Origin: Ylistrum balloti
Lineage: Eukaryota
Assembly: GCF_031769215.1 (NCBI RefSeq)
Contig: NW_026782569.1
Location: forward strand, 372,001-436,000
Length of the DNA: 64,000 nt
Direction: 5' to 3'
The notes beneath the pieces are model-generated. The model had not been told where the DNA came from. It was given only the letters and a program-made list of their open reading frames with translations, and searched no databases. This document shows, piece by piece, positions 1 to 64,000 of the stretch (the stretch's first letter is position 1; every line of letters starts with the position of its first letter). Both the position numbers and the translations under genes were made by a program.

Positions 1-145
1 CGAAACTTTTCACTTTATAATGCTGAAAACGTCTCTGTATTCAGTTTTTGTTTTCAGCTTCTACGCGTCGAGATTCTATATAAATACTGTGGAAACTTTA
101 CTCAGACAGAACAATTATGATAACAAATAATGTTTATTGTCACAG

Positions 146-265
146 CCATGGAAGGGCACAAGGTTAGCAGACGTTTAGTATTGTCGAAGGATCCATGGAT
201 TCGTTTCTCAGAGGAAATCCAATCGCACATTATACGTGCCACTGTTATGTTGGGTTGTTTCCACG
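146..265 (+). CDS. Candidate internal exon (120 nt, phase 1-1) of an unidentified gene
   Basis: Acceptor tgtttattgtcacag| and donor |gtaata. One frame is open: (A)MEGHKVSRRLVLSKDPWIRFSEEIQSHIIRATVMLGCFH; the other two frames contain stops. No family recognised. Confidence 0.35.
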
Positions 266-608
266 GTAATACAATCTTTGAATGGTAACTATATTTACAC
301 ATGCGTTCTGTCGATAAAACCAATGTTGAAATTGCAATTGTTGAGCAAATATGTTATTGACTACACAGGATTTACCGTTTTCACAAGTTAAATTCTTAAT
401 GTTAAAATAATCAAGAACACACACACACACAATTGGCGAAAATTTTGGTACGATTTTTATCTATATATTGATAAGATGAAATAACGATAAACATCATTAT
501 CTAATAATATTCGTAAACAGTTCTATTTAAGAAGATTGCACACAAATCAAAGAAGTCAAAATTTCAATATAACTTAGTAAGAACCAGATAATGAATAGAA
601 CTGCGTAA

Positions 609-826
609 TACAGCTGTTTCGTCCTTCTAGGTCTCGTCATTGATACTACATCATACAGCTGTTTCGTCCTTCTACGTCTCGTCAGTGATTCTACATCATG
701 CAGCTGTTTCGTCCTTCTACGTCTCGTCAGTGATTCTACATCATACAGCTGTTTCGTCCTTCTAGGTCTCACCAGTGATACTACATCATATAGCTGTTTC
801 GTTCTTCTAAGTCTCGTAATTGATAA
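609..826 (-). ncRNA. Tandem array of five 45-bp minimal hammerhead ribozyme units
   Basis: Units start at 609, 654, 699, 744 and 789 (last one decayed). The reverse complement of unit 2 reads UGAU-GUAGA-AUCA (helix I), CUGACGA (core), GACG-UAGAA-GGAC (helix II, imperfect), GAAA, CAGCUG-UA (palindromic helix III plus GUA triplet). Confidence 0.85.
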
Positions 827-1821
827 TAAGGGCATATATCACGTAGCGTTAAGAAACTTATTCAATGATGGTGAAAATTCTTGAAATGGAGGTACATATA
901 CATTAGTCCCATCATTCATTAATTTTCTTCATTTTTTGAAAATAATTAATCCAGTAATTCCTGAATTGATCAAGTACGTGTATGCTCTAAAACGTGCCAA
1001 ATCCCAAGGACTAATTTCACTGGACAATCTAATATATACTGCGTCAAAGCTTAAAACGATTATGTTGTATCTTAATAAAATCTTGTAAGTTATTGATTTT
1101 TGTCACGGTATGGTGGTGTAGATATTTCATAAAAGAACTTTACATACTACTAAAAACATGAAATCTACCTATACATACACTCCACATCACTACGACAAAA
1201 CTCCATTATAATATATAGCCTGTACGTAGTAGGCAAAGTAACTATTAGGGTATAAAAATTCGACAATTATTGAATTACTTGTAAAATCTACTTGGTTTAT
1301 TAATGTTATAGATAAAAATAGGGCAATTGAAGGTGAATTTTACTGGATAAAAAATCTAGATTAAAAAGTCGATCAGACGGAGATATATACAAATCTGCTG
1401 CCTCCCATTTTATCACGGCTATGACGGGAGAAACAAAATGATCGCTATGGCTTCTATGTCTGGTATGTAACTTAATTTGGCTGCAAAGCGTATGTCTTAA
1501 AACGCGTTTCCTCTCAAAATTTCGGAATCAAAGCCAGTGAAAATATCCATTTTTTGGATTTAAACTGATTTCCGTCGATTTTTTTATCTGCAAGGAAAAT
1601 CAAAGTAAACGGTAGGTCCTTTATTTATCGACAAAGCGTCTCTCGGTATAGTTATTTAATATACATGTATCTTCCTATTCGTAATAGGACGATTTTATCT
1701 AATACAGAAAATCATTCTCCACATGAACTATACATTTACAATGGTTTTGCTTGTTTACAGAAGCACCTATTCCACGACGTTGTACAATGAACAAGAATTA
1801 GTGCTCGTTGATAAACCTTGT

Positions 1822-2407
1822 TGTACCTTATATCCCACAAACAAACTTCCGTATAAACAATGTTTCACCGTTCTTTATATCCACTAATAATCTTTCGTGA
1901 AAACAGTGTTTCGCCGTTCCGTATATCCTACTAACAAACTTTCGTGTTTCGCCGCCCTTTCTCATACCCCACTAACAATCTTTCATCAAGACAGTGCTCC
2001 CACGGTACCTCATACCCCACTAACAAACTTTCCTATGGACAGTGTTTCACTGTACTTTATATCCCACTAACAGACTTTCCTATGAACAGTGTTTCACTGT
2101 ACTTTATATCCCACTAACAAACTTTCGTGAAGATATTGTTTCACTGTACCTTATATCCCGCTAACAAACTTTCCTGTGAACAGTGTTTCACTGTACTTTA
2201 TATCCCACTAACAGACTTTCCTATGAACAGTGTTTCACTGTACTTTATATCCCACTAACAAACTTTCGTGAAGACAATGTTTCACTGTTCCTTATATCCC
2301 GCTAACAAACTTTCGTGAAGACAATGTTTCACTGTACCTCTCCCACTAACAAACTTTCGTGAAGACAATGTTTCACTGTACCTACTATCCCACTAACAAA
2401 CTTTCGT
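1822..2407. repeat. 47-bp minisatellite (~12 copies; degenerate copies continue to ~2770)
   Basis: Unit approximately ATATCCCACTAACAAACTTTCGTGAAGACAATGTTTCACTGTACCTT. Period confirmed by AGTGTTTCACTGT at 2041 and 2088. Confidence 0.92.
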
Positions 2408-2943
2408 ATTATGAAATGTTAAGCCTTGCCTGATATCCGACTTAAATCTTTCGTATAGAAAATTTTACACTGATTTCGTAAAATAAAGACTTTCGCCGTT
2501 ATTTCGTTACATGAATTCGTAATACAAAGTGTTTCACCGTGCCTTATATCTCATTGACATGACTTCGTAAGTGAAAGTGTTTAATCTTTATCTTCCGTCT
2601 CGTTGACACGAATTCGTAATATAACATGTTTTATCGCCGTCTTACCTCTCACTCAAATGACCTCGAAATGTTAATTATATACACCTTGTATTTCACAGAA
2701 AAAAACCCCTTTTGTATAGATTTTTTCACGGTAGCTTATATCCCACTTACACGACTTTCGTACATACATGTATATATAAAATGTGTAAGCAAACTTTCCT
2801 CACCTCTAAATCTTCTGTTTAAGAAAAGTATATTTATTGTTGATACCAGAAAATCCGATAATTGCTTGAAGAATTTACATTCTCAGAAGATGGAACATAA
2901 ATGTTTAGATACAAAACCATATTGCACCACTTGCTTAACACAG

Positions 2944-2961
2944 ATATATATATATATATAT
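2944..2961. repeat. (AT)9 microsatellite
   Basis: Read directly from the sequence. Confidence 0.95.
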
Positions 2962-4892
2962 TGTAACGAGAGGAAGATTACTTTTAGGTACTATGTATTC
3001 GTCTGACATCATTTATATGTATGAGAGCCAAACTGATTGAGATCCGTTTGATAATTTTACAAAATTATTTTGTACAATTATTGATTCGCTGAAACTGAAG
3101 ACAGGAAAAACATGTTTTCGGTGAATCCCTTATATTTTGTCGCAAATGACCACCTTTTGAATCATATGTATATAAGCACAGAATATGTTTATGACAAACA
3201 TAAATATATATACCTTGTTTATTGTATAAACACCTTCGTATGTGTATTTTTGGTATAAACAAATGATCATAGCATGTGAATGACGAATGTTTAACGTTAT
3301 TTTTAGTAACAAACGCGTCACATCATACAGTTACAAAACCGTGTATTTTGGATTAGATATCTATTTTTTTCCTGAAAATAGAAATCTTCTGAAATTCCTA
3401 CATTCTCAATTTGTTGGTTTTTTAAAGTGCGATTGTAAACATCCCTTCGCATGTAATAAACTCCAAATACCTCTTTTCTCATTTCGAATTAATCTTGACT
3501 CGTCAGACATGCATTACACATTACTTTACGATCTAACTTCTTTTATGTACTGTATATTGTCTGTTCTGTATCCGTAATAGATATAAAAGGTCGCACATGT
3601 CTTTCATATTTTATCACACAATCGTACACACTTGGACTTGACAGGAGCATTGTGATCCAAGTCACGAAGTACATTTATACAGTTATGCATGCGCCTCGCC
3701 AAATAGTCCCACGCGGTGAGACGGGAAGCAACCATTCAACCCGACCTGTACTTTAACAGAATAAAGCTAATATACTAACAGATATTATAAGCTCTCCGTT
3801 GATTTATAGATAGTGACTGATGTAATATGCACAGTTTTCCTCATTATTTAAATCTTTATAGACATTAATCTGATAAAACGTCCAAACATGGGCCTTAAGG
3901 GTAACGGTAAAATACGGAATAGACAACGGGTCTGCACAAAAAATAAAGCGGAACGCCAGACCAATGAACACGAATTTATTCCGACAATATCAAGGAAAGA
4001 GGAGATTGAAATCGCTATATATACCTAATAGATTTAAAATGGACAAAGTCCATCACTATCAGACATCTACTGAACAGCAAAATGAACCTACACATCCATA
4101 TCTTTTCCTATAAATCATGACATTAACTCTTTGTCCGGACGATTCCAGAAAAACCATTGCAAAATTAGGAACATGTTTCATGATTTCCGGTAACGGGGGA
4201 GAAAACGACCTAATTAACTTTGAAGAAAATGTCTTAAACCGTTATGTGATATTAACAAGCTTTTCATAGCTTTTCATCTAGAATTCCAGCCGATGTTAAC
4301 ATGGTCTGAACTGCCGGAAGCATACCTTTACTCTTTCATGTCCTGTGATAATTTGCGGTTCATGACGCCATGAATGCCACAATTTCAATATTAAACAGCA
4401 GATACTAATTATCTGGTCAACCAGTAAAGGTAATGATATTAAACCTGCCCTCAGATTTGCTATGTTTACAGACGACGTATAAAAATAATGAATAGAAGTT
4501 CATCTAAAACATTTTCTACATTATAACCAGTTTGACCTTTACATAAAAGAAAATTACCTAGTATAAAAGAAAACATACCAAAAGATACGGTTCGTCTTGG
4601 GAACCGTAAATGCGAAAGTGTTTACAGCAGAGGAGAACATTTAAATGTGAATCCATCGTAAACTATGTCGAATGATCTTTATGTGGGTAGCGGAAATAAA
4701 GATGGACACGGAAAGGGATACCTAATGTTAAGGCTATCTCTATAGAGAAGAGGACTTTGAACCTCAGATTCCGATGTGTGATAGATACTTAAACCGGGGC
4801 AAGATTTTCTATGCCTATAGCGTGCACAAACTTTGATTCTGAATAGCTCTTGTCATTCTGTACGTAAATACAAGACGCCGATAATAGCTGCA

Positions 4893-5247
4893 GCAGCAGG
4901 CGGTGCTCTGACCATAATACGATGAGTTGGCGAGGTCCTTCCAACAGACGGCGCTAAAGCCGCAAGACAATTTCACATTCTGTACCAACAGGTACGATTT
5001 TTAAGCGGCAGGTTCTTCCACCACGTTCCAGTAAAGCAGGGATAAACTGACACTATTTCTACCAACAGATGGCGCAAAAATACAATGACTTTCCTTTTAC
5101 CGACAAGTGGCATTAAAGTCACCACGAAAGGGCATTGTGTGCTCAAACACGTGTAGTTAAAGCTTTTGTATCTGATTCATTCTCACGTATACGTGACGCT
5201 GTAATAACCACCAACAGACGGCACTTTTTCCGCCAGCAGTAGTAATG
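4893..5247 (+). promoter_or_regulatory. Cluster of co-oriented CTCF-like motifs
   Basis: GCAGCAGGCGGTGCT (4893), CCAACAGACGGCGCT (4941), CCAACAGATGGCGCA (5062), CCGACAAGTGGCATT (5100), CCAACAGACGGCACT (5211). These resemble the CTCF core CCASYAGRKGGCRS. Confidence 0.4.
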
Positions 5248-5455
5248 AAGTACTGGGTTTAACTTCTAATTATGGTATAGTTGTTGGATAACCAATCTTA
5301 TCTTTGTAAGAAACAAATATAGAATAATTTGTTTATTTCGAGTTTTACATCAAACAGCGAAGATAAAACTTCCCTACCATGAAGTAGCAAAAGCTAATGT
5401 CACCAAAATAATTCTTGTTGTCTTTATAAGTAAATAATGAATTTCTAATTTACAG

Positions 5456-5523
5456 AAATGTTCCGGTCACTTTCGTGTCCTCAATAATTACTACCAATCG
5501 CCCGAGCTCTCGCCCTGGTTAAG
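5456..5523 (+). CDS. Candidate exon (68 nt)
   Basis: Acceptor ttctaatttacag| and donor AAG|gtatgg. Only frame 0 is open through the exon: KCSGHFRVLNNYYQSPELSPWL. Confidence 0.25.
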
Positions 5524-6601
5524 GTATGGCGTGACTGACCATTACCAGACCAGAAATTGCCGGTCATACGACCTTAATTTTCCGACAACAGACTACAGAC
5601 ATTGCTCCTCTGTCATAACTATCTAGACCCAGTCTACAGAGGGATAAAACACAAAAGTTCCACTGACACGTGATTCAATTTGTTGTCTTTCTTTCAGACG
5701 GATCAACATTCAAGCTTGCTCGTTGAATCGCATATGTATTTTTCATATTTTTGTGCTTTGCGACATTTTCATACCATATACAAGTAACCTATCATACTCA
5801 GATATCTACTCAAAACATCAATCTTGTATCAGTAATCAACTTGTCCAAGCCTTAAAGAGTGCAAGTGTTTACCCCAAGAGGGCACCTTTCTAGAAGCGCT
5901 TCTTATGAGTTTTTTTTTCTCTCTACAAATTCACACCGATGTGTGGGGCCTATAGCCGTGCTTCTAAGCCAAATGTACTATTAACACGAGTTTGGTAATT
6001 TTGTAATCTATTCGCATGTCACAGTCAATATTTGGGACAGTCTGAAACGATTTACTGAGATGTAAGTACAACCTCCAGCGGAGAAGCTATGCTGGGCATT
6101 GGTTCATCATCGTGAAATATTTAAGAAAATGAATGTGGTATTTGAGACAGTAATACGTGAACTATGCATTAAGAACAGCCCACTATTATAGGGATAAAGT
6201 AACACATTAGTTTTACAAATCATTTAATCATTTGTAACGAATCTTTACTTATTTATGTATATAGACACGATAATTTAGAAACAAACGTTTGTTTAAAATA
6301 GTTGTTAGACTCCCTTTGATAGAAATCTAATTTAATCAATTTACGAAATAAATGGCTTTGTTGAAATATATCATAAACGTCAAAACGAAATAATGTTATT
6401 CCAATTAAAAACCTTCCTGCGTCATTAGGGTTATCTACGAAGACTTCAGCATGCAACTCGTCTTTGTTTCTCTGTTTTTTGTGTTCTTGATACTTATTTC
6501 TGTTATTTCTTTGTGAATAAACGGTACATCAGACTCAAGATAGCGAATACGTAAGAATGCTGTGACGAGATTTACACTTTTTTTACATTAAATTTTTATA
6601 G

Positions 6602-6636
6602 CTGTTCTCTACATACCACCGCGGTTTATCGGGATG
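6602..6636 (+). CDS. Candidate micro-exon (35 nt)
   Basis: Acceptor aatttttatag| and perfect donor ATG|gtaagt. Reads (A)VLYIPPRFIGM, phase 1 to 0, compatible with exons 146-265 and 7274-7357. Confidence 0.35.
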
Positions 6637-7273
6637 GTAAGTTCATTAATTCTGTAAGAAGTTCGTAGCAGTGGTAACGAGGCTTGGCGAAATTTGACAA
6701 GTACAGCTTCAAATGCCAACTTATCGAAGGGGGAGTTCGAAGATTTGAGGAAATGAGTGGGAGGAGGGCGTGAAAGCGAGGGCAATGCCATGCCGAATTC
6801 GTTGTTGGCATAGGTATTTGGCAAATATCAAAGATAAAAAGGGGAAATCAACCCCTCTGTTATTCCAATTGGTATCGGAGGACAGATGTCATTCTCATCA
6901 CGCCAGAAATCGTGTGTACTAGGGTGAATTTTATGATGTATATTGATAACCAGATCATCGGTCATTATTTATAAACATGAAACATACGAGTAAACAAGTA
7001 CTCACACTGAACGTTGCTGTGCCACCAACTTTATTTCAGACGAATTATAATAGTTTTCACTACTTTATGATTTATAGTAGATGGGTGGCAGGTTCCATAT
7101 ATACAGATAAAAACTCTTAACTCCTAGGCCCCAAATATTTTCTACTGCAATTCACACTGGTATAATTCAAGCAAATTGAAATCAATAAATAGCTGGGTAA
7201 ACGAGTCAGCCAGTTTTGTTTTCTTCATTTAAAATTTGAAACAATTTATGTAGTAGTGCTTTCCTTTCCGCAG

Positions 7274-7357
7274 ATTTCACGATTGTTAAAAGAACCTGAA
7301 CTGTTGCTCAACATCTCATTGAAACCAATGTTTCCGGATTTCAAAAGGAAGCACTAA
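7274..7357 (+). CDS. Candidate terminal exon
   Basis: Strong acceptor gctttcctttccgcag|. Frame 0 reads ISRLLKEPELLLNISLKPMFPDFKRKH-stop; the other frames stop within 9 codons. Confidence 0.4.
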   Translation: MSRLLKEPELLLNISLKPMFPDFKRKH

Positions 7358-9584
7358 CGTGAAGTCATGGCGTCCGGTAATATCAGGAATTCCGGAAATG
7401 TGGTGTTTGGGCACACATTCATCACGCGACGTACTAACGTTGCCTTCATGTCAGCGGCATTGAGGCGAACTGTGATTAAACGCAGTTATGTTCTTTACAA
7501 CCATTTTGACGTCCTTAATTGAAATTGCTGTAATTTTGTAGTATTTTTTTCTTTATCTGGAAAGCTTCAAATAAGTGATATTTCATGGAGGAACTCAAGC
7601 TTTTTGTCTGAACGATTTTTCAATCAATCTTCATTTAAGAATGAAAAAAAAAAAAAAAACATAACTTTGAATGTGCTAGAAAATACAATCTAAGCCTATT
7701 CTGCCTTCCACAAGTCGGTACTGAAAGCGTGGTGACTCTTTGTTGTCATATTGTGGTACTAAAAACATCAAGAAAATACCAACATGTCGACATATAGACC
7801 ATAATCCGAAGTCGAATTCCATTAGGACAATATATGAATTAAGTAAAATCATATAGAGAAGAGGCACCATTTTAACAATGATTCGAAACGTTTGTCCTCT
7901 AGTGAAAATTATTATCGTATATTATTACATGACCTAAGAGCGGACATTGTAGAAGTCAATCTAGAAATGATTTTGAATCAAATTATTTTCCAATGTTAAA
8001 CCCTACTTACAATACCATGTAAAGTAACTTATCGATACGTTCTAGGCAAATCAATCACCAGTTTAACAGACATGTATTTAAAAATATCAATGAGGTGTTT
8101 TACTTAAGGTTTAAAAGACATTGTTAGGTGTTTGACAAGTCGGAGAATGTTAAAGAACATATGCTACCTTGTTTGACACCCACATGTACGCAATCACGTG
8201 TACCAAAACACCTAGAATACAAATAAAAAACCCCAAAGATTAATGAAAAGTTTCTAAGCGAAGGCTTCTGTGATAAATGAAAAGTATAATTGTTAAAGAA
8301 TTACATGCTGGTAGTATTGTTATTGAATTATCACTTTCAGTGCTGTACTGATGTACTGGTTTTGTAAATTTCAGAATTGTACGAACTTTAAGAATAAACT
8401 GCAAAGGTGGAAACACTTAAAAAAGACAGCATCATATAAATTTACTCCAATCAGTTTATGACTAAATGGCGGGTTTATAGTACTAGTTATTGAAGTTCAA
8501 CTGATGTTTTGCCATATTGACCGACATTGGGGAAAAGTGTTAATATGCGACTGTAGAAAACCCGAGTTAAATGTGGCAAATACCACAGACAAGTTATTCA
8601 TCATTGAGAGCAACAACGGAGTTTTCGTGTTTTTCTTTACTTCAATAGTTATCAGAGATTTTGTTTAATGGCGAAGGAGAGTGGAACAGAGCGATTAGTA
8701 AAAAGGTTATAATCAATGAAGAGTGCTGGGACCGAAACACATGCTGATGCATTTAATAAACTCGTTACAAATTATCATATTACTATTTCATTTATAACAT
8801 TGCCTCTATATACATCTGAATGTATTGTTACACTACGTCTACAGTAAATTTAACATTTTCGTTTGAATTTTCATGAAGTACCGATATTGTAACTAAACAT
8901 CTACTGAATTGTACAAGACATGAAAACACATATATTAGATATTCCTTGGATTCTTGATTTTTCCATTAAAAAATCAATAATTGTGATTTTATTTGATTTG
9001 AGGGTAAAACGATTTCAGTGTTGGGAACCTTTTAACAGGATACCATACACACAGATGAATCGTTCTCCTTCTTCCTCGATGTAGCAAACTGCAATAGAAA
9101 TATATGCCTCTTTCCTTACTTAGAGTAGAAGAACATTTTTTGGAATAAAATTGTGTTTCCAACACACTTCAAGGCTGCAGCGTCAAGTATTGGTGGCAAG
9201 GGAAATAAAACACGGGGAAAGAGCCTTGATAGATGAACATGGATGCATTTTCCCCATTCGCTTCCATCACACGTATAGGTATAACTTGTGACACTTTTAT
9301 CTAAAGATATACATCAAATTTCTCCGATTGACAGCCCTTAACCCATGACTTCATCAATGATTTAAAGTTGTGGCGACATTTTAAAATGTCAATGCCATAC
9401 TCTACTTTTTGGGATATATATACAGAGGAAAGGTCGTGATGGGAAGTTCGAGATGCATACGTACATGTACATATTAATGTACATGCATATCGTATGTCTG
9501 ATTACACCAATGTAACTGTGGTAAAATACTAGCCGCAATATACTACTCGGCTAGAGAGAACTTCTTTTTTTAATTCGCTTTGTT

Positions 9585-9665
9585 GAGCGTCTGACTAGTA
9601 AACCAGGGATCCCGGGTTCGATTCCTAGCGGAGGAATTGTAATAAATAATGACCTCTGTTACACC
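9585..9665 (+). mobile_element. tRNA-derived SINE fragment, family A (5'-truncated)
   Basis: B-box GGTTCGATTCC within an anticodon/T-arm-like stretch, followed by a non-tRNA body (AGCGGAGG...TAATGACCTCT). Colinear with the inverted copy at 13231-13303. Confidence 0.75.
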
Positions 9666-12555
9666 AATGCTGGTCCACATAAAGGCCTTATTCCTTAAAC
9701 TCGCAATCCTCTTTCTTGGTTAATTCGCGTCAAATGAAAGGTAGATAAACTTCACAGATCAATGATATTACTTGTCTTATAATAGTTTTACTACTAGGTA
9801 AATAGAAAACATCGAGACGTGTAAAACAAAGGCTTTATTCACAATGTAGGCTATTTGTATGCAGTATCATTTTACAAACTCTTATTTGACATATTTTACG
9901 CAATATGCACGCGATAAACCTGAGATCAATCATCTTGTGCATTACCCCGCGTGCATGTGTGAAGGATGTGTTTTCTAAATATTACTAATTTTCTCTTTAA
10001 TTTCTATTATGAAAGGTGTTCGTATCAAGTACATATGATATATTAATTTACGAATGCGTTGTTCAATAGATTTTATAATGATAAAGAAGCAAATATTTCG
10101 TCAGTTATCACAAAGATATCTTTTTGATGCTGGCACAGATTTTATAAAGCAAGAAATAAGACAGACAAGATGTCTTTATACAATTAGGAAACACATAATG
10201 TTTTCGGCGAAATCAATTGAAATTGTGTTTCAAATGTAATGAAAGACTACAAGAATTGACTGTTAAACACTTAACCATGTGGCGATAATTGACGAGCCTA
10301 ATAAAACTCAAGGTTAGCCTCAGTTGTACGCCTAAAACAGTGTTAACTGACAATCAAGTGCCTAATAGACTTAGTTTTGTTTCAAGTCGTCGATTTTTTA
10401 CAATCCTATTGCAACACTTGAATAGAGAACGGCTCCCAGGTGAAGTGGATTGCTTCTGATTTCTCCTTCTTTATGACTAACAACGATATCGCGACTTAGC
10501 TAGTGACCGCTTTGGACCTGTTAAGAGCCCTGCGGTATTATAAGCTGCCTTAGTATTAAGACAGTTTCAAGTCAAAGAGAAAAGGCGCTTCAATAAGGTG
10601 CAAATTTATCGAAGCGATTTTAAATTCCGTGCTTCCTCAACTTTCATTCTGAAATTAAATGCATTTTACCGAGAACATACTGTTTATCTAACTAATGTAT
10701 CGTCCGTAGCAATGCACGGAGTGATCATCAGAGAGCTTTAACCACATAACCATTGACAAAAGACTTTTTTTCTATGTGTATCATTCATGTTACCATCCAA
10801 AGTTTTGAAAAGAGTAAACCAGTAGAGGCTACACTTGTAAACGTTAAATTAACCAGCAAAAACCTTATGCATTTAAGTACTGCCTTAATAAAGAATAAAC
10901 AATATATGTAAAAAACTTAAAGAATCTGATGGTCCGACAATATAAAAGCCGTACCATTGATTACACTAGGGTGCTACTCGATGCGGGAGCGTATATTACT
11001 ACTGCGAGGGTGAATGTTATCAGGTACACTCTGTATAATTTTAGATAATGCCAAGCTCTCAAAACTATAAAAGCAGCGCTAACGAAAACATCAAGTTTAG
11101 TTTAGAAGTATGTACACGTCATCCTTCGAATATTTCATATTGTTTCTGATGAGATCAGGCAGGAAAAATTAATGCTAATATATAGATATTTATATATATC
11201 GAGATCTAGCCACATTTCTCGAAAAACCTAGATGATTGCATAAACAACACCCAATATACCTTTTCGGATGAGCTAGACGACAAGTTTTGGATTTGTGTGA
11301 AAAAAAAAAACAAGATGTATGAGCGAATGACCGGGTTAAATTGCAGGGGTAACATAAATTTTACAAGGAAAAAAAGATACCACACTTTAAAACTAAAGTA
11401 CACTATACTTCAAGGAGCCACATAAAATATTACACTACGTTTCAGATATAGAGGTTACACAAAGAAAAACAGGAGTGTGTACTGTATTCTGTTTCTACAA
11501 AAATTAAAAAAGAAATCCATCCAAAGTTGAAAGGAACTTTGAAGCTAGTTGATACGCAAAACTCACAATTTCAGAAATACAATTATTTATTACCTTGCAT
11601 TATCAAAAAAGGTTTAAAAATCCAATTACGAATCTATTTAAAATAAAAACAGTCGTGAACTACTCAATGCGCCTTATAATTTCCGTCAGTAAGTGAAATG
11701 TTCTTTCAGTCAAAGATCATCCTGTCAGTCTAATAAAATATTATATAAGGTAGCCGTCAATTTTCATGTTGTTAAGAAATAATTCAGTTTATCACATAGA
11801 TATAATATCGAGCTTGATTTTAAAAAAATGCAAGTCGTTTCCGAATTACTACTATATTCGATATGATACAGAGATACAGTACAATATATAGACACCTCCA
11901 TATAAGAGACGCCTGCCTGGCTTAGGTCAGCGCTCATACGCCTCCATTACGTCAACAACGTCATTCTATATTCAGTTATGTGGTTTACATATTCTATGTC
12001 GTTAATACATGATACAGTTGGTACAAGAGTTACAACTAGTTGTGACAATAAAACTAGCCAAATTAAGAACATAAAAGTTATCGATCTTATTCGTGTTTAT
12101 ACATGCTCCGTCAAATACTCGCGCCAGCGTCTGCCTGCCTGTGGTATGAATCATGATACATGCACATTGACAGCCGTGAATACAGCTACTCAGCAAGTCC
12201 ACAATGTTGTTCTCTCCAAAAGAACATGTCCAGTTTTAATTTTATCATCAATACCTATTAAATTTATACATGTCGACTGTTATGTGTAAAAGTGAAGACG
12301 GCAATGTGTGTAGATATATAAACATATCAGCAAATTAACATGAGCAACGAAGTTCCAAAATATTAATGAGTTTTCGTAAAATAGGAAAATAGTTTACAAG
12401 CCACAAACGTGAATTGTCTATACTATAAACACTTTGAAATATACCAAGTCCTTGAGGACTGACTGTTGAATATGTCGCTGGACGCCATGGTCATTTTGGG
12501 ACTGGATTTCTTTATTTTACATGGAGGTGGTAATTACTTCATTGAACAACATACG

Positions 12556-12615
12556 GAAGACCCGTCGCATGTCACCCAGAACCAAGCTGTTTAGTATCTT
12601 GCCGAAAGACACAAT
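12556..12615 (+). mobile_element. Dispersed repeat fragment resembling a Meta-type SINE central domain
   Basis: CCGTCGCATGTCACCCA...TATCTTGCCGAAAGACACAA aligns with 57723-57783 and resembles the AAGTGTCTTGCYCAAGGACACAAC motif recalled for Meta-type SINEs. Confidence 0.4.
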
Positions 12616-26200: not shown

Positions 26201-27629
26201 ATTATCTATCGATGAGTCTGTGAAGGTTCCCTAGAGATTTGCATATGCGTGGTTTGTTAGGTCACGTAAAGGGAAAATCGCACCTGTACAGGTATTGTAT
26301 TAATGAGCTCAGGTAGATAATACAGGTAGATTGATATATTATACTGTTTATAGTAGGCGTCTGTTAAAGTCATTAAACGTACAATCAAGTCATTCAGAAT
26401 GATACAGTAGAGACAAGCAGTCAATATAAAATCGTCTAAAATAGCAGCAACTGAAATATTAAAGAATATTACAGTTAAATTAAGCCATCCCCGACGAATT
26501 TAAGTTCAACGTCTGACGCTATCATGAAAACGGTAGTATTGTGGTTGTGTGTAGCTGTTATGAGGTCACTAGGTTCTCGTCATTGAGTCAGCTATCTTTG
26601 AGCTGGTACTAAACGTAACACTAAAATACTAACAATTATACCAAGGTAACTACCATTCACAACCATGCAGCAATACTAGGTTTACACATAATAGTCACTG
26701 ACCCTCCGTAAACGTTTAATTAGTACAAATAACCTTACCCTAATTACTACAAAGTATTTGAACCTCTAACGCTGATAGATCCAAGCGTAACCACTATTTA
26801 ACCACAATCAAAGCTCAACTAAACTAAGGCATCACACCAGAGATAAGCGCTTAGCTTTTACCGTTGATCTACCACTAGCCAGTAAACGTTCTAATTAAAT
26901 TACTACTTACTTAACTGATACCATTCTTAGACCTTGTAAGTCACACCTATCACAAATTCGATCCTATTCACTTCTTACCTTAGCATAACCAAAGCTAGCT
27001 ATTATAAAAATGTCCTTTATTAGCATCACGAATCAATCGTAATTGCATAGGTTATCGAACCTTTTACTCTCCAGCTGTCTTTAATTGACATGCTTTATAT
27101 AATTTATTTGTTTGTAAAGACACTAACAAATTAAAAACCTCTGCTAACCCACGTATAGCCAGCATTAGGGAAACCTTACTACCCACCGACTACCTCTATA
27201 CTGGCAACGACTTGGACCATGTGGACATATGTGACATCCAATAATGGCATGCGATATTACAGCATTTTATCATGGTTCACTTTCTTAATAAAACATTTCA
27301 AACCAGTCGACAGTCTATACGATACACATGTGTATATCATAAAAAGTATCATAAAACACAATACCGTTGCAAACTGACATTGTACATCCCATTAAACAGA
27401 AAATGCATAGATTACAGTCAATGGCATTTATTATTGTTGTGTCGATTTCATAAGAATTCATGTCCAGTATTCATGTTTTCACAGAAAGACAAAAGCCTGA
27501 GGATAAAAAAAAAATACGAACGTGTCAACATAACCATAATACAGATTCAATTCCCATAAAAGCTTGGGTAAATACATCAACAAAACAAAAGAATGACACG
27601 GATATTCCTGAAAATAACAAAGAGAATAA

Positions 27630-28070
27630 GACCAGGTGTTCAGGAAGAATAAGTACCATCTGCTTCATGGATGACGTTCGACATGTAGATCTTATTAATC
27701 GAAGTTAGCACCATCTCAAATGAGAACAAAGTATACAGCCACGGAATCACTGACTATGACGAACTGTACCTTTTGAAGCAATGCGTGATGAGTTTGTCTG
27801 TCAATTGATGACATCTGCCACGGAAATTATGATATTGGGAAAAAGGCTCTTGAATATAAAATCAACAGGTAGAGCCATAGGTTGATGATGCAGTTATGAT
27901 GCGATCCATAAATGAAAAATTCACTACAAAGAAATTGAAATCACACAGTTTAGGGTAAAGATGTCATTGCTTGTTGGACTGTAGGAAAAAATCGAGGTTA
28001 GCGGCTTATGTAAAAGAATGTGTCGCGTCCATGATTTCTAATGAATGTATTGCGTATCTAACAATAGCCC
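27630..28070 (-). mobile_element. Decayed Penelope-like retroelement: RT C-terminal/thumb region plus 3' segment
   Basis: The minus frame reads RYAIHSLEIMDATHSFT*AANLDFFLQSNKQ*HLYPKLCDFNFFVVNFSFMDRIITASSTYG...FSQYHNFRGRCHQLTDKLI. This aligns by eye with the PLE-type RT stretch RIYPxELEIKDTTD..SASYLDLxL....L.TKLYDKRDDFNFPIVNFPF..SNIP..PAYG. Confidence 0.7.
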
Positions 28071-28522
28071 CTATACTATACTTCTCCAGGATCGAGCAGA
28101 CAAGTATGATAGAACATATATAGACTTGATATCTCTGTTTGCACCCCGCAAAAAAAAAAAAAAAAAAAATATGCAGAGTTGAACACTCCGTTCTCGTTAC
28201 AATCAACACATTCCCACGAGGATAATTCTTTAAAGAAAAAAAAAGAATGAAACTTCTAGAAATCAATAGAGAAAGATGAATAATGCATGTAATTAAAACG
28301 CGTCCTAAACGCTTGTACCGGAACCAACAACAACATAAACAAAACTAATGATATACATATCAATAACACGATACGTTCATTACATTTATAAGTCTGTCAC
28401 CAAATACAGAATATAAACAAGAACAGAGCACAACTTAAAGTAGACCGTATCGCCAAATTACATGAAACAGTATGTAAAATAGTTCACTCTTAAATGGTTG
28501 TCTTGTGAGCTATATACCAAGA

Positions 28523-29171
28523 TCACGTGACCGAATCCACGTGCTGTCATGTCACCAAAAGGCTATGTTATTCTATTTGACGGCGCTCCAAAATGACGCT
28601 TGAGAGGTCACCGTTTTCTTACAAGGACAAAGATATGAAACCTATATGAGAAACATATCGCCAGTCTTAGTATGATAGGATGTTGAATTAATGATATGAG
28701 ATGTTCACAGATCCTAACAGATAGACGACATGAAAAAGGAATTTATGACCAAATACGAAATCGTGTTAATTGTACATTTACTATTGTACCCCAGTTAAGG
28801 GGTGTATGGTATGTATTTTATATTACACCGATGTTGGGTTTTGTGAAAGCCCCATAGCTTGATTTAGCATGTTCCTCTTTACAATGTTTTAACTCGGTTT
28901 CACAAACGGAAAGCCATAGTACACATGTACAACATAGGTTCATTACAAATCTATAAAGGTGAGTAATATCCGTACGCCGGGTAATACATAGAATCGACCT
29001 GGTCAACAATCTGCTCACTTTAGCACGAGTTGGTATTTCCAGGCAACCTTGCATTCGGAAGTATTGAATTCGTTTGCACTTAGATACCTTTATTCTGATT
29101 TACGACACGGTCATGGCGCATGCGTTACGTGTGACGTGCATGTTGGTTAAGAGATTGAAGAGCTGTGACGT
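28523..29171. promoter_or_regulatory. Loose cluster of housekeeping-promoter-type motifs
   Basis: TCACGTGAC (28523), CCACGTGC (28537), GCGCATGCG NRF1-like (29116), TGACGT CRE half-sites (29132, 29166). Confidence 0.2.
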
Positions 29172-31639
29172 TATCAAGGAATCTTAAAGGGGGATCTTCA
29201 AACCAGTGTCCGTAAATATATTGAATAATGAAAGCGTCTTTGAGATAAGATCAGATACACGCTTTGTTCTCTTTTACAATTCTTAAACTATCTCCAGAAT
29301 AGCCACAGGTGGTTAACTATTTCAATATTCGCCAGAATGCGCAAAGATTGAAAATACAACAAACAACTGAAAAGTAGAAACATATCAACACAATCATAAT
29401 CCAAACTCTGATTTAATAAAACAACGCCAAAATATGAACAAACGAGAGTTTTACACGGGAACTGTTGTAAAAACATTAGGATAATAGGACAATATATTCT
29501 CCTTCTTCATCGAAGACCATGTAAACTTTGGTAAATTCAAGCGAGAAATGTCACGTTCTCAAATTAGAACAAGATATACAACAAGGGAACATACAAAATT
29601 AGCGAGCATCAAATACATCCAGCTTCATATTGTATAGAGAAATATAATCATTCTCAATGAGAACACTATGTCCATCGAAAAACCTCCCTATAATTTTCAT
29701 TAACACACATCTTTTGAAATCTTGTGTTACGAGTTTCTCCATTTGGTGACAACGCCTTGTACAAAAATCGTAATAAGGTGAATAGACACCAATACTAGAA
29801 TATGTTGGATGAAAAAAAAAGAAGAAAAAAAAATTGAAATTTTCATCAAATTCAGAGACATTTTTCACATCTAATAAAATAAAAACATGTTTGTGAAAAT
29901 GTTAGCGGGACGGTACACTTTTATTTTAGAAATAAATAATGTGCCTGGTCACATTAAAGAATGCAAAAATTATCTAAGTCAATATATTCTTATTCTTTAC
30001 TATTACTTTATCCTTTATGGCAATGACAAACAAATTACGGCAATTCGCTATGTGCTGTACATGGAGTTATCGTTTCACCGACCATTTGTACCACTGATAC
30101 CGGCACAATTGTATTAACACAAGTTGCCAGACAGACCACTGCCCTCATAGAATAATAGACGTGCTTACGCTATATGCAATGAGTGGATTTGAGCAAGATT
30201 CTGCAAAGACCAATATCACACAGGTACTGGTGACAGGCATGGCTATTTACATAACACGGAGCTTTCTTTTCATCATGATTATGTCCCAAGTGTCGCCCTA
30301 AAACGACAGTAAGGGTCAAACGCATTTAACACTATGACGCTGTGTCTCGCTTCCAATTTGTTGGTGTATTCTATTATACAGACTGTCATTATAAATAGAC
30401 CCAAGATCCCTAGACAGCTTACAGATATGTGCAGCCATCGCTAACACTTTATAAACTAACAACACGAGCTGCTAGCCTCGATCTAAGGGCGAACCGCGTG
30501 AGGGCAGGGCTAGAGGGCGACGTCTGCGGACAATAAAACTAAACCAATCAAATTTATCGTCTGGCTCCCAGGGGCCCAATTGGATGTATATAACGTCCAG
30601 AGAGATGCAACATACGTGGTCCTACGAGATTATGGGAAACACGACAGCAGAATGGCGCACTATTGTGTATGAACTTCTTAATGGTCATCTTTTATACACG
30701 AAAGTCAAGACCACTTACTGATAAGGCGATCAGTTCGGCAGTTATGTCCAGCCTAAATATTTATGGACAGAACTTCACACATCTCTGTCACCCTACGTTA
30801 TCCGTTTCTACATCTTCTTCTTGTTAATGTTTCATAAGTATGCTAATATGTCAACAATGAAATAATTACAGCGAAATTCCAGTGAAATCAATGCCTTTGT
30901 AAACTCTCCATATGAAAAGCTTCATATATAGAAGTACTGGTCAAGTTGTTTCCTGCATAGTCAGAATACAAAGCCATATTATTCTAAACGATATCAAAAA
31001 TCTATATAATTATTGCCGTTACTATTGTTTACTTAATGGTCCCTCAAAACAGTCAGGATACAGGGTCCATGGTAGATAAAATGGTGCTAACGGATATATA
31101 ATAAATTTAACTGACCAAATACTGAACCAGTAAACAGCCGGTTTAGACTCTTCAATGTTCTATTAGTACTCTCTGTGGTGCTGTTCTCAGTGTACATTTT
31201 ACTGAAATGTCGTTCCTATATCACTTTGAAATAATACTCCTTAATCACACTAAGGTAATAATAAACTGGAATTTTGGCGTTTAGACTTAATAAAACAAAT
31301 CAGCACATTCATGAAATAATTAAAGTTATGGAAAGTTCATATAATATCGTTTTTTTTTTTCATTGAATGCACATTCTTAATATATGAATATCGAGTCTAA
31401 TGACAGGTAAGGAGAGCTTTGTCATAGCGCCTACCTAACAATTTTGACAACATTCACCGAGTTATTGGTTTCTCATAAAGATCTCATTGAGAAAATAAAT
31501 AAATAATAGGGTGATTTCTTTCTAAACACAATAGTTATATAGATAGTTTTGAGATTTACAAAACGATGAATCAATGTGAACAGCGCTTTTCAATTTGAAT
31601 GTAGAATTATGAATACAGTATATGTTCTAATGGAACTTG

Positions 31640-31680
31640 CATCATACACTGTTTCGTCATTCTAGGACTCGTCAGTGATG
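31640..31680 (-). ncRNA. Solo minimal type I hammerhead ribozyme, same family as 609-826
   Basis: Reverse complement: CAUCA, CUGACGA, GUC-CUAGAAU-GAC, GAAA, CAGUG-UA, UGAUG. It has a 5-bp helix I, intact core, 3-bp Watson-Crick helix II and GUA triplet. Helix III lacks one base of the ACAGCUGU palindrome. Confidence 0.78.
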
Positions 31681-32249
31681 TGGGGACAACTGATGGAAAT
31701 CAAAATGGGTTGAAATAGATATCAAAATTTCGATTTTTGTGTACTCAACATCTAAGAAAAGTACTGAAAATATGCATATTGAACTGAACGTTTATCTATC
31801 ATACCCTGTCATCATTAACTGGATAGCCTGCCGTAGTTTGTCTTCTACCGCTAGGCTTCACTGTGAAATATCAGGAAGATCGACATCTTAACGGAAATAA
31901 AATATACAGTATTCAGACTGATTGACCTTCTCAAAACGTAAATCTTTTAGGTGTTTAATTTCGCCGTGCTTACATTTTATTGACGTCTCAATTTCGACAA
32001 ATTGCCACAAAGTTGCGTGGCAGGACTTTTGGTTTCAATTTTCAGTTTCCCTATTGTGAATTTTCTTCTTCTGAATAGTAACATCCTGCATCTCCAACTT
32101 ACTGTGTTTTACGATTTGTGGTGGATTCGATGATATCCAAGGTCCTGGTTCCCATGTCGTTAAGTGACAATCAAACTCATAACACAAGAGACGCAATTAT
32201 ATTAACATTATGGGCATTTTACGTTTTTCATAAAGATCTCAATGAAATA

Positions 32250-32330
32250 AATCAAGGAAACAGAAGACGCTTACCCTCCTGGAACTATTGGTCCTATTCA
32301 CTTTGTCCTTTTTAAGGAGTCTCTGTGTAT
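32250..32330 (+). mobile_element. 3'-segment fragment of the Penelope-like family
   Basis: GGAAACAGAAGACGCTTACCCTCCTGGAACTATTGGTCC matches GAAGCAGAAGACGCTTATTCTTTAAGAACATCTGGTC (54862) and the reverse complement of 27630-27668. Confidence 0.5.
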
Positions 32331-34184
32331 TTTTTCTTATGCTAGTATTTTGGTCTACTTTATTGAATTTGACTTTGTATTTTGTTGACATCTTGTTGTT
32401 ATATTGGCCTCTTTATCTGCATACATCGTCATATATATGTAACATAGATTTCCTTACACTTTGATTTACATTGGGTATCCGGCAAAACGTACAAGCAGAA
32501 TCAAACCATGTATTCTGAAACGGTACAGGAAAATGCTTTTATTATCCATATCTTAATCATTTAGTCCAAATATGTTTCCATTTATTTTTAGTTTAATAAA
32601 GTAAAATAAGAGAAAACCTAAAAATGATGACATTACTTGAGGGAAAAAAACTTTTGTTCATAATATCACGTCAAAGGATATGTATTGTTCACTTGTAATA
32701 AAACTTAATTGATCAAAAAAAAAAATAGAATATTTATAACCTTCAGTCCCAAAATTTGAAGTCTTTCATCTTTATCTGTTACATTTACTCCTATGACCTT
32801 CCTTTGTGATATTGGACCAAAGACCATTGTTTTAAATGTTAAGTCTATTAGATATTATCTATCATAATTAGCCTTACATTTCTTTATGAAATAAAAAAAA
32901 ATCTTGGAAAATAAATTTTATTTGATTTTAGGACTTTTAGTTATAATTTTAGTCCTGAAGCCTAATTTATATCTAGATAGTCCAGGACAAGATATTTGTA
33001 AATATATTCTGTTTGACATATCATATTCACAATATACCCCCGAAAGACGAATGTAAAACCGTTATATTATATATCAGTTTTTTTCATTACATTAGTAGAC
33101 AAAGTAAAATCGAAATGGACTTTAAAGGGCTGTCAAGGGTAGTATCAGAACGAGAACACGGACAATTAATCAGTACAATCTCTTTGATGTGGATTTAATG
33201 TCCGTCTAACGTGCATTTCATTAAAATACATAGAAACAGCTTGATAAAAAAATAGGTTACTCAATGACGACAGGTAAATAGAAAAAAAAAAAAATTAAAT
33301 AAAATAAGATATCATCAATAAAACAATAAACTTTATCTCTTCTCTGTCAAATACTAAATTGTATCGAGCTATCCACGTACGTGTTTTTTGTACAATCACA
33401 GCGAAAACCGCGATTGTTAGGAAATTAAGCAGATGGCCACTTGACCTCAGCCTCGAGACTAAGATACGTCAAATTAATTATTTGTATCCACATTTGATTT
33501 GGAGTTGAATCATTGATATGGGAGTCTGGGACTGCTAGGCGTAGCGCGAGCTCCCGCCGTCTAATGGCCTCGAAGGCGGAGGAGAGCAGATTCACATAGA
33601 AAGCAAAATCTTGATTAATAAAAGACTTGAACCAGTTCCGACTGTGCCGAGCTAATCTTAACGTAGCTAGGTGTATTTCTTAACGTAATTATATTACATT
33701 ATAATTATTCCGAAAAACGTGATTAAACAGTATTTACTAAAACCTGAAATATATTTCATTTATTTTTATTTTTTTAACAATTTGTTTAAAATCAGTTTCC
33801 TTCATGTCATCAGTGATACTATACTGTTACTGCATTTTATCTATCAATACAAAAATAAAATCAAGGGGGAAAAAATATCCGACATGTTTAGCAAGGGTTC
33901 ATGCATCAGGACTTCGCGGCTTTCAATGACACACCTGCAACACTGAGTACTAGTTATTACAACATATCTTTGAAAAAAATATATGTATATTCATCATAAT
34001 TCAACTAGTCACCTGATCTAATAAAAAAAACCATCTTATCAGTGTTTAGAGATAAATATTGCTAAGTTTATATTAAAACCTAAGTAGGCCTGCCACAGCT
34101 GTCGATAATATATTCTCAGACTAGCAGCACTGTGTACATGTATGCTAAGTGTAGAACAGCTGTGTTTATGTTATTGTCAACATC

Positions 34185-34334
34185 ATGAAGACACACAGAA
34201 TCTGTAGACGGACGAACAAGTTCTACTCAACATACTTGTCCTCTGGTCGCGGACACGACAACATCGATCCGTATATCGCCCAGAATCTCCAGAGGACACT
34301 TAAAGCCAGAAACGTTAGAGTTAATTCATTCAAG
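34185..34334 (+). CDS. Candidate first coding exon, unidentified
   Basis: aacatcATG followed by 50 open codons (MKTHRICRRTNKFYSTYLSSGRGHDNIDPYIAQNLQRTLKARNVRVNSFK), ending at AAG|gtgtga. Confidence 0.22.
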
Positions 34335-37300
34335 GTGTGAAACAGCAGCGTTAACACTCAAAACAAACACTCCACATGAATCATTCCAATGTGCTGTTCC
34401 CGATTTAAGACCAACTTGTCTCATTTAACACAGCTCAATAAATTATCTCAAAACAATTGCTCATGTTATAGTTTCTTTGATGAAAGAATGGCGAAAAAAG
34501 GTGTTGTCAAGAAAGTCTGTTCTACAGTTTGGTTCAAAGAGATCCTGGTATCATAACAATAAAAAAAACTCACATCACCACCCACCGTTTTATTACACTA
34601 TCAAAAAGTACGGTACTGTTACTGTTTTGTCTACTGCAATGTGATGGCAGGCAAGAGGAATGTGTCTTTATCAATGGTTAGTTATCTTGAACTTCAGGTT
34701 TTATCTAGCGTTGATTGCTGCAAAATCCATCGGAACAACTAGAATTTTACTCTATATTAACACTCAAGGATTTAACTGGCTTTATTTGGGCAATTTCCGA
34801 AAGCATATATCAAGTGCTTCATTGTTAAACAATTAAATTTTTGTTAAACATACAAATCACAAAGCAGTCTGTGAGTACGTGTATATTATCTTCAATTTTT
34901 ATTTTCACAGTTAAATAAAAAGAAATTTGATAAGTTATTTGTCTTCTTAATTCATTGATTTTATTAATTGAATGCACAATTCCGTCAGTACTTGAAAAGG
35001 GATTTATAATAGAATGTTCATTTTTGTGCGTGATAATGTTAGGATGACGACTGGAAGCGGACTAGAAATGATACTGCGTTGTGTCTACTATCCTGGAGAC
35101 AGGGCCAACCACGCGAGTTACAACGGAGGAGGTGAAGGAATTTTACCTTATTAATTTAAAAGGAGATAGTAAATCTCGACAATTCTTTATATTAACGGTG
35201 TTAAACTCATTGGCAAAGGTATGTAACAAAAAATAAATTGTATTCAATCATGTGAAGCGTGGTCAGTATAAGAAGGAATGATAAGGCATCATAATACACG
35301 TCACTGGTCACTCGTGGTAATGTCTGTTAATAGCATTACCTTTATCAATGGACAGTGATACACAGTGTAGAAGTAATTGGTCACTTATTTTGGTAGATTG
35401 TAATCAAATTTGTTTTGGCCAGGATAAGCTGCTTTTAAGAAATTCAAAAGTATACTTGGTTTTAAGTGTCTCGGCACTCTGGTCTCTTGCATAAGGCACT
35501 AAGATCTCCTTCGCCGATCTGTTCCGCTCAAATACATTATAGCATTCTTTTACTGATTACTGAGGTTTGACTTTTAACAGACGTTGAAAATGTGATATTC
35601 AATTTACAGTAGGTGCAGTTAAATAGAATTATAGTAAAACTACAAAACAAAAGAAAAAAACAATAATGTGAGTTGTTACATACCACTTGTACTGGACAGA
35701 AACCCCAGTATGAGAGATGAGAATAATCCGATGAAAGCGACAGACAGCAACTTCAATTCCACACACCACTCCGCAGTCATTTTAAATTAACGTAGAACAA
35801 CTTCATATGCTTTATAATCACATAATTATCCATGTAGTTCTAGCACACAACACAGCGCGATCTTCCGTCGTCCCCTATTAAAAACACGCGAATCCATGTT
35901 TTGCCATTATATAAGTTTTCTACAAGCAAAATATATACTATTTTCAATATTTGTCGTTGATTTCAAGGATTAAAAAGTCATACCAATCTTGAGAAAAGAT
36001 AAAAAGTGGAATCCTGTTTTTGAGAGTAAATCCAAGCTGATCGGAGATGTAATAGCTGTGCCGACTTATCGCTTGTATTTTGCCCACGCCACGACACTGT
36101 AACATCAGTTTTCTATACCTCACGCATGTATGGGATATGGGCGTTCAAACGTGAAAAGGGAGTTTTCATTTGCAAATATCGACTGTATAGCTGAGAGCTA
36201 AGCGTTGGTATTGTACGTATGTATCAGCCACGCGGTCCAGGACGGGCCGTTTAGACTATATATAACCATCCACAAGTTGTAAGAGCTGATATCTTTCTGT
36301 TTATCACACAGATCTAATTCGAGCGGAAATTTCTTGACGTTTGATATATAGGTTAAAACGATGATTGGCGATGATATCACACCTGTCTTTATCGTCTGCA
36401 ATACTGTCAGCGCCTGTTACAGTGACAGCCAAGCTACTCTAATGACACAGCTACACAATACCTTCCTCAGACGTCATGGAAGAGCGTTTTGATACAGAGA
36501 TACTAGTTTGTCATTTCATTGCCATTAGAGCTGAGACTGCTTTTCACAGGTAAATCACACTAATAAAAAGGTGTTTTGCGATGATGGGAGGGAACATTTC
36601 ATGTGTCTTTATAAACTTAAGATTTTGAAATCGAGAGAGAATGACATGACAGCAGCATTTCAAGACGCAATGGGACCTGATATACATTTTGACCAATTAT
36701 TTGTCCATTCTCATGCTGAAAGTGTATACCAAAAACATTTTACTTATCAGACAACATGCAACAGTTGTACGACCCCGGCGGTTGCCTGACTGGCGAAGTA
36801 ACCAATCAGCACTGCCCATTAGTGGCAGAACACTGGGGAGACGAACAATCTATTTCAGTTTGTGTGGTTTATGTAACTTTGATGAGAACATTTCCAATCT
36901 GGAAAATTATCCCTTCCCAGATTACAAACTAGGTTGGTGGTCATTTGTTGATTTGTGCGGCTCGATATATACCGTTGTCATAATTAACTTTGAAAAATAT
37001 GTTTTAAGAATGATCGTACCTGCACAGATACGAGACGCGTGCAATTTTCAATAATCATTCGTGTGTTTAAACCGAAACTAAATGCACGATCTAGTAAAGG
37101 TCAGTGGTCATGGGTTATGTATTCAATACCACAGCTTCTTGATATGAATGTTCGTGGGTGTTTTTTTACGTAATACATAATCGGGAGGATTCTATTTTCC
37201 CTCTAGTGCTAAATTGGATCACTGTTGACGGTCGTGTCAAGATGAGCTGTAAGCCAAGCTAGCTTTGGTGAATTCAGCTATATAACAACTATTGATATTC

Positions 37301-38440
37301 ATCAAATGACTCGGGTCGTGTAATTTGGCCCGTAATTTCGAGACCCTCCAATGAAGAGTCGCTGATGGAATTATCACCAATTTCTTACAAACACGATGTC
37401 GACCTACCGAGTTTTTCGCTGCGTGATTGTAGATTGCATTTGCGTCTTTTCATTCTGCAATCATATTATTTATAATAAATTGGATTATTTTCCACCCATT
37501 CGTCAATGACTGAAGTATTAGTTATCGTGCCAGTACACACTTTCATTTACGGGAGTAAGTAATCAAGTGTAGTATTCAGCATTGTCTATAGGACTGTAGG
37601 ATTCTGTAGGAGCCATGTACACTGTAAACGCCATGCACACAATATATTTTGTTGCTGTAGAGGTCATAAACAGCATTGCAGATCGTTAAATTGCCTTCAG
37701 TTACTTACGGTTGGCCATAGTATTTCCTCGTTTTTTTTTTCTCCTTCTCCTCTTTGCTATCCTCTGCCTTTTACCAAGGCCATGGCATCGGATATTCATC
37801 TTTAATTGGAGTCAAATGTCACGCATTTAGGAACACGTGCTTCCGATTTGAGTGTGCCTTTTAACGAGTTAGTTATCTTAACAACACGAAATTGTCTCTT
37901 GTAACTACTGGCATTCTTACTTTAAACATATCAAGGTTGGGCCAAATATTAATCAGTCCTCAAGTAATTCAATCATGAAGTTAGTGACTCGTAACCTGTC
38001 GGGAAATTTGATAGGACTCCCACGCTATTTTTGTGTTTTGACATGTGTTTCTGTGTTAATTGGAACCTTCAGCGAGTGAAGGAGACCGCCCATTCTGTGA
38101 CTGAGATGGTTGTGAAAGGCGGTCCCATTTACCGGAACATCACCTCTATTACTCCATCAATCAGTATTTGTTTTCACCTCTAACACGTGGCATTAGGTAG
38201 TACCACTACCCGGAAGGACCATTGAGAAAAAAGATTGGAAATTTCTCTCAATCAGCTGCAACGCAAAACATTTAATATAGGTTAGAATCAATCTGTGAAC
38301 CATATAATGTACATCTTTCATCTCTGTTATAGGAGAATTTACTTAGCAGTGAACATAGTTATTCATTTTATACCTTCCTCATCTAGATTTTAACATTTTT
38401 GGTCGATTTAGATTACCCTCAGTCAATTCCTCGTATGACC

Positions 38441-38490
38441 ACTGCATCACTGACGAAACCTCGACTCGAGAAACAGCTGTATTATGCAGT
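38441..38490 (+). ncRNA. Solo type I hammerhead ribozyme, same family, degenerate helix II
   Basis: ACUGCAUCA, CUGACGA, AACCUCGACUCGA, GAAA, CAGCUG-UA, UUAUGCAGU. Helix I has 8 of 9 pairs, the core is intact, the ACAGCUGU palindrome is perfect and the triplet is GUA. Helix II lacks the canonical closing pair. Confidence 0.6.
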
Positions 38491-39691
38491 TTAATTCATT
38501 ATCCGGAACTAATCTAATTCTAAATTTGTAATAAAAGGTGCTAGTCATTTGTGTGCCTTTTGCACAATCTTGGAAGGACATGGATGTTCGGTTGTGCAGT
38601 ACAGGATTAATTAAAAAAAAATCTTTAGAAATGAATTTACTGATTTTTCAGGAGTCAACCCTTGTGACATGTTGAAGAGAGATTTATAATCTAATGATAG
38701 TTATTCGTGCCAAATATACTGAGAGACAGTCTATAGAAAGTTTGCATAGAAGAGTGTGAGTTTGCATGAGAAGAATTTACAACAATCATGAAATGTCCGA
38801 GAATTTTGATGTTGGAGAAAGATGTATTACAGGGACATTCTATATGTATCAATCACTATGCCCTCGAGTGAATTGTATTCGACATAAATCATAAACAACG
38901 CATTACAATATTGTATTTTTGAGATGCCATAGATTCGTCCCTTTGATGCTGATGTTTCAGTGCAGAATTTCTCCGAAGCATATCGACTGTTCAATAAGAA
39001 ACGATCATTGGTCTCTTATCAAAACACAAATGAAATATTACGTAATCTTTGCAGTAGACAATGTAACTCTAATTCTGTTCCTGTTTAAATGCTCTAGTTT
39101 CCGATGACGCAGCGTATATCACTAACATCAAGTCTAATTTAGAAAGATGTGATCAAAGCTATCGAAAACCATATTTCATTATTTTAAATTGCATGTTCGT
39201 ATGTTGTTTTTTTCAAAGATTACACTCATGATGAGTCTTGTTCCGTTTGAATTTTAATGTATTATTCATAGCAACACAAGAGTGCCTTTAGCTCTACACA
39301 AAGAAAGGGTCTCCATAAAGATTATATAAAAAGGAAGAAAATATGAGCGCATAACAGAGTCAAAACAAAGAAAATATCGGCTTGTTAGCATAATCTTAAT
39401 AACTCAATACAGAAAGTCGATAAAACACGGAGTTCACTGAAAATATATATCATTATAATTATTTGAAGAAGAACTCTCCGCTTATGGGAGGTGGGTGCAT
39501 GTGTTTGTGCAAGACTTTCTGTGATAATGCGGTTTTATATTGCTACTACACTGATCCACAGCGTCTCTGACAGTACGCCTCTGCCAGGGAGCAGAAAAAA
39601 AAACTTCCGGACAGGGGTGAACGGTTTAGTCAAGTAAAAAGCGACACAGTGTTAATGGAGACATTAAAAAAATATTTTGTTTTCTTTTCAG

Positions 39692-39822
39692 AGACCAACA
39701 TATTATATACTTGGTTCATATATAATCGCCATTTACGATCATGGAAAGCAGGCAGATCACAGAGTTCGATTATCAAACCTGCAAGGAAAACCACTGCAAA
39801 AGCTGAAGGAGAATAAGAACAG
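39692..39822 (+). CDS. Candidate exon (131 nt)
   Basis: Very strong acceptor ttttgttttcttttcag| and possible donor CAG|gtgtct. Frame 0 reads RPTYYILGSYIIAIYDHGKQADHRVRLSNLQGKPLQKLKENKN. Confidence 0.2.
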
Positions 39823-42800
39823 GTGTCTCGGAAGGGAATGCGTCTTCTTCTTCATCGTGCGCTGTAAATCGTGGCCACGTTAGTAATGTCACGTTCCCAA
39901 ACGAAAAGGAGATTAATTTGCTTATCCCTGTTGTCCCGATTTTCGTGCACGATGTCTGCAGCTGACGGACAAACTTACAACATAGGATTTCGAGAGGGGA
40001 AAGTTGAGGAAAATGACGGAGACATTTTTACATTCTTCCTTGGAAACATCTACTTGGTGGTACGCTTATTGATTACTGTGGTATCGTTGGGAAAGTGACA
40101 TTACTCACATGGAGTTTGGATTGTAATTATGTCGAAATGTTAACACACAGAGAAACAGCTACTTTAACAATTTAAAAATACTTCAATCTCGACTACTGGA
40201 AAGTGTTATAACATGTGTTATGTTCAAACATGTAAATCATTGTTTAAGCTTTGATATTCTGTACTGGAAAACTGAAAATCTACATATCGAAATTAAATTT
40301 AAAACAGTTATTCTCATTGTACTTTTGGAATGGAAGTAAACATTATTGTTTCATGATTTGTTGTGAAATGATTCCTTTTGGTGAAGATGAAGATAAATAT
40401 AGACTATAACAGTTTTTCCAGTTCGTTTTGATTTTTTTTTTTATCATTTTTTAGAGCTGGAAGTCAAAAATCCTACCAGCTGTTTCTGCCTGCCTCAGAA
40501 CGGAACCGTTCACTTTGTCGCTACAGTCTACACCTTCAAAATGTATTCTAGTACAACTTTTTTAAAATTTAGTATTAACTAAAATACTGATTCTGAGGAC
40601 AAATAATATCCGACAAGAAAAAAATTCAAATGGTTAGATAAAATAAATTGAAATGAATATAATCGTTACATGTATATACAAATACATACTATAGAGGAAG
40701 TTCAAAATACTATTGATTTATAAACACTACATATATAACATACTCCATTCTATTTCTTTTTCAAATTTTAATACACTTCCTTTTTATACATACATAGCTG
40801 TTTTAAGTCTCATTTGCACCACTATGATATCGGAAATGAATATAACGTTGTACAGTTGGTAGGACTTCTTGCCACGAGCACTGAAACCTTATCATTTCTC
40901 ATTAAATACGTCCTTTATTGTATAATGCCTATGGATGACAAATTTAAGCCGTTAATGTCACAGGTATGTCTTTGTACATTTTGTAGCATGTGGTTTTATT
41001 GGCGAATCACCAGTTGAATATTGTCCGTCAAAGTTAAATATCTTATTGTACAATTGTATGTAATTATGTCTATTAATGGAATTGTAATGAAAATATTTAT
41101 AACACGTTCAAACATCACATCATAACCAAAAGGGACACATAGCTTGTTTGTTCCCGAAGTCTGTGACAGTTTAGTAGGTAGAAAGATGTGTTGATACCTA
41201 CTCAGGGAGTGTCACATTCCTCAGGGAGCTGTAATCATGGACCTTCTGCGCAGTCATGGTTGTATCGTTGACAACAACACTATACATACATCAGTAGACT
41301 TGTAAAGTACGCTACAAGTTTATCACATTTTCTTTAGTGAGCCATCAGCTATTTACAAGGAACCGACGTCGGCTGGTAACCTTGAACTGTGCAAAGGCCG
41401 GTAAAAGCAGACACATTGACATGCATGCAATGTGTATCTATATCATACAAATGTTATACGTATTAGATTAAAAAAATACTCGGATAAATTGATTTACAAA
41501 TCAGGTTTATAAATTGTACATGCCTAGGATTATGCTTATTTGAACAAGATAAATATACCCGAGTTTATACAGGATCAACTGACTGGCAATTACATCCACA
41601 GGTATATTCACTTTTCCGTCGCTAAATAGGCATATGAAATATGTAAAGTATTTGTAAAGAATTATGTTCAAAGAAGATCCTATATTTTAATATTATCAAA
41701 ATCCCCACTGATCTGGCGATTCAAACGAAACGGCCGTGTGAGGTAGCTTCGGGAACATAATCACGTATGATAAGTGGCAAGACATGGCTAGTGCTTACAA
41801 ATTAAGTAACATTAATGAAATAATGGCCACTATCCCCATATCGCCGTCGTTAACCTTGATTTCCGTTCCATTATCTGCTATACTTGTGCATGGATGGGCC
41901 GTTAGGCTTAATATCAATGACAATCTAATTCTGAATTTCATTCTGATAGTTATTATAAATTAATGATTTCGATCTAAAGTATACTACCGAAGGACAAATA
42001 GATCCGGGATCTTAAAGGAAACACCGACAGACAGGCTCACTGAAATAGTGTTAGTGTGTACCAGTGCATTTTGGATGTTTCTTGGTCCACGAGGAAGTAA
42101 AATTTGTAATACTATCATACTTCATAGTACCATGGTCGTAATAAACTGTAACAAATGTTGTTAAGAAAAACCTTAAAAGATAATTTAAAACTTAACAGTT
42201 GTAAAGTTTAAAGTAAATATCTTGAACGTGAATTAGGGGGGGGGGGGTCTTTCTTTTTACTTTTTAGAGGGTGAGGACTACTTGATTAACATAAAATAGT
42301 TCACCTCCTTTTCGCTCTTTGTGTCAATATTTCCTTCTTGTTCTCGTTTAGGTAATACAACTGTAAACAGCATGGCTGATCTCAACGTAAGGATTTACAA
42401 TCCTAGTTCTACAAATTAAGTACATCCCTTTGACGTTTCGTATAAGATATTGCTAGGCTGAATAAACAAGTTTTCCGGTAGCTGCTGATTCTATGAACAA
42501 TAGACTATATCTGCTCAATTATGTCTATAAATAGAGTAGTATTTCAAATGAAGTTAGGAATAGAAAATTAGAAGAGATAGACACAAGTACCGTTTACTAG
42601 AGATCACATAAAATTGAAATTTATAGACCCGGGATATAGAGATTGGAGAACATCATTCTAACTTTCGCTGGTATTTCCCTGGATGCTAGCTTTCAAACAT
42701 GCATTCCGATGTTTAATGAAAAGTGACGAACAGTTCCCGTATTATTCAAACACGTTATTATACGGGCGATGTAATAATTTGTCTGTTATCCACAATGTAT

Positions 42801-44840
42801 TGAAATCAACCATGAAGTGTCACGGACACTCACAAATAGCATGAATTTACATTGAAATGAATTCAAATCTCATATATAAAAATATGAATGTGTCAAAAAA
42901 TCTTATTGATAGAAATAACAAATAATTTTATTTCATTTTTCTAAAACATCTTATATGTAATGACATGCATGTATCATTCAGAAGTTATGCGGCTCGTGGT
43001 CAAATTGCACAGAGCGACGTGTTTCATCGGGAAAGTTGGCATTTTCGTCTCAAGCACTTTACGTTATTTTCAGAATCTGAAATTACACCGGAAATTCCTT
43101 AGCGGAAGTTGTCTAATAAAATGTACATCCCAGCGACCACAAGGATACTTAGTTTGAATCGGATTCATTGGCGCTATCAGGTCAGCGTATATCTAGCAGA
43201 CGATGTTGATAAACTTGATTTATGGTGCTAGATAGTTTGTGTTACTTGTTTGACAACAAGTGTGTATTATTCTCTAGCTTTGAAAAAGTAACATTGGTTT
43301 GTTATGACGACCAATTAGCCTGAAATTAAAACATATGTGTCTGTATATATTGATATTGAAAGTGGCTGGCAAGTACGTGTGTTTACGTGTTTAAATATTT
43401 TATTCCTAATTAGTATAAGTAATTTAATGTACATTTATACAAAAACATGTATCTGTTTGAATAGTGAGGACATCCGATTTGCAGGTGATACATTGAGCTA
43501 TATATATTAATAATGAAAATAAATAAATAGCTATCTCGGTGCATGTATTTGTCCGTACCTGGACGTTTTGTTGGCGGGTGGGGTGACCACTGGAAAACCT
43601 CGAGATATCCGATTTTTCGAGAGTATGTAAGATCAAATGTTTGGTGAAAGATTTGCTAATGGCAGACGAAATACTTCGAAATAAACGGGATCTTTGTGTT
43701 ATACGAGTTCGAGATAGCGAGGTTCGTCTGTGCTTACAATTATATAACTGCATCTTTAATGTGTTATTCATGTAAGTTTAAAAGTGCATCTCTAGCGTGT
43801 TTCCTATCTGCTTTGTAACGTTGTGCATTCTTAATAAGCAGAATATTTTCCAAGTTCATAATGATCTAAATCTTCCACTAATTTCGCTTTAGGAAGTAAT
43901 TTAGCAGTACAATAGTAAATTGCCATGATCGGATATTAGTCATGTAAGTACAAAGCAAATCTGTATGAAGTGACTAGGGCCTTGCCTTATCAGGTGTAAG
44001 TTTCATGCTAACAGCGGATAAGAAAATCAATTTCATACCCAGTCTTACGGAATGATTTAAAAGAATAATGAAAATTGATGTCCTTAATGCTATGTTACAT
44101 TGGTATCTTGTTTCTCATAATTCGTTCAAACTTATACCATAGAATAGAGGACTCTCGCCCAACTAATTACGGAATTACGCTCAATAATTGCGCTCTCTGA
44201 TTATATTTTCATTTCAACTGAAAATTCATTAGTGATCTAAAAGAGTTTCAATGTACAATTTATTTATACATCTATACTTGTCTCGACGCTTGCCAATTTT
44301 CCTCTGTTTTTAATTTGTTTAAAGTGAGGGCTTACCTCATGAAATTGCAATAAGAATTTATCTTCATTTTCTCCTACCATTTTCTATTGGATTGTGACCC
44401 ATTTATGTAATATAAACTAGATGGTGAAACTTGATGACGACATCCTAACATACGCTTATCGACCGCGTGCGACGGCCTGTTATACCGTCCGTCATCGATT
44501 AAGGTTTTTACATCCCAGAAGGTTCGCTACATAGGTTCTAATTTTACGGATTTGCAAAATAAGTTGTCTGGAGGAAAACAGTTTATATTTCACAAGATTT
44601 TGGTTTCCCTCCAATTATCACCAGATTGTCACACGTCTGGATAATGTAGACTTAGCACTCCTGGCTGGACAAAGGGACGATTTGTAGCTTACTTCATGGG
44701 GACTGTTCGTGGCCAGTTCGTTATGGATACAGTAAGATATTTGTTTATAATGTACTACATCTCTAAATACTTGCCATCTGCAAAAATCAAAACTGACATT
44801 TATGCATTAAGCTTAGTCCCAATGTCCGTGTATTAGAGCT

Positions 44841-47800
44841 GTCTTAGTCTTAACGTCTATATAATTGAGCCTACCTTAGTCATAACGTCTATATAATTGA
44901 GCCTACCTTAGTCATAACGTCTATGTAATTGAGCCTACCTTAGTCTTAACGTCTGTATAATTAAACATATCTTAGTCTGAATGTCTATGTAAATGAGTCT
45001 ACATCAGTCTTAACGCTTGCTGAATTGGGTTTACTTTAGCCTTAACGATTGGTCTTTTGAATCGAATTGACTCTAAATATCTTGTTTCTATGTCTAAGTT
45101 AGTCTTAGCGTCTGTGTATTTGAACCTTATTTAGTTATCAGATCTGTATGTTCGAGCAACTTGATTCGCATCGTCTTAAAGATAATATAATGGAGCGTAC
45201 CTAAATCTTAGCATCTTTGTTATTGATCTTTATGTCACTAGTCTACATTAGTCTCAATGACCTTAGTCTTAACGCCTGTCATTGAATCTACCTTCGTCAA
45301 AGTATTTGAGTCTACCATACTCTTAACTACTCGCTTGGATTGCCCTAGTCTTGATATATCATTAATTGATCACATCCGAATATTAACGCAACTTCAACTG
45401 GTCCTACTTTAGTCTCTGTGTAAGTGAATCTAACTTTGTCATCCGGTATGTGTAAATGAGTCTACTTTTGTCATAATGTCTGTGTAAGTGAGCCTACCTT
45501 TGCCAGAACGTCTATGTAAGTGAGCCTACCTTTGTGATAACGTCTATGTAAGTGAGTCTACATTTGTCATAACATCTGTGTAAGTGAGTCTACCTTTACC
45601 AGAACGTCTTTGTATGTGAGCCTACCTTTGTCCTAACGTCTGTGTAATTGAGCCTACCTTTGTCATAATGTCAGTGAAATTGAGCTTACCTTTGTCATAA
45701 CGTCCATGTAAGTGAGCCTACCTTTGTCATAACGTCTGTGTAAGTGAGCCTACCTTTGTCATAATATCTATGTAAGTAAGCCTTACCTTTGTCATAACGT
45801 CTTTGTAGGTAAGCCTACCTTTGTCATAACGTCTATGTAAATGAGTCTATTTTGTCATACCGTCTATGTTAGTGAGCTTACCTTTGTCATAACGTCTGTG
45901 TAAGTGAACCTATCTTTGTCATAACGTCTGTGTAAATGAGCTTACCTTTGTCATAACGTCTATGTAAGTGAGCCTACTTTTGTCATAACGTCTGTGTAAT
46001 TTAGCTTACCTTTGTCATAACGTCTATGTAAGTGAGACTACTTTTGTCATAACGTCTATGTAATTTAGCTTACCTTTGTCATAACGTTGATGTAAGTGAG
46101 CTTACCTTTATAATAACGTCTGTGTAAATGAGCCTACCTTTGTTATAAGGTCTATGTAAGTGAGCTTAATTTTGTGATAACGTCTATGTAAGTGAGTGCA
46201 ACTTTGTGATAACGTCTATATAAGTGAGCTTACCTTTGTCATAACGTCCATGTAAGTGAGCCTACCTTTGTCATAACGTCTATGTAAGTGAGCCTACCTT
46301 TGTCATAACGTCTATGTAAGTGAGTGCAACTTTGTGATAACGTCTATATAAGTGAGCTTACCTTTGTCATAACGTCCATGTAAGTGAACCCATCTTTGTC
46401 ATAACGTCTGTGTAAATGAGCTTAACTTTGTCATAACGTCTATGTAAGTGAGCCTACTTTTGTCATAACGTCTGTGTAATTTAGCTTACCTTTGTCATAA
46501 CGTCTATGTAAGTGAGACTACTTTTGTCATAACGTCTATGTAATTTAGCTTACCTTTGTCATAACGTTTATGTAAGTGAGCTTACCTTTATAATAACGTC
46601 TGTGTAAATGAGCCTACCTTTGTTATAAGGTCTATGTAAGTGAGCTTAACTTTGTGATAACGTCTATGTAAGTGAGCGCAACTTTGTGATAACGTCTATA
46701 TAAGTGAGCTTACCTTTGTCATAACGTCTATGTAAGTGAGCCTACCTTTGTCATAACGTCTATGTAAGTGAGCCTACCTTTGTCATAACGTCTGTGTAAG
46801 TGAGCCTACCTTTGTCATAATATCTATGTAAGTAAGCCTACCTTTGTCATAACGTCTATGTAAGTGAGCCTACCTTTGTCATAACGTCTGTGTAAATGAT
46901 ATTACCTTTGTCATAATATCTATGTAAGTAAGCCTACCTTTGTCATAACGTCTATGTAAATGAGTCTATTTTGTCATACCGTCTATGTTAGTGAGCTTAC
47001 CTTTGTCATAACGTCTGTGTAAGTGAACCTATCTTTGTCATAACGTCTGTGTAAGTGAGCCTACTTTTGTCATAACGTCTGTGTAATTTAGCTTACCTTT
47101 GTCATAACGTCTATGTAAGTGAGACTACTTTTGTCATAACGTCTATGTAATTTAGCTTACCTTTGTCATAACGTTTATGTAAGTGAGCTTACCTTTATAA
47201 TAACGTCTGTGTAAATGAGCCTACCTTTGTTATAAGGTCTATGTAAGTGAGCTTAACTTTGTGATAACGTCTATGTAAGTGAGCGCAACTTTGTGATAAC
47301 GTCTATATAAGTGAGCTTACCTTTGTCATAACGTCTATGTAAGTGAGCCTACCTTTGTCATAACGTCTGTGTAAGTGAGCCTACCTTTGTCATAATATCT
47401 ATGTAAGTAAGCCTACCTTTGTCATAACGTCTGTGTAAATGATATTACCTTTGTCATAATATCTATGTAAGTAAGCCTACCTTTCTCATAACGTCTATGT
47501 AAATGAGTCTATTTTGTCATACCGTCTATGTTAGTGAGCTTACCTTTGTCATAACGTCTGTGTAAGTGAACCTATCTTTGTCATAACGTCTGTGTAAATG
47601 AGCTTACCTTTGTCATAACGTCTATGTAAGTGAGCCTGCCTTTGTCATAACGTCTGTGTAAGTGAGCCTACCTTTGTCATAACGTCTATGTAAGTGAGCC
47701 TACCTTTGTCATAACGTCTGTGTAAATGATATTACCTTTGTCATAATATCAATGTAAGTAAGCGTACCTTTGTCATAACGTCTTTGTAAATGAGCCTATA

Positions 47801-50800
47801 TTTGTCATAACGTCTGTGTAAGTGAGCCTTCATTTGTCATAATATATATGTAAGTAAGCCTTCCTTTGTCATAACGTCTGTTTAAGTGAGCCTACCTTTG
47901 TCATAATATCTATGTAAGTAAGCCTTCCCTTTGTCATAACGTCTTTGTAGGTAAGCCTACCTTTGTCATAACGTCTTTGTAAATGAGTCTATTTTGTCAT
48001 AACGTCTATGTTAGTGAGCTTACTTTTGTCATAACGTCTATGTAAGTGAGCCTACTTTTGTCATAACGTCTGTGTAATTTAGCTTACCTTTGTCATAACG
48101 TCTTTGTAAGTGAGACTACTTTTGTCATAACGTCTATGTAATTTAGCTTACCTTTGTCATAACGTTTACGTAAGTGAGCTTACCTTTATAATAACGTCTG
48201 TGTAAGTGAATCTATCTTTGTCATAACGTCTGTGTAAATGAGCCTACCTTTGTTATCAGGTCTATGTAAGTGAGCTTAACTTTGTGATAACGTCTATGTA
48301 AGTGAGCGCAACTTTGTGATAACGTCTATATAAGTGAGCTTAGCTTTGTCATAACGTCTTTGTAAATGAGTCTATTTTGTCATAACGTCTATGTTAGTGA
48401 GCTTACCTTTGTTATAACGTCTGTGTAAGTGAACCTAACTTTGTCATAACGTCTGTGTAAATGAGCTTACCTTTGTCATAACGTCTATGTAAGTGAGCCT
48501 ACTTTTGTCATAACGTCTGTGTAATTTAGCTTACCTTTGTCATAACGTCTATGTAAGTGAGACTACTTTTGTCATAACGTCTATGTAATTTAGCTTACCT
48601 TTGTCATAACGTTTATGTAAGTGAGCTTACCTTTATAATAACGTCTGTGTAAGTGAACCTATCTTTGTCATAACGTCTGTGTCAATGAGCCTTCCTTTGT
48701 CATAATATCTATGTAAGTAAGCCTTCCTTTGTCATAACGTCTGTGTAAGTGAGCCTACCTTTGTCATAATATCTATGTAAGTAAGCCTTACCTTTGTCAT
48801 AACGTCTTTGTAGGTAAGCCTACCTTTGTCATAACGTCTATGTAAATGAGTCTATTTTGTCATACCGTCTATGTTAGTGAGCTTACCTTTGTCATAACGT
48901 CTGTGTAAGTGAACCTATCTTAGTCATAACGTCTGTGTAAATGAGCTTACCTTTGTCATAACGTCTATGTAAGTGAGCCTACTTTTGTCATAACGTCTGT
49001 GTAATTTAGCTTACCTTTGTCATAACGTCTATGTAAGTGAGACTACTTTTGTCATAACGTCTATGTAATTTAGCTTACCTTTGTCATAACGTTTATGTAA
49101 GTGAGCTTACCTTTATAATAACGTCTGTGTAAATGAGCCTACCTTTGTTATAAGGTCTATGTAAGTGAGCTTAACTTTGTGATAACGTCTATGTAAGTGA
49201 GCGCAACTTTGTGATAACTTTGTGATAACGTCTATGTAAGTGAGCCTACCTTTGTCATAACGTCTATGTAAGTGAGCCTACCTTTGTCATAACGTCTGTG
49301 TAAGTGAGCCTACCTTTGTCATAATATCTATGTAAGTAAGCCTACCTTTGTCATAACGTCTATGTAAGTGAGCCTACCTTTGTCATAACGTCTGTGTAAA
49401 TGATATTACCTTTGTCATAATATCTATGTAAGTAAGCCTACCTTTGTCATAACGTCTATGTAAATGAGTCTATTTTGTCATACCGTCTATGTTAGTGAGC
49501 TTACCTTTGTCATAACGTCTGTGTAAGTGAACCTATCTTTGTCATAACGTCTGTGTAAATGAGCTTACCTTTGTCATAACGTCTATGTAAGTGAGCCTAC
49601 TTTTGTCATAACGTCTGTGTAATTTAGCTTACCTTTGTCATAACGTCTATGTAAGTGAGACTACTTTTGTCATAACGTCTATGTAATTTAGCTTACCTTT
49701 GTCATAACGTTTATGTAAGTGAGCTTACCTTTATAATAACGTCTGTGTAAATGAGCCTACCTTTGTTATAAGGTCTATGTAAGTGAGCTTAACTTTGTGA
49801 TAACGTCTATGTAAGTGAGCGCAACTTTGTGATAACGTCTATATAAGTGAGCTTACCTTTGTCATAACGTCTATGTAAGTGAGCCTACCTTTGTCATAAC
49901 GTCTGTGTAAGTGAGCCTACCTTTGTCATAATATCTATGTAAGTAAGCCTACCTTTGTCATAACGTCTATGTAAGTGAGCCTACCTTTGTCATAACGTCT
50001 GTGTAAATGATATTACCTTTGTCATAATATCTATGTAAGTAAGCCTACCTTTGTCATAACGTCTATGTAAATGAGTCTATTTTGTCATACCGTCTATGTT
50101 AGTGAGCTTACCTTTGTCATAACGTCTGTGTAAGTGAACCTATCTTTGTCATAACGTCTGTGTAAATGAGCTTACCTTTGTCATAACGTCTATGTAAGTG
50201 AGCCTACTTTTGTCATAACGTCTGTGTAATTTAGCTTACCTTTGTCATAACGTCTATGTAAGTGAGACTACTTTTGTCATAACGTCTATGTAATTTAGCT
50301 TACCTTTGTCATAACGTTTATGTAAGTGAGCTTACCTTTATAATAACGTCTGTGTAAATGAGCCTACCTTTGTTATAAGGTCTATGTAAGTGAGCTTAAC
50401 TTTGTGATAACGTCTATGTAAGTGAGCGCAACTTTGTGATAACGTCTATATAAGTGAGCTTACCTTTGTCATAACGTCTATGTAAGTGAGCCTACCTTTG
50501 TCATAACGTCTGTGTAAGTGAGCCTACCTTTGTCATAATATCTATGTAAGTAAGCCTACTTTTGTCATAACGTCTATGTAAGTGAGCCTACCTTTGTCAT
50601 AACGTCTGTGTAAATGATATTACCTTTGTCATAATATCTATGTAAGTAAGCCTACCTTTGTCATAACGTCTATGTAAATGAGTCTATTTTGTCATACCGT
50701 CTATGTTAGTGAGCTTACCTTTGTCATAACGTCTGTGTAAGTGAACCTTTCTTTGTCATAACGTCTGTGTAAATGAGCTTAACTTTGTCATAACGTCTAT

Positions 50801-53170
50801 GTAAGTGAGCCTACTTTTGTCATAACGTCTGTGTAATTTAGCTTACCTTTGTCATAACGTCTATGTAAGTGAGACTACTTTTGTCATAACGTCTATGTAA
50901 TTTAGCTTACCTTTGTCATAACGTTTATGTAAGTGAGCTTACCTTTATAATAACGTCTGTGTAAATGAGCCTACCTTTGTTATAAGGTCTATGTAAGTGA
51001 GCTTAACTTTGTGATAACGTCTATGGAAGTGAGCGCAACTTTGTGATAACGTCTATATAAGTGAGCTTACCTTTGTCATAACGTCTATGTAAGTGAGCCT
51101 ACCTTTGTCATAACTTCTATGTAAGTGAGCCTACCTTTGTCATAACGTCTGTGTAAGTGACCCTATCTTTGTCATAATATCTATGTAAGTAAGCCTACCT
51201 TTGTCATAACGTCTATGTAAGTGAGCATACCTTTGTCATAACGTCTGTGTAAATGATATTACCTTTGTCATAATATCTATGTAAGTAAGCCTACCTTTGT
51301 CATAACGTCTATGTAAATGAATCTACAATTATCATAACGTCTGTGTAGGTGAGCCTACCTTTGTCATAACGTCTTTGTAAGTGAGCCTATATTTGTCATT
51401 ACGTCTGTGTAAGTGAGCCTACCCTTGTCATAATATCTATGTAAGTAAGCCTTACCTTTGTCATAACGTCTTTGTAGGTAAGCCTACCTTTGTCATAACG
51501 TCTTTGTAAATGAGTCTATTTTGTCATAACGTCTATGTAAATGAATCCACAATGATCATAACCTCTGTGTAGGTGAGCCTACCTTTGTTATAACGTCTAT
51601 GTAAGTGAGATTAACTTTGTGATAACGTCTATGTAAGTGAGTCTAACCTTGTGATAACGTCTATATAAGTGAGCTTACCTTTGTCATAATGTCTATGTAA
51701 GTGAGCCTAACTTTGTCATAACGTCTATGTATCTGTGTGAGCCTAGTTTTGTCTTGCCGTCTATATAATTGAGTTTACCATTGTCATAACGTCTGTGTAA
51801 GTGAGCCTACCTTTGTCATAACGTCTGTGTAAGGGAGCCTACCTTTGTCATAACGTCTATCTTTGTGAGCCTACCTTTGTCATAACGTCTATGTAAGTGA
51901 GCCCACCTTTGTCATGACGTCTATTTTTGTGAGTCTAATTTTGTCTTGCTGTCTATATAATTGAGTTTACCATTGTCATAACGTCTGTGTAAGTGAGCCT
52001 ACCTTTGTCATAACGTCTATCTTTGTGAGCCTAGTTTTGTCTTGCCGTCTATATAATTGAGTTTACCATTGTCATAATGTCTGTGTAAGTGAACCTACCT
52101 TTGTCATAACGTCTGTGTAAGGGAGCCTACCTTTGTCATAACGTCTATTTTTGTGAGTCTAGTTTTGTCTTGCTGTCTATATAATTGAGTTTACCATTGT
52201 CATAACGTCTGTGTAAGTGAGCCTACCTTTGTCATAACGTCTATCTTTGTGAGCCTAGTTTTGTCTTGCCGTCTATATAATTGAGTTTACCATTGTCATA
52301 ATGTCTGTGTAAGTGAGCCTACCTTTGTCATAACGTCTGTGTAAGGGAGCCTACCTTTGTCATAACGTCTATCTTTGTGAGCCTACCTTTGTCATAACGT
52401 TTATGTAAGTGAGCCCACCTTTGTCATAACGTCTATCTTTGTGAGCTTACCTTTGTCATAACGTCTATCTTTGTGAGCCTAGTTTTGTCTTGCCGTCTAT
52501 ATAATTGAGTTTACCATTGTCATAATGTCTGTGTAAGTGAGCCTACCTTTGTCATAACGTCTGTGTAAGTGAGCCTACCTTTGTCATAACGTCTATCTTT
52601 ATGAGCCTACCTTTGTCATAACGTTTATGTAAGTGAGCCCACCTTTGTCATAACGTCTATCTTTGTGAGCTTACCTTTGTCATAACGTCTGTGTAAGTGA
52701 GCCTACCTTTGTCATAACGTCTGTGTAAGTGAGCCTACCTTTGTCATAACGTCTGTGTAAGTGAGCCTACCTTTGTCATAACGTCTATCTTTGTGAGCTT
52801 GCCTTTGTCATAACGTCTGTGTAAGTGAGCCTACCTTTGTCATAACGTCTGTGTAAGTGAGCCTACCTTTGTCATAACGTCTTTGTAGGTGAGCCTACCT
52901 TTGTCATAACGTCTATCTTTGTGAGCCTACCTTTGTCATAACGTCTATGTAAGTGAGCCTACCTTTGTCATAACGTCTATGTAAGGGAGCCTACCTTTGT
53001 CATAACGTCTATCTTTTTCTTGACACCTATGTAATTTAGCGTATGCTGACCTTCTCTGTAACTGAACTTATCTTTTTAGCGTCTACTTGATTGAACCACT
53101 CTTAGTCTTATCATCTACGTTTTTGCGTCTGTCTTAATCATGTCTTTGTAATTGAACCTATCTTAGTCGT
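44841..53170. repeat. 32-bp satellite array (~260 units) with higher-order structure and diverged edges
   Basis: Consensus GTAAGTGAGCCTACCTTTGTCATAACGTCTAT; period 32 (CCTACC at 46741 and 46773). Homogeneous core ~45450-53015. Confidence 0.98.
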
Positions 53171-54021
53171 ACCGACCATAAATTTGTATTAACATCTGAT
53201 TTCCTTTATTTATACAATGAACAATTACATTTACTTAGGTACGCTATCTTCGGCACACATTGAATAAAAATATGATTATCCTATTTAAAGAAAAAAACAT
53301 GAATGATACTTGTTAAAACCCTTTTATATCACTAATCATAAAAAATGTAATATCAGGACTTTGCAAACTCTTATACTTCTTTGCTATCGTTTTGGATACA
53401 CAAGGAGCGGCAGACAACAGCGAGACTGGTTCGGTTGATCGTTAAGGCACACTGTAGGTTATTGTCGTTTGCTGGTCGTAAGAAAACAGGACGTTTTGTA
53501 AATTAGTTCTAACCGAATCCGGAAACGAGGTAAACCCTACTAGTTTTATGAGAGACTCAAAAGTCCTGCAGACATGCTAAAGTATATTGCCGTTTCATGT
53601 GTGGTGGTCTAGTGATGGAAGCTGTGAACTTTTTTTGTTTAAGAATAACAAATTATCCCACTGGATATTAAATTTTTAATTTGCATTTGCAATTTTGTCT
53701 CAACATTTTAGGGAATCGTTGTTGCAGATAATTCATTTTGTCTCAAATAGATATACCCTTCCGTATTATCCCTCGTTCATTTATTGTTTTTCTTATAATT
53801 AAGTTTTCTATGTTCTGAAATCAAATTAAATAGTAAAGCAAGATTAAGACTTGCGAAGAAACTCCGGAGTATTGCAGGGGCGCCAGCAATATTATTATCA
53901 ACAATATACGTTACTTTCCGAAAGGACACGTTGTTTGTGAACAACAGACATTGTTTACAAACAATATATGTTTTACCAGCAACAGTCTCCTTTCGTACAG
54001 CTTACTTACAGTATATATATT

Positions 54022-54425
54022 CTATAATATGCAATATCCATGGAATATGTACCGTAACATAGATAGAATATTTAAGAAGGTACACGTATTCTCAACAGCA
54101 TCATCATGTGCATGGACAAATACCGAAATAGGCACTAGAGTAATGAAATAGAAAACAGTCGATCCTCGAACTCGTATAACCCCAATAACCCTGTTAATTC
54201 GAAGCATTTCGTCGGCTCCTGCAAAATAATCGAACTCACGCAAATCGAATACTTTGTTTTCTCGAAGTTTTTCCGTGGTCCCATCTAGTTCGAGATAACG
54301 TGATTCGTTTGTATAATAAAATAGTTGATGCAAATGTTGCAAAAACTTCTTCTGATCAATATAGACTTTGACCGTATTATCCTGGTTGTCGATGTAGTGC
54401 CTATTTGTATAATGACTATCAACAG
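54022..54425 (-). CDS. Candidate terminal exon (133 codons plus stop) encoding two hydrophobic segments; unidentified
   Basis: Acceptor (T)n-aatctgatgtatatcag| extends ORF 54022-54342 upstream. Reads (A)VDSHYTNRHYIDNQDNTVKVYIDQKKFLQHLHQLFYY...STVFYFITLVPISVFV...FLNILSMLRYIFHGYCIL-stop. Confidence 0.42.
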
Positions 54426-54774
54426 CTGATATACATCAGATTAAAAAAAAAAAAAAAAAACAGCAAAATCAATGCCTATCAAATCGCTGTTTTATCCATA
54501 TATTAAGTGAACCCGTCTCTATGAACAATGCATAACATTCCCCGCAATGTATTATTATATAAAAAAGAAGAAATATTCAACTATTACAACACACATCAAG
54601 TAAGAAAAGCTGAGAACAAAAGATTATGGAGGAAAACATTTGAAAAGAGAAGTTGCAATTCCTAAGGACTAACTTTAATGGCCATTACTATGAGACACAT
54701 CAGAACAGATTAAAATAACATCAACATACAAATTACATTGAACTTCTTTGATGCTCTATCTTGCCTGTTGGTTC

Positions 54775-54900
54775 TGTTGTTGTATACTTTGTTCTCACTG
54801 TCTCATTCTCATGACGTTGCTCATTTGGATTCACAAAATGTATATGGCGGATGTCGTTGATGAAGCAGAAGACGCTTATTCTTTAAGAACATCTGGTCAT
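54775..54900 (+). mobile_element. 3'-segment fragment of the Penelope-like family
   Basis: The reverse complement aligns with 27661-27746: about 70% by eye over the first ~50 nt, plus an exact TGAGAACAAAGTATA. Confidence 0.6.
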
Positions 54901-56088
54901 ATATGTTATTATACTTTTAAGAGTTCTCTGTAGATCTATCGTTTATTCATTACTTGCTCTTGTTTGGTTTAATCTTCAATGGATTATGATTACGCTCAAA
55001 TATCGGTATTCCTTCTTGTAGTTATAGAAGTACATAGATGTATTATATAAGAATAATAACTGAAAAGAGCTCCCCTGAAAAAATAACGTTAGTTTCCTAA
55101 ACTGTATAATGTCCATTTGTGAAACCAGAATTACCGAATACATGTTGAACTACATACGCCATGCAAGTCTCATGCTTGATACGTCAATACGCACCATGGT
55201 GTAATTAACGGTGTTCAGATGTAATTAATAAGATGGCGTCGAGTAGCTATTCCTTGGTCGATCCATGTGTTCGTCTGGAGTAGGCTATTTTCGGCTTCAC
55301 GTATATTCTCGTGCTCGTTTTGGGATTAAGTAGAACATCACAGCTACAGTATGTAGTAGGTATCAGTGATATATATTCTGTCTAATAGTGACATTTAAAA
55401 AAGTGTATTTTGGTAACAGAAAACTAATCAGTAGTGTATATATCGGTTCTTCAGATGATACTGTTACCGACAAATATTCACGGGGGTCTATTTTCAAAAT
55501 GTGCCCTTATCACAGCGATCGTGAAAATTAAATTTATCAATAACGATACTATTATTAGCTCGAAAAATAGCAGGGCAATTCTAATTATCACTTGAAATAA
55601 CAAATTGATGAAAAGAGTGAAGTTTTTATATATATTGATCAAAGAACTTATCAGTTATATTTCAACCAATGTTTTTACACAACGAACACATCAAATATCA
55701 CTAGCATCGATATTTCTACAGGTAAAAATACGACTCAATCGCCTATCGCAACAGTGTGTTCTGTAATCAAGTTTGAACTTCAAACAATTTTTAACATTTT
55801 AATGCGAAATTTTATGTAATCAATTTCTAACTTTCGCATCCAATATATGAGAAAGACATTATCATCAAACGTAGTAGTTTGATGTAAATATTTTTACTTC
55901 ACCAACTGAAGTTCACACCATATCTTAATGATATACAGTTTCCGTGTATGAAAAGGTGAGGTTATTATCGTAAACAAAAAAAATAGTTTTAACACAATAT
56001 ATTGCCTTATCACCTCTGTAACAAAAAAGGCGTATACATCAATATGATATTTTCAGCGAATCGTTTCAACGTTTTTTTCACATTGCAG

Positions 56089-56775
56089 TGCTATATAACA
56101 CGTGGTTTGGGAATGATGGAGACACGACTGGACTGTATAATTTCTCTTACGTCAGGCATTCGTGCATCGTAATTCCGTGATCCAATTAGGCGATGTTTAA
56201 GATATTTGGAAAGATATGGAGTAAACCGATCGACAAATGTCTAATTAAATGTCACACTTCTTGTATCCTTGAGGGATTTTAAAGACCAATTATGCCTGCA
56301 TATAACCTAGAATTGTACAGGTGATTCCGGTCACGAGATAGATTACACGAGCTGATCCTGGAACACGGCAATCCCGTAACAACTAAAGAAATCCTGGCTA
56401 AGCTATGAAGATAGGACGAAAGAAAAAAGGGAATTCTATGGGTTAAGTAAGGCCGACATAGCCTCTAACCTTCTGAATGTATTTACAGAGAGATGTTATC
56501 AGTGCAGATCGATCTTAAATCCTCTTCTTTTAGTCTTGTTAAGGAACCTACGAGAAAACCTGGCACTACATTTAGTCCCTAAATATCACTTCCCGGGAAA
56601 TTATTACGATCTAAAATTCAATTTGGAAGATACAGATCCAAGGCCAACTATCGTATTGTTACAGGTTCATAATAAACATGGTGAGCGATATTCGACCTCC
56701 CCATTTCACTTTACATTCGGAGAAAGCGCTAGTAAATTACTGAAGCGCTATCAGCACTCCGCTCCGCCCGTCTGA
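56089..56775 (+). pseudogene. Unidentified decayed reading frame (~230 codons, 4 stops and 1 frameshift)
   Basis: Frame A reads VLYNTWFGNDGDTTGLYNFSY...FRSRDRLHELILEHGNPVTTKEILAK. Frame B is open from 56380 to 56775: ...YEDRTKEKREFYGLSKADIASNLLNVFTERCYQCRSILNPLLL...RYQHSAPPV. Confidence 0.3.
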
Positions 56776-57722
56776 CTAGATCGGAACACGATGGCCGCGG
56801 AAGAATCAATGTCGGCCTTTTATTTAGAGTGGAGTTTTGAGCGGTTTTAATCAAATCTTTACGAGTGACAAGTTGAATTGGACATGGTAGTACATAATAC
56901 CAGCTATCTTAGTCCGGGTATCTGGCCAGATGTAAGTGGAGCGTATATCGGCAATGGTTGCGCGTGTTATCTTACCAATGAAACCCAAGCGCCCGATAGA
57001 CGAAATACATGCACTTTTCTTGATCGATAAGCACAGTCATGTGACCAATCGACTTACAGGGACATAGCTTAAAACAAGATATCACCTGTCCTTATTTTTT
57101 AGGTGCCTTTGTTTAATTGAATGTACTCCTGGAGTTATGATTAGGTCCCGGGTTATCGAGATATTTGATACGTCAGTAGAAAAAATATAAAGTGATAATA
57201 TTGCCTTTCTACATATAGACAATTTTGGCACGAGTGTCAATATATTTTGAAATTCATTATACGAGTTCAATGATTTGATTTATAAACATTTTAATATACA
57301 TTTTTTTTTTAATTGAATTTTCCAGCTGTAAATTCAATATTACATTGACGCAAGTGGGAATATGTTTCTATTTGTCATATAAACATTTTTTTTCTTCTGA
57401 AAAATAAGTTAATATTTCAAATCAATTTACCATTAAAATAAACATGTTTTGACGCGGACAGTATATTTCTATATTATAGACAAGAAGTGGCTTATTTACG
57501 ACATGGCAATAGTGTTATTACACTTGTGTCTTGGGATACTAATGGCATGACACCACAAGTCAGTTATGTGAGAAAATGTGATTGAAGAAACACCCCCCCC
57601 CCCCCCTTTTTTTTTTTTTTTTTAATCAGGAAACTTGATTTTTCGCCCAGTGAACAGTTAGGATCATTTAAGATGGGGGTCTCTTTGTATAAGTCTATGG
57701 TTACCTGACTGGACAACAAAAG

Positions 57723-57783
57723 AGAGGCCGTCACATGCCACCCAAAGCAGTTATTGGAAGGTGTTTTGCTCAAGGACAGAACC
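57723..57783 (+). mobile_element. Dispersed repeat fragment resembling a Meta-type SINE central domain
   Basis: GGCCGTCACATGCCACCCAAAGC...GTGTTTTGCTCAAGGACAGAAC; aligns with 12556-12615. Confidence 0.4.
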
Positions 57784-57914
57784 ACCACAGCGTCGAGTCG
57801 TGCACCTAGTATGAGCTTAGCGGCGATTGTACACTGTTACATGAATCTATCTGCGGTGGATATGTCATTCTGTCACTGAATCAGTCCCGCATTTTGAAAA
57901 AGCTTTGGGAAGTT

Positions 57915-58290
57915 TCTTTCTCTTGTGAGGCTGAATTTAGCGAAGAGTTTCTCAAATTTGCACTCAAAGACCTTGCGATGTCCCTGTAATTTAGTTTCAT
58001 ATACATCTTTTCATGACAAATGGTAGTAAAAAAAAAAACGTTGACTGACCGTGTCCGTCGTATATACCCATCTGAATTGATAACCAAGGACGCGGCAGTC
58101 TCTCGCACATCAATCACCTCTCTCGATATTTTCTCCCAAAGAATCAACGGGGATGATATTTTTTTACCAAGCTATATGATAAGCATGATGATTTCAACTC
58201 CTTATTGTAAATTGTTTCACTCTAGAGAGAGACATTTCTGCATCCGCAACCTATGGTGTGTACATGTGGCAGCTAAGGATATATTGAGGA
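57915..58290 (+). mobile_element. Decayed Penelope-like retroelement RT fragment
   Basis: Frame-hopping translation: FSCEAEFSEEFLKFALKDLAMSL*FSFIYI / DRVRRIYPSELITKD...SLDIF / TKLYDKHDDFNS / IVNCFTLERDISASATYGVYMWQLRIY. This matches the PLE-type RT motifs YSYEADF..F.FRYIDD..RIYP.EL..KD..TKLYDKRDDFNFPIVNF....AYGVYISQLIRY. Confidence 0.8.
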
Positions 58291-61200
58291 ACTTATCATA
58301 ACATGGTTTTTATGCCTTATGTCGGTAACTGACAGACGAACTACACAGAGTTTTGGGAGATGCAGGTTGATGTTAATATTCTTATACAATAAGAAGTTCT
58401 TAAATGCTCGTTTAAAGTGTGTCCATTTCGGAACATGACAATGCTTATTTGGGTTAAACAAGTTTTTAACGTACCCGTACCCTCTGGAACACATGGCCTT
58501 ATTCTGCTGACACCTTTATGAAGTTCCAGCGTAATTGTTTGTTTGTTTCTATTCTTAGCATACTTTCTCATTGGATATCAGTTTAGATAAAGGTTACATT
58601 TACATATTGGTATTTTCTTTGTTTCTTGTTATCAGGATCTCCCCTGTTTTTGAATTCAGAGGTATTATGGATAATCTGTTTCCTATACCATTCGTTATAT
58701 GTCGTGAGCTTTCCTCAGGGATTTGAACGAAAGAGACATAGTCTAATATAGACCCTTCAACTATGAGTATAGAATTAAGTATAGCGAACATATGGCTAAA
58801 ATGAATTATACCACACCATAAAGCTTTCAAAAACGACATTCTTGGTCTTGTCATTGATGCTTGGGGTCTAAAGTATTGAAATTAGGAGGCAATTGTACAA
58901 TATCATATTTACCCGAAAAAATGTCGTTACTATTCTAGAAATATCTTGAAATTGTCTTATTGTACGTTTTGATAAATTTCCTGTATCCATTATTTGCCAT
59001 CAATGTATCGATTTTTTAAGATAACCTAGTTCCCTATGAGCATAAACATATTGACTTTACATTCAACATATCTTGCAATCGCTATTTTTCGAAGTGTTGT
59101 CAACCACATGTGGTGAGATGTTTTATTAAATTCACTAAAAGATGCTATCAATCCAATATTTACCATCAGTTATGTTTTTTATGCTCGATTGCCTTTTCTA
59201 TTTTTCCAATGCAGAACAAGCTGTGAGATACCAAATTAATTATAATATGTTTTTTTTCTAGAAGATTGAGGCTTTTTTTTTTCTTTAACAGGCAGTGATT
59301 TAGATATCTAAGGCGCTTTGAATCTACACGATGATGGATCTATGTTAAATACTGTGTCTGCGAATTAGGATCTTACAAAAATCTGGTTTTATCCGCAGAC
59401 TTCAAAGTCGAAAGAGTCAACTTTACTAAATATTTTGCTTATTTCTAATATAGGCACGGTTCAGGAGATACATATGCACTTGAAGTTCAAAAATTATATG
59501 AAAATCACAAAATTAATTGAAAAATCCGGTTAGTACAACACTCAATTTAGGTTTTGACGCTTGGTTCGATAACTCGGTCGCCCCATAGGCTTCAAAAATT
59601 AAACCCATTATATCACTGACTCGTCCCGGAAGCACATTTAATTTATTGTTTGAGCCTAAAGTATCAAACTTTAAACCTGTATTAAAAGTTCCTGGTATTA
59701 AGATGTGTGTCTTTTCTACAATATTTGAAAAGGTTCAGCGTTGGCATGCTTTCATTCAGTATTCAATCAATAATATTGAATGTAAAAAGTAAACAAAGAA
59801 TAAAAACAAAAACAAAAACGCAAACTTATTGCATTTCATATGTGATAGGAAACATATCTTGACTTAATTATAATTTCAATTTAAGATTCGGAATTGATAT
59901 CAATAAAACAAAGACACGTTTGGTCGTAATATTTAACCTTTTTCTTCTAATCGCTGGAATGGCAGACAAAGATATTCTCTCTGAAACCTACAATATAGAC
60001 GTATTATTCGGAAGGATTGATGAAGGCTGTCCAAAGATAGCGATGTAAAAATATCAGTAAGGACGATCTAGGGATATATATGTGTCATGTAAATGCTGGC
60101 CTCATTGTAAACAAACAATTCAATTATACCAGCTCACTTCGGTATCAAAAGATAATAAGTTATATCCATTCAGGTTCAATATTCTATTAGCATTTGATGA
60201 CAAGCCTCATAACTTAGAGGTAACTACCATCAAGTATCGAGGGAAGCGTCCTATCTGATGATGTGTGCATGAATTTATATTAACAGTGTATTGACCGTCT
60301 GACGGATATAAACTTAGAAGTGACACTATATCATAGCTATATACATTAGATATATTCATATCTATGTATAAACGGCATATAACATACCATACTGATGAAA
60401 TAGACTTGCATATCTTTTCTAAAAATAGCAAAAATAACCAACATGGATGGAGAAGAATAGGTGTTTCGCGTATATATATATATTCCTTTGAAACTTTTAG
60501 CTTAGCCTTTTTTGTTCGTTATTGTAAAACATATTAAGATATTTCTATTTTCATTTTTATTTCTTAAAGAACAATAAAAAAAAGTTCAGAAATTAGAAGC
60601 GTACTTTTAAATACTGTTTCATTACACACCATTTTGATTGGACATTCCTTAGATTTGCTCGTACCTTGCTTTTTTACCGGTATGTTTTTATCTGCGGTGT
60701 AGTAGATTGTACCACGACTTAATGCGGGAAGGTCATAAAACTCGAGGCATCAATTACATCAGCCACATCTAGGTGATGTTGAAGCGTTGTACAGAAAAAA
60801 AATCGTCTGGTTAATATTGAAAGTTTTTATTTTCACACTGTCACCAATATGGTTTCAGATTTAGGTCATAGAAAACAATTGATGCAATCTGATATCCCAC
60901 TGGAAAAGATTCTATGGGGTTACTTGTACCAGAATTTCTATGTGTACGAAAAATATCCTGTGGTGAGATTTCAGCATAAAGAATTTACAGTGAATTTCCG
61001 GTAGATTTCAAAAACACATGAATTAACATCATAGAAAGTGAAATATGTATTAAGCTTGTGTACATACAAATATGTACTTGACAGCAAGCAAACGACAGTC
61101 GAAGAAATAACACTTCTGAAATAACATAGGCATGTTCTGTACAATGTTCATATACATGCATATAATATATAAAAATATATTCTTTAAATTCCGTGTTACA

Positions 61201-61572
61201 GTCAGAGGTTCGGAAATGAAATAGAAGGGTGCTAATATGTTTGCCTCCATAAAAGGAATGACATTCAGAGAGGAAACTTACTGACGAATTGCCAAGCAGA
61301 TCTATCGATTTGTGGACAAGTGTATTACGGAGTAGTTATTCCGTATGTGAAAAGTCATAATCGATTAAGGAACGAAAACCACTATATTGATGGCATATCT
61401 GTAGTGAGATTTATCATTGTTATCGCAGTCACGCTTATGTACACAATGTGTGGTATGGGAGATTGCAACAACAATAGAAACATACAGCAGAAGATGGGAT
61501 ACATCCATGTAGTCTCAAACGGAAAGAAACATTTCAGACAAAGATTAATATATGTATATGTACATATGAAGG

Positions 61573-61600
<28 letters not shown>
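61573..61600. repeat. (AT)14 microsatellite
   Basis: Read directly from the sequence. Confidence 0.95.
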
Positions 61601-61605
<5 letters not shown>

Positions 61606-63545
61606 CATGTGTCTAACAGAACACAACGCACAAAAAGAAGAGGAAAAAGAAGGAAAAGGTTCAAAGCATTGGAACTTGTGTATTGTGTCCATTTCAGTCT
61701 ATTCCGCCGAGATTATTTCAAAATTGATTTTCTGCACACGGCTGGATTTGTCACTTCAGCCTGCTACGATTGCATGCAATGGGATCCAGCTAATTCTAAA
61801 GCGTCTTTAGAGTTCCCTAAATATATATCTAAGAACTAATCCCGTGTTCAGTTGGGAGCCAAACAGTTTACGCAGCTTGCGGACTGCGTTGTATTTGTCA
61901 GCTAGAGGTAAAACGTCAACCGTCCTTGACTCGATGACTATTGTGGAAATAATCATGAGGAATATTCGAATATGTATCATGGCGATTTTCTACTCCTCAT
62001 GAATTAGCAAAACCATGAAAACAGAAGACACAATCAAATTGGAGATTAATGTCATTGGAACCAGTTTTCCTTCCATGCTGTAATTCATTGATATATGACT
62101 TTTTCATTTTTGTCTTTTATTTTATTTTGTTTTATCTATTTTCCACCTAATTCATTACAAAATCGGTTGCTTGCGAATAAGTGTCATTGCTACGACTTGA
62201 CACCTACAAAATGTAATTAATATAAGGTATTAATGTAAGTCCGTAAGCAAAAGATGGATGGAACCCTATATCAATAATCGTTTGCTGAATTTCTGACTTT
62301 CAACGAATAGGTTTTCTTTTTTTTTAACACAAAAATATAGAACATTCAACGCATCCCGGCTACATCAGTACTGTTTAAAAATATTTCATCCAACAAATAT
62401 GACAAAGTTCCGGAGCTATATAGTTATTTTACGTGTAAGATTTATCGTTATTACTCAGGTATACTGGATGCATTTTTTTATTCAATTACCACGATACAGT
62501 CAACAATACTTAACATTACAATAGAACGACGTTGTAGACATGTCTACTTCAAAACTCCGGGAAAATACCCACCTTGCAAAAGAGCTTTAAACCAAACTCA
62601 AATTTTCAAAATGAGGACAAAAGACAGATGAACAGATAGATATTATGAAAAATGGCAACTTCGAGTGAGGCTACGTGTTTCGGAATAGTAAGCGTTTTTT
62701 TCTACATCGACGGTACCTGACATCATATCATGTGGTTAATGTTTTCAAATATGCTCAAGTAATAATTACAGAGCCGATATTAGGCTATATTTAATTTGCG
62801 TAGACCGAGTATAACGTTTCTCGAAGAGTTTAAATATGATTCCACTTGTTAGATGTCATTCACGTTTTAATTTGGTGTATGGACACGAATAAAATGCTAT
62901 AATCTAATCATTTATTCCTCTATGGAGCAATAATTCTCATTTGTTATTTTTTTTTCATGTTGATACCACATAACATAAAAACAGCAACGATTTGTATCGT
63001 ATCATTTGATTAGTCGATGCGCAGGTGTAAGAGAATATCAAATACGAAGAATGAATATAAATGCCAAAAATATGCAATCTGTGTTCAATTATATAGATTT
63101 AGTTAATATGTTTTATGCTATTCATCCAAAACACAAAGAGCGAGACTCTACGTTTTAGGGAGAAATTGCCTCACGGTATATCTAGAGTACATTTCGTTTA
63201 TTTTGTATATTTACTTATATTTCTGCTTGTGGCTGAATAATTTGAAACGTATTTTATGTGAATCCTTAAATATTCTTGACGTATGCTGTCACTTGAATAT
63301 TTAGAATACAGGAATATCCTCATGGAATCTTCCTTGCATGAAGTAATCGTTTAACCATGCATTTTGCAAATAATTTTCAGTTGTTTAATTAACTGAGTGT
63401 TATTATCATAATGAGGTCATTAATTTTAGTTGTTTAATCAGGTTTTTCTACAGTGATTTTTGCTATGTTGATTTCATGACGTTCATGATGGTCAACCATA
63501 CATCGTGTTGTCTCTGGCAATATGACATTCGCGTGTTTCTATATG

Positions 63546-63565
63546 TCAGTGTTATATAACACTGA
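63546..63565. repeat. Perfect 20-bp palindrome
   Basis: TCAGTGTTATATAACACTGA is its own reverse complement. Confidence 0.9.
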
Positions 63566-64000
63566 TTATGCGATACCGTATTCTGATCCCTTCGCAAATG
63601 ATGCGGCAGTACCACCGAATAATTCGAGCCGCTGCAGAACTGGAGAGATTTCCTATGCTTTTTATCTAACACTTAAAAGAGCTAATCCGATGTGGTGTGC
63701 CAAAAGCTACAATTTGAATATAAACTTCCATTAAATTTTTATTCACTGTTTTTGTTTTAAGAATATTTCTTACCTTCCGTACATGTCTCCATGACTCAAC
63801 ATTTCATATAATCGTGGCTTTTGGGGAGATGTAAAACATTGACAAAAACATTTTAACTCTTAATGTACGCATTAGTCAACCAGATTCCGTTTTGTACACG
63901 CGCGTTATGTGGAATGGTTAGTAAATATTAGCGATGACACAACGATGATATGCAGAATGGCACAGAGTATGATCACTCATAACAATGTGAGAATGGAGAT

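What the first reader, a model, noticed from the sequence alone, without database searches (positions are those of the whole stretch)
609..826. Ribozyme-only satellite: 45-bp tandem repeat in which each unit is a complete hammerhead
Seen: on the - strand each unit reads UGAU-G-UAG(A/U)-AUCA, CUGACGA, GAC(C/G)-UAGAA-GGAC, GAAA, CAGCUG-UA, with no spacer between units. ACAGCUGU is palindromic, so the CAGCUGU of one unit can pair with the ACAGCUG of the next to form a 7-bp helix III. Helix I then closes as a hairpin, giving a type III fold. Unit 3 (699-743) has an intact core and an upstream GUA. Unit 1 has C3>A, unit 4 has CUGGUGA, one junction is GCA, and all units have an A.A mismatch in helix II. 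Known: minimal type I HHRs with palindromic helix III occur in Penelope-like elements and animal retrozymes. There they cleave as dimers, and the repeat monomers are typically hundreds of nt. Inference: an antisense transcript could self-process into ~45-nt monomers with 5'-OH and cyclic-phosphate ends that RtcB could circularise, i.e. an extremely reduced retrozyme or selfish RNA.
Basis: partly seen in the sequence, partly recalled or inferred. Interest (0 to 1): 0.9.

Follow-up and report, generated by a model that had tools for sequence, protein, structure and literature searches.

The report
Decayed 45-bp hammerhead ribozyme minisatellite
A five-unit, 45-base DNA repeat really is built from one small self-cutting (hammerhead) RNA motif per unit, but it is a mutated local amplification of the ribozyme part of a common small mobile element and is very unlikely to cut itself into 45-base pieces.

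Summary
Observation confirmed. TRF finds a 45-bp array at 608-825; I count five units on the minus strand (833-609). Each unit reads helix I hairpin, CUGANGA box, helix II, GAAA, then the palindrome ACAGCUGU and A. Rfam's type III hammerhead model aligns end to end with two units, but at 29.9 and 27.0 bits against a gathering score of 48.5.

Only two of five cores are intact (U2, U3). In those two, helix II is G-C, A.A, C-G, G.G. The essential G10.1-C11.1 pair has probability 0.002, while a mispairing that sequesters C11.1 and G12 has about 0.6. The one fully consensus unit whose helix II does form (U4) has C3>A, and the site between the two good cores is GCA. At best two sites 90 nt apart could be cut, so 45-nt monomers cannot be released.

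The array is not free-standing. Its last unit continues into a tail of about 85-110 nt shared with four solo copies in the same window. It is therefore an internal amplification of the ribozyme module of a dispersed, non-coding, Penelope/retrozyme-type element.

This scan has already noted many such 45-bp arrays on other DNA of this genome. Two follow-ups reached the same reading. Interest is moderate to low for this locus.

The parts
609..833 (-). Five-unit 45-bp tandem array; each unit is one minimal hammerhead module
   Evidence: TRF (608-825, period 45, 4.8 copies, 90%); register and unit dissection
789..833 (-). U0, a degenerate edge unit: box AUUACGA, helix II GACU/GAAC, helix III CAGCUA-UA
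   Evidence: nhmmer hit 835-781
744..788 (-). U1: box CUGGUGA (A6>G, dead core); helix II GACC/GGAC; ends GUA
699..743 (-). U2: intact CUGACGA...GAAA core; helix II GACG/GGAC (A.A and G.G); ends GCA (U16.1>C). With the GUA of U1 it gives the best Rfam hit (701-751, 29.9 bits)
654..698 (-). U3: intact core; same defective helix II as U2; ends GUA; the preceding site is GCA
609..653 (-). U4: box AUGACGA (C3>A); helix II GACC/GGAC forms (P about 0.86); ends GUA and continues into the element tail. Rfam hit 611-661, 27.0 bits
526..608 (-). Tail of the parent dispersed element, colinear with the last array unit and homologous to the sequence downstream of the solo hammerheads
   Evidence: nhmmer with a profile built only from the two solo copies hits 644-576, E 2.6e-11. 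blastn of the array's downstream side vs the 38450 copy gives 72% over 111 bp, E 1.9e-13, and vs the 31640 copy 74% over 91 bp, E 5e-10. Alignment A2.
38442..38568 (+). Solo copy of the element: CUGCAUCA-CUGACGA-(decayed helix II)-GAAA-CAGCUGUA-UUAUGCAG plus tail; open helix I of up to 8 bp (type I)
31555..31683 (-). Solo copy, the best preserved: CAUCA-CUGACGA-GUC..GAC-GAAA-CAGUGUA-UGAUG plus tail. Core intact; helix II has U10.2-A11.2; a 1-nt deletion destroys the palindrome
58722..58862 (-). Decayed solo copy: AUGACAA box, 5-nt insertion before GAAA, helix II GAC..GUC with A10.2-U11.2, plus tail
59612..59721 (+). Decayed solo copy: AUCA-CUGAC..., GAAA lost, plus tail
527..835 (-). Mechanical 102-aa ORF through the array (45 = 15 codons); judged non-coding
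   Evidence: no Pfam family at cutoff; no homologue; by inspection, all differences between units U1-U4 change the amino acid in this frame

Best explanation
The array is a small minisatellite. It arose by tandem amplification of the ~45-nt hammerhead module inside one copy of an abundant, short, non-coding dispersed element: hammerhead plus a tail of about 85-150 nt. That element is of the Penelope-like-element / animal-retrozyme kind.

The duplicated segment runs from the last 4-5 nt of the 5' strand of helix I to the last nt of its 8-nt 3' strand. Each unit is therefore a complete type I hammerhead, and head-to-tail units can also be read as type III hammerheads joined by the ACAGCUGU palindrome.

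The units have since decayed. No unit combines an intact catalytic core with a formable helix II, and one cleavage triplet is GCA. A minus-strand transcript, if one is made, would at most be cut inefficiently at two sites 90 nt apart (744|743 and 654|653). It would not be processed into 45-nt monomers.

Shown: anatomy, embedding in the element, mutations, fold predictions. Inferred: that the amplification happened as DNA (slippage or unequal exchange, either in situ or in a master copy that was then copied), and that the array is catalytically inert.
For: 1. Array and unit anatomy.
2. Hammerhead identity: full-length alignment to Rfam Hammerhead_3 at 29.9 and 27.0 bits, E 1.8e-4 and 1.2e-3 locally, and E 0.025 and 0.17 over the window. 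Motif counts are 3 against 0.00-0.03 expected.
3. Embedding: the last unit continues into a tail homologous to the flanks of the solo copies. nhmmer with a profile made only from the solos gives E 2.6e-11; blastn gives E 1.9e-13 and 5e-10. Five loci of the family lie in 64 kb.
4. The solos show the ancestral architecture is an open-helix-I type I minimal hammerhead, with helix I up to 8 bp in the 38450 copy.
5. Helix II is supported by a compensatory pair between copies: U-A at 31640 and A-U at 58850, while the array has A.A.
6. Decay: 3 of 5 cores are mutated at C3, A6 or U4-G5, and one site is GCA.
7. In the intact-core units P(G10.1-C11.1) = 0.002, and the competing C10.3-G12 and G10.4-C11.1 pairs have P of about 0.57-0.60. 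The hammerhead fold is -6.4 kcal/mol against an MFE of -10.2.
8. The whole array folds no better than shuffles, z = +1.39. Single units fold at only -1.6 to -3.2 kcal/mol.
9. The edge unit U0 is the most divergent, as in DNA-level homogenised arrays (established knowledge).
10. No RT, endonuclease or any other Pfam domain appears in the 19 other ORFs scanned (9 of the 18 ORFs of 85 aa or more window-wide, plus 10 ORFs of 55 aa or more within 6.5 kb), so the locus is non-autonomous.
Against: Activity was not measured. Thermodynamic models do not capture tertiary contacts, and minimal hammerheads with weak helix II can retain trace activity at high Mg2+.

The amplified segment coincides almost exactly with the ribozyme, within about 4 nt. 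That is unexpected for a random DNA duplication in an element of 150-300 bp, and it hints at a link with the RNA structure or with RNA processing.

Many arrays with the same 45-bp period are noted elsewhere in the genome (unchecked). Independent in-situ slippage does not predict that unless an array-bearing master element spread.

The upstream flank of the array shows no convincing homology to the ~60 nt shared upstream by two solos. I therefore cannot show that the array is flanked by the element on both sides.
Confidence: 0.7

Rival explanations
1. RNA-level birth, now dead. The array, or the master copy it descends from, was made by a reverse transcriptase, for example a Penelope-like RT. 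The RT copied a tiny circular or concatenated hammerhead-processed RNA, or switched templates repeatedly at the ribozyme. The product was inserted with the element's tail and 5'-truncated. The locus has since decayed.
For: The unit equals the whole ribozyme to within about 4 nt. The 3' side is the element tail, while the 5' side lacks family homology, as expected for a 5'-truncated target-primed insertion. The same 45-bp period is reported for many arrays in this genome (unchecked). Rolling-circle reverse transcription giving multimeric cDNA is the published model for retrozymes (PMC7761336, PMC7229834).
Against: No array end coincides with a cleavage site: the last unit passes without a break into UUACGCAG plus tail. 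Releasing a 45-nt RNA needs two active sites 45 nt apart, which presupposes the array. A 45-nt unit barely folds. The follow-ups on larger arrays in this genome also favoured DNA expansion (unchecked).
Confidence: 0.17
2. This is a living ribozyme-only satellite, or ultra-minimal retrozyme. Its minus-strand transcript self-cleaves into ~45-nt monomers that are circularised and propagate.
For: All hammerhead elements are present in every unit, and the 7-bp inter-unit helix III is predicted to form (P(A15.1-U16.1) = 0.92). One junction (744|743) has GUA followed by an intact core.
Against: Only 2 of 5 cores are intact, and their helix II is predicted not to form. The site between them is GCA. 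The best-case product is 90 nt, not 45 nt. The Rfam score is far below gathering. There is no structural z-score signal. The array is embedded in a dispersed element.
Confidence: 0.05
3. A coding repeat. The 102-aa ORF at 527-835 (minus strand) would encode a basic 15-residue repeat protein with a hydrophobic C-terminus.
For: An ATG-initiated open frame spans the whole array and tail.
Against: A period of 45 is a multiple of 3, so an open frame is expected mechanically. No Pfam family reaches its cutoff (F-box_5 16.5 against 25.5 bits). No homologue was found. By inspection, all nucleotide differences between units U1-U4 are non-synonymous in this frame. The same sequence occurs as solo non-coding copies.
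Confidence: 0.01
4. A chance resemblance of a simple minisatellite to the hammerhead consensus.
For: The Rfam score is below gathering. The E-value over the whole window is only 0.025. The covariation score does not exceed shuffles with eight sequences.
Against: The core pattern is expected 0.00-0.03 times and found at three independent loci. The solo copies are diverged (about 68-80% over aligned stretches) yet keep the core boxes, the helix register (74.5% of cells paired against 10-47% when slid) and a compensatory helix II pair. The architecture equals published Penelope-type minimal hammerheads (PMC4209133) and that of an unrelated metagenomic example (L001).
Confidence: 0.02

Closest known systems
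Minimal type I hammerheads of Penelope-like elements and their dispersed solo copies in metazoan genomes (Cervera & de la Pena 2014, PMC4209133; reviewed in PMC6765202 and PMC7761336)
   Same: Type I topology in the solo copies. Short helix I (4-8 bp). Conserved G10.1-C11.1. A very short helix III whose sequence is palindromic, so that two copies pair (dimeric or 'double' hammerhead). Thousands of dispersed, variable, mostly solo copies in non-coding DNA. Low or no activity as monomers.
   Different: No RT/GIY-YIG ORF or pseudo-LTR arrangement was found among the ORFs scanned in this window. Helix II here is short (3-4 bp), not the 6-8 bp reported for the Schistosoma and Drosophila virilis examples. 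There is no extra nucleotide between A9 and G10.1. Published tandem PLE hammerheads are kilobases or hundreds of bp apart, not 45 bp with zero spacer.
Metazoan non-LTR retrozymes, e.g. Mytilus galloprovincialis repeats of ~350-390 bp (Cervera & de la Pena 2020, PMC7229834; Li et al. 2026 preprint 10.64898/2026.07.22.740005)
   Same: Head-to-tail DNA repeats with one type I hammerhead per monomer, low GC, non-coding, and thought to depend on Penelope-like elements. The solo element here (ribozyme plus tail) may be a fragment of such a family.
   Different: The repeat unit is 45 bp, i.e. the ribozyme alone. The cited paper describes short tandem repeats of ~300 bp monomer size (200-400 nt in the species studied) that fold into stable rod-like circles. 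Most units here are mutated at invariant positions. No expression or circle data exist for this locus.
Double-hammerhead of newt satellite 2 and avocado sunblotch viroid (Forster et al. 1988, as cited in PMC4209133)
   Same: An unstable 2-bp helix III with a palindromic loop. In multimeric transcripts it is replaced by an extended inter-copy helix III, so that one copy's core cuts the neighbour's site.
   Different: In those systems the two ribozymes are separated by a full monomer of ~250-330 nt, and cleavage is demonstrated. Here the spacer is zero and cleavage is untested and unlikely.
Tandem repeats born inside mobile elements, e.g. tandem-repeat-containing MITEs of bivalves (DTC84 of Donax trunculus, PMC3879986; review PMC6947457; seen here only at abstract level)
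   Same: A short array of a few units sits inside a high-copy, non-autonomous dispersed element. Edge units are more diverged.
   Different: In those elements the repeated module is not a ribozyme, and the units are longer.

Membership tests
Hammerhead ribozyme (Rfam clan CL00010) | Invariant core: C3 U4 G5 A6 N7 G8 A9, G12 A13 A14, the A15.1-U16.1 pair, and H17 (not G) at the cleavage site | tested here: inconclusive
   GAAA is present in all five units. The CUGANGA box is intact only in U2 and U3; U1 has A6>G, U4 has C3>A and U0 has AUUACGA. The sites are AUA, GUA, GCA, GUA, GUA. One complete type III combination exists (GUA of U1 plus the U2 core) and one type I combination (U3 core plus its own GUA).
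Hammerhead ribozyme (Rfam clan CL00010) | Three helices around the core, with helix II closed by G10.1-C11.1 and at least two stacked pairs | tested here: not met
   Helices I (4 bp) and III (7 bp between units) form. Helix II has A.A at 10.2-11.2 in all units and G.G at 10.4-11.4 in the intact-core units. There, P(G10.1-C11.1) = 0.002 and a competing helix uses C11.1 and G12 (P about 0.6). Helix II forms only in the core-mutant U4.
Hammerhead ribozyme (Rfam clan CL00010) | Score at or above the curated Rfam gathering threshold | tested here: not met
   No hit at gathering score in the window. The best Hammerhead_3 scores are 29.9 and 27.0 bits against 48.5. The solo copies are not reported at E of 5 or less.
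Hammerhead ribozyme (Rfam clan CL00010) | [quoted passage not shown] | not testable with these tools
   This needs in vitro transcription of the minus strand of 590-845, or RNA end-mapping.
Penelope-like element pseudo-LTR hammerhead | Minimal type I motif with a short, palindromic helix III able to dimerise | tested here: met
   The solo copies have an open helix I, and ACAGCUGU follows GAA. Cofolding two units pairs the palindromes.
Penelope-like element pseudo-LTR hammerhead | Location in repeats flanking an RT plus GIY-YIG endonuclease ORF | tested here: not met
   Of the 20 ORFs scanned (10 of the 19 ORFs of 85 aa or more window-wide, plus 10 ORFs of 55 aa or more within 6.5 kb of the array), none matches any Pfam family at cutoff. 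Heavily degraded remnants and unscanned ORFs cannot be excluded.
Metazoan non-LTR retrozyme | Head-to-tail genomic repeats, each monomer carrying one type I hammerhead | tested here: met
   Five head-to-tail units, one motif each.
Metazoan non-LTR retrozyme | A monomer of a few hundred nt that folds into a stable, highly self-paired circle | tested here: not met
   The monomer is 45 nt. Single units fold at -1.6 to -3.2 kcal/mol. Array z-score is +1.39. Published monomer sizes are ~200-400 nt (PMC7229834).
Metazoan non-LTR retrozyme | Expression as self-cleaved linear and circular monomeric RNA | not testable with these tools
   No transcriptome data are available here. The sequence predicts no excisable 45-nt monomer.

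The most novel reading that the evidence does not exclude
The 45-nt hammerhead-only unit is, or recently was, a replicating entity in its own right. It would be the smallest retrozyme: excised from arrays by neighbouring ribozymes, circularised, and copied back into DNA as new arrays by a Penelope-type reverse transcriptase. On that reading this locus is a decayed relic of one such insertion. It would explain why the unit matches the ribozyme so exactly and why many arrays in this genome share the 45-bp period.
Probability: 0.06. Interest if true: 0.8.

Novelty: new variant of a known kind. Interest (0 to 1): 0.3.

Why it matters
Hammerhead-bearing tandem repeats (retrozymes, newt and schistosome satellites) and dispersed Penelope-type minimal hammerheads are well known. 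A repeat whose entire unit is the ribozyme, with no spacer, is not in the literature I could search. As a genome-wide class it is a neat example of a structured RNA module of a mobile element turning into a minisatellite. It also raises the question of whether the RNA structure or its processing biases where the duplication boundaries fall.

This locus adds little to that. It is short and decayed, it is predicted to be inert, and the same class has already been reported by this scan on other DNA of the genome. Its practical value is as a caution: motif-complete hammerhead arrays should be scored unit by unit, for core, site and helix II together, before self-processing is inferred.

Tried and rejected
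- Rfam at gathering score over the window: no family.
- Public collections, searched for independent copies to use in covariation. The core plus helix II string gave 0 hits in metagenome contigs. A looser pattern with the palindrome gave 3 metagenome contigs, none of the same family; only L001 is a convincing hammerhead. There were 0 hits in bacterial/archaeal genomes, and 0 in viral contigs for the unit junction.
- Using the array ORF as a handle to find other arrays called as 'proteins' in public assemblies: no candidate.
- Coding reading of the 102-aa ORF: rejected.
- A tRNA-derived (SINE-like) head for the parent element: no tRNA-like sequence found by ARAGORN. A B-box-like GGTTCGATAAC near 59560 was not pursued.
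- Reverse transcriptase or endonuclease remnants near the array or elsewhere in the window: none in the 19 other ORFs scanned.
- Homology of the array's upstream flank to the ~60 nt shared upstream by two solos: suggestive by eye in MAFFT but not supported by blastn or nhmmer. Left open.
- Formal covariation on eight modules: register-specific pairing is clear, but covariation does not exceed shuffles with so few sequences.
- Lunse et al. 2017 (PMC5785218) could not be read.
- The host taxon could not be confirmed from coding sequence, because no ORF looks like a real protein. 'Bivalve' rests on earlier scan notes only.

Full report
**1. What is there**

Tandem Repeats Finder reports a 45-bp repeat at 608-825 with 4.8 copies, 90% matches and no indels. 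Reading the minus strand in register gives five head-to-tail units.

| Unit | Coordinates | CUGANGA box | Helix II | Unit ends with |
|---|---|---|---|---|
| U0 | 833-789 | AUUACGA (mutated) | GACU/GAAC | AUA |
| U1 | 788-744 | CUGGUGA (A6>G) | GACC/GGAC | GUA |
| U2 | 743-699 | CUGACGA (intact) | GACG/GGAC | GCA |
| U3 | 698-654 | CUGACGA (intact) | GACG/GGAC | GUA |
| U4 | 653-609 | AUGACGA (C3>A) | GACC/GGAC | GUA |

**2. Is it a hammerhead, and more than chance?**

At Rfam gathering thresholds nothing in the window is reported. With permissive thresholds the type III hammerhead model aligns over its full length to 701-751 (29.9 bits) and 611-661 (27.0 bits). The gathering score is 48.5. 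E-values are 1.8e-4 and 1.2e-3 for the 451-nt stretch, and 0.025 and 0.17 for the whole window.

The string CUGANGA-N6-30-GAAACAGCUG occurs three times against 0.00 expected. CUGANGA-N8-24-CGAAAC occurs three times against 0.03 expected.

The motif also recurs at independent, diverged loci (section 3). Those loci keep the helix register: 74.5% of cells are paired, against 10-47% when the partners are slid. They also show a compensatory exchange in helix II: U10.2-A11.2 in the 31640 copy and A10.2-U11.2 in the 58850 copy. With only eight sequences the covariation score does not exceed shuffles. I therefore take the motif to be hammerhead-derived, not a chance look-alike, while noting that it fails the curated family threshold.

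**3. Context: the array sits inside a dispersed element**

The sequence after the last unit (UUACGCAGUUCUAUUCAUUAUCUGG...) is homologous to the sequence after solo copies of the same motif.
- A profile built only from the two solos at 38450 (+) and 31640 (-) hits 644-576 at E 2.6e-11. It also finds a fourth copy at 58754-58886.
- blastn of the array's downstream side gives 72% over 111 bp to the 38450 copy (E 1.9e-13) and 74% over 91 bp to the 31640 copy (E 5e-10).
- The multiple alignment and a family profile show five loci in 64 kb sharing the ribozyme plus about 85-150 nt of tail. The fifth is a decayed copy at 59612-59721.

In most pairs homology begins about 5 nt before the CUGANGA box. 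Only the 38450 and 31640 copies share a further ~60 nt upstream.

None of the other 19 ORFs scanned matches a Pfam family, and there is no tRNA-like head. The parent is thus a short, abundant, non-coding element, probably represented here by 5'-truncated copies.

The solos show the ancestral design: an open helix I (up to 8 bp, CUGCAUCA/UGAUGCAG in the 38450 copy), CUGACGA, a 3-4 bp helix II, GAAA, and the palindrome ACAGCUGU followed by A. This is the minimal type I hammerhead with a palindromic helix III described for Penelope-like elements and for thousands of dispersed solo motifs in animal genomes (PMC4209133, PMC7761336). An unrelated metagenomic contig carries a clean example with the same palindrome and a perfect 5-bp helix II (L001).

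**4. What was amplified**

Compared with the solos, the 45-nt unit runs from the last 4-5 nt of the 5' strand of helix I to the last nt of its 8-nt 3' strand (alignment A3). The whole type I ribozyme was therefore duplicated head to tail.

In such an array the 3' strand of helix I of one unit lies next to the 5' strand of the next and forms a hairpin. Neighbouring palindromes 45 nt apart form a 7-bp helix III. It is the classical double hammerhead of tandem type I motifs (Forster et al. 1988, as cited in PMC4209133), here with zero spacer.

**5. Can it work?**

I enumerated the core-site combinations.

In the type III or dimer reading, the core of unit n+1 cuts the site at the end of unit n.
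- U0|U1: dead core.
- U1|U2: GUA plus an intact core. This is the only complete combination.
- U2|U3: the site is GCA (U16.1>C).
- U3|U4: the core has C3>A.

In the type I reading a core cuts the site after its own unit.
- U2: the site is GCA.
- U3: the site is GUA, so this combination is complete. But helix III is then only 2 bp with an AGCU loop unless it is dimerised.

At most two sites are therefore candidates, 744|743 and 654|653. They are 90 nt apart, so a 45-nt monomer cannot be released.

Both candidate cores (U2, U3) also carry helix II as G-C, A.A, C-G, G.G.
- In the 51-nt type III construct for U2, the probability of the essential G10.1-C11.1 pair is 0.002.
- The competing pairs C10.3-G12 and G10.4-C11.1 have probabilities of 0.57 and 0.60.
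- The hammerhead fold is -6.4 kcal/mol against an MFE of -10.2.
- The unit in which helix II forms (U4, P about 0.86) has the C3>A core.

It is established knowledge, recalled and not tested here, that changes at C3, A6 and U16.1 and loss of helix II each reduce cleavage by orders of magnitude. The whole array folds no better than shuffled sequence (z = +1.39), and single units are essentially unstructured. Published Penelope-type minimal hammerheads cleave poorly in vitro even when intact and dimeric (PMC4209133).

**6. Most likely history**

The ribozyme module was amplified inside a copy of the dispersed element. This happened either in situ or in a master copy that was then retrotransposed with 5' truncation. 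Mutational decay followed.

Three things favour a DNA-level process: the colinear passage of the last unit into the tail, the more diverged edge unit U0, and the general habit of mobile elements, notably in bivalves, of carrying internal short arrays (PMC3879986 and PMC6947457, abstract level only).

I cannot exclude an RNA-level birth. The near-exact coincidence of the unit with the ribozyme, and the recurrence of the 45-bp period in many arrays noted elsewhere in this genome (unchecked), are the observations that a plain slippage model explains least well.

**7. Relation to earlier scan notes**

The scan has found this class before on other DNA of the same genome. Many first-reader notes describe 45-bp hammerhead arrays of 8 to about 105 units. 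Two follow-ups (s1-258766, s1-234339) concluded that such arrays are expansions inside a dispersed element, one of them mostly dead. Notes s1-254450 and s1-234345 describe the shared 3' tail and a ~230-bp dispersed family.

I treated these as leads. In this window I verified independently the shared tail, the solo copy at 31640 (s1-254470), and the decay. 'Bivalve' as host rests on those notes only, since no ORF here allowed a check.

**8. Known versus new**

Tandem hammerhead repeats are known with monomers of a few hundred nt (~350-390 bp in mussel, PMC7229834). Penelope hammerheads are known in tandem at hundreds of bp to kilobase spacing (PMC4209133). In the papers I could search I found no description of a repeat whose unit is the ribozyme alone.

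I therefore rate the class as a new variant of a known kind. I rate this locus as a small, decayed and probably inert member of it.

Noticed in passing
window 1822-2407: A second minisatellite about 1 kb from the hammerhead array: 47-bp unit, 12.7 copies, 80% matches. On the minus strand the unit contains GAAACACUGU and CGAAAG but no CUGANGA box, so it is not a hammerhead. Any relation to the neighbouring element is unknown.
   Followed up: partly
window 44843-53012: An ~8-kb satellite with a 32-bp unit (over 250 copies, ~83% matches) and a strong negative AT skew (-0.16 to -0.19). A short stretch resembling the unit (CTTTGTCATAGCG..CCTACC) lies at about 31416-31437, next to the solo hammerhead element.
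   Followed up: no
window 527-835 (-): A 102-aa ATG-initiated ORF runs through the array. It gives a basic 15-residue repeat followed by a hydrophobic stretch encoded by the element tail. It is judged a by-product of the 45 = 3 x 15 period.
   Followed up: yes
window 417-431: An (AC)7.5 microsatellite lies about 95 nt beyond the recognisable end of the element tail. Penelope-like elements are reported to prefer microsatellite targets (PMC8557442), but no link was tested.
   Followed up: no
window 59540-59575: A B-box-like GGTTCGATAAC sits about 50 nt upstream of the decayed hammerhead copy at 59612. ARAGORN finds no tRNA-like gene in the window.
   Followed up: partly
L001 1856-1903 (-), metagenome contig Ga0138346_10227699: A clean solo minimal type I hammerhead: CAUCA, CUGAUGA, a perfect 5-bp helix II, GAAA, and the same ACAGCUGU palindrome. 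It sits in unrelated environmental eukaryote-like DNA, so this helix III design is not peculiar to this genome.
   Followed up: partly
window 15708-15920: A 91-bp repeat, 2.3 copies, 90% matches, with an internal 24-bp sub-repeat.
   Followed up: no
window 22772-23209: A run of 438 N (assembly gap or masked stretch). It was left untouched. The two longest ORFs in the window are artefacts of it.
   Followed up: no
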